A DNA stretch of 63,713 nt, counting the filler, from Licmophora abbreviata (taxonomy: Eukaryota), in assembly GCA_900291995.1 (NCBI GenBank). It is 9 parts of 9 records of this genome, joined end to end, with 100 filler letters (N's around TTAATTAATTAA, not from the genome) between each part and the next. Parts side by side here need not be neighbours in the genome. Positions count along the whole stretch, not along the records: positions 44,517 to 58,767 come from OLMU01000113.1; 8 more parts are not named here. One strand, 5' to 3'. Positions within the stretch are counted from its first letter, which is position 1. Each line of letters opens with the position of its first letter. The translations under genes and the position numbers were made by a program. The notes under the pieces were generated by a model. That model saw only the letters and a list, made by a program, of their open reading frames with translations. It ran no database searches and was not told where the DNA came from. This document shows positions 1 through 63,713 of the stretch, piece after piece.

Positions 1-465
1 ATCTTCTGTTTCCTTGCACTTGTGTCAGCACCCACAATACCAATTAGGATGCTTCAGATGTGCGTGGGCTGTTGGGGAGAGCGTTGTACCGACGATAGAG
101 ACCCTCGTATTGCACGCTCGTCTCATTTGTTTGTTGCATGTCGATGAAAGTTATTGTGTGAGAAAGTGTGAGGCGCGCTCTAAATCGCGCGGAGTGCCTG
201 TCGATCGGGGGCGGTCGTACCAGGTAGATCTTTTTCTAGCGAGACAAGAAAGGCTGGGCATGAAGACATGTGCAACTTGGCAGAGAGTTTGTTGTCGAAA
301 CGGCAAAACGCAAGCAAGCATTGCGCAGCAAGGTTCTAGAGAGCTAAGCGTAGAGTGATATAGCTGGCTCTTTGGGGAAGAGGCAAGCTACTCTTGTACG
401 ACTATTCGGTTGAGTAAACAGTACAAGTTTTAAGATCGTGCTACTTATTATCAGCAAAGCCATCT

Positions 466-1149
466 TTAAGATCTGCTACTTGAGTCTCCTCCCTGCTTGT
501 TCGTATGGTACTGCTTCCGAATCGGTTTGACAATGACTTCTAGAGGTGCGATCTCTCGCTCCGGAAGCAGCCCGAATTCGGTACAAAAGTACATGAAGTG
601 TTTGAAGCAGGTATTAAGCGCCGCTGCCATATCGAGAGCCTCGAGGGTTCCAAAGAAGCTGGAGTAGATGATACCATAGACTCGAAAGAGACGTCGAAAG
701 ATCTGTCCACACAGAGCTGCAAACTGCGGCGTCTGAAAAACCTTGAGCGCTTCCGCTTCGTCATCGTCATCCGGGAATTTCGATTCATCGTTCATCTGTT
801 CCGCAATCCAGTTGAGGACTTTTTCAATGTACACAGGTGCCGATACAGACTCGGCCTCGCCTCCATCCGACCAGCGATACTCGACTCCCGATGGAAACCC
901 CTCTCCAGGACGGAAGGAGTTCAAGTATGGGTCGGTGGCCATGACAGCCCAGATGGTGCAGACGTCATTGTAAAAGTCAATCGCATGCACAGCCACCCAC
1001 CCGGCACAAGACTCCCCTGGTGGCAATGCCACAGCTTGGTTGAGACTGCCCCCGGCACCGAGCGTGCGCTTCGTGTACTCATGGAGGCGATCTCGCATCG
1101 TGCCCGAGCGGTGTTGCAGCGGCTTGAATGTTCCTGAGGAGCTGGGCAT
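466..1149 (-). CDS. MOB1: MOB1/phocein family kinase activator
   Basis: Motifs AVALPPGE..WVAVHAIDFYN, SAPVYIEKVLNW, IFRRLFRVY, LNTCFKHF..F..EFGL match the Mob1 family; intronless 227-aa ORF. Confidence 0.93.
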   Translation of the reverse strand: MPSSSGTFKPLQHRSGTMRDRLHEYTKRTLGAGGSLNQAVALPPGESCAGWVAVHAIDFYNDVCTIWAVMATDPYLNSFRPGEGFPSGVEYRWSDGGEAESVSAPVYIEKVLNWIAEQMNDESKFPDDDDEAEALKVFQTPQFAALCGQIFRRLFRVYGIIYSSFFGTLEALDMAAALNTCFKHFMYFCTEFGLLPEREIAPLEVIVKPIRKQYHTNKQGGDSSSRS

Positions 1150-1651
1150 GGTTCTTACTAGTCACTGTAGCAAAGTAAGACGAACAGAGGGGTGGTGTCG
1201 TCTCTCTGGTGGTTGCGCACTCCCCTCTCGTCTCCGGATTGAATGAATCTTGCCAATTGCGCTTTTGTGGTCGTATACCTCATGGTTTGCAGGGCGTCGC
1301 GTCATTCGTCATCCGCGCCGGGTCGGGCTCTCACCAAAGTTGCCGGCCCAGACGAACAAGTTCAGAGTACAACATTACGTAGGTTTCTACGACGTGTTCA
1401 ACAATCGAATCTGAGAGATTTCTGTACAAGACACACTGTCTGTGCGATCGATGTGGGTGGAGGTTTCGTCCATTTTCAAAAAGCACCGTAGTCATTGTCT
1501 GTGCCTCGAGACGGCCGCGCCGCTTTTGGGGTGCCTTTTGTCTTTCATCGTCTTGGGCGTCATCATCGTATGTATTGTACAGGTAGTCGACCTTAAGTTG
1601 TTGCATCACTGGGCATTTCTCTTGGGCTAGTATTGCTAGTATCCTTTCGTC

Positions 1652-4303
1652 ATGTCTGTTTTACAGAAAGACAGTGGTAGTATCGAACAGCGACTACAAG
1701 TCGTCAAAGATGCGATTCGGAAAGCGACGGCCGAATCCATGAAGACGGCATCGACGGCAGATCCCCTCGTCGTGCCACAGCAGCCTACCGCCGCGACTGC
1801 GAATTCCAAAGGACAGGCCTCCACTGTTGAAGAAAATAAAGATCCGAATGCATCGTCGAAGGCATCGTTTAATCTTGGAATGACCTTGTTCGGGCAAGAG
1901 ATTCATGTCGTGGAACGCCAAATTCGGGAAAAGCTGGATGGTGTCGAAAAGGAACTCAAAGACGTGATGGTTACGGTGCAACAGCAGCAATCCATGATTC
2001 CGGAAGAAGAAGATGACGAAGAGGCGACTGAGGAAGTCAGTAATGGTGTGACAGGTCAGCAGCATCAGTCCGCAGAGTCGCTTGAAATTGAAGCGCAAGA
2101 TCTCCACACCAAAGTTCGATTTTTAAAGGAGTGCAGCCTGGCACGGTCGCTACTGGACGAGGCGTCGATTGTCTCGTCCTCCGGTTCTGCCCATGACCCT
2201 GATTGGGTTGAAGCGGCACGTATGTTGGAAAAAGCGCAACAGTCTCTAGAAGAGGCAGAACGCATCGTGACGGCCGAAGAAGAGCGCTCGACCTCAGACG
2301 ACTCTTTGCAGCCGGCGCTTTTGGGAGCCTACCGCATCTTGGACTCGATTCGCCTGCCTATGCGCCGCAAGAGGACCGAGCTGCTGGCGAAGGCCACGGA
2401 TCTTTTGGATTCAAGTATACTTATAACGGAAGACTCCATCACGGTACAGGGGAGTCGCATGGGGTCTCGACCGGACGGCATTCATGCTGCATATGACGTT
2501 TTGGAAGCCCTGTCTCCGGAGGATTACTCGCCGTGGAACAACGCCGTTCGTAGATTTACCGATCGTCTGTCTAAGTTGATCCTACAGCCGCAGCTGGAAG
2601 CACACAAGACTGGAATGGCGCTGACGACTCCTTGGAAGATCCAGGAAATCTCAGATGCCGGCAACAAAGGACTGTCGGGTCGAATTGCCGTAACGTCGTC
2701 CAAGAAGAAAGGCCCGAACTATACGCTCGAGTGGACTCGCGAGACACCCTCTCAGCCTACGTTGCAGGCCGTGGCCGAGGAGGAGGATGACATCGTCTCC
2801 GCTTGGGTTGAGACGCTCGCTTTTGTGAGGCGCGTTTTGCTCTTTGTGGAGGAGCGCGTGCTCCTCCGGCGCGAGAAACTGTGTAAATACGTGGGAAGAC
2901 GTCTGTTCGGGACGCGAGAAGCTCGCGGCGGTCAAACAATCAATCTTGCTGCGCTTGGGATTGAAAGTAATCTCATTGGCGATGAGAGTGGGGCCTTCAT
3001 GAAACCCACGCTACGACTCTTGTCGGAGATTTGTATCCCAACGTATCTTCCTCCCGACGAGCTTGGGCGTCTCAAGGAGCTGTCGCAGAAACTACTTGGT
3101 CCCGTCGCCTCCTTTGAAGAGGCCATGGTGGCCAAGAATTTTCTCTTAGTCATCGAAGGCAATCCTTTACCTCTTTCTGATTTCGCCTCCAGCATGGATC
3201 GAAAGTATGTCGACAAGCGACGCGTCGCGATCCTGAACGAAGCCCGACGACTACTGGTCGACACGGACTACCACAACACACTTGAAGTCGGCGTCGATGT
3301 GCCCGGCGGCAAGGACGAACTGCTTGGAGATGACGATGGCATGGCGGTATTTCAGCTACACAAGAGCTCAATCTCTCACACCGCGTCCAAGCTCATCGAT
3401 TTGTGTCGCCGCTCTATGGATGAAGCTGTTGCCTCTGCCAGCGAAGACCTCTCTTCGCCCTTGACTCTCCTTCCTGCCAATCTGTACCGTGCTGCAAGAG
3501 AAATACTAGATCTCTTTCGCGCCATCATTCCTGCCACCTTGGGAGACGAAATTTCAGGCGTGCCCCGTACTGCCGCTGTCTTGCATAATGATTGCGTCTT
3601 TCTGGCGCATCACTGCTTGACGCTGGGCCTGGAATACAAGGAGAAATTCCCTCCGCCCTCTTCTTCCAGCGACGATCGTAGCAAGGCGCTCCGGCAGACT
3701 TGTATCTTTGTTGACATGGTGCCACCGTTCCGGGAACTTGCTCAGAAATCCATGGGAGGAATGCTCGAGCGCCAACAGGGCCAACTCTGGGAAGTAGTCG
3801 GATCCCGGATCACGCTCCTAGGAGAGTCTCTTCGATCCAACGAGGCTGTCGCCGAATGGACAGAGGCCGAGACGGCGCTCAAGGCTGGGCTTTATCACTT
3901 ACGGCACCTGTCGAGAGCGTGGTTGCCCATCTTATCACGGGAAGTCTACGTGCGATCCATAGCCCATCTCGCCGACGTGATCTTCACCTTGTTGATCGAA
4001 CAAGTGATGAAAGCTACTGCCGTCAGTGTGCCCGCGGGCCAGTTTGTGAGCACACTCTTTGGTGACATCAAGCGCGGCGTCTCGGAGCTTTTAAAGGAAG
4101 ATGTCGACGTTTGTCGATCTTGGGACCGCTTCACAGCCTTCAGTCGATTCATGGACATGTCACTCTCTGACATCAACGTGGGCTTGTCTGAGGGTGTCTT
4201 CCGCAGCGTGACGGCGGCAGAGCTTGCCCGGATGATCACCATTACGTTTGACGAGAGCCACAAGCGCCAGGCTCTATTGCAGCTGCTGGCGGCGGAGAAG
4301 TAA
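1652..4303 (+). CDS. ZW10: Centromere/kinetochore protein ZW10 (RZZ / Dsl1-NRZ tethering subunit)
   Basis: 883-aa helical ORF with VPRTAAVLHNDCVFLAHHCLTLG, FVDMVPPFR, LRHLSRAW..IL and C-terminal ELARMITITFDESHKRQALL, typical of the ZW10 C-terminal domain. Confidence 0.85.
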   Translation: MSVLQKDSGSIEQRLQVVKDAIRKATAESMKTASTADPLVVPQQPTAATANSKGQASTVEENKDPNASSKASFNLGMTLFGQEIHVVERQIREKLDGVEKELKDVMVTVQQQQSMIPEEEDDEEATEEVSNGVTGQQHQSAESLEIEAQDLHTKVRFLKECSLARSLLDEASIVSSSGSAHDPDWVEAARMLEKAQQSLEEAERIVTAEEERSTSDDSLQPALLGAYRILDSIRLPMRRKRTELLAKATDLLDSSILITEDSITVQGSRMGSRPDGIHAAYDVLEALSPEDYSPWNNAVRRFTDRLSKLILQPQLEAHKTGMALTTPWKIQEISDAGNKGLSGRIAVTSSKKKGPNYTLEWTRETPSQPTLQAVAEEEDDIVSAWVETLAFVRRVLLFVEERVLLRREKLCKYVGRRLFGTREARGGQTINLAALGIESNLIGDESGAFMKPTLRLLSEICIPTYLPPDELGRLKELSQKLLGPVASFEEAMVAKNFLLVIEGNPLPLSDFASSMDRKYVDKRRVAILNEARRLLVDTDYHNTLEVGVDVPGGKDELLGDDDGMAVFQLHKSSISHTASKLIDLCRRSMDEAVASASEDLSSPLTLLPANLYRAAREILDLFRAIIPATLGDEISGVPRTAAVLHNDCVFLAHHCLTLGLEYKEKFPPPSSSSDDRSKALRQTCIFVDMVPPFRELAQKSMGGMLERQQGQLWEVVGSRITLLGESLRSNEAVAEWTEAETALKAGLYHLRHLSRAWLPILSREVYVRSIAHLADVIFTLLIEQVMKATAVSVPAGQFVSTLFGDIKRGVSELLKEDVDVCRSWDRFTAFSRFMDMSLSDINVGLSEGVFRSVTAAELARMITITFDESHKRQALLQLLAAEK

Positions 4304-4367
4304 GGAGAACTGGGCTCTTCTAAACGATATTAGTATTTCTACTCTATTATAGCCGGATGAAAAGTTT

Positions 4368-6590
4368 CTACAAGTCCAGTGCCATTGACGCGATGACTCT
4401 CATATTTGTCTCTGGCCCCAATGTCCCCGGACTAAGCAAGCCAACCTTTAGTCGTATTTGCCTTTCGCCGCTCGGTACCTCCACCGAGACTGTTGAACGC
4501 GATCCGTGAGAAGACTTGAGCACACGCAACAATCTCGCAGCGCCGACAAATCCAATGCCGTGTACGCTGCCTCGACACGGTGAGAAGCCCCCCGCAGTTG
4601 TAATTCCCAGAGTGTACTTTTCCGATTGTTCCTCCGGAGGATGGAGACTCACAATGAAACATCCTGGCATCAATCGACCTTTGCCAATTACGGAAAGACG
4701 ACATCGAAGGATGACTGGTAGAGATAAGGCTTGCAACAATGTGGTGCAGGTGCTTCTATGAGCATCCTTGTCGGTATCGTTTAAGGCGACGGTCGGAACT
4801 GCTGTCGCTGTCGCACGTGAGGGCCTCCGACGCCGGCGTCGTCTCTTTCCGTCGGATGTGCCAATCTCGATTCGACCACTGCCCGCCAACACATCAACGA
4901 TCGGTTTCCCAAAGTTGCCTCGCACAACAAGTGTCCTGTCCGGTGAGCTGACGTTCGGGTCTTTCTCTATCAAACATGTCCAATCTATCTTCGGTAAAGG
5001 CGAAGTAGCTTCGAGCCTTCTCGGAATTGTGATTCTCCCAAGCCCTCCCTCGAGATATCTGCGTATCAAGGACCAACCGTTGTTTGTATCACCCCAGTAA
5101 CATATCCCGTCGTGGGTATCAGGGTAGTCACGGGGAAAGACGGGTAACGGAGGATCATTCTCCGTTCGAATCAAAGCTGCTTCGACCAAGCCAATGGCAG
5201 AAGAGTTTCCCGCTTCGGTCAAGGCGACATACCCCTCACGGGCAATCGATCGAGAGCAGAATATGTCCCATCCACACGTTCCATGGTTAATTGGTAAATC
5301 AGGATCACGGGGGGAACGCGACACAAGTAAAATGCTGTTGTTCGTGATAGAATAGTTCCAAGCGGCTGTACCAGTTATTCCTTCCCGTGAGACACGTTCT
5401 TGGAACGCTTCAATGTAACCCATCGCAAGAGAGTCTGATTTGCTGCACTCACGGGACGCATGCTTGGCGAGCGATGGTAAGTCCACATCAACGGGAATAC
5501 AACTAAGGTGAGAAAGCGAAGAATGTAGGTCTTGCAAAGATGCAACTTTGTTGAAATCCCAAGCGAGGCCACTGTCTTCGTCCTTTTCGCCAGATTGCAA
5601 AAGTGCGGAATGCGTTTCAGCAACAAGAGGTCGAAGCGCACGAGCTAGCGATTGCGTAGCATTCGCACCGCGTAGCTGAAAACAAGCCACCCCATGGATA
5701 AGTTTACTCGGGCCGACAAGACCTGGCGTTTGGTCAGCTAGAGCACGAAGCACACCTTCGACCACGGTCATCATTGCAGCGTGGACGAACAAGTGGGCAA
5801 ACCAGCCACCATTACGGGACGGACAAGACTCATCGAGTGAATTTCGATTGATCCACCAAGTCACTTCTCCTATCGCCCCATTTGGAAAGGCGTCCACTTC
5901 ATGTATCATGCCTTCGCCCATGGAATTGCTGCTCAGAATTGCCCCGGCTTTGTCCTGAGGGAGAAACATCGGACAGATTCGTTGAATCGACTCGCAAAGA
6001 GTTTTAAGATTTTTCGACTGAACAAGAAGCGGCTGCATGCACCATGTCACATCCTGAAGCAACGTATGACCCTCTCTAACTAGCCGTAAGGCTGCCCCCG
6101 CACCTCGATTGTTGTGAGCCAACGGTACTCTCCAGCCAAACAAGTTGTCGTGCATATGAAATCTCTTGGCATGCCACAGATGAGTCGCCATCCACATGAC
6201 GGCTTTGTCATTTTGCCATATTTCATGTTGCCGACGTAACAAGGCAGTCTTCCGTCTCGCCCGGCGTGTAGAGCTCTTATCGCCGGTCGAAACAACATGT
6301 GTGGGTTGGGGTGTCGGAAAGCGGTGTCGCCTGCGAGGACGATGGCTCGTCGTTCGTCTTCGCAACTGCCGCGAAGAAGTCTTCCCACCGCCACTCTTGT
6401 ATTCTTCAATTGAAAACGAAAACTTGGGCGTATTGTTATTTTTTCGCTCTACTCTTTTCCATAGCGCCTTGATTTCGGGCAAACGTCGAGCGCCAAAGGT
6501 AGTGGCCGATACCGAGGCGGACGAATCTAGAAATGCGGGTAGATCTTTCCAGCTTGGACGCGCCCGCTTCTTAGTTTCGCTGCCACTCAT
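4368..6590 (-). CDS. POP1: RNase P/MRP protein subunit POP1
   Basis: RRLPEI, LRRRTTSH, ATHLWHAKRFHM (POP1 N domain), GWDI and FPRDYPDT (POPLD), G..TAGGFS..RG...GIG. Confidence 0.9.
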   Translation of the reverse strand: MSGSETKKRARPSWKDLPAFLDSSASVSATTFGARRLPEIKALWKRVERKNNNTPKFSFSIEEYKSGGGKTSSRQLRRRTTSHRPRRRHRFPTPQPTHVVSTGDKSSTRRARRKTALLRRQHEIWQNDKAVMWMATHLWHAKRFHMHDNLFGWRVPLAHNNRGAGAALRLVREGHTLLQDVTWCMQPLLVQSKNLKTLCESIQRICPMFLPQDKAGAILSSNSMGEGMIHEVDAFPNGAIGEVTWWINRNSLDESCPSRNGGWFAHLFVHAAMMTVVEGVLRALADQTPGLVGPSKLIHGVACFQLRGANATQSLARALRPLVAETHSALLQSGEKDEDSGLAWDFNKVASLQDLHSSLSHLSCIPVDVDLPSLAKHASRECSKSDSLAMGYIEAFQERVSREGITGTAAWNYSITNNSILLVSRSPRDPDLPINHGTCGWDIFCSRSIAREGYVALTEAGNSSAIGLVEAALIRTENDPPLPVFPRDYPDTHDGICYWGDTNNGWSLIRRYLEGGLGRITIPRRLEATSPLPKIDWTCLIEKDPNVSSPDRTLVVRGNFGKPIVDVLAGSGRIEIGTSDGKRRRRRRRPSRATATAVPTVALNDTDKDAHRSTCTTLLQALSLPVILRCRLSVIGKGRLMPGCFIVSLHPPEEQSEKYTLGITTAGGFSPCRGSVHGIGFVGAARLLRVLKSSHGSRSTVSVEVPSGERQIRLKVGLLSPGTLGPETNMRVIASMALDL

Positions 6591-6759
6591 GCCGTCTTAT
6601 CAATAGACCAATGGAGAGGGCGTAACATTGTGCTAATAGCGAGTCATTCTTCACTTGTGACGAGATGTTTTCCGGCCGACGAGATGCTTCCCTTCGCGTC
6701 TTTCGGCGTCATTGTCAATTTTAGGATGAGTTCTTCCGACACACACAGATCGAATGCAG

Positions 6760-6774
6760 ATTGGCGCGCCAAAT
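6760..6774. promoter_or_regulatory. Palindromic E2F-like element TTGGCGCGCCAA in the POP1/PUS10 divergent promoter
   Basis: Perfect 12-bp palindrome; the minus strand contains TTTGGCGC (E2F consensus TTTSSCGC); lies mid-way in the ~310-bp head-to-head spacer. Confidence 0.35.
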
Positions 6775-6898
6775 ATTGGGTGGCCAGGATGGCTCCAAAC
6801 TTCGAAAACTTCCGCCGCAACAACCAACAACACAAAAGCCACTGCGTACACACAACCATGGCAGCCTCTCACCCACTGTGACGACTCTCTTCTTTTTC

Positions 6899-8521
6899 AT
6901 GGTAACTACAACAGAGCTAGAAACTCTGGACAAGGCAATATGCGCCCAGTGTCGAGAGTACCTCGGAAATGATGCGTCCGAGCTCATATCGCATTCGTCT
7001 TGCTCGGTGTGTCTGGACCTGTGGGGCGCAGAGGCGACGGTCGGTCTAGGACACGCCATTCAGGAGGCATGCAAGCCATACGGGGGCGTCCGTGGAAATC
7101 GTTTTAGCCGAGATCAGTCGCCAACCGTGGCACTGCCGGGAGAGATTGCTCTGAGATACCACCTTGCCTCCCACGGACAGCGAGCCGCAGCACAACCTAC
7201 GGTGTATATTCGAGAGCTAAAGGAACACCTCAAGAATGCCATTTTGCGGCGCTTGGAAAAGGACGAGCTCAAGACAACAGGAGAATATCCCTGTTTTGTC
7301 GATACGGAAGAGCAGGGGTACCTTTCTATCCATGTGATGATCACTGCTGAAGAAGCGGCCCGACCTGGCAGCTTCTTGCCGGCTCGGAACAACAAACGAG
7401 TCCGAAAACGATTTCGAGGGAACGATCCGACCGAAAAGCAGGGAGGAGATCCGAGGACGAACTTACAGAATCGAGTGCAGAACGAAGTGAAAGATTTTTG
7501 GTCAGTAACGGATATGCAGGGTGTCCTAGACCAAGAAGTTTCACCTGAAAGAATAAGGGACTGGCTCGAGTGGTACGGTAGCTCTTCGGATGGTGCTGTT
7601 TCCACACAATCGCCTGTCTCATACCACGTTGCGGTGTGGCGACGGCCGTTCTTTGTCCATGGTTTGTATACGAAATCGCGACGTGACGTTTCGCAAACAC
7701 CGTTCTATGTACCGACTGAAGCAAACACATCTGTCATGAAACGAATGGGAGTTTCGAGCGTCGAAGAGCAGATTGCCCCCGTGCTGTCGAAGCTGGCGTG
7801 CGGTGGAATATCGGTGCTAAACAATGATCCCTCTGCTACTGATGTCGTATATGGTATGGTCAAGTTTCATGCCTCGGGCAGGGAAGACATGAACGTACGC
7901 ATGCTGCTCCCGCCGGGCACAGCAACGGGGGCGGGTGGTCGTCCGTTCGTTTGTCAAGTCGTCGACGCCCTACGAATGCCTACGATAGACAATCTTCAAT
8001 CGGTGCAACGTGCTATAAATCACACCTCCGATGACTGTCGCCCTGCGGCAGTGAGCGATGAGGACTTGTCAGGTCGTGTGTACGGCCGCAATCCGAAGGG
8101 AGTCGGGATAGACCGCTGCTCTTTTGCTCCCGCGAGCTCCTTCAAGAATCTACAGGCCGAAACAGAGGAGAAAGTCAAGTACTATGGCTGTCTCTGCTGG
8201 AACCAAGATGCAATAACCTCGCAGGAAGAGTTGTCATCTCGTTTAGGAGGGTCTTTTTGTCCGATCGAACTCCAACAAAGAACTCCAATCCGTGTGCTGC
8301 ACCGAAGATCAAACGCCGCACGGATTCGTCATGTACTGTCGCTCGAGGCAACTCGAATCGATAATCACTACTTTCGGCTCAATCTCAGTACGGACGCTGG
8401 CACCTACGTGAAAGAGTTTGTGCACGGAGACTTGGGCCGGACAGCACCGAGCGTATCTTCTCTACTTGGATGCAAGACTGACATTTTAGAATTGGACTGC
8501 GAAGGCATTCAAGGTGTATGA
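6899..8521 (+). CDS. PUS10: tRNA pseudouridine synthase Pus10
   Basis: N-terminal CxxC...CxxC, GLYTKSRRDVSQTP, FHASGRED (catalytic Asp), QRTPIRVLHRR, AGTYVKEFVHGDLGRT; first ATG at 6899. Confidence 0.93.
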   Translation: MVTTTELETLDKAICAQCREYLGNDASELISHSSCSVCLDLWGAEATVGLGHAIQEACKPYGGVRGNRFSRDQSPTVALPGEIALRYHLASHGQRAAAQPTVYIRELKEHLKNAILRRLEKDELKTTGEYPCFVDTEEQGYLSIHVMITAEEAARPGSFLPARNNKRVRKRFRGNDPTEKQGGDPRTNLQNRVQNEVKDFWSVTDMQGVLDQEVSPERIRDWLEWYGSSSDGAVSTQSPVSYHVAVWRRPFFVHGLYTKSRRDVSQTPFYVPTEANTSVMKRMGVSSVEEQIAPVLSKLACGGISVLNNDPSATDVVYGMVKFHASGREDMNVRMLLPPGTATGAGGRPFVCQVVDALRMPTIDNLQSVQRAINHTSDDCRPAAVSDEDLSGRVYGRNPKGVGIDRCSFAPASSFKNLQAETEEKVKYYGCLCWNQDAITSQEELSSRLGGSFCPIELQQRTPIRVLHRRSNAARIRHVLSLEATRIDNHYFRLNLSTDAGTYVKEFVHGDLGRTAPSVSSLLGCKTDILELDCEGIQGV

Positions 8522-8852
8522 CGAAGTAAGCGTACTGCGTATAGCTAGTGCTCCTATAACGTAAGTTGTGTCGGACAGATGGAACGCGTCGCTGGGCATT
8601 CGTGTCGATACAACTTTCAATCTTGCGGAACAGCTGGCACGTGGATTATGATTGGCCCTCCATGGCGGGCACGGTACACAATGCGCCTCTTTGACCATCC
8701 GCGAAGCATGCCGACCGCATGCTCAAGCACCAATGACCATGAGACAGCAAAGTTCCAAGGCAGTAGAGTAGTAATTAAACAGCAGTCTAGTAGTAAAATT
8801 TAGCGCAAATGCCACAAAGCAAAAGTAAGTCTACATATGAAGCGTTGGTCCT

Positions 8853-9626
8853 TCAGTGAAAGTACTTGGACCATCCGTCGGCTGCCCAGGCTTCCTGGGA
8901 GTTCTTGAATTCCATCACTGTCACGTGCGAAGAGAAAGACACGGCCGAGCTTGATCGCGTCCTTCTTTGCCTGGATCGGAGACAGGAGGGGGGTCCATTG
9001 CCCTCAAGGTCCGACGCAGAGGATGTCTTGCGGTAGTCAAGTACCGGGAGTTGTGCTCGTAGAGAGGACATGCTTTGGCTAATGTATTGAGAATTACCAA
9101 AGATGCTGCGTCGCTTCAGCGGCGAGTCGACAGGACACGTCTTTGCAGAAGGAATCCCCTCGTTCCTTCGTAGTGATCGTTCGTAGCTAATGCACGAGGG
9201 AGCATCGCTCTCATCGTCATCTCTAGGGTTTTCTCCATGCACAGAAAGCGGGATTCTCTCTCCCACTTTCTGCCCCGGAGAAGGCGAAGAGTGCAAAAGT
9301 AATCTGCTGGACGAAACAGACTTGTTCCAGTAGCACTGGAAGATGGATCTTGGCGACACGGTGAGTTCGGACAAACTGTCGTTGTCGTCTTCGCCGACGG
9401 AAGATAACGACGACATAGTCTCGTCGTCCGTCGACATTGTCAGGAAATCAGGGCACTCTTTTCCATGTGAGGGGGCGACGGAAGGAGTCTGGGGTTCTTC
9501 TTGAGAGCTTGCAAAGGCCATGGCGTTAGGATCATGCTGGTCGCAACATTCGGAAAATAACTTTCGCGGTGCAATGCCGGCTTCAGTTCTCGTTGTGACG
9601 GCAATCATTTTGTAGCTTGATCTCAC
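8853..9626 (-). CDS. Hypothetical Ser-rich protein
   Basis: 257-aa low-complexity ORF ending in VSFSSHVTVMEF...WAADGWSKYF; start codon uncertain. Confidence 0.6.
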   Translation of the reverse strand: MRSSYKMIAVTTRTEAGIAPRKLFSECCDQHDPNAMAFASSQEEPQTPSVAPSHGKECPDFLTMSTDDETMSSLSSVGEDDNDSLSELTVSPRSIFQCYWNKSVSSSRLLLHSSPSPGQKVGERIPLSVHGENPRDDDESDAPSCISYERSLRRNEGIPSAKTCPVDSPLKRRSIFGNSQYISQSMSSLRAQLPVLDYRKTSSASDLEGNGPPSCLRSRQRRTRSSSAVSFSSHVTVMEFKNSQEAWAADGWSKYFH

Positions 9627-10086
9627 CGGTTATTACTGAGGTACACTTCAGTGCAGGAAGTAAAGAGCTGAGAGGGACGACGTAACGATCGTTTGCTCAA
9701 AGCCAAAGCACCTCAGGCCTCACAGCGAGACAGTGATGACTAAGTGTCGACTGGGTATCTCGTTGTGAGAATGGTCGTATATCTTGTTGCGTAGAGTTCT
9801 ACGAGTTTTGTACTGCCGCCAAAATGCCTAATTCGTAGTAATTCGAGGAAACAAGCCGCTGACATCGCCCTTCGCAATTTGGTCTGTTGAAGCTTTGGAC
9901 CAATCAGGAACGAGGTCAGTTGAAGTGCGACAGCCTTAGCTGTCTTTTTTGAGGAATACAAGAGGCCCAATCACCAAATGAAAAGAATCTCAGAGAACAT
10001 ATCGTATACGACATCTGCGACATATTTGGCATTCTTGCAAGAGGAGAAATAATGTCACTTTCCTGTGAAGATGCAACTCCGAGAGA

Positions 10087-10186
10087 NNNNNNNNNNNNNN
10101 NNNNNNNNNNNNNNNNNNNNNNNNNNNNNNTTAATTAATTAANNNNNNNNNNNNNNNNNNNNNNNNNNNNNNNNNNNNNNNNNNNN
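10087..10186. other. Scaffold gap with artificial TTAATTAATTAA six-frame-stop spacer (same at 15735-15834, 27755-27854, 37234-37333, 40374-40473, 44417-44516, 58768-58867, 62200-62299)
   Basis: Identical N44-TTAATTAATTAA-N44 blocks, 100 nt each. Confidence 0.98.
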
Positions 10187-10218
10187 ATGTAGTGATGTTT
10201 TGTTTCAGAAGACCGGAT

Positions 10219-10481
10219 GTCAACGTACAGTGAACGAGAAGCCGAAAACAAAGCGGCGGAAAAAATGTTCCGAAAGGCCTCTAGTGTCAACCGTCAATAT
10301 GGCGACGACACCGATGAGAGCCCGCGGTACCAATGCTTTTCCACAAGGCCTGACGTCAACATACAGTGAACGAGAAGCCGCAAAATTGTCCGAAAGTGAA
10401 AGGCCTAGTGTCAGCTGTCAACACAGACAGGACACCGACGAGAACGCGCCGAACCAAAAAGTGACGAGAAGCCTGAAAATT
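10219..10481. repeat. Imperfect direct repeat, ~136-bp period
   Basis: GTCAAC(G/A)TACAGTGAACGAGAAGCCG at 10219 and 10355, each followed by GAAAGGCCT..AGTGTCA..GTCAA..GACACCGA.GAGA; partial third copy GTGACGAGAAGCC at 10461. Confidence 0.75.
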
Positions 10482-10639
10482 ATCTTGTCGTCGATCGGAC
10501 GTTCTTCGGACATAATAGTCCGGTTCGCTTTCTGAGAGCAGTGTTTACGTGCGCGAATATTTCGGTCGCCGCGACAATACACTCTTCACAGGACCACTGA
10601 TGCCCCACAACAAGTTGCACAACTCGACTGGTAGTCTAG

Positions 10640-12270
10640 CTACCAATCGCATCGCCGCCCCGCGAGCTCAAACAGACGCTCACTGAACGGCTTGACAAAT
10701 TCTTGAAACTCAGCCAGAAGCTCTGCTGATATTGGAATCGATTCTCCGTCGAGATCTGTACCATTCTGAGGCCTTTCGTCGTGTACTTCCTCCCATGACG
10801 TTGCCTTGTCGTATCCCTTGTGGCCACCCACATTGTACATTCCTTCTCCCACCACAGCTGCAAAGTCATAGCTTGGAAGACCAAGGAACTGGCCCACTTG
10901 ATTCAAGGGCTCGCCACTCAAGTCTTGTAGTTCTTCCGTACAGACAAAGTAGATGTCTTCTTTAGGAAACGTGATGTACCACCATTCGAGCGGGAAGACG
11001 TACAAGCTCCGCCCTACAAGCGATTGCGTCAAGAACATGCTGGGCGTGTCGACAACTTTGTCCGGGTATTCCTCGAGCAAACTTTTCCATTGCTTCCTTG
11101 GGATGTTGGGAGAAACTCGACCTCCATAACAAAATTCATCGATAGCAATCAGCGGAGGCAGACCTTCCCGTTTTCGACGCTTGTACTCGGGCTGGGCCCA
11201 TGCTTTGTCTCCCCACTGCTTTCTGGTAGCAGTTTCGCCGGGTCCTCCGGGAGCAAAGCATTCGCGCAGCACCTTGAGTTCCGATCGGATCAAGTCCTCA
11301 AAGGAAAAGATATACTGTCGGTAGTACTCCAGCGACTGACGAGCAAGGATCGAACTGATCCCACCGTCCTGCATCTTTTTGATAGCTGGATTCACATAGT
11401 TATAGTTGTATGACGACCAGGCACGGTCTATTGGCTTACGACCAATGGCGAGAATCTTAGTCCCCGGCATTTGTTTTGCCGTAAGAGCGGCTACGTTGGG
11501 ATACGGCAGATAGCCCGGTGATGCCTCGCCAGTCATGAGCGCGCCAGCGGCGAGAAAGCTCGTGGCTGTCGGGAAATGCGCCAGGTACCACTTCATGCCT
11601 CTGGAAGTGTAATACTAACAGAACAAGCAAACGAATGATTAGGACTGTGATCTTGTCGCGCATAGAAAGAAGACAGTACAAATCGATCATCACAAGAGAG
11701 ACGTACTTTGAAGTAGTGAATCTGCTTCTCGGATGCCGGTACTACTCGGGGGTGACCCGTGAGATAGTGATACAGGGAGCTAGTGCCACACTTGCCAGCT
11801 CCTACAATGATGAAACCTGGTCGACAGAAATCCGCCATATTGGTGTCGTGGCGTTTCAGTCGGGCGCCGGTGTTGTGATAGCTTGTCTCGTTCGAACCGT
11901 GCCATCGTTGTATTTCCTGTTCCCAGTCCACTTGATTCTCTGGAGGGTAACATGGCCCCCATGTGTTTTGGTTCATTTCATCCCAGAAGCTGGGCACGAT
12001 GCCCCGTGCATTGCCAAAGTCGGTATCCGGATCGTAGACGCCTGTCTCCCACAAGACTTGTGGAAATGAGCCGTCGCTATCCTGCGTCGACTTTGGTTGT
12101 GCGACGATGTCCGCTTGTTTGTCATCCAAATCTGAATTTTCAGATCTTTGTACCCATCCAATCAAGGATGAGGAGCTGGGCGATGAGAAAACGAAGTAGG
12201 TAGCCGCCACGACGGTGATGAAGACAATCAACAGGACTGCGGCAGCGCGCCAATGGATGCGGAGGCTCAT
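10640..12270 (-). CDS. Type II membrane sulfotransferase (heparan sulfate 3-O-sulfotransferase-like); intron 11615-11706
   Basis: N-terminal TM anchor; 5'-PSB IIVGAGKCGTSSL, EKQIHYF, GEASPGY, 3'-PB R.PIDRAWS; GT..AG intron joins HYFK/YYTSRGMKWY; N-terminus may extend to 12452 via a homopolymer frameshift. Confidence 0.85.
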
Positions 12271-12724
12271 GGCTTTGTGTGTCTCTTTCAATAAGTATGA
12301 ACGCTTCCAATTGATCCAAGGGATGGGTCTTCGATTGCAACTCAAGAGAAAAACTCGATTTTCTTGCCGCTACCTGCCGGCGTCGTGATCATTGCAATCA
12401 TGTCGTGGTCGAGTTCACTTTCAACTTCGTGTTTCAGGTTCGGCTGTCGCATTGTGATTATGGAGAGCTCAGAGCTCGCGCATGTAGCTGGCAATATCAC
12501 GAACTTTCTTCCTTCTAAAAAAGGTATCCGATTGCCGAATGACTCCAACGACACCAACACGTTCGAGGTCCATTGGCGGCTGCGCCAATCGGAATCCGAA
12601 CAACCACGTCTCCTCTCTTTTTGGCTTCGCCTTCTCTGTCGCGCTGGGCATGATTCTGACTGTTGTTCCACACTCCACAGTAGCTTCTTACCCGAAAAGA
12701 CATCATTACCAGAGGTAGTTCATC

Positions 12725-12973
12725 ATGGCGTTGCGTCAAATTCTCTCCAAAGCCTTCTTTCCCACCTTGGAACGCGAGCTCGGTGCCTCCATTGGCAAAG
12801 AAGTCTCGGCCATGGAAGATCTCTGCGGTCCGATGCTGGCATCCAAGACGTTTGCGTACGACACTGTCAGTGGAGCTCCTTCTGGTGCGTATGCGAGCAC
12901 TGCGGTGCGGAACGCGCCGCGTTTGGTCCGAGTCGACCTTACGCCACCTCCCAAGGGTCTCTTTCAGGAGTAG
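12725..12973 (+). CDS. Small 82-aa protein, possibly mitochondrial
   Basis: ATG in CATCATGG context; MALRQILSKAFF resembles a mitochondrial presequence; occupies otherwise empty space between flanking genes. Confidence 0.55.
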   Translation: MALRQILSKAFFPTLERELGASIGKEVSAMEDLCGPMLASKTFAYDTVSGAPSGAYASTAVRNAPRLVRVDLTPPPKGLFQE

Positions 12974-13236
12974 ATTCATTCGATCGGAAGACTGCGTTTT
13001 GTTCTTGTCGGACCCGTGAATGGTAGTGACAGTGAATAGAGCGATACTTGTACGTGTGCTCCAGTGCAGTGAAGGAGCACTTTTACTCTCAGGCTGGAAA
13101 TGTCACGCGTCAATTAGAATGACAATTGCATGCACAGTCTGTTGACGAGAATGCACTGATGGAATTGACTGATAGACCGGAGGCTTACAAGATGTAATAA
13201 CAAGATCTAAATAGGAAGTCGTATGTATGTGTAATC

Positions 13237-14313
13237 TCAGGGATCTCTCAGCAGTCCCCACGCTCGAGCGACCTTGTGCAATAGCGCAGGATTGCGAGGA
13301 GGGCCTCCAAAGAACGTCATGACTTCGTGGCTGTGAATCCTGTCCTCGACAATTAGCTCGCATCCGCTGTAGCACCGACGTATCACCCATTCTATGGAAG
13401 CATAGGTAGCGATCTTGTCCTCTAAGCAAGCATGAACCCGAATTGGAATGATAGGCTGACCATTGCCGGAAACAGGGGGTGTCTCTCCACCATCACTGCC
13501 ATTGCTCTTGTCAATGACCAGCCCGCATCCACTCTCTGTAGCGAACTTGTCACATATGCTTGCTTGCCATGAGTCTACCGCCCCAAGACGAGCTTCGATA
13601 CCCTTTGTCTCCCCAAGACGTGCTTCGATATTCTTACTGGCTTCCTCAAAGTCGGTGTTCGACCAACCAAAGTCCTTCTGTTCCTGTTCCGTAATGAGAT
13701 CCTTGACCATGGACGCCCCCCTGTGTCGAAGTAGAGCGGGCGCCAAGAAAGATCCCACAGATACGAGTGTCTCGGTAGCACCATAGAGCACAAATGATGG
13801 AACAGTGTTCCCCAATCTAGCCACTCCCCACGAATGAGGACTAGCAGTCGATACGAATGGTGCGACTAGGGTGAGCCCCTTGAGCTGCGGACCTCTCGTC
13901 TTCGTGCCCTTCAGAAGCTGACGACACAGTTCGACTGCAAACGGATGACCAATGCACACCCCCAGAGCGTATACTTCCTGAATGGATTCGTGCTGTAGGA
14001 CCGCCAGAACGTCTTGGACATGTCCCTGAATCCGTCGAGTTGCAAAATCATTCTTGTCGTCGTGGTCGCTGATGATCTCAAAATCGTCTGCGAGATCACT
14101 GGTGCTCCCATAAGTTGGCCTATCCACACAAATGACACATCCTTCAAAGTCTACTAGCGCAGGGGCCATGCTGGAAATCACCGTACTGGATCCTGACAAT
14201 GGGTAAAAGTAAACAATGGCACTTGTTCGTTGAACACCACCGGGCTGAACAATGCAGTATCCAATGTTGCGGCCGTCAGGCGTCGATAGATTTCTACTCA
14301 TCTCTTTTGACAT
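13237..14313 (-). CDS. Alpha/beta hydrolase fold protein
   Basis: TPDGRNIGY, DRPTYGST, elbow GVCIG, LTLVAP, D in CLEDKIA, H in HSHE. Confidence 0.8.
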   Translation of the reverse strand: MSKEMSRNLSTPDGRNIGYCIVQPGGVQRTSAIVYFYPLSGSSTVISSMAPALVDFEGCVICVDRPTYGSTSDLADDFEIISDHDDKNDFATRRIQGHVQDVLAVLQHESIQEVYALGVCIGHPFAVELCRQLLKGTKTRGPQLKGLTLVAPFVSTASPHSWGVARLGNTVPSFVLYGATETLVSVGSFLAPALLRHRGASMVKDLITEQEQKDFGWSNTDFEEASKNIEARLGETKGIEARLGAVDSWQASICDKFATESGCGLVIDKSNGSDGGETPPVSGNGQPIIPIRVHACLEDKIATYASIEWVIRRCYSGCELIVEDRIHSHEVMTFFGGPPRNPALLHKVARAWGLLRDP

Positions 14314-14671
14314 GACTCAATAAGATCTGGATTTCAGTGCAAAGGCGAATGTGAAAACACAAGCGAGAATGTCATTGCAAGTGTCGTCCTTTCCGCGTCC
14401 ATGGTATTCTCAACAATCATCTGACATAATATGATCGTGCTGATTCGCGTTGAGCGTTACCGCGTTTCACGTTGCCTCTCAAAATGAGGTCGCGCGGTGA
14501 TGCTGATTTCCGCTTGCTCGCCTTGAAAGCGGTCTTGGGACCAAACAGAACACGAAAAATAGCCCGCATACAAGAGAGGATGTAACGCAACAAACTACTG
14601 TAATACTAAAGTGCTAGTACAGGTAATCTCGTCTTGTTCGTTATTATTATAGATGATATATGTCTCCGTCT

Positions 14672-15727
14672 CTACTCAACAATATCCCAGCTCTCGCGGG
14701 AAATCAACGCCGTCTTCGTAATCAACTTTGTCGAAACTTCTTCATACGCTGCCACAGGGACAGTCTGAACGTTCTGGTTGGCCGCCTCCATCTCTACCTG
14801 CCATCTCGGTCGACCTCTGTGAGATCCAACAAGCTCGCCGTTGCGCACCATTGGAACGATGCGCATGGTCGGGGATTTCGGGTCAAAGTCCAAGACAAAG
14901 AAGTAGGTTCCTTGTTTCGCACCATGTTTCGGTTTGACAATTCTGTTGTACAAGTACGGCTCACTTGGCAAGGAGGCCCACCGTCCTGGTGCGTGTTGCT
15001 TCGTTGTAGTCTTATCGAGCAATGATACACTTGGTTCAAGGGGAGGATCAACACATCTGGGGGCATTCGACGTGAACCGAGGCGACGTTCGCTTGGAAGG
15101 GACGGCAGGCACCGTTGCTTCAATTCGTTGTGTCGGCTGAGGAGCTGCGTCTTGCGCAATTCGGAAGTTTGTAAGGGATGCTTTCGGTTTCGGAAGGCGC
15201 CCACGTTTCTTTTTCTTCGCGCTCGCCTCAACAGTGTGAGCTACAGGAGGCGATTTGGATTTCGAAGGACGACCGCGTTTCTTTCCAACAGACGCCACAG
15301 GGGTCCGGACTAGGGCGCTAGCTTTCGGAGGGCGACCGCGCTTCTTCTTTTCGATGGACCCCGCCGGAGACGCCTCGTCAGCTGACAAACCAGAGGTACG
15401 ACGCTTCATCCGCGCAGATGCCACAGGATTCGGCTTGTACACACGTTCACGTGGCGGTCTGCGCACGCTCGATTCACTCTTCGTTCGGGGAACGGCCAGC
15501 CAAGGACTCTGGTACTGCTTTTGGGAGAACGACAGCGACTCTCCGGCTGCAGGGGGTTTCATGAGATAGCTGGCCTGCAAATTAAGGGGAGTCGCATTTG
15601 ATCGGGGACGCTTGGAGCGATGGTGTGTCAACTCAGAAGCCTTTGCTGACGTCGACTCGTCGAAACCTGAGCTTGCTCTGGACCACTGCCGCTTATGGCC
15701 AGGATGTGTCTTTTTCAACTCCTTCAA
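14672..15727 (-). CDS. AT-hook chromatin protein (5' end lost in gap)
   Basis: KKRGRPPK, KKRGRPSK and KKRGRLPK motifs; basic low-complexity region plus a small C-terminal globular domain; frame open to the gap at 15735. Confidence 0.7.
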   Translation of the reverse strand: MKELKKTHPGHKRQWSRASSGFDESTSAKASELTHHRSKRPRSNATPLNLQASYLMKPPAAGESLSFSQKQYQSPWLAVPRTKSESSVRRPPRERVYKPNPVASARMKRRTSGLSADEASPAGSIEKKKRGRPPKASALVRTPVASVGKKRGRPSKSKSPPVAHTVEASAKKKKRGRLPKPKASLTNFRIAQDAAPQPTQRIEATVPAVPSKRTSPRFTSNAPRCVDPPLEPSVSLLDKTTTKQHAPGRWASLPSEPYLYNRIVKPKHGAKQGTYFFVLDFDPKSPTMRIVPMVRNGELVGSHRGRPRWQVEMEAANQNVQTVPVAAYEEVSTKLITKTALISRESWDIVE

Positions 15728-15850
15728 TCGCTTTNNNNNNNNNNNNNNNNNNNNNNNNNNNNNNNNNNNNNNNNNNNNTTAATTAATTAANNNNNNNNNN
15801 NNNNNNNNNNNNNNNNNNNNNNNNNNNNNNNNNNTAAACTCTCAACGACC

Positions 15851-18425
15851 ATGGCACTGCAAATGAGCCTTCGTAGGGGAGTCCTCTCGTCTCTCCATTC
15901 TTCCAATGGTGCTCTTGGAGCTTCCGCGTCGCCTCTCGAGGCCATTGCGCGACGATGGAAGAGTTCCGACGCGGGAGACGTGATTGGAATCGATCTTGGG
16001 ACTACCAACTCCTGTGTTGCCATCATGGTAAGTCTATATCGAGTGGGTGTTTGTAGAAGTCGTGGGAGTACATAATCGAAGATGGACAATATGATTTTAC
16101 CGCGAAGCAAATGGGATATATTTGAGTTTGCGCACTTCGCTTTCAGACATGCATGGACGGCCTTTTAGTGGAGCTCAAAACGCCAGCATGACTAGTCAAG
16201 AAAGGCCAACGTACACGGATGAAGCCATAAAGATGCTCCAATACGCGCAAATTGACCTGAAACTCGTTGCCGAAGTTGCCGTGCGGATTTTTTTTACTTT
16301 AGGGTGTTACACTCTTGCAATACCATCGTTCTCACCTATCGGTCCTCCCCATGAACTGTGAACAGGAAGGTCGCAATGCACGTGTGATTGAGAACTTTGA
16401 GGGGGTTCGAACGACTCCCTCTGTAGTTGCCTTTACCGATGAAACCTCTCGCTTGGTCGGGCAGGCGGCGCGCCGACAAGCCGTCACCAACCCCGAAAAC
16501 ACCTTCTACGCAGTCAAGCGTCTCATCGGCCGATCTTATGGAGATGAAGCGGTCAAGACCATCCAAGGACTTGTGCCTTATAAGATCGTCAAGAGCGATA
16601 ACAACAATGATGCCTGGCTGGAGGCACGAGGAACCAAGTACAGTCCGTCGCAGATCGGATCCATGGTTCTAGGAAAGATGAAGGAAACTGCCGAGGGATT
16701 TCTTGGTCGGGAAGTGTCCAAAGCAGTGATTACTGTACCGGCATACTTTAACGACAGTCAGCGTCAGGCAACCAAGGATGCAGGAAAGATCGCAGGCTTG
16801 GATGTCCTTCGTATCATCAATGAGCCGACTGCTGCCGCACTTGCGTACGGCATGGACAAGGCTGATGGCAAGACGATCGTAGTGTTCGATTTAGGTGGAG
16901 GTACCTTCGATGGTAAGTCTTGTGTCGGAGAAGTGATGTGAGATGAGAGCTGCTGAATATCATTACTCATAGCGTCTCTCGATGTTATTCGATAGTGTCC
17001 ATTCTCGAGATCTCGGGTGGGGTCTTTGAGGTCAAGGCCACGAACGGTGACACGATGCTGGGAGGAGAAGATTTCGACGAGGAACTGTTGGAGCATTTGC
17101 TAGCCGATTTCAAGAAGGATAGCGGCATCGACTTAAGCGGCGATAACCTTGCCATGCAGCGTCTGCGTGAAGCGGCGGAAAAGGCCAAGCGTGAACTTGA
17201 CGGACTTGCCCAAACAGATGTTTCACTACCCTTCATTACCGCGGATGCCAGTGGACCGAAGCATATGAATTCCAAGATTACCCGTGCACAGTTCGAATCT
17301 CTTGTTCAGAAGCTCGTCGATCGGACGATCGATCCTTGCAGGGTAAGGTCTTAGATTTGCTGCTGTTGGGCTCGACACTGCCTTGCTCGACATACGTTTC
17401 TCACATCGACATCCATCGACACTCCTCGCAATAGAAATGCATGAAGGATGCCGACATTAGCAAGTCCGAACTCCATGAGGTTATTCTCGTTGGGGGTATG
17501 ACTCGGATGCCGAAGGTTCAGGATACTGTCAAGCAGTTTTTTGGAAGGAAACCTTCTCGTGGCGTGAACCCTGATGAAGTTGTGGCAATGGGAGCTGCGA
17601 TTCAGGGAGGTGTGCTGAAAGGTGATGTGAAGGATATTCTTCTGCTCGACGTGACGCCTTTGTCGTTGGGTATTGAGACCCTTGGAGGTGTCATGACCAA
17701 GTTGATTCCCCGCAACACGACGATTCCGACGAAGAAGCAGCAGACTTTTTCGACCGCCGCGGATAACCAACCGCAAGTGCAGATTAAGGTCCTGCAGGGT
17801 GAGCGTGAAATGGCTGCAGACAACAAACCGCTTGGACAATTTGATCTCGTTCGGAATCCCCCCGGCTCCCCGCGGTGTTCCGCAGATTGAGGTATCCTTT
17901 GATATCGATGCCGACGGTATTCTTAATGTTAGCGCCAAGGACAAGGGCACGGGCAAGGAACAAAACATTGTTATCCAGTCAAGCGGTGGTTTGTCGGAAG
18001 ACGACATTGAAAAAATGGTGCAAGATGCAGAAGCCAACGCTGAAGCGGACGCGCAGCGCCGCCTGCTGATCGATGCAAAGAACGAGATTGACTCTCTCAT
18101 TTACAGCACTGAGAAAAGTATTGCGGACAATGGTGAAAAGCTTGATGCAGACACGAAAGCAGAGATTGACAAGGCCATTGCCGAAGCAAAGGAGGTCAAG
18201 GATGGCGAAGACTTGGACATCATCAACGAAAAGAAGGAGGCACTCAGTCAAGCGAGCTTGAAGATCGGGCAGGCTATCTATGGCCAGCAACAACAAGAAC
18301 CAGACGAGGCGGAAAAGAAGAGCGAAGGAGACAAAGAGGACGACAACACCGTAGATGCAGAATTCACCGATAAATCGGAGGACGACAAGAAGGAAGACGA
18401 CGACAAAAAGGGAGAGAAGAAGTAA
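15851..18425 (+). CDS. HSP70: Mitochondrial Hsp70 (DnaK-type); introns 16028-16365, 16913-16995, 17343-17434; apparent +1 frameshift at ~17851
   Basis: Mito presequence then [67 protein letters not shown]. Confidence 0.97.
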
Positions 18426-20336
18426 GGAGTAAAGAACCTAAATTAGTCGCTTGTACCTGGCGTCGTACGAATGATAAGCGATTCTCAACACGGCGGATGT
18501 GATATTCCGTGGTACGATTCACTTGGTATACGTCTAATGCACGTTGGAAGGACCATATGTTTTTCTTAGAGTTGTCGATGTGGAGGTGGGCGTGTCCTAG
18601 ACGATCGAACGCTAGTCCCACACTGAAGGGCTGTGGTATTTGCGGCGCACATTGAGGGCCTTTTTCGCTTTGAGGGGTTGATTAAGCGATTCATATGTCT
18701 TGGCAATTGCATCAAGCGTAATTGCCACATCCGAGTGATTCATTCCGATTGTATCTCGCTGGCAACAAAGAACGTCCTTCAGGGTGTCAAGTGCTTTGGA
18801 AGTCTTGCCTTGTTTACGATATGCTAGCGCTAAATTAAAGTTTGTCGAAGCAACGTTGCGGTGACGGGCTCCCACGGCTTGCTTCAGAAGAGAAAGCGCT
18901 TGATCATAAAGGTCCTGTGCCCGTTCATAGTTTTTCTGTAGGTAGTAGATGAACCCAATATCGTTGAGCGACGCCGCAACGTCAACAGCCGAGTAATCTT
19001 TTCCTTCTAGATGCTCATATGTGGCATGGGCTTCCTTGTAGCACCGCATCGCCTTCGAGAGCTTCCCACGTTTCTCGTGAACGGCTCCAATCCGAGCGAG
19101 TGACGCGGCCATGTCGACGTGGTGGGCACCAAGAAACAGCTTCCCAATACGGAAACTCTCCTTGTAGCACGCCATGGCTCTACCGTGTCGGCCACCGGCC
19201 TCGCACGCCGCTCCGATGAGCAAGATCGTTCTTGCTCGCGATACTTGTAGATCCTCGCAATAGTCTGATGCCGAGCTACAGTAGAAAGTCTCATCCAGAA
19301 GGTGAAGACTCTTCTGCAGGTAAAACATAGCCATATCATGTTCTGCAGTTGATAGATAGACTCGTCCGAAATTATTGAGTACAGCTGTGATGGTGATGGT
19401 GCGGCCGCAGTTGCCGTCAGAGAACTCGTTGCTCGAAAGACTGTACCCGTAAACGCGCCCATAGTGAGAAAGAGCGACAGTGAGTGCATCAAGACTTGCA
19501 CTGTAGCTCCCAAGTTTCCATCGAATGACTCCGAGTCGGTGGTACATCTCCGCCAAATTGATGCCCGGCAGATGTGATTGATGTGTTGCATGCAGCAATG
19601 ATGTAAGGCTAGATTGAGCGTGAAAGAGATCTCTCTTGCGTTCAAGTGTGTCCACCTCGTACAAAGCTTGGGTGATGTCAACCCTATCCTGGCACCTTGC
19701 ATTTTGATGGGGTCGGTTGGACATACTGAAGTCAATGCCGCAAGGATCGATCGATACTGCGAACCCCGATTCGAAACAGTTGATAAAGCTGCCCAACTCA
19801 TCCCAGGCTTGCCCATGCGCTTCCTCCAGCACGACTGTAGAGAATGGTTCTATCATTTCGCGTGCTCGACGCGGGGCATCGAATCCATCCATGAAGTTCA
19901 CGTCCGATTGAATCGACTCGCAGAGGCGCGGGCTCGGAGAGTCAACGACACCTGTCGATTCATCGCTACAAGACTCACAGTAGGATGCTGTCAAGTTTGG
20001 TTGTTGGTATTCGTAACGAGATTCCGGTATCGTGGAGACAAAAGAATCTCGCGATGGCGCTGACAGTGGGAAAAGGGCTAGCTTGTCAAGTATCCACCCT
20101 CCCCAGCATTCCATTTCGCTTCCCGGCATGTCAATTTGAAGAAAGTCGGAAGCGCCCTTGAATGTGCTCTCTCACATGATTGAGCGGAAAATGGCGTCAC
20201 GTGAATCGCACGCATCAATGTCATCTTCAGAATCGAGCGACACTGCGGAGCGTCCACGGTGAATCTCGTAATTGTGGAGTTTCGTCACGCTAGTTGGAGA
20301 TCCGTCGCTTGGTGGGGGTGGCATAGAGTCTGCCAT
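18364..20336 (-). CDS. TPR-repeat protein (kinesin light chain/NPHP3-like repeats); core ORF 18612-20129 with probable 5' exon from 20336 and frameshifted 3' tail
   Basis: Repeats such as [55 protein letters not shown]-like text continues in another frame below 18621. Confidence 0.75.
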
Positions 20337-20806
20337 TATTGGGATTGTCCAGTCACAATTCTTGTGATCGCCATTTCTTCTGACTTCCTTTAATCGTGAT
20401 GAACGCGGGAGAATCACACGAGACTTGAGGTACACCTTTAGTCGCGGCGACGTGGTTGCACTCTCTTTACCTGCAACGTTGTTGCTTGACTTGATGAACA
20501 AGTGTGCGAGAAAATCCACCAACCAAGTCGTGGGTCGCTCAAGAGACACTTCCAAAATGCACGTCACTAAGTATTCACGGGACTCACTCCATAATACAGA
20601 CATGAGCCAAGTTTTGCATTTCATGTTGACGTTGCCGTGAACCAAGGACCACAATCAAATGATGAACGAAGGAGTCTCGAAGAAGCAGCGCGTCGTAGTT
20701 ATTACGGTACTTATAGCTTCAGAGGCTCGGGCGGTAGTCAATGACGATGAAAAATGGCCAAACCCTACTTCTGCGAGGCCTTTGGGCGAGCAAGTGATAC
20801 AAACAC

Positions 20807-22683
20807 TTAGAAAATTCGAAGGGCATTCTTCTTACAAAGATATCCAAGTATAACGGACTGCCTCGCCAAACGTACCTCCCACTTCTGTACCATAATCTTG
20901 GATATACACTGTAGAGCATGGCGCCGTATCTCGGCGTTTTCGTGCTCGATCATGCTCATAACAAGATCCTTGGCACCCAGCCGCCTTGCTATCGACCGAC
21001 CGTTTGGATAATGGCGCACAAACTCGCCGATATCATAGCACGCTATTGCCACGACTTCCTCGTCTTCGCTAGCCACCAATTTGATCAGCGCCTACATCAC
21101 CAGGGTCATTTAGAGTGAGTAACAAGATTGAAAGGCGCCAATCGTTACACCTTCACACAGCACCCACCCGTAAGACTGCGAAGTCGCCGTCAGGTCCCTC
21201 GAGACTCTTGGCGTGTTCCTTGAAGAACTTCTCGGTATGAACAATACCCCAATGCAGTTGACCAGATTCCACCTCAGCTTTGTAAATTTCCCATCTCGTC
21301 ATTTCTCTATAGTTCTCACGTAGCAATCTATGTAGCAGATTTAAGTCTATCGAGCATGATAGGTCAAGATACGGGGAAGCGAGTCAGCATGTCGAGCGTA
21401 CGACATCAACACAAAAGTCATGGACCGACGTGACCCACGTACCTTCGACAATGTCCGGGTCCGTCCATTGGCGTCCATTCATGTGGTCAATGTATTTGAT
21501 AAGGCCACAACCAATCATCTCCGTCAAAAACACAGAGTCGTCAATAGCTTTCTTCCCCGCAACGTCTGGACTGGCACCAGCAGTACAGGTCCCAAGATTG
21601 CGGAGAGCTGCCAGTGCGACACGAACCACTTTTTCTCGAGGCGCTACATTCACAAGGTCAACGAGGGCAGGGATAGCTCCGTCTCTGGCAAAGCTTGTAC
21701 GCACAGACGGCGACGAGTTCAGTTCGTATGTCAGTGTCCACAGACAAAACGACAGTTCGTATAGCTGCTGTACGGAAGGGTGTCCGCCTTTCTTTCTAGG
21801 CAAGGGCGATGAATCTTTCTTCCTTCGCAAGTGGCGTGAGAGATAACCAATGCCACCACTATAGTGAAAGATAGCCCGAGCTTCACTGCAAGAAACCAGA
21901 ACGGTCAACGCAGGTGTCACGAGCTCCAACGACGAAGGCGCCGACGACTGCAGCTGGGATGCAATCCAAGACACAAGAGCCTGCAGTGGTTCCTGAACCG
22001 AATCTACGTTTGACCTAGATCCCATAACTGCCGTCTGCTGAGACGGACACCCCACAACGAGAACAAGCGATAGTATCAGAGCGGCCCCACCTGTTGGATT
22101 GGATGGTGACGGCGCAAAGTGAGTGTTCGGCAATTCAAAGTCAAAGAATGGGCTAGACGCAGATGAATATGTATAATCATAACGTACGCTGTGCAAATAC
22201 ATCACCCGTTCCACCCAAGTGAAGTATGCGCAAAAGCGTCCTCCAGTCCTCCGACAAGGACCCATCGTTCGAGTAAAATGTAGTAGCAATCGAAACGCTC
22301 GACTTGTCGGTCTTTTCCATGAGACAGTGGACAATCTCCAGAAATTTAGTAATTGCATAATGCATGACTACTCCCATTGAATCGGTATACAACATTTGCA
22401 GCGCCTCGTCATCGGGAAGCTTATCGGTGACCAGCGAAACTCGAGAAGACGGGCCGCCGCGTCCGCACGCCTCTCGCAAGACCTTGAAGAGAACCTGGGC
22501 GTATGCCGTAGCCTCTGCTCGATCGGCAAGAGTATATTCCAATGGATTGTCCTCAGCAGCTCGCAATGTTGCTTGTTCTGGTTCCGAAAGACGCAGTTTC
22601 TCCAGCGGGTCCCATTGAATGCCCGCGAAGGCAGGAGATACGGGTGAGGAGTCCGTCACTGATTGCGTCGAATAGTACGCCAT
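20807..22683 (-). CDS. VHA-H: V-type ATPase V1 subunit H (multi-exon)
   Basis: VQQLYELSFCLWTLTY, REKVVRVALAALRN, WTDPDIVE, WGIVHTEKFFKE, VAIACYDIGEFVRHYPNGR, ALQCISKIMVQKWE; several GT-AG introns; last exon not resolved. Confidence 0.92.
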
Positions 22684-23031
22684 TGCTCGCTCCACTTCCG
22701 AATCTCAGTTCGGTTCAGTATTTCTAGTTTTCAAACGCAGGAATGGCAGGAGGTATGTGAACGGCGATCGAGGCTACGAATCGAACAGTCAGCTATCGGC
22801 CATCGTCATTGCATTGGCAAAAAGGACAGAGTGTTGTTTGCGGCGTGATTTGTCGTCGCGCCGGTGTGTAGGGTGCGGTGGCCAGACGAAGGGGATGAAG
22901 TCTAGTCGCCGGTCGATGTGTGGTATGGAGGTTTGCACTGCCAGTGCTACTCTACAGCCTTTCCTTTGCTTGCTTTCCTTTGTAACATGGGAAAGTGTGT
23001 CTAGTATGATTGTTTGTAGAACGCGCTTACA

Positions 23032-24123
23032 TCATCGTCTTCGTCTGCGGTTTCTCTTCTTCATTTGTCTCCGCTCAGCTTTGGATACCACCGGCTTGTG
23101 TGGAACTATCCACCGATTTCGCTTCATCTGCGATATTGCAGAATTCCAGTCATCTCTTACGGCACCATATCCCTGTGGCACAGGGTTCGCTGCCACATAG
23201 GCATCAACCGCGGCCTCATCGGCCAGATTCACGTGGAGAGAGGAATCGTCGCCACCCCACAGACCTTCCAGATCGAGATGCTCCCGCGTTTCACCATCGA
23301 GTATTTGTACTATGTAGTTCGAGCAGTCCACCAGTCGCCATGGATTGTTGTTGTCATTGCTTCCTTCTGCACCCAACTGAGCTCCGACCACTCCAACCTC
23401 GCCCAGATGACGTCTCTTGAGCTGTCGTACCAGTGCGTCGGCTAGCATCCGGACCTGTAGCACAGTTGTCGCAGTCACTATAATCATCCCATTTGCCCCG
23501 CCCATCCTTCCACCCTTGTCAGGTATATTGGTGATGTCCACACCTCCCATATTTGTCAGAAGGCTCACAATTTCTGTCGAGGATAAGAGCGTGTGCCGAA
23601 TGACAGGCAAATCCGTATCGCCCCGCTTCTTCGATGTGCCCATGTCTGGAGTCATCATGTCAACGCCCTGAAGTTTGGAGCGCCTAGTTTGAAGCCAGTC
23701 AATTGGATCACTGGATGTCGGAGGAGGAGACGAATCGAGGGTCGGCTCATCGTCGTCATAGTCCTCATCGTCGTCATAGTCCTCCTCGTCGCCGTCATAG
23801 TCCTCCTCGTCGCCGTCGCTATCTTGGTCCTCTTGTATTCGCAGCTTTCGTTCCAAACTCGCCAGCTGGTCTCGCAAGTCAGACTCTTCCTCCGATTGCA
23901 CAATCGTGGAAGATGACGTGGCCGCTGAGAGTGGCCTTTCAGGAGGTACCCATGCAGTCAGTTCATCTTCGTCCTGGTCATCTTCAGATGGCGCTTTGCC
24001 GCTGCTCAACCAACTCTGACCGCAGGATAAGGATGGGGCGGTGACATTGCCCGCAAAGGAAAGTCTCGCTTTCCGCAGGGTCAGCCTTCCCATAACTAAA
24101 GACGACTTCATTGTACGTATCAT
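23032..24123 (-). CDS. Ribosome silencing factor RsfS/Iojap family (MALSU1-like), probably mitochondrial
   Basis: MIIVTATT..QVRMLAD, WRLVDCSNYIVQILDGETREHLDLEGLW; Arg/Ser-rich N-terminal presequence. Confidence 0.85.
   Translation of the reverse strand: MIRTMKSSLVMGRLTLRKARLSFAGNVTAPSLSCGQSWLSSGKAPSEDDQDEDELTAWVPPERPLSAATSSSTIVQSEEESDLRDQLASLERKLRIQEDQDSDGDEEDYDGDEEDYDDDEDYDDDEPTLDSSPPPTSSDPIDWLQTRRSKLQGVDMMTPDMGTSKKRGDTDLPVIRHTLLSSTEIVSLLTNMGGVDITNIPDKGGRMGGANGMIIVTATTVLQVRMLADALVRQLKRRHLGEVGVVGAQLGAEGSNDNNNPWRLVDCSNYIVQILDGETREHLDLEGLWGGDDSSLHVNLADEAAVDAYVAANPVPQGYGAVRDDWNSAISQMKRNRWIVPHKPVVSKAERRQMKKRNRRRRR
23746..23820. repeat. Coding minisatellite (18-21-bp units) encoding DGDEEDY repeats in the RsfS gene
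   Basis: GTCCTCCTCGTCGCCGTC x2 plus GTCCTCATCGTCGTCATA variants. Confidence 0.85.
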
Positions 24124-24733
24124 ATGAAGCCGCTCAGTGATTCGGGGCGATATACGATCTTCTCATCACTGTGATCAGAAAAAAAGTGCGTGTCGTGTGG
24201 TGCTCTTGTGTGTCTGTCGTCTGTCGTTCAGGAGGCGAGCTGCGTATAAAATAAAATCCCTGGCAAACCTCGTATTGACAAGGAGCGCGCGCCGGCCGTC
24301 CACATTAGAGGTCACTCTCAAAATTCAAGATTCGATTGATGATTCTCAATTCCAAATCGAATCTCCCAACTGACGCGAATCTTCTGTTTGACAGAACACA
24401 TTCCCTTTTGTCTCCATCGCCCTGTGTGCGACACAAAACAAACTCGTTGTGGACTTGTGGAGGCGAATCTACTTGTGGTGTCGAGCAGGGAGCACGAGAA
24501 GAGATTTCATCGGCACAATACAGTTCGTCAACACAATTTCCAGTCTGAGACAAACTCGTCGCATAAGAGGTCAATCACGCACAGAACTTCAACATCTCAC
24601 GACTATTGGGCATATTTTCATGAACACTTCCATGCAGTCTCGTCGTCTATGTTTCTCCTTTTCAGGAGGAAAGGGAAGAATCGCCACGGGCTGCCATAGC
24701 TATCAGCGTCGTTTCCAGTCACAGACTTCAATA

Positions 24734-25659
24734 ATGGCAACCGGCACTCCTCCACACACGGAGCCTTTATCGCTTCCAGTACGATCGACCTTGCAGCACA
24801 CGCCCAGAAAGGACTTTTCCACTAGAATTGAGTTCGATAATGACTATTATGTTTTGCAGAAACATTGGAACGCTCTGTTGTCTGCCTCGGCGCTGGAATC
24901 GACTCGCCCGGCTATACCCGTCGCCCGGGCACGTGAAATGGTCGACTTGATTGAAGCGGCGTCACGTTTCTCGGACTACGACAAGATGATCCTTTTGGTG
25001 AATCATGGCGAAGGCGGACTCAAGCGTAAAGATACGTCTGGGATCCCATTCTTGACAGGACGAGGCATGGGACAGGCCTTGACTCTATCGGGCCGTACGG
25101 CAATGTTCTGTTCCGAAGAGACCGGGCTGTGCCCTGAACTCGTCGTACTCGCTCCTCTCGGAACGTCTATTCAGACAGCCATGCACGCCTTTCCGTACCA
25201 CTCACCTGTATTCCGAAGCGATATTCCCTGGATGTGCCATGGAGACCTGGTGGAAGTCGATCAGAAGATACCAGAGTCATACGATGTGTTGAGTACGAAG
25301 TTTCCGGGTGTCGACTTCGCTCTTTGTACAGACGAGCACATGCCGGTAGGCGAACCTAGTATGGTGGAGTCCAAGCAGACTTTGCTTGGTCAGTCGGATC
25401 GTTTTCTTGAGTGGGTTCACAAACGCGAAGAACGCGTAATTCTCGGTACGTCAGTAGAGTCGTCAGGGCTGCGTTCATCGCTCCTCTCGTTCCGCTCAGA
25501 TTCCTGCTCACAGTTTCATGCCCTCCTTTCGTAGTGTCGAGCCACTCTACGTGGCTTCAGTCGTTCTGTGGTTTCACTGTGGATTACACTCCCCGTGGAG
25601 CAGGCGGCAAGCTGTTTGCCAAGGGTGAAATGCGCGCAGTCGGTATCAACTTTGACTGA
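24734..25659 (+). CDS. Histidine phosphatase / phosphoglycerate-mutase-like protein with degenerate active site; intron 25446-25534
   Basis: ILLVNHGEG (for RHG), LTGRGMGQA, PELVVLAPLGTSIQTA, FPGVDF, VSSHSTWL, FAKGEMRAV. Confidence 0.7.
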
Positions 25660-25905
25660 GCGTCATCGCCATCATGTTGTTCAACCAGTCAGTGTATACT
25701 TTGCAAACAAAAATTAAATAATTCCCGAAGGAAGAATTGAAGTACATAACGAGAGTGCATTATTACTATTATCTTTCTGATTGCTTTTGCAACAACAACA
25801 CCGTATACTCGCAGCGTCTCATGTTTCATAGGTTGCCCCCTCGCGTGAACTTCTTTGCGACAAAGAACGGCGTGTTCAAGTTACTGGGTAGCAGGGACTT
25901 TTTTC

Positions 25906-26443
25906 CTAGCCCGATCTGTGAAATTCTTTCAATTTTAATCGACGGAGGCGCTGCGATCTTGCCCATGCTGTCCGCTCTTCCCGACGCTGACATAGGTTGA
26001 GCACAGCGAATACGATAATTAAGAGTTAATACTTAGTTCCATCAATTTCATCGGCGTTGTAGCTTACATGGCAGGCACACTTGTTGTCACTTACCCGCCT
26101 TGAACAGCGAAAAGCCCTTCGACCTGTAAAAGGATATGATAGGACACAGAAGAAAAGAACCGTTAGACAACTTGCATGGTCCATGGTACAGACAACAAAC
26201 GCCGACATGACACGAGCGTCTTGAGAGATTCAGAGATATCTCGACGGGCGAGATTCCCTTGTGCCGTGGAGATTCTGTACTCAGATGGAATCTCACAGGT
26301 CACACATTTTCACAGTGAGTTTCGTCCAAAATGGAGAGATGAAGAGAATTCTCATTGCCTCGACATTCACAGAATACAATGTCATGCCACCCTTACCCTG
26401 AGAGGATCGTTTTATTGGTCAGTACTTTTGGAATCGTCGCCAT
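25906..26443 (-). CDS. Putative 4-exon, 76-aa Arg-rich protein (exons 26443-26397, 26274-26201, 26123-26095, 25986-25906)
   Basis: ACAATGG start; donors GTAAGG/GTTTGT/GTAAGT; CAG acceptors; CTCAC/CTAAC branch points; phases close to 231 nt. Confidence 0.45.
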
Positions 26444-26725
26444 TGTGCTCGCTCTTTTCGCCACCGCGGTTGTTCATCATCCGCGCGCTATTGTGAGCTG
26501 CTCGCGCGATCTGGAATATGTGTGCGCGCCCGCTCGCTCGAAAGTTCTGTGCTGACGCGAGTTTCAAGTTGGGAGCTTTTGTCACACCGAGAGAGCGCCG
26601 CACTCATCTCGCTACTTCAAGTGAGCTTGAGAGTGTCGAGAGTCGTTCTGGCCCTGATCGATTGTCCGATTGTGGGTATAAAAGATATGTCGGTTTGATT
26701 GTGAGACCGACCGTTGAAAGTGAAG

Positions 26726-27526
26726 ATGCTCTTTTTCTCGTCGAATCTCAGCCGACGCCGCTTTCTTCTCACATGGGCATTACTTGAATGGCTGGGTTGT
26801 GTCCATTTTAGCGAGAGTTTCCTATTGCATGGAGGAGCATCTTTTGCTCTTTCGACTGGAATGGTATCAGGTCCTACTCATCGCTCGGCTGCTCACAGTG
26901 TGAAAATGAATGTGTCCCCTCGGCGGAAGTCTGGTTCAGAAGACAGGCGGGCGGACCTCACGGTGTACGAAATGGAAAAGGATGTGATGGAGTCGACGCG
27001 AGCAAGGCTCGATATGCAGCGGGTTTCACGTGTTTTCGATCCTGAGGAGGATCTTCCCACGTCCCCCTGGAACATAGCAGTGGCGGCCGGTGCAGTGGCA
27101 GCAGGGCTCTCGTTCTTGGCGATGCATTCGCTGTTTTTGTCCGGTGTTGCGCTGGTGGCAGTCATCCTTGTGGCTACTAGCGACCCTTTGGAAGAAGAGT
27201 CTGCGGCAGGTGCCGCGGCAAGAGTGCTGGGTCGTGTCACGCTGAAGAGCGCCAAGGCCGCAAAGCCGAAAGTGCGAGCGATTGCTCGCGCAGCGGTGCA
27301 TGGAGAAGAGGAATGGCTCGAGCTGCAATCGCGCGTCCAGAGGTTGGAACAAGAGAATTCAGAACTTCTTCTTTGGAAGCAACGCCGCATCGCAATCGAC
27401 GATGCTTCTGCCTACTACTCACTGGACGAACTTAAGGACATGGCGCGAAGGAATGGATTGACTATTGGGGGGAGCAAGACGCAACTCATGGTCAGGTTAG
27501 TGGAAGCAAGAGTGTTATCCTTGTAA
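26726..27526 (+). CDS. Probable plastid-targeted membrane protein with coiled coil and C-terminal SAP-like domain
   Basis: Signal peptide ending SES-F, Ser/Arg-rich transit-like region, two TM helices, YSLDELKDMARRNGLTIGGSKTQLMVRL. Confidence 0.7.
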   Translation: MLFFSSNLSRRRFLLTWALLEWLGCVHFSESFLLHGGASFALSTGMVSGPTHRSAAHSVKMNVSPRRKSGSEDRRADLTVYEMEKDVMESTRARLDMQRVSRVFDPEEDLPTSPWNIAVAAGAVAAGLSFLAMHSLFLSGVALVAVILVATSDPLEEESAAGAAARVLGRVTLKSAKAAKPKVRAIARAAVHGEEEWLELQSRVQRLEQENSELLLWKQRRIAIDDASAYYSLDELKDMARRNGLTIGGSKTQLMVRLVEARVLSL

Positions 27527-27633
27527 GACCATTGCACAGAGGCACGAGATGAGTTTCCAAGACTAAGTCCTAACTCGCTACTAAACTATTGTTGAGCTTA
27601 GCCAGCCATATAAAGGCAAATGTATTATATTCG

Positions 27634-30600
27634 CTATAGGACGGTGCCGGGGCTCGATGATGTCCGGTATTCGAGCCCGGCGACCATTCGTGGCCCACCT
27701 GCTTGCGCCGCCCACAGATCCATGCGAGCGCCGCTCAGTACTTCATCCGCCAGANNNNNNNNNNNNNNNNNNNNNNNNNNNNNNNNNNNNNNNNNNNNTT
27801 AATTAATTAANNNNNNNNNNNNNNNNNNNNNNNNNNNNNNNNNNNNNNNNNNNNCAGAGTGAGCACGATCCTCGCAATCAGATTGGCAATCTGTGCACGA
27901 AGCTTTCCACTTCCCAAAGCTCGTTCGTGCCATCGATCGAGAAATTTAAGATTCTCGCTGACGTCGTCAGCGGTGGCACGAACAGCTGCCTCGAACTGTT
28001 CGGGCCGTGCTCGCCGGTTGTTGAAGCCGTGGCCTGCCATCCCAATATGGCGGATCATGTCGCTCTCTGTTATGGGCTTGAAAGAGAAGGACAACTGGTG
28101 CCCGAGAATCTGTAGCTGGATCCCGTCGCAGAAATCTGACACAACTGCACCGATGAGGGTGATGATGTTTCCCAATAGTGCTCGTTGCCAAGCTAGCGGG
28201 AAGAGCTTCAACAATGGTGCTGATATCTGACAGTGGGAAATCAACGTTTCGACAACTGCGTCTCGCTGGATGAACGACTCGTCAAATTGCCCGCGCCGTG
28301 ACTGTGAACCTCGTCGCCTGCGTTTCTTTGCCGATTTTGTCATGACGTCCAGAATGGCTTCTTGCGCGTAGTTCTTGTCGCCGTCGCTGCCCGGAAGGAC
28401 GCTCTTCCCGACCGGCGGGAGGTCGGGTGAGTCCTCTGTGAACAGTCGAATGTCGGAGTGAGTCATGACGTTGACGCCGTGGATTGCCTTGTATGCAGCA
28501 CTTTCGACGCCCTCGCCAATCTTTTCGCCGAAGCTGCCGCCTTTGCCTATCGACTGGCGCAGTAGCCAGCTACCCCCTCCTCCATTTCCGTTCCCGTTGT
28601 TGACGCCTTCACCCCGTCCTCGACCGACTTCCTTGTATTCGTAGAGCTTCCGGGCGTCTGCCGATGGTGTAAGAAGGTCGTCCCCGATACTTTCTTCTTC
28701 GTCGTCATCGAAGTCTGCCGCATTCTTCCACAGATGTGTATGGTTCAGCTTTGTAAGGCGACCATGAGCAAAAAGCTCGTCAAGGTATTCCTCTACAAGC
28801 TCTGACGGAGGGAAGTTGATTTCTCGCGAATGCAGGACAGAGGTGTCAGTGGTGTCACTACCAACAATCGAAGTTTCGACCGACGTAGTTGTGTAGTTGT
28901 ACAAAGGGTTGGGTCGTCTCTGTAACGCATCTTTCTCACACTGCAGCTCAAGCAGCTCTGCCTGACCCTTCGATATAAGTCGATCGATTTGCTTGACTCG
29001 ATCATTACGCCGTTGGTTTTCTAGAAAGTCTTCGGTAGACTGTTTCTCCGAGACATCGGCACCCGAAAGAGCCGCCTTGGCCAAATCCTTTCTGCGACGA
29101 TTCCGTCTGAAGATCCCACGTCGGTTCATGACGACGACTTCTGCGTCGGCGGCCGCCTTGCGCTCAACGTTCTTCTTCGCTCTCTCGATGACTGTAATCC
29201 GACGTCGTATAAGGTCAAGATCTTCGTCGTTGAGTGCCCCGGTGTCCACGCCTGACATCTCTGGGTGTGCCAACAGGGCAATAGGCCGCCGGCCCTTCCC
29301 ACTTAAAATACCATGTACACCAGTGGCGCGGGAAAAAGCTTTCCGGACAGGTCGGAGGTGTCGCGAGATTCGGAAAGTGGGGTGCGCCGTCGAAAATCCC
29401 AGGGACGCGACTTTATCGATCGTAGCCCACTGGTGGTCACGACACAAGGAGAAAATGAATGAGAAAAATAAGACAAGGAAGTGTCGCAATGTTGTTGAAA
29501 TTGCCACAGACTCACATAGCCCGAGGAGATGTACACGCTCGTACGACGAGGCTGTACTTCAGTGAGAGACTTTGGCAAAGTAGCCGCTGCTGGGAATGCT
29601 TCCCTCTTATCGGTGTCACCACTGACATCCGACACCCGATGTCGTGTCCTGTTGAACCCGGTAGAATCAATTTGGGCCATAGAGTCTGGACCAGACTCGG
29701 GAGAAGCATCTGACGGGTTGAACGCCTCTAGAGTTGAAATATCTTCCTCGACAGAAGTGGTTTCGATCGTTGCGTCCACTTTTGACACGTCTAGTGATGT
29801 TCCGTACTTATCCGATAGGTGAACTTCATTACTCTCGGTAGCCGGCTCGACGAAGCTCTCCCCCGTCGGGTGTTTCCCTTCGGAAGCCCCCAGCTCCTTA
29901 TCGTTCGACGAGGGGACCGGTTCAGTCCACAGGTTTCCCCACCAGAGCCTTGTCATCTTTTTCAGGCGATCGGGAAGAATCGTTTTGGTATTTGCCTTCG
30001 ACAGGACCGGCGGTTGCAATTGGCTGGGTAATGCCGAGTCTAGAGAAGTGTCGCCTTCAGGCATAGCGTCTGGACTGGCGTCAAGAACTCTCTCGATCTC
30101 AAAAATTGATTCGGCTCCAGGCATTGTAAACGCTTGCTCCGACTTGGCAGGAGCTTGGGTGCCCTCCCACGACTGCATTACTGCCGTAGTTCCCGTTGTC
30201 GTTTCTACAGGTGCGGCTGCTCTATCGTTGCTTTCCACATTTATCGCTTCCTCTTGTATCCATGAAGGTTGTTGTTCCGCCTCCGCAACCTCACTAGCGA
30301 TTTCAGAAATTGCCGCTGTTCTTTGCGCCCAAGAGGCCTCTTCGTTCTTAACAACTTCGAGACCAGAGATATGACCGTCCATTGAAGAGTTGACTTCCTC
30401 GTCAGGGTAATACGCATCGTCTGTGCTCTCCCCATCTTCAATGTTTTCGATTGAATCGTCGCCAATCGCCTCGTTATCCTCTTTATCGATTTGTCGAAGA
30501 GACCCCATTGATATCTGAGATTGATGGACACGTCTCAAACTAGGCCTTGACGCTGTTCGAACCGCTAAAGCACCCCCTCTTCCATTTCCCGGTTTCATCG

Positions 30601-31012
30601 ACAACTTGGCGTCAACTGCGTCGTGCCCATCTGTACCCTTACTCTCGTCGTCGCCGCTGTCTATATTCGGAGCTCGCGATGCTTCGTCCTTGACGTCTGC
30701 ATTCAATCGAAAAATGGCACCCAATGACCAGAATCGCTCTTTCTCGTCCGCGTCTTCGTCCTCGACGCCGCCCCCACGAAGCTTGATTCTTGTGGGCCAA
30801 TGGCCACGAGGTTCGCCAAGTTGCAAGATACTGGCGCCAGGTGCGTCGGAGGCAACAGCCACAAGAGTCGGAATCATGATCGCTACACACACGCTCATTA
30901 ATGCCAAGCTCGGGCGAAACTGTGTAGAGTAGGACCCGTATGGGGGCAGTCGACGGCGCTTTCTGCGCTCCGGAGAGATGTTTGGTGACGCCGAATCTCG
31001 AATGGCAGTCAT
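27634..31012 (-). CDS. Large hypothetical protein (signal/anchor + LRGG motif, acidic disordered N-half, coiled-coil and globular C-half); intron 29430-29515; spans gap 27755-27854
   Basis: ORFs 29303-31117 and 27807-29507 joined by a GTGAGT..CAG intron; RIVLTL continues as ADEVLSGARMDLW..GTVL* across the gap. Confidence 0.75.
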
Positions 31013-31621
31013 TTTTCTCGTAGCTCTGCGTCTCTGATAATTCTGTGTTGTTTTCCCAAGAATAAGCGAATCTCGACTCTGAAAAGAAAGCAAGGGGCAA
31101 TGGACTCGAGGGATCAAGTGCAGAAGAAAGCCTCAGCATGAACGGGAAAGAGACGAAATTGAGTGAGTGACGACTGATGACGACATCATGGATGAAGTGA
31201 GAATCAATCGATGGAGACGGCATGTGCGCGCACCTTTTTTCGCGAGGTGGCCTCGCGAGACAGGCGACAGGTACAAGTCCGTTGTAACTCGGTACAAGAA
31301 ATAGAGTCTGAGTGAATCGAGTCGCGTCAAGTCAAGTCAAACCAGAGTTCTCAAGGTCTCCGCTTGGACATCACTGTACCGTATGCCCACGACATTTGCT
31401 CGACATGTTCCGCAATATGATAGGTACAGGTCCACCGTCCGCGATGTATTGAAAGATTGTCCTAAAACTATAGCTCACAAATTTGAAAAACTACCGAGCC
31501 TCCGTCGCTAGTACGAACCTGCTGCAAGCTTCTTGTACTACGAGCTTCATCGCAACATGTATGTACCTGTCATCGATTCTTAAGACACGCGTCTGATCTA
31601 CTTCTCTAAATTGCGTCCCAA

Positions 31622-33405
31622 TTAGCTTGTCTTTGGCTGAACCCAGTCGCCAGGAACAATGGTGTCATGGATAATCTCTCGGTGGCAACTCCACACAAGT
31701 TGAATGGCTTCTGGAGTACCGATACCGGCACCGCGTGGATCTCCCGCAGGTCCAAACCAGTGGTTCTGCGGTGCACCAGTTGTACGAGCTCGGCGTCCTG
31801 CATAAGTTGTTCCGTTGACCGTGTTGGCCAAAACCTTGGTCTGAAAATGTTTGTCGTCAGAAACAACTGCAGCAGTGAGGTGGTGCGACATGCGTTCCAG
31901 CGCTTCAAGCATGAGGTCCATCGTGTCGTCATTGTAGTATGTGATGACTTGGAAAGGTGCAAAGATTTCCGTAGCACAAGCGCCAAAGTGCTGCTCTTTC
32001 ATCATCTCTTCAAGCGGTACCAAGACGGCGGTCGGCTCCACAGCGCCATATTTTTCGGGAATCTTGTGGTGGGCGAGCTCCTTTCCTCCAAATAGCAAAG
32101 AGGAGCCGGGCACCTGCAACAGACGGTTCGTGTGATCTAGAAAGCCTTGAGTTGTGTGTGTCAAGACCGGGCCGACAGTCAAGTCCTCGAGGTTGCGTTT
32201 GGAGGCTAGCGCCGTGATCTTGTCAAGCAGGCCGACCTTCTTCCAGTTCTCGTGAAGAAAGAGGATCGACTGCGCTGAGCATTTTTGACCTGTTGATGCG
32301 TATGCGTCCTGATCACATTGCCATGCGACGTACTCCACGTCCTCTACGTCAGGTCCAATCACCTTCCAATCAAATCCGGCATCTTCGACCTTGACCTTGC
32401 CATGAGTCGCCTTTGATAACAACTCTCCAACGCGAGAAGAGCCCGTAAACTGCGTGACGCGAACCGGTGTTTGGGTGATGACTTCCTCAGCTACAGGACC
32501 CTGGCAATTGAGCAAGTTTAGGTCATTGGAGTCCATACCACAGTCCAACAGAAGGCGTACAAACTGTTCCATCACAACCGACACAGGTTCGCTCGGCTTC
32601 AACACGGGCTTGTTGCCCATATACAGGGCACCCATGAGCTGAAGCACCGGAATTTCCAGAGGAAAATTGAATGGCGTGATCAGCGCAACGGGGCCGTAGG
32701 GCCAGCGATGACCGACTGACATTTGTCCGTAGTGATCGCCAGGCACTCCAAACGACTTTGCAAGTCGACGAACATTGTCGCCAGCAAAGTTATGCAAGAA
32801 GGCAGCTGTAACTTTGACTTCGCCCATTGCCTGTGCATGACTCTTGGGGACACACTTCATGATGCTTTGGGCAAAGAACTCAGCGGTATCAGGGTCAGCC
32901 AACGCGTGCCCTGCCTTTTGGTTGGAGATTTGAGAAAGCGACAGAGCGAGTTCATGGTGTAAGCCATTGACTTGTCAAGTTTAGCTATCAAGTTCTAATT
33001 GTAACACAGCCAGCTTACCAATCGAGTAATTTCCCCATACTCGACGTATCGATGAGGATTCTTCAGCGGATTGTGCAACCCGCTCTTGGGAACGCTCCTG
33101 AGACTGTCAATGAAGGGCGGTAGTTCGTCTAGCTTTGTGTCAGGAACTGTGAAGATCGGCGGCGCATCCCTATCCATAGGATGAGGAATCACGATGCTTT
33201 CCTTGGCCGACGTCCATTCCCCGTTGACGAAATTTTTGACGGCATAAGGGTTCGTATCGACGCCCAAAGCGTGCGGGTCCATCGTTGCCCACGACGGGAC
33301 TATTGACAGAGATCGACTGGAGCCCGTCGCAGCGGACGCATTGTTCATGACAAGCTTCTTCGTCGGCCGACGGACAGCAGCTACAGTGAGAGAGGCGATC
33401 TTCAT
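31622..33405 (-). CDS. P5CDH: Delta-1-pyrroline-5-carboxylate dehydrogenase, mitochondrial (ALDH12 family); intron 32915-33018
   Basis: PKSGLHNPLKNP, RWPYGPVALITPFNFPLEIP, EDAGFDWK, GQKCSAQS, NGTTYAG.RARTTGAPQNHWFGPAGDPRGAGIGTPEAI. Confidence 0.96.
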
Positions 33406-33925
33406 TATCAATACGATCGTAAGAGCTCCTACAGTACGAGAAAGACTAGGTTGTGACGGCGCTCACCAACACGATTGCGATTGATCTAATGTCTAGATAG
33501 GAGATGCTTTTGTTGTTGCGGTGTTTAGGTTGAATGACGTATCCTCGAGTGAGTCAGAATTGAATCTTGTGTCTTCAAATCGAGTCTTGGATCCTTATTG
33601 ATGCCGCCGCTGCATTAAACAGACGTCATAGTCGTGACTTCTACGAATGGTCACCGGAAACACACATGCCTCATATTTCCCATTTACGTACTCGAGTAGT
33701 GCATAACACCCTTCCTTACTCAAACCGAAGCAGCTGCAGCTTTTAGCAAAAGTAGTTTAAGTGTCATGTCTAGAGAAACTTAGCTAGCATAGGTTGGGTC
33801 ACTTTCGGGTACCAAAGGTGCATCAACAAGCTAAGCTTCGGCTCTTGACGATGTTCGCGAATGATCACCGTGGAGCCGTCGCAGCGCACGAACGAGTCCA
33901 TGACGTCGCAAGCCACTCAACAACT

Positions 33926-35433
33926 TCATTCTAAAATGAGTAACTGGAGGGGAAGCTGTAAACTTCCATTGCCGAGTTGTTCGCCACATGCCGACTGCAA
34001 GAAAGGAATCATCGCGCCAAGTAACCGCTCTTGCTTGAAGCTGATAGGGCCGAGCGACGGAACATAAAACTTCCACTTCGAGTGACTAGGAAGACTATCG
34101 TCGTCAAGCTCTTTCGCGATAACTCTGCGAGCGTCCGCAAATGTAGTTGCTTCGCGGGATTCCAGTCGGACGAAGCCGATATTTATATCGTGCTCGCCAA
34201 CTCGCTTCAAGATCTTACAATAGAGTTTGCCGTCAACCGATTCAATCTCGTTGGCAGCGCCGACTTGGCGTTCTAAAGCGTTCAGCAAATTTCGACGAGA
34301 TGCAGGTGAAACGGTCTGAAGAGACCCCTCCTTGTCAGGTTGTCGGGTCCTCTTGCGTCTCTTCCGATCGCCTTCGTTGTCGTCCTTGTTCCTTCGTTTC
34401 TTCTTCTTGTCTTTTCTCTGTCGTCGAGGAGTTGGGAACTTGGTCGGAGAAGGCAGATGCTCTTCTTCCGTGCCATTGTGATTCCAGTCTAGCCTCGTGT
34501 CAATAGGTTTACCAAGTTCCACAATGGCAACCTGAAAAGCAGCCCTGAACTGTTCCGTCCGAGTTTTTCCAGCAGACGAGGCCGTCTTGCCCAAGTGATT
34601 GTCTTCCGAGAGCCCCAGGTCCCATTCCATAATTTTGGTTTCGGTCAAGGCAGAAAAGGGAGCACCGTGGCATTCAAAGAAGTAGACAAGGTGTTTCTTG
34701 CCCAGCTGTTTGCGTGCCAACTCTCGAGCGCCACCAGTAGTGAGTCGAGGGTCGTAGATAGCCGCGGGCCACCAGCCGAATCCTGAGCCGCCTTGAGCCC
34801 AGACAACTTCTGCAAAGCGCTCCGTAAAGCGAGGGGGTAAAGCTGCGACTAATCGCTCCAACCCATCATCGTCCTCAGAATTCTGAAAAACAGGTTTGCA
34901 CTTATCTAAAAGTGCATTTGAAGAGGTAAACATATTTCCATGTGAGTTCGCACGAAATGAAAGTTTCAATTAGCTCTCACCCAAATCACAGCTAGGAACG
35001 CACCACAAAACCACTCTCCGTGCGGAACAGATCGCAGTGGGGGATCAAGGCAATAATAGTGATACTCGCTGGAGCATCCTTCGCAAATCATCAAGTTGCC
35101 ATGATCATCGTCGCGCCTGCATACCAGGCAACCTTCTTCAGCAGCAACAGCATCTGCGCGGCCGACCGAGTTCCTCAATGAGGTAATTTGTTCCTTCCCC
35201 ACTCGCGGTCGTTCCGTTTCAGACGATCGCTTCTTCTTTTTTAATACCAAGGTACGCTTAGACCTGGGCCGGGAAGGCTGGGAAGGCGAAACGGCTGCAG
35301 ACCCGCTGCCGACATTGTTGGACGAGGAGGCGGAAAGAGACTCTCCGCTTTCATGCTGTCCGAGCTTCTCCAAGAACGTTTTGCGGTCTGCCGGCTCAAC
35401 CAACACTCCTCGACGTCCTGAACGTGATGCCAT
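33926..35433 (-). CDS. PHD finger + PWWP domain chromatin reader; intron 34906-35003
   Basis: CLVC...CEGC...HYYC...WFCDKC after splicing; VVWAQGGSGFGWWPAAIYDP; basic NLS. Confidence 0.88.
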
Positions 35434-35824
35434 GTCCAGCTCTGTGCAGTCCGGCTAGCCAGAAGCTTGGAAACAACTACGATCGATGCACCAGAATGCA
35501 ACGCAAATCTTTAAAAGGGCTTCAGCAAAATGAGTTTAATTTTGAGAAGATGAGTGATGAGGCATCTCGCGCTCTGGTGATATTTTTCGAATTTGGATAG
35601 CTCGTATTGGCCCAAATATGGGCAAGCGGCCAGACTCTAGAGCTGACGACAACCGCATATCATTTGTTGTGGTGGGACGGACGGACGCAGAAAAGATTCT
35701 GTGTCTCACTCTCCGCGCTCTTATTGATGCGAAATCTGAAATCTCACAAGACACCACTGTCCACCACATCAACCACATGGTACCCTGTACATGGTGGTGA
35801 CCGGGCTCGTTGAGACTGATAGAT

Positions 35825-36832
35825 ATGACCATGGCTGCCCATTCTTGCAAATCGCGTCGCATCCGACATCCGCTATTCGAGGCAATTCTGCTCCTGGGCC
35901 TGCTGTGTCTCTGCCAGGCGATTCCAGCTTCTCCGTCCTCTGGGCCTGTGACGCTGTTCGTCAACACAATTCGGGACGCGAAACGGCACTTGATTGCCGC
36001 TGCTGTTGCCAGATCTGTCTCTATCTTCACCATGTTCCCGTTGGATACCTGGAAAACTAGAATTCAGATGGAACAAGATAACCCTTTTCGGATGGCAGGT
36101 TTGTACAAAGGGGTTGAAGGCTCGCTGCTAGGACAGGTGCCGTACGGTGTCTTGACGTTTGGATCCTATGAGATCTACAAGGAATCGCTCATAAACCATT
36201 TTCCAAACACTAAACCGGTCTTTCTATACGCGTTTGCGGCAATCCTTGGTGATTTGACTGGATCTGGCTGGCTGTGTCCCAGTGAGGTTGTGAAGCAACA
36301 GATGCAGGCTGGGATGTACTCGTCGACGACTGAAGCTGTTAGAACAATCTGGAGGAAGCGTGGTCTCGCGGGCTTGTACCAGGGATACTGGGGTGGAGTG
36401 GCTCGTGATGTTCCTTTCCGTGTAGCGCAGCTCACTTCTTACGAAGTGACCAAAAACTTGTACTTGCGTATAAAGAAACGACGACTAGATGGCAACACCT
36501 CAGCAGACCGAAGAAAGAACGTCGTTGCCTCTAACGCAAACTTGGAACTATCTGCGGTCGACTCAGCAGTCTGTGGAGCTATTGCGGGGTCATTTTCAGC
36601 TGCTATAACGACTCCGCTTGACCGAATCAAGACACTCCTGATGACGGATAGCGCAGCCTACGGCGGGACGGTCGCATCGTGTGCCGCGAAGATCTGGAAA
36701 GACGAGGGCATCACAGGCTTTGCCGCTGGACTAGTCCCACGTGTGACTTACATCGCACCCAGTGTTGTAATCTTCTTTATTGCCTATGAACAAGTTCAGC
36801 AAAGGCTGGGAACTGGTCGACACGCGGGGTAA
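35825..36832 (+). CDS. Mitochondrial carrier family protein (SAM-carrier-like) with N-terminal signal peptide
   Basis: Three PX[DE]XX[KR] motifs (PLDTWK, PSEVVK, PLDRIK); RDVPF typical of SAM carriers; hydrophobic AILLLGLLCLCQA. Confidence 0.85.
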   Translation: MTMAAHSCKSRRIRHPLFEAILLLGLLCLCQAIPASPSSGPVTLFVNTIRDAKRHLIAAAVARSVSIFTMFPLDTWKTRIQMEQDNPFRMAGLYKGVEGSLLGQVPYGVLTFGSYEIYKESLINHFPNTKPVFLYAFAAILGDLTGSGWLCPSEVVKQQMQAGMYSSTTEAVRTIWRKRGLAGLYQGYWGGVARDVPFRVAQLTSYEVTKNLYLRIKKRRLDGNTSADRRKNVVASNANLELSAVDSAVCGAIAGSFSAAITTPLDRIKTLLMTDSAAYGGTVASCAAKIWKDEGITGFAAGLVPRVTYIAPSVVIFFIAYEQVQQRLGTGRHAG

Positions 36833-36900
36833 AATGCTAAACGATAATTGAGAGACCAAGGGGTTGGTAGCTTTTTGAGTAAAAGATTAATGAATGATAG

Positions 36901-39900
36901 CTAGCGATCGGCGATTTGCTTTGCGGCATCTAGCGCCATTATCTCAGCCCCCAGCCCCGTAAGGGCGTCTTTCAGCTCGCGAAATGCCGATGCTCGAGCG
37001 TCGGCGACGCCGGCGAGCGTTTCGTCATCAGCGCCCAATGGCACATCCTTTGGCGACAACCTATCCCCTTGTGCGGATAGAACACTTCCCAATGTCCGGG
37101 CGGACGGCACAAGTTCCTTCTTTGCATCATCTCCCAGCAAAAGACTGCTGCAATATTCCAGCGAAAGAATCAAACTGCACGCAGTCCCCAGCTGCTGATC
37201 GAAAAAGTCTCTTCGTTGTTTATCGGCTTTGTCNNNNNNNNNNNNNNNNNNNNNNNNNNNNNNNNNNNNNNNNNNNNTTAATTAATTAANNNNNNNNNNN
37301 NNNNNNNNNNNNNNNNNNNNNNNNNNNNNNNNNGTTCAGTGCAAGAAGCTCCTCATCGACAACTGGTTCGGACGAACAGACGCGGTCCGTGAGAGAAGAT
37401 AAGCTGCGTGGAGAGACAAAAGAAGATCAGAAAGACAGCGAACGGTCGACATCGTTTAGGAGCGACGGGAGTTTGACACTCACATTCCAGCATAGCCGTT
37501 GCTGTACATCACTTGGAGGTAGGTTAGAGCTGATTCCAACGACTGATTCGTCATCTGCAGATTAGCTTGAAGCCATGCATAGTGAGATCGAAGAACCTTC
37601 ATCGCGTTCCCGCGAACTTTATCCAAATCCTGTGTACAAAGAAAACTCTCTATTGCATCCAGAAGTCTGGCCTTTCTTTGCATCGCTCCGGTGATCACCC
37701 CCACCAGCCGTACTATCGTTTCTCTTTCAGCAACCTGCTCCACGACAGCGGGGTCCATTCCGTTGATCATGGCAGGCGGGACGCGTGTCACTCCCGATGA
37801 CTCGGAGTCAATATTTTGTCCAGGGAGCAAGTTTCTGTCTCTCACTGTCAATCTGCTGAGAAGGGACTTGGTCGAGTGTCCCTCTTCCTCCGGACCTGCA
37901 AGTTGGAACGGTCACACTATAGTTTTTGCCAAAGTACAGATTCAAGGAACATATACATGCATCCAGTCGCTTACCATAGACAGGACCATAACTGGTTCCA
38001 TATGGGAGTGATCCTGGTTCCGAATGCAAATCCGAGATGACGCTTATGTGATTTAGAGACGTTTCTGCGGCGTGGAATAGAATATCGGGCACACCGTGAC
38101 TTGCAACGTCAATGTCAGGACAAAAAGCAAATCCAAGTTCCTTGCGCTCAAACATGATCACATAACCGTGTCGTTCCTCGTCGTGAGAGAGTACAGTCCC
38201 GCGATGGATGATTCGATACCTGGAATTGTACGCAGAAACGGTCGATCCGACCTTTATTGCAGCCGGCACTTCATAGCGAAAGTAAGGTGGTCTCCCACGC
38301 CTCACTTTCTGGACCCAACGTGCAGTATGCCGGTAAGCACTTAATTGATCGAGCTGTTTCTGAACAAATCGCCTTGAAAACCTGCGGGGTCGGTTCGGAA
38401 TACATCGTCTTACTAGACTCCACTCTCGTCTCGTCAACTTGGAATGGGGCGGAATCCCAAGTTTCGCAACTTCGGCTTTGAACTCATTAAAGGAAAACCT
38501 AAAAATTGAACATAGCAAGTTAGTGATGTTTGGCAGAGCGAAATTAAAAAAGACCTTATTCGTTTCGCACTCACCATGCGCGATCTAAGTCACTGTAGAA
38601 GAACTCATGATGAGCCCAAGATCTTCCGCTCCCCTTCAGACAGTTGATCACCTTGGTACTCCACGAGGCATAGATGGAATCCGAGTGTCGACGGCGAGGC
38701 GGCTCCTTTGTTGACGGCTTTCTCTGTACGTGGGGAATGGGATTGGCTGCGGACCATGAGGGAAGACCGGCCTCAATCTGCGATAAGGCAAAAGCTGATG
38801 GCACATCAATCTCCGGTAAGTTCTTGGAAGCTGGTGTCCATTGCTGTCGTCTTCTCCATTCCAACAAATTTAACGAGACAGGGGCTGACAAAGAGTGTAC
38901 TGCGCGAGCATCATCAAGATTCTTGTAGATCGACGCAGGATCAATGGGCCCCAGAAGAAATCCGGACATGTCTTCCTCCTCTTCATCCACCTGCTGCTGC
39001 TTCCGCTTTCTCCGTGTCGATGGTTGAGCCGGAGACATCGCTGGTGGAATGAGCCGTTTCTTGCTCTTTCCTGGATGCTACAGCCGAGACGACGTGTCAC
39101 AGAGGTGAGTAGACATACACAACAAGAGCGTGCATCACGTCCGTGCCATACGAACCTTCGGGATTCCTGGTTGTTTTTCCTTTCCTTTCAGTGCTATGGG
39201 AGCCCGCGAGGAAAGCGCTACAACCTTTTTAGAAGAACGTTTCTCTGTATCCTCTGGCGAGTCTGTCTTCTTTCGTTTCGCCTTCCGCTGAGAGTGACGT
39301 GTGTTGACAATCGCAAAACCATATGCCGTGAGATCTCTAGAAGAAGGCGCAACCGGTCCACACAATCTCTTTGCTATTCACAACTTACTCGCCCGAGACG
39401 GGTCGGAAGTGGACCCATCTCTTCTTCCAGCTCTTCGACGGCTGATACAAGCGCATTGAGTCCCATGCTCTCCTTCTCTTCGCGCTCTCTGCTTTTGGCA
39501 ATGCGACTGCTTCGAGCCATCCCACGCGTGAGTCGCCGCGGCTTCCCATTCTCGTCGTCTGAATCTCCCGACTCATGATTGTCACCAGCAATATCAAGTC
39601 TACCAAGATGATAGTGGCCTTGTCGATGGTGATGGTACGGTTCCCAAAAGTCCGTACGTTTGTGCAATCCAATCGCTTTACGGATCCACGTCATGGTTCG
39701 TTTGTCTAATGCCGAAGGACTCTGCCGTTGCGTGTCCGATGCGACCTTCTTGTAAACTTCTTGAGCGATAGATTGCTCTTCAAACACAACATAGACGGTT
39801 TCTAATATTCTTTCTCTTTCGTCCTCTGAGTCTTCAGCGAGGTCTAGACGATACCGGACTTCATCCTGAGCTGCTCGGGCCGTCCGTGCCATGCGATTCC

Positions 39901-40192
39901 CAACAGCGTTTTCGTCCAACACTCCGACAGTGAGTCCTGCCTCAAGGTACTCTTTAACCCGTTGGAGAGTCGCTTCGTCTAAGTTGTCGGCTCTCCGGCT
40001 GTGGGAGTGTCGTCGCGGCGAGTAGCTGTGTCGATGATGTTGGTTCGTATGGGTCGCATCGTTACTCGCACGAGAGCCTTGCGCGGGAAGTTGGGTGTCT
40101 ACGTTTGGGGCCCCTGTCTCGTCGTCAACTTGGTCTTTCTTTGTCGACGTGGTAGCACCAGATTCGACGAGATTCGACACTTCCTTGTCCAT
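36901..40192 (-). CDS. LIN9: LIN9/ALWAYS EARLY-like DIRP-domain protein (MuvB/DREAM); multi-exon, spans gap 37234-37333
   Basis: WAHHEFFYSDLDRAW, KLTRREWSLVRR...RPRRFSRRF, Tudor-like YVIMFERKELG...CPDIDVA; assignment of outer exons is inferred. Confidence 0.78.
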
Positions 40193-40682
40193 CGTGGCGC
40201 TGGAGTGTGAAAATGAGCAAGCGGAAAAAAGCCAATCTTGGAGGGAAATCGCGTTCGAAGTGCGATACGTTGAATTTGAAGAAGTTCGACTCTCCTTGCG
40301 ATAGGCACTTTCTCAGATACTCTTCAATAATGTGTTAGCTCTAGCTCTGTTGGGAAGAACAGTAAACAAGTGTNNNNNNNNNNNNNNNNNNNNNNNNNNN
40401 NNNNNNNNNNNNNNNNNTTAATTAATTAANNNNNNNNNNNNNNNNNNNNNNNNNNNNNNNNNNNNNNNNNNNNACCACGAGGTCTGAGTCGATACCACGA
40501 TACCACACCTTTCGAAAAAAACGCGCGAAGCATTCACCTCTGATTTAGTATGGTGAGGCGATGAGGCGTCGCTGCGCTTTTGTGCACATCGTTGAACTCA
40601 TCTGTCGGTGACAGCGTTTGCATTGGCCTGCCTGCTTATTCTCTTCCTTATCTTGGAGATATCTATCGTGTATTTGTAAACC

Positions 40683-42470
40683 ATGGGTGCTTTGGAGAAA
40701 ATAAAGGTAGATTGATAGTTTGTCGAGGAGAGAACGAAGAAGGCGTGTCCGCATCGTCGCAAACTCACATGTGTTACCCGTGCCGTCACGGTTACCCTCT
40801 CTTGCCCCTTGACACAGGAAATAGAGGCCGAAATGGCCAGGACGCAAAAGGTATGGAAGTCTGTTGGTTTCCGGCTTCCAATAGATCGTTCCAGTATCTG
40901 AAAATGCTCTCACGCCCATCTCTTCTCGTCACCTTAGAACAAGGCGACCAACTATCACCTCGGTATGTAAAGCGGAGCCCATACCCCTCAGACACGCGAC
41001 GCTGCCAAACTCTAATCATAATTCTTCTGGCACTTCTCCTCTCCCGTTTCAGGTACTCTCAAGGCCAAGCTTGCCAAGCTCCGTAACGATCTCTTGGTTG
41101 AGCAGGGGGGAGGCTCGGGTGGAGGGGGAAAAGGCGAAGGTTTTGACGTAGGACGGCTTGGAGATGCTCGGGTTGCTTTGATTGGATTCCCAAGGTACGT
41201 TCTATCATTCTGTGTGCATGACAGGCCTGCTAGACAACTTCCCCTCATTATCATTCGTCTAACGCGTGGACTGCAGTGTTGGAAAGTCGGTACGTGTTAC
41301 GGAATATGAACATTTGCGATTCCTCTGTGCGCGACTCTCTCTCATCAACTTTCGTTCATACATACCAGAGTCTCTTGGCCGCTCTGACGACCACTCAATC
41401 GGAGGCGGCCGCCTACGAATTTACCACATTAACTTGTGTGCCCGGGGTTATGCACTATCTGGGATCAAGAATTCAAGTGTTGGATCTGCCAGGGATCATT
41501 GAGGGTGCTGCGCACGGTGCCGGTCGTGGCCGTGAGGTTATTGCCGTGGCACGTGGAGCGGATGCGATTCTTATTGTCCTAGATGCTGGCAAGGAAGGTT
41601 TGAATCGCCACAGGGAGATACTAGAACTCGAATTGGAGACGGTAGGCATTCGTCTCAATCAGCAGGCACCCAATGTGACGTTGACGAAAAAGAAGACGGG
41701 CGGCATTCGATTTGCCTCGACGGTGCCGCTGACGAAACTAGGACCGGAACCAGACAAGGTGGCTACGCAAATCTTGCGCGAATACAGAATTACTAATGCT
41801 GATTTGTTGGCTAGAGAGGACATTACTGTGGATCAATTGGTCGACGTCATTCAGGGAAATCGCGTCTACATTCGTGCCGTGTACCTCTACAACAAAATTG
41901 ATACGGTCACAGTCGAAGAGGTCGATCAGCTAGCGAGAATGCCGCATTCAATCGTTGGTAGTGTCGCATTGCGACTCAACATTGGTGAACCTGACGAAGA
42001 CGACGTGGTAAAGGCAAAACTTTGGGAGTACTTGGGCCTGACTCGGATCTATACCAAGCGGAAGGGTAAGTAGCGCCAAGAAGGGCCAACGGGTTATTTC
42101 CGCTTATGCTTTTGTACACTCATTATCGACGAAACTTGCAGGCCAACCACCGGACTTGGGAGATCCCGTCATATTATCTGACATTCGTCGCGGAACTACC
42201 GTCAAGTCACTATGTATGAACGTTTCTTCGCAAATGCTGCGAGACTTCAATTATGCGCTGGTGTGGGGTAGGAGTGCTAAGCATTCGCCTCAGCGATGCG
42301 GTGTGAACCACCCGCTTGAAGACCAGGATGTTGTTCAGATCGTGACCAAGACTAATAGCCAGCAACGACAAGACAAGAACTACCAGACGATGGTTCAGGG
42401 GTTTTCGGACAAGTACCACCAGAAGAAGTTTGAGGCGAAGAAACAGAAGCAATCAAAATTGAGAGGATAA
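40683..42470 (+). CDS. DRG2: Developmentally regulated GTP-binding protein (DRG2-like); 7 exons: 40683-40706, 40818-40850, 40938-40962, 41053-41194, 41277-41289, 41369-42065, 42142-42470
   Basis: [59 protein letters not shown] domain [25 protein letters not shown]. Confidence 0.93.
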
Positions 42471-42689
42471 GGGCACTGTAGCTAAGTTATCCAACTCGTC
42501 TGCGATTTACGGTTACAGAATCTGAACCAAAGGTGTGATACACTGTCTGTTTCGTCTTCGCGATAGTCGAGTCATGAGTCAAGTCCAGTCACGCAACCAC
42601 AACACAAAACGCGTGCACTCTCTCTCGCGAGCATTTTGACGATGTTATCGACACACGGCGACCGAAGTATCGTCAGTACCTGTTATTGG

Positions 42690-44212
42690 ATGAAGCTGTT
42701 CCTCTCGCTGTGTACCCATTTAGTCCCTTTATGCTCTGGGTGGACGAGAAATATCGTATCGACAAGAAGTTTCGTCCGAAGACTCATCCCTAGTACCCGC
42801 ACCTCGTCTTCCCGATTCATGACCAGGCTCAACATGTCTGACACCACGCCGCGATCCAAAAGAGCTAAGCGACGAGCGCCCTCTTCACAAAATCACACGC
42901 CGGGCACTGGGAATGGCGCTTTGAAACTACCAAAGCACTCTCCAAAAACTCCATCGTCTCTCCCTAGGAAACGTGCAGACGCATCGACTTCGTCATCGCC
43001 GGAGAAGAATGCCGTGCTTCGGTCGGAACAAGTGTCGGCATTGAATCCAGATCAAGAGTACCAGGATCTCGGGGTTCTTCCATGTGAACTTCGTCCTTCA
43101 GCTACTTTGACGACAGGGCAATGCTTCCATTGGAGAGTAGTCGAACAGGGGGACACTGTCCCGAGCCCTGGATCGGCTTGGGGGTCACATGATGCAACCG
43201 AGTGGGTAGGAGTGTTGCGTCTAGCCGACGACGATCAGTCTCTTGTCGTTTCTATCCAAGAGACTCCCGAGACGACGATGTATCGCACTCTATGTGCTCC
43301 TCCGGGAGTTGATGTGCGGAAGGTACTTCACGAATATTTTCAACTGGATGTGGAATTACTGCCTTTGTATGAGGGATGGTCTACCAATGATCCTGCTCGC
43401 CTAGCGCGCATTGCGGATCGCATTCGCGGCGTACGAATCGTACAGCAAGATCCATGGGAGTGTCTTGTCAGTTTTATCTGTTCCAGCAACAATAACATCC
43501 CGCGTATTACAAAGATGCTTTCCGCCATTCGACGTCAATACGGGAGACCTCTAATGACGATTGGCGATGAGACTCTTTACTCGTTTCCTGGCATGGAGGC
43601 ATTTCGTCGAGGGGCGACAGAGGCTGATTTACGAGACATTGGTTTGGGATACCGCGCAAAATACTTGATTCATACGGTGAATACCTTGCATTCTTTAGGG
43701 GGCGAGCCATATCTCATGGAGCTCAGAAGCGACACCAACCCTTGCTCCGTGCAAGAGAAGCTAATTCAGTTTGCTGGTGTCGGGCGCAAGGTCGCAGACT
43801 GCGTCGCGCTGTTTTCGCTTTGCCAATACAATGCGATCCCAGTCGATGTGCATGTGTGGAACATTGCTCGCCGCGACTACGATGCTGAAGGGATTCTGAC
43901 GGAAGTGAAGAGCCTAACACCGACGATTTACCGGCAGGTCGGTGACCTCTTTCGTAGTCGCTTTTCAGAGAAAGCTGGGTGGGCCCATTCTCTGCTTTTT
44001 GTCGCTGAGCTGCCAAGCTTTCGTGTAGTGCTGCCTGCCGACATGGTGTTGGAGATGGAGCAGGTGAGACGAACTGCACTTTGATCTCGTGTACTAGGTC
44101 CTCGTGCGTCCGCTTACACTGTCGCCTTGTTGCGTGATTGCTTGTCAAGTTTCGGAAGCAAGAACAGGAGCGAAAAGAAGCCGCGAAGGCCGCAAAGCGA
44201 AGCAAGTCGTGA
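42690..44212 (+). CDS. OGG1: 8-oxoguanine DNA glycosylase; intron 44064-44149
   Basis: TLTTGQCFHW, QDPWECLVSFICSSNNNIPRI, GLGYRAKY, HhH GVGRKVADC, IPVDVHV, AGWAHSLLF. Confidence 0.95.
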
Positions 44213-44516
44213 CTCTTCGCACATTACTTGCTTAGGTTGTGAAGACAGAGGATCACGCCGCTAGGCGAGGACGAGATACTGATGTATTGATCTAAAAGGA
44301 GGAACACAAAAATGCTCGAATGTTCAAGTGTTGCATGCTCTATCAGAGGCCAGACCACCGTCTGTCCAACACACCGCACACGTACGTACTACGCGAGACC
44401 TTTTTCGCGGCACACTNNNNNNNNNNNNNNNNNNNNNNNNNNNNNNNNNNNNNNNNNNNNTTAATTAATTAANNNNNNNNNNNNNNNNNNNNNNNNNNNN
44501 NNNNNNNNNNNNNNNN

Positions 44517-46406
44517 AGTGGTGGCTGGAAACTGGAAACTCAACCCAGCGACCTATTCAGACGCAATCAATCTACTAAAACTACTTTCCTCGAATTTCAA
44601 GAATCATCGATCAGCGTCTGATTGTGTTCACGAAGTCCCAGAGGTTGTTGTCTTTCCACCGCACCCATTTCTGAATGTAGCCATTGCAGAACTAGAAGGA
44701 ACGGGTATTAAAGTAGGCGCACAAAATGTCGGACTAGAGACGAACGGAGCCTACACGGGCGAGGTGGCAGCATCCATGGTGCGGACCTTAGGTTGTGACT
44801 ACGTCATGTTAGGTCATTCCGGACGGCGCTCTCTCTACGATGAAACGGACAGGGAAATAAATGCCAAAGTGCATTTGTGTCTCAAAGAGAGCGGCCTCAA
44901 CGTGATTCTTTGTGTGGGTGAAAGTGACGAGGAATACGAGAACGAGCTCCTTCGCAGTGTGGTTGATGTCCAGTTGAAGAAAGGACTAATGGGAGTCAGT
45001 GCCTCTAACCTCGATCGTATTGTCGTTGCATATGAACCTGTACGTCTTTGCCGGAAAACATATAGATTCGATTCTTGCGGATTCCTCTCACAGTCTCTTC
45101 CGTCGCGTTCCAGGTGTGGGCTATTGGAACCGGTGAGTAGACTCGAAGCGGTGTTTCAAGGGTCCCCCGGCATACCTTTTCTCACAGTTCCGCTCTCTTG
45201 ACATAAGCAGGCAAAGTAGCGACTCCAGAGCAGGCTCAGGTAGCGCATGTGGCGGTAAGACAGACTCTTGCAAACATGTTTGGCTCTGACGCTGCGAGAG
45301 ACATTAGAATCCAGTATGGCGGATCAGTCAACCCGGAGAATGTTGAAGATTTAATGGCGATGCCTGACGTTGACGGTGCATTGGTTGGCGGAGCTTCCCT
45401 CACAGCAGATTCATTCACTCGCATTGTTGACGGTGGCATAAACAATCCAGCGATGCAGTCGTCGAAGGCACATGAGCTTACAGCACGCGAATCCGTCTCT
45501 ACGAAGAACGTGCTAGGAGAGAGTCCGGTCTGGTCAGTACGAGACCAGGCGTTGTATTGGATATCTGCCCCGGAAGAAGAAGTGTGGACATGGAACATGA
45601 AAGACTCTCCCTACCGTCGTCTCGTGGGTACGACACTCGGTTGCGTTGCCGTCAGAGCCGGCAATGAAAAGGGATCTATTGTATTGGGAGGCGAACGTGC
45701 GTTTCTCTCCCTTACCATGTCACCAAGCGCTAGTGACTTTGCGGAAGGTTCGAAGGTTCTATGCGACCGCCCTGAACAGACGGAGGCGACCCGGCCAAAC
45801 GATGGGAGAGTGGACCGGCAAGGGCGTCTCGTCTTTGGAATGTACAACAACTACCATCGCGAAGGCTCGTCTGCGGGTACGAACAATGCAGGGCTTTACA
45901 GACTGAACGAAAAACTCGAAGTCGAGTCCCTGCTCGATTACAGGTACCGTGTGTCCAACTGTATCTGTTTCCCCGAGGACGGCAAAATTATGTATTTTTG
46001 CGACACTCCAACCCGGGCGCTCTATGCATTTGACTACCCTGAAGACGAGAGCGGGAAGCTATCAAATCGACGGCTGGTGTGGACGATGCCTCCAAATTTG
46101 CCCGGCGGACCCGACGGCGCGCAATGCGATTCAGAAGGTTTCGTGTGGGTAGCGCTTAGCGGAGCTAGCCGAGTCGTCCGAATTGACCCGACAAAAGGCG
46201 TGGTAGACATGGTCGTAAATCTTCCGGTGAAATGCCCGACATCGGTGACGTTTGGAGGCCCTGATCTGGACGAGCTGTTTATCACAACGCGCGGGCCCGA
46301 CGGAGGGGGTCTGTACCGTTTGAAGATGCCGTTCGGAATAAAAGGACTCCCTGAACCAGAGTTTCAGATATCTGGTGATGTTGACTCTGAGAAATTCGTA
46401 AGCTAA
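44517..46406 (+). CDS. Triosephosphate isomerase - SMP-30/gluconolactonase fusion (5' end in gap); introns 45040-45113, 45133-45210
   Basis: TPI: VAGNWK, GAYTGE, GHS(G)[39 protein letters not shown]. Continues in frame into [51 protein letters not shown]. Confidence 0.92.
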
Positions 46407-46416
46407 CAATCTGTTC

Positions 46417-47508
46417 CTATGATATTTGATTTACAAATTCCTCAATCTTGTTGAGCGGTGATGGGATGCTCGCCCCATACGTTATCACACCCCTCGCTCC
46501 CGTGGCACAGCCCCAGACTAGTCCCTGTTCGATTGCCTTTCTCGGCCAGAGATCAGTAGACGGGTCAAACTCAGCTGCATACTGCCATCTCCATATCCCA
46601 TACACAAAGCCAGCACAGAAGCTGTCACCAGCTCCTGTTGGATCGACGGCCTGCACGGTCGCCGCAAGTTGCGACGCCATGATTTTCCCGCCTCGGAGCG
46701 CCACCGCTCCGCGATCGCCTCGCGTCACGACCACACATGTAGAGGGACTTGCCAAGGCAATTACTGCCGCCCATCGCTCAAGCTCATTTGCGCCTTCCAT
46801 ATGATGGTCAGCAACGCCGTTATCGCGTCCAACGGTCATGCCCTCGGCCTCCAGCTCATTCAGTACCAGGAAGTCCACGAGGGGCAGCAGGTCCAACAGC
46901 CCACCGTCCCAATCTCCGCTAGCGTCATGTTGCGGAACTAACGATATAGTCAATGAGGAAGATCTTGTTCGATATGCTTCAAGCTCTCGTTTGAGTTTCC
47001 CATCCCAGAAACCACGAATATTGAAAAAGCCGGCAATATGAATGTGTGAATGGCGTACGTTGCAGTCGCCACCGATTAGCCTATGGCCTTGCACATCAGA
47101 AGCTTCAAACTCGTCCATGCAGCCCGTATGCGTAAGAAACGACCTTTCTCCTTGAGCAACCATGACGATACAGTGTCCCGTCGAGCTCGCGGAATTCTCC
47201 TGATGGCAGTTAATCAGCTGGAACCTATGCTCCTCCGCGTGCCGGAGGAGGAGTCTTCCATAATCATCGTTCGGATTCAAAGTCGTGAAGAGCTTCAAAG
47301 CAATAGACAACCATTCCTCTCCCTTATGACTGAACAAGCTTTGAACATGCGTCGCGGTGTTGACGGCAGATCCACCCGCCATTTGATTCACAGGCTTGTA
47401 CAGGCGAGCATCGCCTCCAGCTTCCGGAAAGTCGTTTTCGAGGTAGCACAACAAGTCTACGAAAGCATCACCGATTACGTCAATCGACAAGTAGCGGTTT
47501 TCCGACAT
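46417..47508 (-). CDS. PfkB/ribokinase family carbohydrate kinase
   Basis: VIGDAFVD, GGSAVNTA, GERSF, LNELEA, VVTRG.RG, DPTGAGDSFCAGF. Confidence 0.92.
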   Translation of the reverse strand: MSENRYLSIDVIGDAFVDLLCYLENDFPEAGGDARLYKPVNQMAGGSAVNTATHVQSLFSHKGEEWLSIALKLFTTLNPNDDYGRLLLRHAEEHRFQLINCHQENSASSTGHCIVMVAQGERSFLTHTGCMDEFEASDVQGHRLIGGDCNVRHSHIHIAGFFNIRGFWDGKLKRELEAYRTRSSSLTISLVPQHDASGDWDGGLLDLLPLVDFLVLNELEAEGMTVGRDNGVADHHMEGANELERWAAVIALASPSTCVVVTRGDRGAVALRGGKIMASQLAATVQAVDPTGAGDSFCAGFVYGIWRWQYAAEFDPSTDLWPRKAIEQGLVWGCATGARGVITYGASIPSPLNKIEEFVNQIS

Positions 47509-47856
47509 GGTAGGGACGTGGGTATTGACAGGACCACAGCATTGGCTTGTTATTAAACGCTTAACGATCGGTAGCGAAGAGTATCATACCGGGAAGCATC
47601 ACAATCTCCTAACTATCTCGCGTCGTCTCGTCGTGACATCATCGCCGCGCATTGAGATGGGACACTTTTTGGTGAAAATAACACATTTTTATTTATATTT
47701 GTAAGTTTTAATTAATTTGGCATACATCGAATTGATTTCCTTTCATTTTAGTACTTTCCATGTGCACTTTGTATAGCTTCCACACTTTGAACTTATTGGC
47801 TCATGAGGATGTCGTGGGTATATTCACAAAAGCATGTTTTACAAACTCAAATCCTC

Positions 47857-50800
47857 TTATATCTTCTTTGTCGTGTATCCATTGCCGGCCTCGCCTCTCT
47901 CCATTACTGAGGGTCGCCTCCGATCCCTGGACCCCTTCGCACAATAGCCCAAGAGCGGAGACGACGACCAATTGGCTTCCTCGAACAAGCTCGCCATGTC
48001 GCCAGCAGACACGGCTATTACTTCGCCGACAAAAGAGCAGCATCTTCTTGTATTCACCGCGTCACCGCAACCATCTCTCGGGTGAGGAGCAAACTCACCG
48101 GATAGGTTGATGAAGAGCGAGAATGATGAAACATAAAGCACAAATGCCACAAGCGACGAAACGAAAAAAGAACAAGCTCCGTCGAACGGGAACGGTCGAT
48201 GGTGCATGGTCGACCAGGAATACAGGGGAGCGATTGTAACAATGCCCAAAACTTCCCCCAGGATTCTTATCTTGGCGGTGAACTTCCCAGACTCGCAATC
48301 GGCAAGGAGACTGTCACGGCTGTAGAGAAATGCCATCCATGAGGAAACACCACCGTTCGATTTCTCAGAGTAGCTATTCGCTGCCATACGGTGAAGAATC
48401 GCAGCGGCAGTGCCCCCCAGCATATTTGCGATGGTCATGCAGGAAAGCAAAATGATGGTAGAAGCCATGATAAGGACGGACTCTGATCTTGCGATCGATC
48501 TGTAATATCCATGCGGAGAAAGCAAGCGGAAGCACCATGAGAAATAATACAGTAAGCAGGCGACCAAGGGTGCCAGTACTTACGTGACTTGGGTTGGTAC
48601 AAGTGGCAGTAGTACCAGAAGAGCTGTCTCAGATCCCACGCCGATCCTGAATGCTCTCATCGGCTCCCTATTTGGCATCTGCGAAACTGCACGGACAACC
48701 TTTGTTCGCATCACCCACAACAGTACTAGCGATGCACTAAACATCGCAATACCACTTCGTGACGGCACATAGCCAAGCCCTCCCAGCACGGGAGGAGAAA
48801 GAACCCACAATGGAACTGCTACTTCCAACGCTCCCTGAACGGCACACCAAAGCAAGTACAAGAATGACAGAATTATGAGAATTCCAGGGTCTCCCGTATG
48901 CCCCGTCTCGCTTCCGATCTCTGAATCTTCCTCCGCAATCGTCGACGGGTACGAACTTGCCCTTGCGTGATCGTGCGACGACGCCCTTCTGCGCAGTGGC
49001 TGCGAGTTCGGAGCTCTTAATGGCGACCTTCCGACTTCTGGGTTCCACGCCAGGCTTCCGTCTTCGATAGACTCGGCAGCAAACGAGTTCGACGGCCTGT
49101 CGGCAGTCAGCTCGTCTGCACTTGATGACTCCGTAATTGGGAACAGCGCAGTGTCGGTTTCATCTTTGCCTTCAAATTGAGCCGCGTTCTGCACTGTTTC
49201 CTCCAGAGCAACTTCGTATGGATGCTGACCAAGAGGATAAGGACTCGAGCCCCCGTACTCCGGAGGAATCTGGTCGTCATCAATGAAATTTCGTAGACCG
49301 TCAATGTATTGAGTAGAATAGATCTCCACTTGTACTGATTCTGGAAGCAATCCTCTAACGGTCGAGTACGCACCCGCGAGCCAGAAAGGACAATTGACAA
49401 GGAAAGCGCGTTTCAGTCGATTCGGGTAGTGTGAGGAGTTGATCACACCGGCCTCCTTCAAGTATTTGATAACGTCTCCGTTGAGCGATGTGATCGTCGC
49501 GCCTTTTATGTCCATAACGACCATGGTGCGCCAAAGTGAAGGATCGAATTCATCAGCTGTGTTCCCACCCAGAGCACGGATATCGTCTCGTGTAACGACG
49601 CAATTTGAAACAAACTCCATCATGAATGTGTAATGGCGCACCATCTCTGAGATTTCGCCCCCGTTACGGAAAAACTGTTTCAGATTCATCCGTCCGGGCT
49701 GTTCGTAAATGATCGGATACCCCTGCTTGCTGTGACCGTGAATGCAATGTGGATAGGCCTGCTTGATTTCCTTGAAGAACGGATGTGCTATCCGATGAAT
49801 GTTCCATACGCTCTTTTCACGACGCCACTTTTTCGTAATTGTCCACATTTTCAACGCCTTGTCTCGATTCCCACCGCAGCATTCGATATAGTTCTTCGGA
49901 ATATCGGCAACACACTCCCCCTGAGGTACAAATGCAGGAGAGCCGTCGGGGTACACCGTCTTGCTATCCATGTACACTGCAACATCCTCTAATGGTCCAG
50001 TGGTAGAACGGTAGTCACCAGTGATAGGGTCACCCTCAAGATCGATCACTTCATCGCTGAAAGCCGAGTTGCAGTCAAAGAACTCGCTGATACTAGCGTC
50101 GCTTCTGCCAGAATTCAATCGTGACCTACCACCCTGTGACGAGTGGCCATCCCGGTGCCACGACGATGCACTTAGCGGCTCGCTGAGGTCGCCGGGAAGA
50201 TGCAGTCGGTCAGAAGATCCCCTCCTCTCTGGAGTTTGGGAAGCAATCTTTACACGCCGATTAACCACACGACTGACGAAACGACCTACGGTACCGGGTC
50301 GTCCGTGCTGCTGCGCCAATTCGTAGTTCTGGGAATCACTGGTGCAGCCAGAGGCAAGCCACAGCACTGCCCGAACCGCCACTTCCACAAGGGCGGCGAC
50401 CACCACAAAGAATATTGGTGAAAGCGAATACGGATACCCTCCCGCATAAGCCTGCATCGTAATACTGTTCGACAGCGGATTGTAAAGCAAGCCACCAAGA
50501 AGAATCGAAACCGCAAACCCCGTCATATATATCTTGGCCGTTCCAGGAGCAATGTAGTCGCAAGCGGCGCGAGTCAGACTATTGTGAGATGACGTTGAGT
50601 CTTCCGATTCTGTTCGGTGCAGTCCACCTTCTTCCATGTTCTCTTCCGGGACGATAGAGACGGTTCGTACTTTGTCTTCGGGGAGCTCATAGTTGGTGAT
50701 GCCACAGGCATATCCTGCGAGAAGAGCTACCAAGAACCGAATCGCAACGAGCGCTCGCACTGACCCAAGCCCAGCGCCAAAGGCAAAGGCATGAAGTGAA

Positions 50801-51138
50801 AACGAGATACCTGCTAGCCTGGCAACATTCCGAGGAAGTTTTGTCTTATCGACTGAATAATACGATGCCATACCGCCGCCGAGGGCCCTCCCAATAGTAT
50901 ATGCTCCTGTAACGATCGCGACTGGGTACGCAATCTGCGACCAGGTCTCAGTATCCAGCTGCGTGTTGGCTCCATGCCAGTCCTTATGGAATGCAAGTCG
51001 ATATACCAGTCGAGGGCCGAACGCAAAAAGCGCTGCCCTCGCCACGCCATCCATCAACAAAGCCGTCCTTCGCAACACCGCCGGCGAGTAGGTTCGCATC
51101 GTCAAGTGCTCTTCACTGTTCCGTTCTCGGCGGCTCAT
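47857..51138 (-). CDS. Multi-pass MFS-like (ZIFL-type) membrane protein with internal CRAL-TRIO/Sec14 domain; intron 48500-48583
   Basis: N-terminal TM bundle; Sec14 motifs HGHSKQGYPIIYE, VVMDIKG, HYPNRLKRAFLVNCPFW, FIDDDQIPPEYGG; C-terminal TM bundle beginning LWVLSPPVLGGLGY; start uncertain. Confidence 0.8.
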
Positions 51139-52079
51139 GATCGGCTGTCGTGGGTGACGGAAAGGAAAACAGAGGTGTAAGTAAGCCGCAGCTGCATTCA
51201 GTCGGGAAACAATGGTCTTTCCAGCATTCATTCCACACTGTTCTCTTGGGTCATCCGAGACTAGGTAGTCAGGAGTCCTCCAGCATACAACAGCGTCTCT
51301 CACATTCAATTTCGTGTTGCTGAGAGTAGTCTTGTGAATTAACTCAATGAACGACAACAAGTGCTGAGGGGATGCGAACTCTTCTGAAACACATGGCGGT
51401 ATTGGGACAGTGCAGACAGCTACGCACGACTTCGATCCTGTTCGTGAGTGTGAGTCCCGATACCTTCTCGTTGACCCTAACGCAGGAAAACTGTGGCGAA
51501 AAGCTCGTTCTGAATTGCTCACCAGCCTAATTGGAAACCAAGGGTCTCAAGTTCAACTAAGAGACACCCTGAAATTGCTGCCGCTGCTCATGTCCTTCGC
51601 CCACTCGTCCATGGCTTCGAACCTTGGATGATGACGAGCGACACAAGAGCGGATTGAATGACGAATGATGCCTGAGTAAACAGTCCACTCTGACGGCGCC
51701 TAAAGGTCATCTTCTGGCGAGCCCTGCGCGCAAAAATGGTAAATATATATATGTATACACATCTATTCGCCAAGATGACATAATCGCGAGCCTGCATCTT
51801 GTGTACATTTAAACGACCAACGGAACGGATGCCTACCCTGAGAGCATATCATTCATGTATGAAGATGATAATAGTATTAATACATAAAGTTGTACTCCAG
51901 TACTCTTTAGTCCATGATAGGAAGAGCCTACTTGAGAAGCTAACCATGACCCATCAATGCTACAGTAAGGGTCCCCTCCCTCCTTCCCTACCAGGAAGAA
52001 AAACACAAGCTGGCTCGTCGAATTACAAAAGTACAAGTAGGTCCGTAACCACTGCGACATGAGAGGTCGGCGCCTCTCC

Positions 52080-53420
52080 TCATGAGTGGAACGCGTTGGT
52101 AAACTGCATGTTGTTCAACGTGTCTTTGATTGCCGGATTCCTGGCGTCGTCTCCTAGAACCGACTGCTGGATCTATTATTTGTAAGGGGAGCCGCGATCA
52201 GCCAGGCAAAATGAGTGTGAGTACACATCAGCGACCGAACGCCCGCAAACTCGCCACAGTGTAAACTACTCACCAACAGGGCCTCCTGAAATATCTCTTG
52301 GGCTTCGTCGTATTGTTTCAGATGCAACTTCATGTACCCGAGATTACACAAGGTGATAGCATCGTGTAGCAAATCCAAGTCCGCCTTGGCCCCCTCCCCG
52401 GCGTTCTGTTGTATGTCACGCGCTTCTTGAAACGTCGCGAGCGCAGCCAGATGATTGCCCATTTGGAAACTACAACACGCGATATTATTCAAGACCATCG
52501 CAACCTTGGGGTGCTTGGGCCCCAGCCACTTGGAACGTATCATTCTTGCGTCTCGAAACTTGCAAAGTGCTTCATCGAATCGTTGTAGAGCAAAGAGTTG
52601 AATACCAATTTCGTCCAGTGAAAGCTGAATCGCCAAGACCACGAGATCGACAACAAGCCAGAGTGAGATCGCAATTGGGAATGCCTACCGAGCTCGCAGG
52701 ATATGAAATGTTTGAACTCACCGCAACTTCGGGGTGATCAGTTCCGAACGCCTTTTGCTTCAGCACGACCGCCTCATCAAACAGCGGCAAAGCCTTGTCC
52801 TCCTGTCGTGCCAGCACGTAAATGACCGCCATGTTGTGAGCTGTAATTCCGGCAAGATATTTGTTATTGTTTCGATTCGGACGGGCCTTTTGTGCTTCGT
52901 AGTCCTTGCTCATTTCCCGTAAGGCAATCGAAAACTCCTGTCTCTTGATACCGTTGATGGTACGAGAGACATGTCGAGACATGTTCCTATCGTTGGGGTA
53001 GTTTTTATTCCACACGATGAGCGGCACTGATTCAGTGATCTTTCTCGTTTGACCACCAACAGTCGAAACCTGCTGTCCCACAGCTTTTGGGCGCTCCTCG
53101 TCGACAAGGTATCCGATGGAAATCAGTCGCTCTGTTTTGGCCAGTAGCTGCTCGACAGTCTCGTGCACGCGCTGCTTCGGAGTTAATTCGTCTGCCATGG
53201 CACCGAGTGAAATATATTCAATACCATGCAGTTCGACAAATTGAGTGTTCTGACTCAACCCACGACTTTCCGTAAAGGGAAACGGCTCGCAAAGACACTC
53301 GCTGAGCATTGCTTGCACCACATTGAGCGGGCGTGATCGAGGCGTCGCTGATGCCTTCGGAGTGGACGCCGCTTTCATCTTCTGCCGCGACTGCTCCGAG
53401 TAATCCGGCGCTTTCTCCAT
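52080..53420 (-). CDS. TPR-repeat protein (kinesin light chain-like), 3 exons
   Basis: AFGTDHPEVA, LGPKHPKVAMVLNNIA, AITLCNLG; terminal exon ..NPAIKDTLNNMQFTNAFHS*. Confidence 0.78.
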
Positions 53421-53793
53421 TGCGCTTCAGAATCCTTTGCTGCTGGTTCTCAGAATGGAAGGTATCAGATGGCTTCGTCTCTGTCAATAAGTTGTGAACA
53501 ATGAGCGGCTGCTGGCATAGGCGAGAGTCGAGAGTCGAGTTCACCTGCATCTCTCATCGCCGAACGCCGAACATTCCTTTGTGATCCGCCGCCGCTCGGC
53601 GTGCGACTCGTGACCCGAAGACTCATGACTGGAGTCACTAATCACACAGAAATTGTGCCGAGAGAGGAGAGAGAGAAAGGCACACGTTACGATGGACTGG
53701 TGCCAACCTTCAGGAAGGGCGAATCGAACTGCTGAGTGACGCCCGCAATAAGTTTGACAAGAGCGTGCTAAATTCCCAAAGGAAGAGTCAGGC

Positions 53794-55947
53794 ATGTCGG
53801 CGCGGCTGATGATGCATTCACTGCGGTACTCTGGTCGGATGTTGATCTCGCGCCGCTCCTCTTTGTCGCCTCGTATCTCGGCGTTCTCTTCTAGTCTTCA
53901 GCACTTGCAGAGTCTGAAAGGCAATCTTGATGATCCAAAACGCTTTATTTTCAGGCAGACGGGTCCCGAGTGGCATCACCCCTCGTTTCTGGAGGACGCA
54001 ACACTCGAAGAAAAGGAAGCATGGCTTGAATCGAGACTAGGGCAGAAAACTGAAGAGGCAACAGAAACTTCTATGGTAAATATCGAGGCATTTCTTGTGG
54101 TGCTGAGAGCACTTTCGCAGTCTAAAGCGAGTGGCGCACCACAGCGGGCCGAAGAGTGGATGCGCCGATTGGAACAACAAGCGGAACGTGACCCGAAGTT
54201 GAAACCGACTCTCGAATGTTTCACTTCTGTCATCGAGTGTTGGGCAAGAAGCCAGCAGGAGGTGGCAGTACCGCGGGCTGAGCGTTGGTTGACTAAATTG
54301 AAGAAGCTTTCAATAACAGACCCTTCTCTCGAGCCTACAACGGACACATTCAATGCATTTCTCAATGCTTGCTCGAAAGGGAGCGGTCTCATTCGAAGGG
54401 CCGATGCGCTTCTAAGCAACGCCCAGAAGACGGAAGAGACCCTTAATTTCATGATGAATCAGTACGAGAAATATGGACAAGACCATCGCTGTGCCCCCGA
54501 CACTGAGTCGTTCAACTATGCAATCCGTTCATGGACGCGCTATCGCAAGGACGCCGCACTCGTGGTCGAAAAGACTATGGCTCTGTTGAAGCGTATGGAG
54601 GAATACCAGCGCGCGGATCCCGAAAGCTCCCGAATCAAGCCGAACACACAGTCATATTGCATGGTATTGGACGCATACGCGAATCTTGCAGGACGAAAGG
54701 CAAAAGCTTGTCTCAATGACAAAGTAATGAGAATTTCAGAGGACACAAACGGACTTGCAGATGTCAAACAGGTGGAAGCGATTTTGAAATATATGCACAA
54801 CATCTTCGACGCTGGGCATGAAGGGATCATGCCCAGTACGGTGGCTCATAACACTTTGTTGTCGGCATGGGCACGCATGTCGGGGCCTTTCCATAGGCAA
54901 GCTCCTTTTGAGGCAGAGAAGGTACTGCGCAAGATGCTGAGGCTTCGCGACATTGGACTTTTGGGAGCAGCGCCTGACAATCTATCTTACAGTAAGGTAT
55001 GTGAAGGACGAGTGTGGTGTGATAATGGGGATTTGAGTTAATTCGTCTAGTGGTGGTTCACTCAATGCACCATGCCTTGTACCCGCTGCTTCTTCCAGGT
55101 AATACTCGCGTGGGCAAAATCTGGTCATCCCACAGCAGGCCAACGGGCTCAATGGTTGCTTCAGCAACTATGGACAGAATACGATAAATCTCAAGACGAG
55201 TCTCTGCGCCCCCAGGTGACGACTTACAACAATGTATTCCAAGCTTTACGGAAGAACCCAGTCCAAGCGGAGAATCTCTTAACTGAGCTCGTGGAGAGAG
55301 AGAACGAGGGTGGGTCCTTGAGACCCAATTCGGAATGTTTTGCTTTCGTCATTCACGCTTGGCTAAGAGCGGATGACACCTCCGATACCGGACTGTCTCG
55401 ATATGAACGGTGTTTGCGTGCATGGGTGTGGCTGCAGGAGCTGGTGCGACGCGAACGTGCTGACACGTATGAAGTAACGAGCTCCCCGGACCTTTTTGTC
55501 GGGGTACTCAAAGCTGCCACGAAGTGCTGCGATGAAAGACCCGAAACATTGGATCTTGCGATTGCATGTTTTGACCTCTTTCGAAATTCGCGACACCAAA
55601 TCGATGTCATGTCGTATGCCAAGCTATTGCAAACTGGAGTGGAGGCATTGAAGGACCCAAAGCACGACAACAATCGAGAAGCGTTTTTAACGCAAGTAGT
55701 GCAAGACTGTCGCGATGACGGTCTTGTCAGCAGCGTGTTTGTCAAAATCCTGGCCAACGGTCCTATATATGAGGAGGGATGGACGATCGAAGAAAGTGCT
55801 CGGCTGACCGGCGTACTATTCGAGACGTGGCCTTTGCCAGGGTCGTGGCACAGGAACATAACAGAAGAATTCTTGATTCCATCGAAGGAAGACGCGATTC
55901 GAGATACAACACAGAACAACATGCCCAAGCGAGCGCACTTGGTCTAG
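53794..55947 (+). CDS. Pentatricopeptide-repeat (PPR-like) protein, likely mitochondrial; intron 54997-55098
   Basis: Recurrent P[TDS]..[SF][FY]N....AW[AS] repeats with AE..L; Arg/Ser-rich presequence. Confidence 0.85.
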
Positions 55948-56315
55948 AGATGTTGCGTACTCATGTATTGCGGTAATTAGCTAGTTCTCCAGTTGGACTA
56001 TTCCTTCATACCTACAGAGATCTCGTCTAGCTAGAGACGTCTAATACGATACACTACCACTAGCTAGCCCTCGGCAGCAGGAATAGAAATCCGAGGACCG
56101 GATATAAACGAGAAGGAGAAGGGAGGTACCGGGGTATTGGAGGGCATCATCAGGAGTTGAATCAGTAGATCTATTACCCGTTTTCGACACGTCAACCCCA
56201 ATAGAGAAACGACAAGCTTTTTCTTCGAAACTCAAGACGTACGATTTGGATCTCCACGTGGAGGTATTGTGTTCTTGGATTTCTCTCACATTGAACATCA
56301 CAGATCAACTCGACC

Positions 56316-57306
56316 ATGACTATGAGCGGCGGTAGACTCGCCCTTTGGGCGCTTCTTGTGGCTTCTCTGGCTCTCTCATCAGCATTTGTACCAACCTTGT
56401 TTGCGGGACGATGCCAGTCGACTCTGTCGCAAAAGAAGGCGCTGTTCATGTCGGATGAAGGAGGTGCTCCGTCGGACTACGATAGCAGCGACTTGTCTGA
56501 TCCCCAACAGACGGTGGCGGTCGACACCGACGAAGACGACGCTTTTATTCGCGACTCCTTGAAGCGTGAGCTATTGCTGTTAGCCAGTGTTACTGATCGC
56601 GGTGAATATGCTACAAATGAAGAACGGGATATCGTCGTGGACCTGGTAACTCAGCTTGAAGCGCTGAACCCAACACCCGAACCGGCTTCCTTGGCCAACT
56701 GTGAAGGGGAGTGGGATCTAGCGCTTTCTTCGACTCAATTTTTTCGCTCCAGTCCGTTCTTTCAATCAATTCGGGTCGCCCTGGGCGACGAAAACAAAGC
56801 GATGGCCGAGAATGGGTTCGAAATCCACGACCGGGCAACGACCGCGTCTCGCATCGGCCGCGTCCGACAAACTATCGCGCCTGGAACTTTGGTCAGCGAG
56901 GTTGCCTTGGAAGTTGGTGTGCTACCCGGATTTCCTTTGCGAGTGAAAGGTACAGTTATCACATCAGCCTCTTTGGATATTGTTTCGTCAGAGACTTGGG
57001 AGACTCGTATCGAGAATACGCAGGTGAAAGGGTCGAACATTCCCTTGCTAAACGAGTACCTCGACGATCCCAGCTTCGAGCTACCTGTGGGAAGTTTCTA
57101 CAGCTCCGTTCTCCAGCAAGTACCCTTGGTCACATTCAAGGTAAGAAACGATAATTTTGCTTGCAATACACTGCTCTGGTGCGGCTGTGCCGCGGCTCAT
57201 CCAACCTCAACTCCATGCCATTCCACCAAAGACTTTTTATGTAGATGAAGGACTTCGAATCACCCGAGACGTCGACGATAATTTCTTCGTCTTTACGAGA
57301 GCGTAG
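56316..57306 (+). CDS. Plastid lipid-associated protein / fibrillin; intron 57141-57231
   Basis: Bipartite signal [25 protein letters not shown], terminal [21 protein letters not shown]. Confidence 0.9.
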
Positions 57307-57376
57307 CGACGGAGCATGTGTGTGCGACGACATGCTACTCTTTAAACTATGATTATAATCAATAATCGTGCCTCTA

Positions 57377-59073
57377 TCAATAATTGCCGGTCGCCTTTTC
57401 CAGGAAAGTATTGTAGATGGCATTTCCAGTTGAAATGAACATAAGAGGAGTAAACAATAGCAACAGGAACCATGCAGCGAAAACTTTGAGCTTTCGGTTC
57501 CACTTGTCGTCCTCTACGTCAGCATCTGTCTCTCCCCCCTCTTCGCTCCTGGCGTCGGCCTGTCGTTGCAGAATGATGAACGACCCACAAGGAATCAGAT
57601 ACGACAACAGAATGGACAGGCTGCTCCCAAGCAGATCCCAGACAATGTCGATGCTTGTCACGCTACATGCGACGGCTGCACCGGACCAAAAGATGAGAAC
57701 TGCAACCACGAGTCGACGCAAAAAGGAGTTTGTAGGTTCGGCGGGCGACTCGGGAGTTGTCAACGCGGCGTTTTGATTCTCATTCTCTCGGCCATCGTTC
57801 ACCAGCAGGGGTTCGCCGAGGTCCCCGTCCTCACTCAAGACATTGCCATGCGGTATTATCTCGGCAGCATGTCGCTGCATTGCACGTAGTACCACATCGC
57901 GTGCCGGGATCACCAACATTGGAAAGGCCAATGTAATGGTCAACGCAAGGCACAAACGCCCCATGAGCAGCAAGGGATCATTCTCGCCAAAGTCCAACAA
58001 CACGTTTCCCTGCACCGACCCAGAAGGAGTGCAGTTTCCATACATTGATCCTGAGAATCCAATGACAAGATAGAACGAAGCAGCTGACCATGTGGTCGAT
58101 CGTATCCACCACGATACGCGCTCGGGTGTAGGCGACTGCAGCTCGTTGTGCACCGTCAATATCTGATAGTGACAGACAAACGTGGAAACAAAAAGAGGCA
58201 GAGCATCCAGGAGGTCCTTCAGCGAGTGTGGGAAGTATGTCAAGTAATCAAACCAAACCGCATGTCGATCCGACTCGTGGTCCCCTCCGAAGTTGCATTG
58301 TACAGATCGAAACAAAACACAAGCTCCTAGAATCAAGACAGACATCATGGATGCCGCCCCGAATTTCTCAAGAGCTGTCAGTGTCTGAAGCGTGCACAGT
58401 GGTGTGACAATAAGAACCACGCTTAGCATGGCCACGTTGTGTGCCAGCGTCAAGCTTCCTGTCCCTGGGGCGGGAGGTACAACAAGGTCGGCAATCGGTT
58501 CGAGCATGTCTCGCAGTAGCACGGCGTATCCGACAGTGCCAAAGAAGCACATGGCCCAAACAAGACACATGGAAAACATCAGCGCGCTGGGACCAAATGC
58601 CGCACTCGCGACCGCTTCGAACGACCCGTTCCCCTTCTTGAACCAATCCGGCCGTCCTCGCGTCATGAGTTTGTCGGACGCAAGCAACAGACGAAAGCAA
58701 AATTCTGCCGAGGCTGCGACCAAGATGATGAAAAACTGGACCAAGGAATGCGTTCCCTGACTTATGCNNNNNNNNNNNNNNNNNNNNNNNNNNNNNNNNN
58801 NNNNNNNNNNNTTAATTAATTAANNNNNNNNNNNNNNNNNNNNNNNNNNNNNNNNNNNNNNNNNNNNAGGAATGCGTTCCCTGACTTATGCAATGCAAAT
58901 GGAAGTGACAACGAGCCTCCTCCGACCATGGTAGACAAGACATTGAGTCGAGCGGAACTGATGGTGCCTCGTCGCTCCTGCGGCGATGAAGTGTCTAGTT
59001 CCGTAGTGCTGTCGTGCCCATTGCTGATTTCTCTATTCTCCACCGAGTCGCCGTTAGGTTCGTGCTCTCCCAT
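57377..59073 (-). CDS. Amino acid transporter (Aa_trans / SLC38-like); spans gap 58768-58867; apparent frameshift at 58731-58735
   Basis: RLNVLSTMVGGGSLSLPFA, FVCHYQIL, multiple TM helices, LLGS..SILLSYLIP. Confidence 0.88.
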
Positions 59074-59445
59074 ATTGTTTCCAGGACTGTCTTCAATATC
59101 TCCTTGAGCAGGAAAGAGACAGCCGCGCCATTATGGTCATTGCTAAATGCCGAAGGATGCCCACATTCATCGGGCACAGCATACACCGGCGGCGGCGGCG
59201 TCAAAGTTCGAAATGCGTTGAATGGAACACGTCTGCCCGTGAGCCGTCGCCGTCGCATGACACACGTTTCGGGCACTGATGTAGTCTAGTCTGCGGTTAT
59301 AAAGAGGACGAGTGCGATGGCTTTATAAACGGGTAGGATAGACCGTTTCCTCTCTCTAATATGAAGTTTTTAACTCAGCTCGAATAATTTTAACTGCTCA
59401 GAGGTTGCTCGTTTCGACGGAACAAACGCTTTCACAAAGTAGCCA

Positions 59446-60114
59446 TCAGTTTCCTGACGAAGAACCCAACAGTCCGCCGAACCACATGGAAGCGAGCGTG
59501 GTTTGCTTTCTACGTTTCTTCGCACGATGCACACTTGGCTGGAAGATTCTGCGTCGCTTCTTTTCTTCTGGTGACGAGACGGGACTAGTAGAGATGTCGC
59601 CATTCGATTGTCCCGCGATGCTCTCGCCGACCTGGCTCAAACTCGAATGCAAAATAGGATTCATCGTATTGCGACGATGGTGCACGTCATCAATCGAGGC
59701 AAGCTCATCCTCCATCGACGTCCTCAACGAGATTGAATGTGTCCGATGAAAGGCGTTCTTGACAGTCCGACATACGCCGTCAATACTCAAGGACCACCCA
59801 CTGGGTGCCTTGTCTGCCGCTACGCCTGTAGTACTAGGGCGTGAGGATCCCGTTGCCTCGTCCTTATTGCAACTTGTCTCGCCTCCCTTGATACCAGTGG
59901 CAGCGACGCTTCTGTCCGTCTGGTCCTTGACACCAGTTGTCGTGTCAGACGTGACGACTACAACCGCGTCAACGCCATTGTCACGACGACGTTGTCGACG
60001 TCGTTCTCTCTCTTTTTCGAAATCAATCGACACAGCATTCCCTAGTATTTCGGTAAGATTAGCCGTGTCCAGAGTCCTCCTCGACGATGGTGACGAGGAA
60101 CCAGTGAACGACAT
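59446..60114 (-). CDS. Hypothetical low-complexity protein
   Basis: ATG at 60114 (ACCATG); Ser/Thr/Arg-rich ORF filling the spacer between transporter and glycosyltransferase. Confidence 0.5.
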   Translation of the reverse strand: MSFTGSSSPSSRRTLDTANLTEILGNAVSIDFEKERERRRQRRRDNGVDAVVVVTSDTTTGVKDQTDRSVAATGIKGGETSCNKDEATGSSRPSTTGVAADKAPSGWSLSIDGVCRTVKNAFHRTHSISLRTSMEDELASIDDVHHRRNTMNPILHSSLSQVGESIAGQSNGDISTSPVSSPEEKKRRRIFQPSVHRAKKRRKQTTLASMWFGGLLGSSSGN

Positions 60115-60412
60115 GGTTTGTCGAGGCTTTGCCGTGATGTCGCGTCGTTGCCGACGGGGATCAAAAAATGCGGGCCATTTTTTGGGGCGCGTTTTCAAAA
60201 TGAGAATGGGTAGGAAACACGGCACAAACTTAACGCAATCCACGAATGGATCGTCACGATCGATGAATATTGACAAAAACACAAAACGCGACGAGCGGCG
60301 ACGACGAGAGCACATCTCATCACCATGGTGATCCGGACGAAGGCGCCCAAATTCAACAATATAGTACCATGATCCAGTACCGGAATTCACCGGGGGTGAA
60401 ATTTCCGGTTCT

Positions 60413-62199
60413 ATGCAAACTTTAACTTCAGAAGCGACCGTCTTGGACCTTGTGCGCTCGTTCCTCGACACTGATGGAGGCGATGCCATTAGTTCGGATG
60501 ATGCTTCCGGGACGGCGACACTGCCGCCAGCCTCAGTCGAAAGCGAATATCGAGAGGTCTCGGTTCTGACCTCTGAAGAGAAATCGGTGGTGATTGTGCT
60601 CATTTTCAGCAAAGATCGTCCGTGGCAGCTTCAGCAGCTACTCAGGTCTTTCCAGCTGGAACAAGGCGAAGAGATTCAGGAGCAAGATCTGGCCATAGAG
60701 ATCGCCATCCTCGCACGCATACAGGAAGAGTATCGAGAAGGTTACCGGCAGGTCAATGAAGAGTTCCAAGGTTTTGCTACGTTCTTGGAGGAAGATCCTT
60801 CCATCGAGGACTCTAATTTTCGACGTTTGCTGCTTTATTTGATCGACGGCCATACTTCCAGTTCTCGGCGGACTCATTGGTTGTTTCTGACGGATGACTG
60901 TCTGCTACTGGTGCCACTCTCGCACCTCTTGCAAACGGCGTGTCGAGCACTGGCAGAAAATGCAGAGGTTGTTTGCTTCCTGTCGAGGCTTCATCCGGGC
61001 ATATCATTTTGCCAAACGAGAGACAAGCCGTGTCTACCACCATCTCGCTTCATGCAATACCGCAAGTCACACGATACTGGAGCGTATATCTATCCTCTTC
61101 ACCGCGGTGTGCTTGACTGGAACTATCCTTGGGATCTTAGTGGAGGAGTCTATCGTGATTCGCTTGTCCGAGACATGTTCGAATGCCTGCGGGAAAATGA
61201 CGCTCTTTCGCATCCAAATACGCTGGAGATTGGAGGCAACGAAGTTCTGGCCAGTGATTTGTCGTCCGTGGCGCTATCGAAAAGAGCCCGTGATCCCCAC
61301 TGCTCTATACCTACAACGCCAATGCTTCTCGTTCTCGCGATCAACCGTGTTCAAAATATGTTCCAAGCGCCGTTGGCCTGTGACGAGTCGATTCGAGATT
61401 TAGCAAGCACGAGGTCGCTCCTGCAACTGCTGTCGGACGATCGACATTTGGACATCTTATACTACAAAAGACGAGGCTTCAGCGCATCCCACATTGGCAA
61501 CTTTATTCTGGTAGATGATACGCCCCATCAAGAGGAAACGACGAATGTTGTCAGGGTCGACGATTCGACGACAAGCAATCCCGTTGCCCTCAGCGTTCTC
61601 ATGCCAGTGCATACTGGTCCACCAGACGCGGCGTACCATGCAATGACGTCGGTAGCGATACAGCCGGTTGAACACAATCACCGCAATGGACGCGATAACA
61701 AACTTTCTCCACTTCAGATTGTACTTGTCGATGATCGATGTGTCGATGGGAGCATCGACGCCATGTTGGAAGCCTTGGTGTCGGTCGAGAGACGGCACGA
61801 TGTCGTTGTGCTTTCGGTGCGCGATCACCGAAACGGTTCAATGGACGAGATTTCTACCAGAGAGGAACCTGCTGTTCATCTCATTGTTGATATTTTCGCA
61901 TCTCCAAAGCCAGGTATTGCGGCGGCGTTGAACTACGGGCTTTGTCATTGCGAAGCCCACTTTGTCGCGCGGATGGATGCTGACGACATCTCAGCGCCAG
62001 GCCGTCTAATCGGACAGCTTTCGGTACTCGAGACACAATCGAACCTCTCTGTAGTCGGTATGAATAGTATCATCTTTCGTGAAGCTGGGAGCGGGTCAAG
62101 TCACGCTCGTCCCTTTCATGAGTCGACGTCTGCAATTGACGCCCTGCCGTATTTCTCATTGCGCTCTCGAACGGAAGTTGGTGCTTCAAACAGCTTGTT
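60413..62199 (+). CDS. Glycosyltransferase with two GT-A-like domains (C-terminal GT2); 3' end lost in gap
   Basis: N-domain LIFSKDRPWQL...FLTDD...WNYPWDLSG; GT2 domain SVLMPVH, VLVDD, GIAAALNYGL, RMDADDIS.P.RL..Q. Confidence 0.8.
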
Positions 62200-62300
62200 N
62201 NNNNNNNNNNNNNNNNNNNNNNNNNNNNNNNNNNNNNNNNNNNTTAATTAATTAANNNNNNNNNNNNNNNNNNNNNNNNNNNNNNNNNNNNNNNNNNNNA

Positions 62301-63032
62301 TCAACCATATGACACTTTCGATTCATCCACATCACACAGCCACAGAGATGCGCTTGGATCGTACTTGTCCACGGATTGCCACGACAGATCGGAATCATGA
62401 AGACTTCGCAGCTCGTTTAGAAAGATTTCTCGCTGAGAGCGGTCCGTCTGCGCAAATACCCAAACTCTCGAACCGCTTGCCAAGAGCTTTGCAGTCACGG
62501 CAGCTGCTCCACACGCAACCGACGAGGATTCAAAGACATCCGACAGTACATATAAGTCAGCCGTAGGTATTGGATCGTTTGGGCTAGTCAAATCCACTCT
62601 CGCCGTTTCTAGATTGGCGAGTTGCTGTGCCTGGGCAGCCGCTTGAACCATGTCAAGTGCGAAAAAATCCAAGTCCGTCGCGACAACAGCGCGGGCACCG
62701 AGTTTGGCGGCAGTCAATGACGGGAGTCCAGGACCACAGCCAAATTCACACACCGACCATGATTTTTCGAGATGCCGTTCCAGTGTTGATGATGCTTGAC
62801 GAGCGGATGGCCATACTTGGGTTGCCAAGAAGTTCACCGCTGGTGCGGCGCTTTCAGCCATCAAGTCGGTAGCCGAGGATACGCAGTAGCAGTACGGCGA
62901 GTTTTCGTCACTCCGTCGCAGCGGCACATTGTGAACTTGGACATTCCTGACAGAGACAGCAGCCGACTGGATCAGCAATGTGCAGGTAGCACACAGGGAC
63001 AGAGTGGGCGCTAGCAAAAACCGCCGGCTCAT
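62301..63032 (-). CDS. SAM-dependent methyltransferase (METTL21/Methyltransf_16-like)
   Basis: QVWPSA, motif I VCEFGCGPGLPSL, VVATD, SDVFE; N-terminal hydrophobic signal. Confidence 0.82.
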   Translation of the reverse strand: MSRRFLLAPTLSLCATCTLLIQSAAVSVRNVQVHNVPLRRSDENSPYCYCVSSATDLMAESAAPAVNFLATQVWPSARQASSTLERHLEKSWSVCEFGCGPGLPSLTAAKLGARAVVATDLDFFALDMVQAAAQAQQLANLETARVDLTSPNDPIPTADLYVLSDVFESSSVACGAAAVTAKLLASGSRVWVFAQTDRSQREIFLNELRSLHDSDLSWQSVDKYDPSASLWLCDVDESKVSYG

Positions 63033-63413
63033 CGTCACCGTCGTCAATGTATCATCATGGATGTGTGCGTGTGTGTGATGATGTGTGAAAGATGTGAATT
63101 TTGTTGCATAGACTTCTACGCAAATGTGTACCTACCAATTCAGACGGTCTATTAAGTATCTTTTGGATCTTGACATTTTTGTTTGATGAGGTCATCCTAT
63201 AATACTGCTCTGTCTGTCCGCCCTCCTTCCCGCGTCTTCGCACCGCGGTAATAATAGCGCTACACAACCAGAGTGACGGGGATCTCAATGTATCGCGTTG
63301 ACGAGCCTTTCAGTCGGTAATATCAAGTCGGACCTTGCCTGGATATCACGGATATACCTTTGCTATTGGCTAGACACCCAATCCAGCAAGAGATTACGAA
63401 AGGATCTCCGCTA

Positions 63414-63713
63414 CTACTCCCTTTTTACTCTGTCGACAGCGTCAGCTAAAGCTCGGCTCACTCGATGCATGGGCAATCCCATGACGGTGAAGAAGTCCCC
63501 TTGCATCGACTCCACCAACTGTCCTCCGATTCCTTGGATTCCGTAGGATCCAGCTTTGTCCATGGGCTCTCCGGTAGAGACGTACGCATCTATGTCGGCG
63601 TCCGAGAGCGAAGCGAACTTGACCCGTGCTTCGTCAGTAAACGAGGACAGTTTCTCGACGGTCTGACCCTTGACATGATATATAGCGACTCCAGTATGCA
63701 CCTTATGCCAATT
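63414..63713 (-). CDS. maf: Maf family nucleotide pyrophosphatase (3' part; runs off window)
   Basis: H.VHTGV, I.AYV.TGEPMDKAGSYGIQG, GDFFTVMGLP. Confidence 0.92.
   Translation of the reverse strand, partial: NWHKVHTGVAIYHVKGQTVEKLSSFTDEARVKFASLSDADIDAYVSTGEPMDKAGSYGIQGIGGQLVESMQGDFFTVMGLPMHRVSRALADAVDRVKRE

Follow-up and report, generated by a model that had tools for sequence, protein, structure and literature searches.

An in-frame fusion of triosephosphate isomerase with an SMP30-type propeller, probably a plastid protein, in the diatom Licmophora abbreviata and related algae

The closest described counterpart of the protein reported here is the mitochondrial TPI-GAPDH fusion (TPI-GapC3) of diatoms, oomycetes and Blastocystis (Liaud 2000, via Kroth 2008 and Rio Bartulos 2018), which, as far as the accessible parts of these papers describe it, shares with the Licmophora abbreviata protein a stramenopile triosephosphate isomerase (TPI) at the N-terminus, a short spacer, a second enzyme of carbohydrate metabolism and, judging from relatives, a single organelle presequence. 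Another natural TPI fusion is the bacterial bifunctional PGK/TPI (NCBIfam PRK13962), whose TPI part is matched by exon 1 of the present gene (E 5.2e-42); there, TPI is C-terminal and the partner is PGK, and the protein under study falls far below the 883-bit cut-off and is not a member. The second half of the protein has counterparts in SMP30/regucalcin gluconolactonase (human 3g4e, mouse 4gn7) and in the stand-alone SGL lactonases of Vitrella, Alphamonas, Mesostigma, Pyramimonas and bacteria, which are its nearest non-fused propeller relatives (36-42% identity); the bacterial members, of ~290 aa, carry the names L-arabinonolactonase or YvrE, both of them automatic annotations. For the first half, the stand-alone diatom plastid TPI of Thalassiosira profunda (P0378) belongs to the same wider TPI clade (SH-aLRT 98) and has an AFAP-type plastid presequence, but it shares only ~41% identity with the TPI half described here, has a length of 288 aa and lacks a propeller.

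The gene lies within a window (the whole stretch of DNA analysed, 63,713 nucleotides of L. abbreviata assembly GCA_900291995.1, filler included) that contains eight artificial joiners; its features are collected in Table 1. The initial annotation had claimed two canonical introns flanking a 19-nt second exon that encodes VWAIGT, and positions and splicing alike agree with this claim: the spliced frame comprises 1737 nt (578 codons plus stop, or 579 with the stop) with no internal stop, and failure to splice intron 1 would lead to a stop at 45201. The full-length TIM profile (PF00121) is satisfied across exon 1, the micro-exon and exon 3, profile positions 165-171, absent from the exon 1 and exon 3 matches, coming from the micro-exon, which is needed both for the reading frame and for the YEPVWAIGTG loop. 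A comparable micro-exon (~29 nt) with an identical 3' splice position is present in locus L013. The exon 3 ORF by itself holds the TIM C-terminus, the linker and the full SGL domain (PF08450 positions 1-244 of 246, E 4.7e-60, Pfam search), so that the TPI/SGL junction lies inside one uninterrupted ORF; the in-frame fusion and the placing of its junction within one exon, both proposed from the first reading of the sequence, thus hold, and the architecture is conserved in relatives. The locus is a real nuclear diatom gene for one TPI-SGL polypeptide. Its 5' end (start codon, presequence and first TPI residues) is concealed by the joiner adjoining exon 1; in relatives, 30-125 residues stand ahead of GNWK.

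Table 1. Positions of the TPI-SGL gene features and key codons, counted along the whole window.
Feature	Position	Strand	Remarks
Artificial scaffold joiner	44417..44516	.	44 N, TTAATTAATTAA, 44 N; adjoins exon 1
Exon 1, TPI barrel	44518..45039	+	Pfam TIM positions 2-164 of 245, E 1.2e-43
Asn/Lys of GNWK	44530-44538	+	exon 1
His of GHS	44815-44817	+	exon 1
Gly (codon GGA) in place of conserved Glu	44821-44823	+	GHSGRR vs GHSERR
Catalytic Glu of AYEP	45034-45036	+	exon 1
Intron 1	45040..45113	+	74 nt, GT..AG
Micro-exon, TPI loop 6	45114..45132	+	19 nt = VWAIGT + first base of Gly codon
Intron 2	45133..45210	+	78 nt, GT..AG
Exon 3, whole	45211..46406	+	single ORF including stop
Start of exon 3, C-terminal third of TPI	45211..45428	+	TIM 172-243 of 245, E 2.9e-22; YGGS and GGASL phosphate-binding loops
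Linker, 16 residues	45429..45476	+	sequence varies among relatives
SMP-30/gluconolactonase/LRE-like six-bladed propeller and short C-terminal tail	45477..46403	+	PF08450 match 45513-46289
Glu of GES = SMP30 E18	45519-45521	+	aligned to mouse SMP30 4gn7
Arg = SMP30 R101	45792-45794	+	aligned to 4gn7
Asn of RPND = SMP30 N103	45798-45800	+	aligned to 4gn7
Asn of VSN = SMP30 N154	45957-45959	+	aligned to 4gn7
Asp of PDG = SMP30 D204	46113-46115	+	aligned to 4gn7
Stop codon TAA	46404..46406	+	end of exon 3

The partner of TPI separates this protein from TPI-GapC3, in agreement with the distinction drawn in the initial annotation: whereas GAPDH is the partner there, Pfam searches of the window protein and its relatives detected TIM and SGL domains only, and no GAPDH domain C-terminal to TPI. 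The presequence of TPI-GapC3 is mitochondrial, whereas most TPI-SGL relatives have an aromatic residue just behind a signal peptide (plastid type). A third difference is that, to our knowledge, TPI and SGL activities are consecutive steps in no pathway. The protein adds a further kind of natural TPI fusion, the third besides TPI-GAPDH and PGK-TPI. Its description as an uncharacterised enzyme stood up, since full-text literature searches (bioRxiv and PDF supplements being outside their reach) found no published account of the TPI-SGL architecture; the accessible part of Kroth 2008 gives only three other enzyme fusions, and the supplement of Hippmann 2022, in which three T. oceanica plastid TPIs appear, carries no domain information. 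TPI-SGL proteins are already present in public databases, where they have been automatically called, for instance, "triose-phosphate isomerase" or "sugar lactone lactonase", and because such annotations name one half only, the other half is missed in metabolic models.

Among the 120 top-scoring database relatives, 115 carried both domains (PF00121 and PF08450), as did all 65 full-length relatives that were aligned, and of 25 independent metagenome loci, 21 could be read through TPI and SGL in a single frame. When 50%-identity representatives were scanned, 8/31 were fusions, with identity in the SGL half reaching down to 39%. The carriers include the diatoms Chaetoceros, Nitzschia, Cylindrotheca, Pseudo-nitzschia and Fistulifera and a Bacillariaceae MAG, and outside the diatoms the pelagophyte Pelagomonas, the haptophyte Prymnesium and many environmental clusters. 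The fusion is not obligatory, because one relative, from Pinguiococcus, is apparently a TPI on its own. The distance from GGASL to GESP ranged from 33 to 74 residues with a median of 38 (both motifs were found in 64/65 relatives).

The TPI half of the window protein contains GNWK, GHS, YEPVWAIGTG, YGGS and GGASL, each invariant or at least 90% conserved in the 65 relatives (YEPVWAIGTG invariant or nearly so), and the TPI His, the Glu of GHSERR, the catalytic Glu, YGGS and GGA were invariant in 65/65 full-length relatives (alignment A2). The window protein departs from GHSERR, with Gly standing two residues past the catalytic His. The Glu at this position, which contributes strongly to TPI catalysis, was also present in all 21 loci where the motif was found and in Staphylococcus aureus TPI (3m9y). 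As Gly replaces a Glu conserved in all relatives, the TPI half may be weakened in L. abbreviata, or the Gly base could represent an assembly error.

The propeller half aligned with regucalcin 4gn7 at E 8.9e-28, and the Glu, Arg, Asn, Asn and Asp corresponding to E18, R101, N103, N154 and D204, which we take to be the metal and catalytic residues of SMP30, were invariant in 65/65 full-length relatives (alignment A2), in agreement with the proposal that the metal-binding Glu, Asn and Asp of SMP-30 lactonases are retained. An AlphaFold model was obtained for a relative (P0006, ~76% identical to the window protein; pLDDT 84.3, pTM 0.80): its TPI half superimposed on Gemmata TPI 4y96 with TM 0.96 (49% identity) and its SGL half, a six-bladed propeller, on human SMP30 3g4e with TM 0.85 (30% identity), and the block at residues 341-350, corresponding to the linker, was modelled less confidently (pLDDT 61). 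Despite the common fold and active-site residues, the propeller is only ~30% identical to SMP30, and fusion to TPI and a presumed plastid location belong to the L. abbreviata protein and not to SMP30. The acidic lid loop of SMP30 is replaced in the fusion clade by an invariant YNNYHR, aligned with the residues around E120/E121, and the loop past the last Thr-Thr is shortened to TTRGPDGGG; the stand-alone SGL lactonases, which lack TPI, differ from the fusion clade in keeping a longer C-terminal loop (TT.R..M..E...P.AG). The basic, clade-specific motifs in place of the acidic lid hint that the substrate might be a negatively charged sugar lactone (acid, phospho- or sulfo-). No NCBIfam family matched the propeller half, and the protein atlas returned regucalcin-like clusters only, at a score of 0.88, short of the 0.9 level.

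Since the N-terminus of the L. abbreviata protein itself is missing within the joiner, we infer its targeting from the relatives, whose presequences were scored with a crude script rather than with ASAFind. A Met followed by a hydrophobic stretch was found at the N-terminus of 47/65 relatives, and in 44 of these 47 (44/65 overall) the stretch was followed directly by a small and an aromatic residue (mostly A/S-F, e.g., AFAP). The other 18 relatives failed the first step of the script, some of them being clearly truncated models; P0124 and P0168 have Arg/Ala-rich N-termini with no signal peptide. In the accessible description of ASAFind 2.0, a signal peptide followed by F, W, Y or L at position +1 of the transit peptide separates plastid from periplastid proteins. 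The L. abbreviata protein is thus probably located in the plastid, judging from the presequences of its relatives.

We consider it fairly likely that the gene encodes a plastid bifunctional enzyme with TPI and metal-dependent sugar lactonase activities, a reading drawn from sequence comparison. The polypeptide would consist, in order, of a plastid-import presequence (as in relatives), TPI, a short variable linker and the SMP30/regucalcin-type propeller, which appears to retain the full set of residues for hydrolysing a sugar lactone with the help of a divalent metal. Both halves would act as enzymes in the plastid stroma, the TPI half as a second plastid TPI beside the separate stand-alone plastid TPI clade, and the propeller as an aldono-lactone hydrolase or a lactone-forming enzyme; being fused, the two halves would be imported together behind one presequence and expressed 1:1. 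TPI belongs to the Calvin cycle, and much of the carbon fixed in the sea is fixed by diatoms, pelagophytes and haptophytes. If these algae have a conserved plastid isoform of TPI joined to a working sugar lactonase, their stroma would hold an unrecognised activity, which might serve to supply ascorbate, to turn over sugar acids or lactones, or to repair metabolites.

The analysis gave no sign of the channelling, or shared sugar-acid pathway, that had been proposed initially. Neither the PfkB kinase, which is convergent, nor the OGG1-like gene upstream had a match in any of 27 related loci, and a Pfam search of 35 flanking ORFs from 11 loci found unrelated eukaryotic genes, the exception being a GMC oxidoreductase beside locus L027. 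A lactonase, KDG-kinase and TPI cluster of the semi-phosphorylative Entner-Doudoroff type was therefore dropped, there being no conserved neighbours. It is unlikely that the propeller is the 6-phosphogluconolactonase of a plastid oxidative pentose-phosphate pathway, because Kroth 2008, in its accessible part, reports no complete pathway of this kind in diatom plastids. It is a long shot that the propeller would hydrolyse a phosphorylated or sulfonated sugar lactone in the plastid, as the entry to an undescribed oxidative breakdown of sugars or sulfosugars in chlorophyll-c algae, with carbon leaving as triose phosphate via the attached TPI; if so, the fusion would mark both ends of one new stromal pathway.

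Bifunctionality in one chain has to be weighed against a piggy-back arrangement, in which fusion would serve only to carry the lactonase in on the TPI presequence and to co-express it, the linker then being cut to release two unrelated enzymes. Such an arrangement is unlikely, although several points favour it: the linker is short, poorly conserved, variable in length and modelled with lower confidence, Pinguiococcus apparently has a stand-alone TPI orthologue, neither a shared pathway nor a conserved neighbour was found in the related loci, and the accessible part of Kroth 2008 mentions evidence for post-translational cleavage of some diatom enzyme fusions. It is opposed by the retention of the fusion across diatoms, a pelagophyte and a haptophyte, down to the lowest SGL identity observed, and by the conserved P-[RK]-E-L-T-A-R-E past the linker, which offers no obvious cleavage signal. 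The whole-chain pTM of the P0006 model, reached despite ~80 disordered presequence residues, weakly suggests a defined mutual orientation of the two halves, read here from the score and not from a PAE map.

The propeller might instead be the aldonolactonase of a Euglena-type vitamin C pathway (L-galactonate to L-galactono-1,4-lactone), which we regard as quite unlikely. The last step of that pathway is mitochondrial and we know of no plastidial form of the Euglena aldonolactonase, both of which speak against it, as does the lack of any role for TPI. Euglena proteins were absent (0 of 120) from the best relatives of the stand-alone sister group. In its favour, the domain is SMP30-like with an apparently intact active site, and a review, in its accessible part, predicts the Euglena-type pathway for stramenopile algae and haptophytes, exactly the groups in which the fusion was found. 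In animals, the lactonase step of ascorbate synthesis falls to SMP30 according to Wheeler 2015, whose survey, in the part accessible, leaves out the lactonase step.

The initial annotation had also offered a metal-binding regulatory module on TPI, i.e., a non-catalytic propeller that binds metal (Ca2+) or docks so as to regulate or anchor the TPI half. A pure metal sensor would likewise keep the invariant Glu, Asn and Asp, which bind the metal, regucalcin entered the literature as a calcium-binding protein, and the unusual substitution in L. abbreviata sits in the TPI half and not in the propeller. Nevertheless, we hold this reading to be very doubtful, because Arg101 and Asn103, presumably substrate-side residues in SMP30, are also invariant; together with many pocket-loop motifs that are invariant or nearly so in the 65 sequences, they form a pattern typical of an enzyme, and the nearest relatives are automatically annotated as stand-alone sugar lactonases. 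An error of gene model or assembly is scarcely credible as the source of the fusion, since even with the joiners in the scaffold, one of them adjoining exon 1, the junction lies ~900 nt from that joiner in an ORF of continuous sequence, and the same architecture recurs in the database relatives and independent loci counted above. Counting against the reading as one bifunctional protein, loci L003 and L023 change frame, and the linker of locus L019 contains an in-frame TGA where its sibling L018 (99.4% identical) reads GGA.

The TPI-like frame was found, in a frame listing of positions 43900-47000, to start directly after an artificial joiner, and when the three exons were spliced the resulting 1737 nt contained zero internal stops and the loop of the triosephosphate isomerase (TPI) was restored. 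Leaving out the micro-exon broke the frame, and leaving intron 1 unspliced brought in a stop at 45201. Since the single exon-3 ORF held both the end of the TIM domain (PF00121) and the whole SMP-30/gluconolactonase propeller (SGL, PF08450), the TPI/SGL junction lies within the continuous sequence of one ORF. The fusion is real and reproducible: the spliced frame and the Pfam matches agree with the initial annotation of an in-frame TPI-SGL fusion with two introns and a 19-nt exon, and the exon-3 ORF spans the TIM C-terminus and SGL, in agreement with its placing of the junction inside one exon.

Features of the fusion gene and its surroundings in the window
Feature	Coordinates	Strand	Details
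OGG1-like 8-oxoguanine DNA glycosylase	42567-44084	plus	OGG_N and HhH-GPD domains; upstream
Joiner before exon 1	44417-44516		44 N, TTAATTAATTAA, 44 N
Exon 1	44518-45039	plus	ends in AYEP; Pfam TIM positions 2-164, E 1.2e-43
Intron 1		plus	74 nt, GT..AG
Micro-exon	45114-45132	plus	19 nt
Intron 2		plus	78 nt, GT..AG
Exon 3	45211-46406	plus	ORF matches: first, Pfam TIM 172-243, E 2.9e-22; second, complete SGL domain, 1-244 of 246, E 4.7e-60
PfkB-family carbohydrate kinase	46420-47583	minus	Pfam E 3.2e-23; convergent, downstream of fusion gene
Identical joiners (eight)	10087-10186, 15735-15834, 27755-27854, 37234-37333, 40374-40473, 44417-44516, 58768-58867, 62200-62299

The N-terminus of the window's own protein falls in the joiner gap, and targeting was read from 65 aligned full-length relatives, all of which carried both domains. 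A crude script detected Met plus a hydrophobic stretch at the start of 47 of these; in 44 of the 47 a small residue and then an aromatic one followed shortly after the hydrophobic stretch, many being textbook cases such as ...AFAP... In ASAFind 2.0, a signal peptide with Phe, Tyr, Trp or Leu at the transit peptide's +1 position is the criterion for a diatom plastid protein, and absence of the +1 criterion points to a periplastid protein. The remaining 18 relatives failed at the script's first step, several of them being truncated models. Judged from these presequences, the family is quite likely located in the plastid stroma. Most diatom relatives shared a conserved short motif, W-Y-[DE]-D-S-[FL]-T, located after the transit peptide and ahead of the TPI barrel. 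Relatives P0124 and P0168 lacked a signal peptide, their N-termini being Arg/Ala-rich, and this suggests carriers beyond the diatom, pelagophyte and haptophyte groups; these two and P0127 are divergent TPI-propeller fusions, with 39-49% identity in the propeller.

We moderately favour the reading that the fusion is one plastid-imported polypeptide active in both halves. It would enter the plastid as a single chain, its TPI half acting as a second plastid TPI and its propeller half as a metal-dependent sugar-lactone hydrolase whose substrate may be anionic, and the fusion would secure co-import and equal dosage of the two. Some diatom fusion proteins may undergo cleavage, according to Kroth 2008, and it is conceivable, if unlikely, that the fusion is an import vehicle that is cleaved afterwards. 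We are still more doubtful that the propeller is the aldonolactonase of the ascorbate pathway; the review PMC8234872 states that the Euglena aldonolactonase has homologues in diatoms and that the ascorbate pathway of the Euglena enzyme is probably the one used by heterokonts and haptophytes, and the lactonase of that pathway lay outside the survey of Wheeler 2015. The ascorbate proposal is a question of substrate identity and thus overlaps with the favoured two-enzyme reading, so that the alternatives are not all mutually exclusive.

A propeller serving as a non-catalytic metal-binding regulator is improbable. The window propeller aligned with mouse SMP30 (4gn7) at E 8.9e-28, and the five residues invariant in the propeller half of all 65 relatives (Glu, Arg, Asn, Asn, Asp) mapped to SMP30 E18, R101, N103, N154 and D204, which we take to be metal ligands and catalytic residues; the retention of the metal-binding Glu, Asn and Asp, claimed earlier from the sequence alone, is upheld by this alignment and this invariance. 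The TPI half was equally invariant at its His, at the Glu in GHSERR, at YEP's catalytic Glu, and at YGGS and GGA, and both halves look like working enzymes. The AlphaFold model of one aligned relative, P0006, made with the alignment of the 65 relatives as input, had a mean pLDDT of 84.3 and a pTM of 0.80, with residues 17-77 forming a disordered presequence. Foldseek matched its first half best to bacterial TPIs (Gemmata 4y96, TM 0.96, 49% identity) and its second half to human SMP30 (3g4e, TM 0.85, 30% identity), and retrieved no solved chain spanning both halves, the query-normalised TM being at most 0.40. SMP30 has acidic lid residues, whereas the fusion clade has an invariant YNNYHR at that place; an FCDTPTRK motif and a shortened TTRGPDGGG loop are likewise specific to the clade's propeller. 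Because of this switch to basic residues there is a weak hint that the propeller's substrate may be anionic.

The window's TPI reads GHSGRR, with the Gly codon GGA at 44821-44823. Glu occupied this position in all 65 aligned relatives and in S. aureus TPI, as well as in all 21 metagenome loci in which the motif could be located. The Glu of GHSERR assists the catalytic Lys, and without it TPI is considerably less active. The Gly may really be present in this organism, or it may stem from a wrong base.

Stand-alone TPIs nearest the fused half include a 300-aa Pinguiococcus TPI (56% identity), which has a signal peptide and terminates just past the barrel. A separate clade of stand-alone diatom plastid TPIs of about 288 aa, e.g. 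from Thalassiosira profunda, was about 41% identical; this clade (P0378, P0382 and about 27 more) is well supported and has classic AFAP-type plastid presequences. A quick maximum-likelihood tree was computed from 90 TPI domains; in it the fusion TPIs all grouped with the stand-alone diatom clade (SH-aLRT 98), away from 33 bacterial-like sequences, with poorly supported branching order inside the group. Diatoms thus seem to possess two or more plastid-type TPIs, including the fused one. The closest stand-alone propeller relatives were eukaryotic (Vitrella, Alphamonas, Mesostigma, Pyramimonas), and the more distant ones included numerous bacterial proteins, about 290 aa long, that the JGI pipeline names L-arabinonolactonase or YvrE.

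That the fusion is an artefact is extremely improbable, and the initial annotation was right to set a gene-model artefact aside, as, of the 120 database proteins matching the exon-3 ORF query best, 115 contained both domains, and one stop-free frame ran from TPI start to propeller end in 21 of the 25 two-half loci among 27 related metagenome loci. The other five proteins were SGL-only fragments of 225-348 aa. Named carriers were Chaetoceros tenuissimus, Nitzschia inconspicua, Cylindrotheca fusiformis, Pseudo-nitzschia multiseries, a Bacillariaceae MAG and the haptophyte Prymnesium parvum; a later search added Fistulifera solaris (two copies) and the pelagophyte Pelagomonas calceolata. The propeller alone gave 8102 matches (E up to 0.001) against 50%-identity representatives, and 8 of 31 taken from among the top matches and scanned with Pfam, down to 39% identity, were TPI+SGL fusions. 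The architecture is conserved and widespread in chlorophyll-c algae. Twenty of the 25 loci had a gap of 21 nt between TPI and propeller matches, and the majority of relatives were intronless at the window's intron site. Four loci fell outside the stop-free count. L003 and L023 changed frame; L019 had a single in-frame TGA in the linker (L019:1116-1118) where its 99.4%-identical sibling L018 has GGA, which may be erroneous or may mark an allele terminating after TPI. L013 was interrupted by introns, and in the region L013:1785-2010 a micro-exon of about 29 nt holds YEPVWAIGTG; its 3' splice site is at the position where the window's intron 2 begins. A second lineage, that of L013, also splits the TPI loop-6 motif into a micro-exon.

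No description of the TPI-SGL fusion was found in the full-text literature searched, which took in no subscription journals, PDFs or bioRxiv supplements, and within that literature TPI-lactonase is, as first proposed, not a characterised enzyme. Kroth 2008 names three pairs of fused enzymes for P. tricornutum, TPI-SGL not among them, and the fusion is not mentioned in the available portions of Rio Bartulos 2018 and Schober 2019 or in those of Hippmann 2022 (text and one supplement). Databases already list the fusion under names that fit only one half, and it is uncharacterised as far as the literature was searchable; its TPI and SGL domains are each from well-known families. It is noteworthy and testable, and new chemistry is not yet evidenced.

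The stop of the PfkB kinase, whose NCBIfam matches were weak only (ribokinase, ribose-1-phosphate kinase, fructokinase), is about 10 nt from that of the fusion gene, so the 3' UTRs of the two must overlap. The OGG1-like gene probably runs on past a GT donor near 44064, and its adjacency to the fusion is uncertain because a scaffold joiner separates them; the window, with its eight joiners, is made up of chained contigs, and the order of genes on either side of a joiner may be unreal. All 27 related loci lacked a match to either gene. No conserved gene cluster surrounded the fusion among the related loci examined, and the PfkB kinase therefore offers no functional clue. The 35 flanking ORFs of 11 loci belonged (Pfam) to unrelated families, save one GMC oxidoreductase near the L027 fusion. 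This single case lies at L027:2282-3850 on the minus strand, about 2 kb downstream of the fusion gene; the GMC oxidoreductase family includes sugar oxidases that make lactones.
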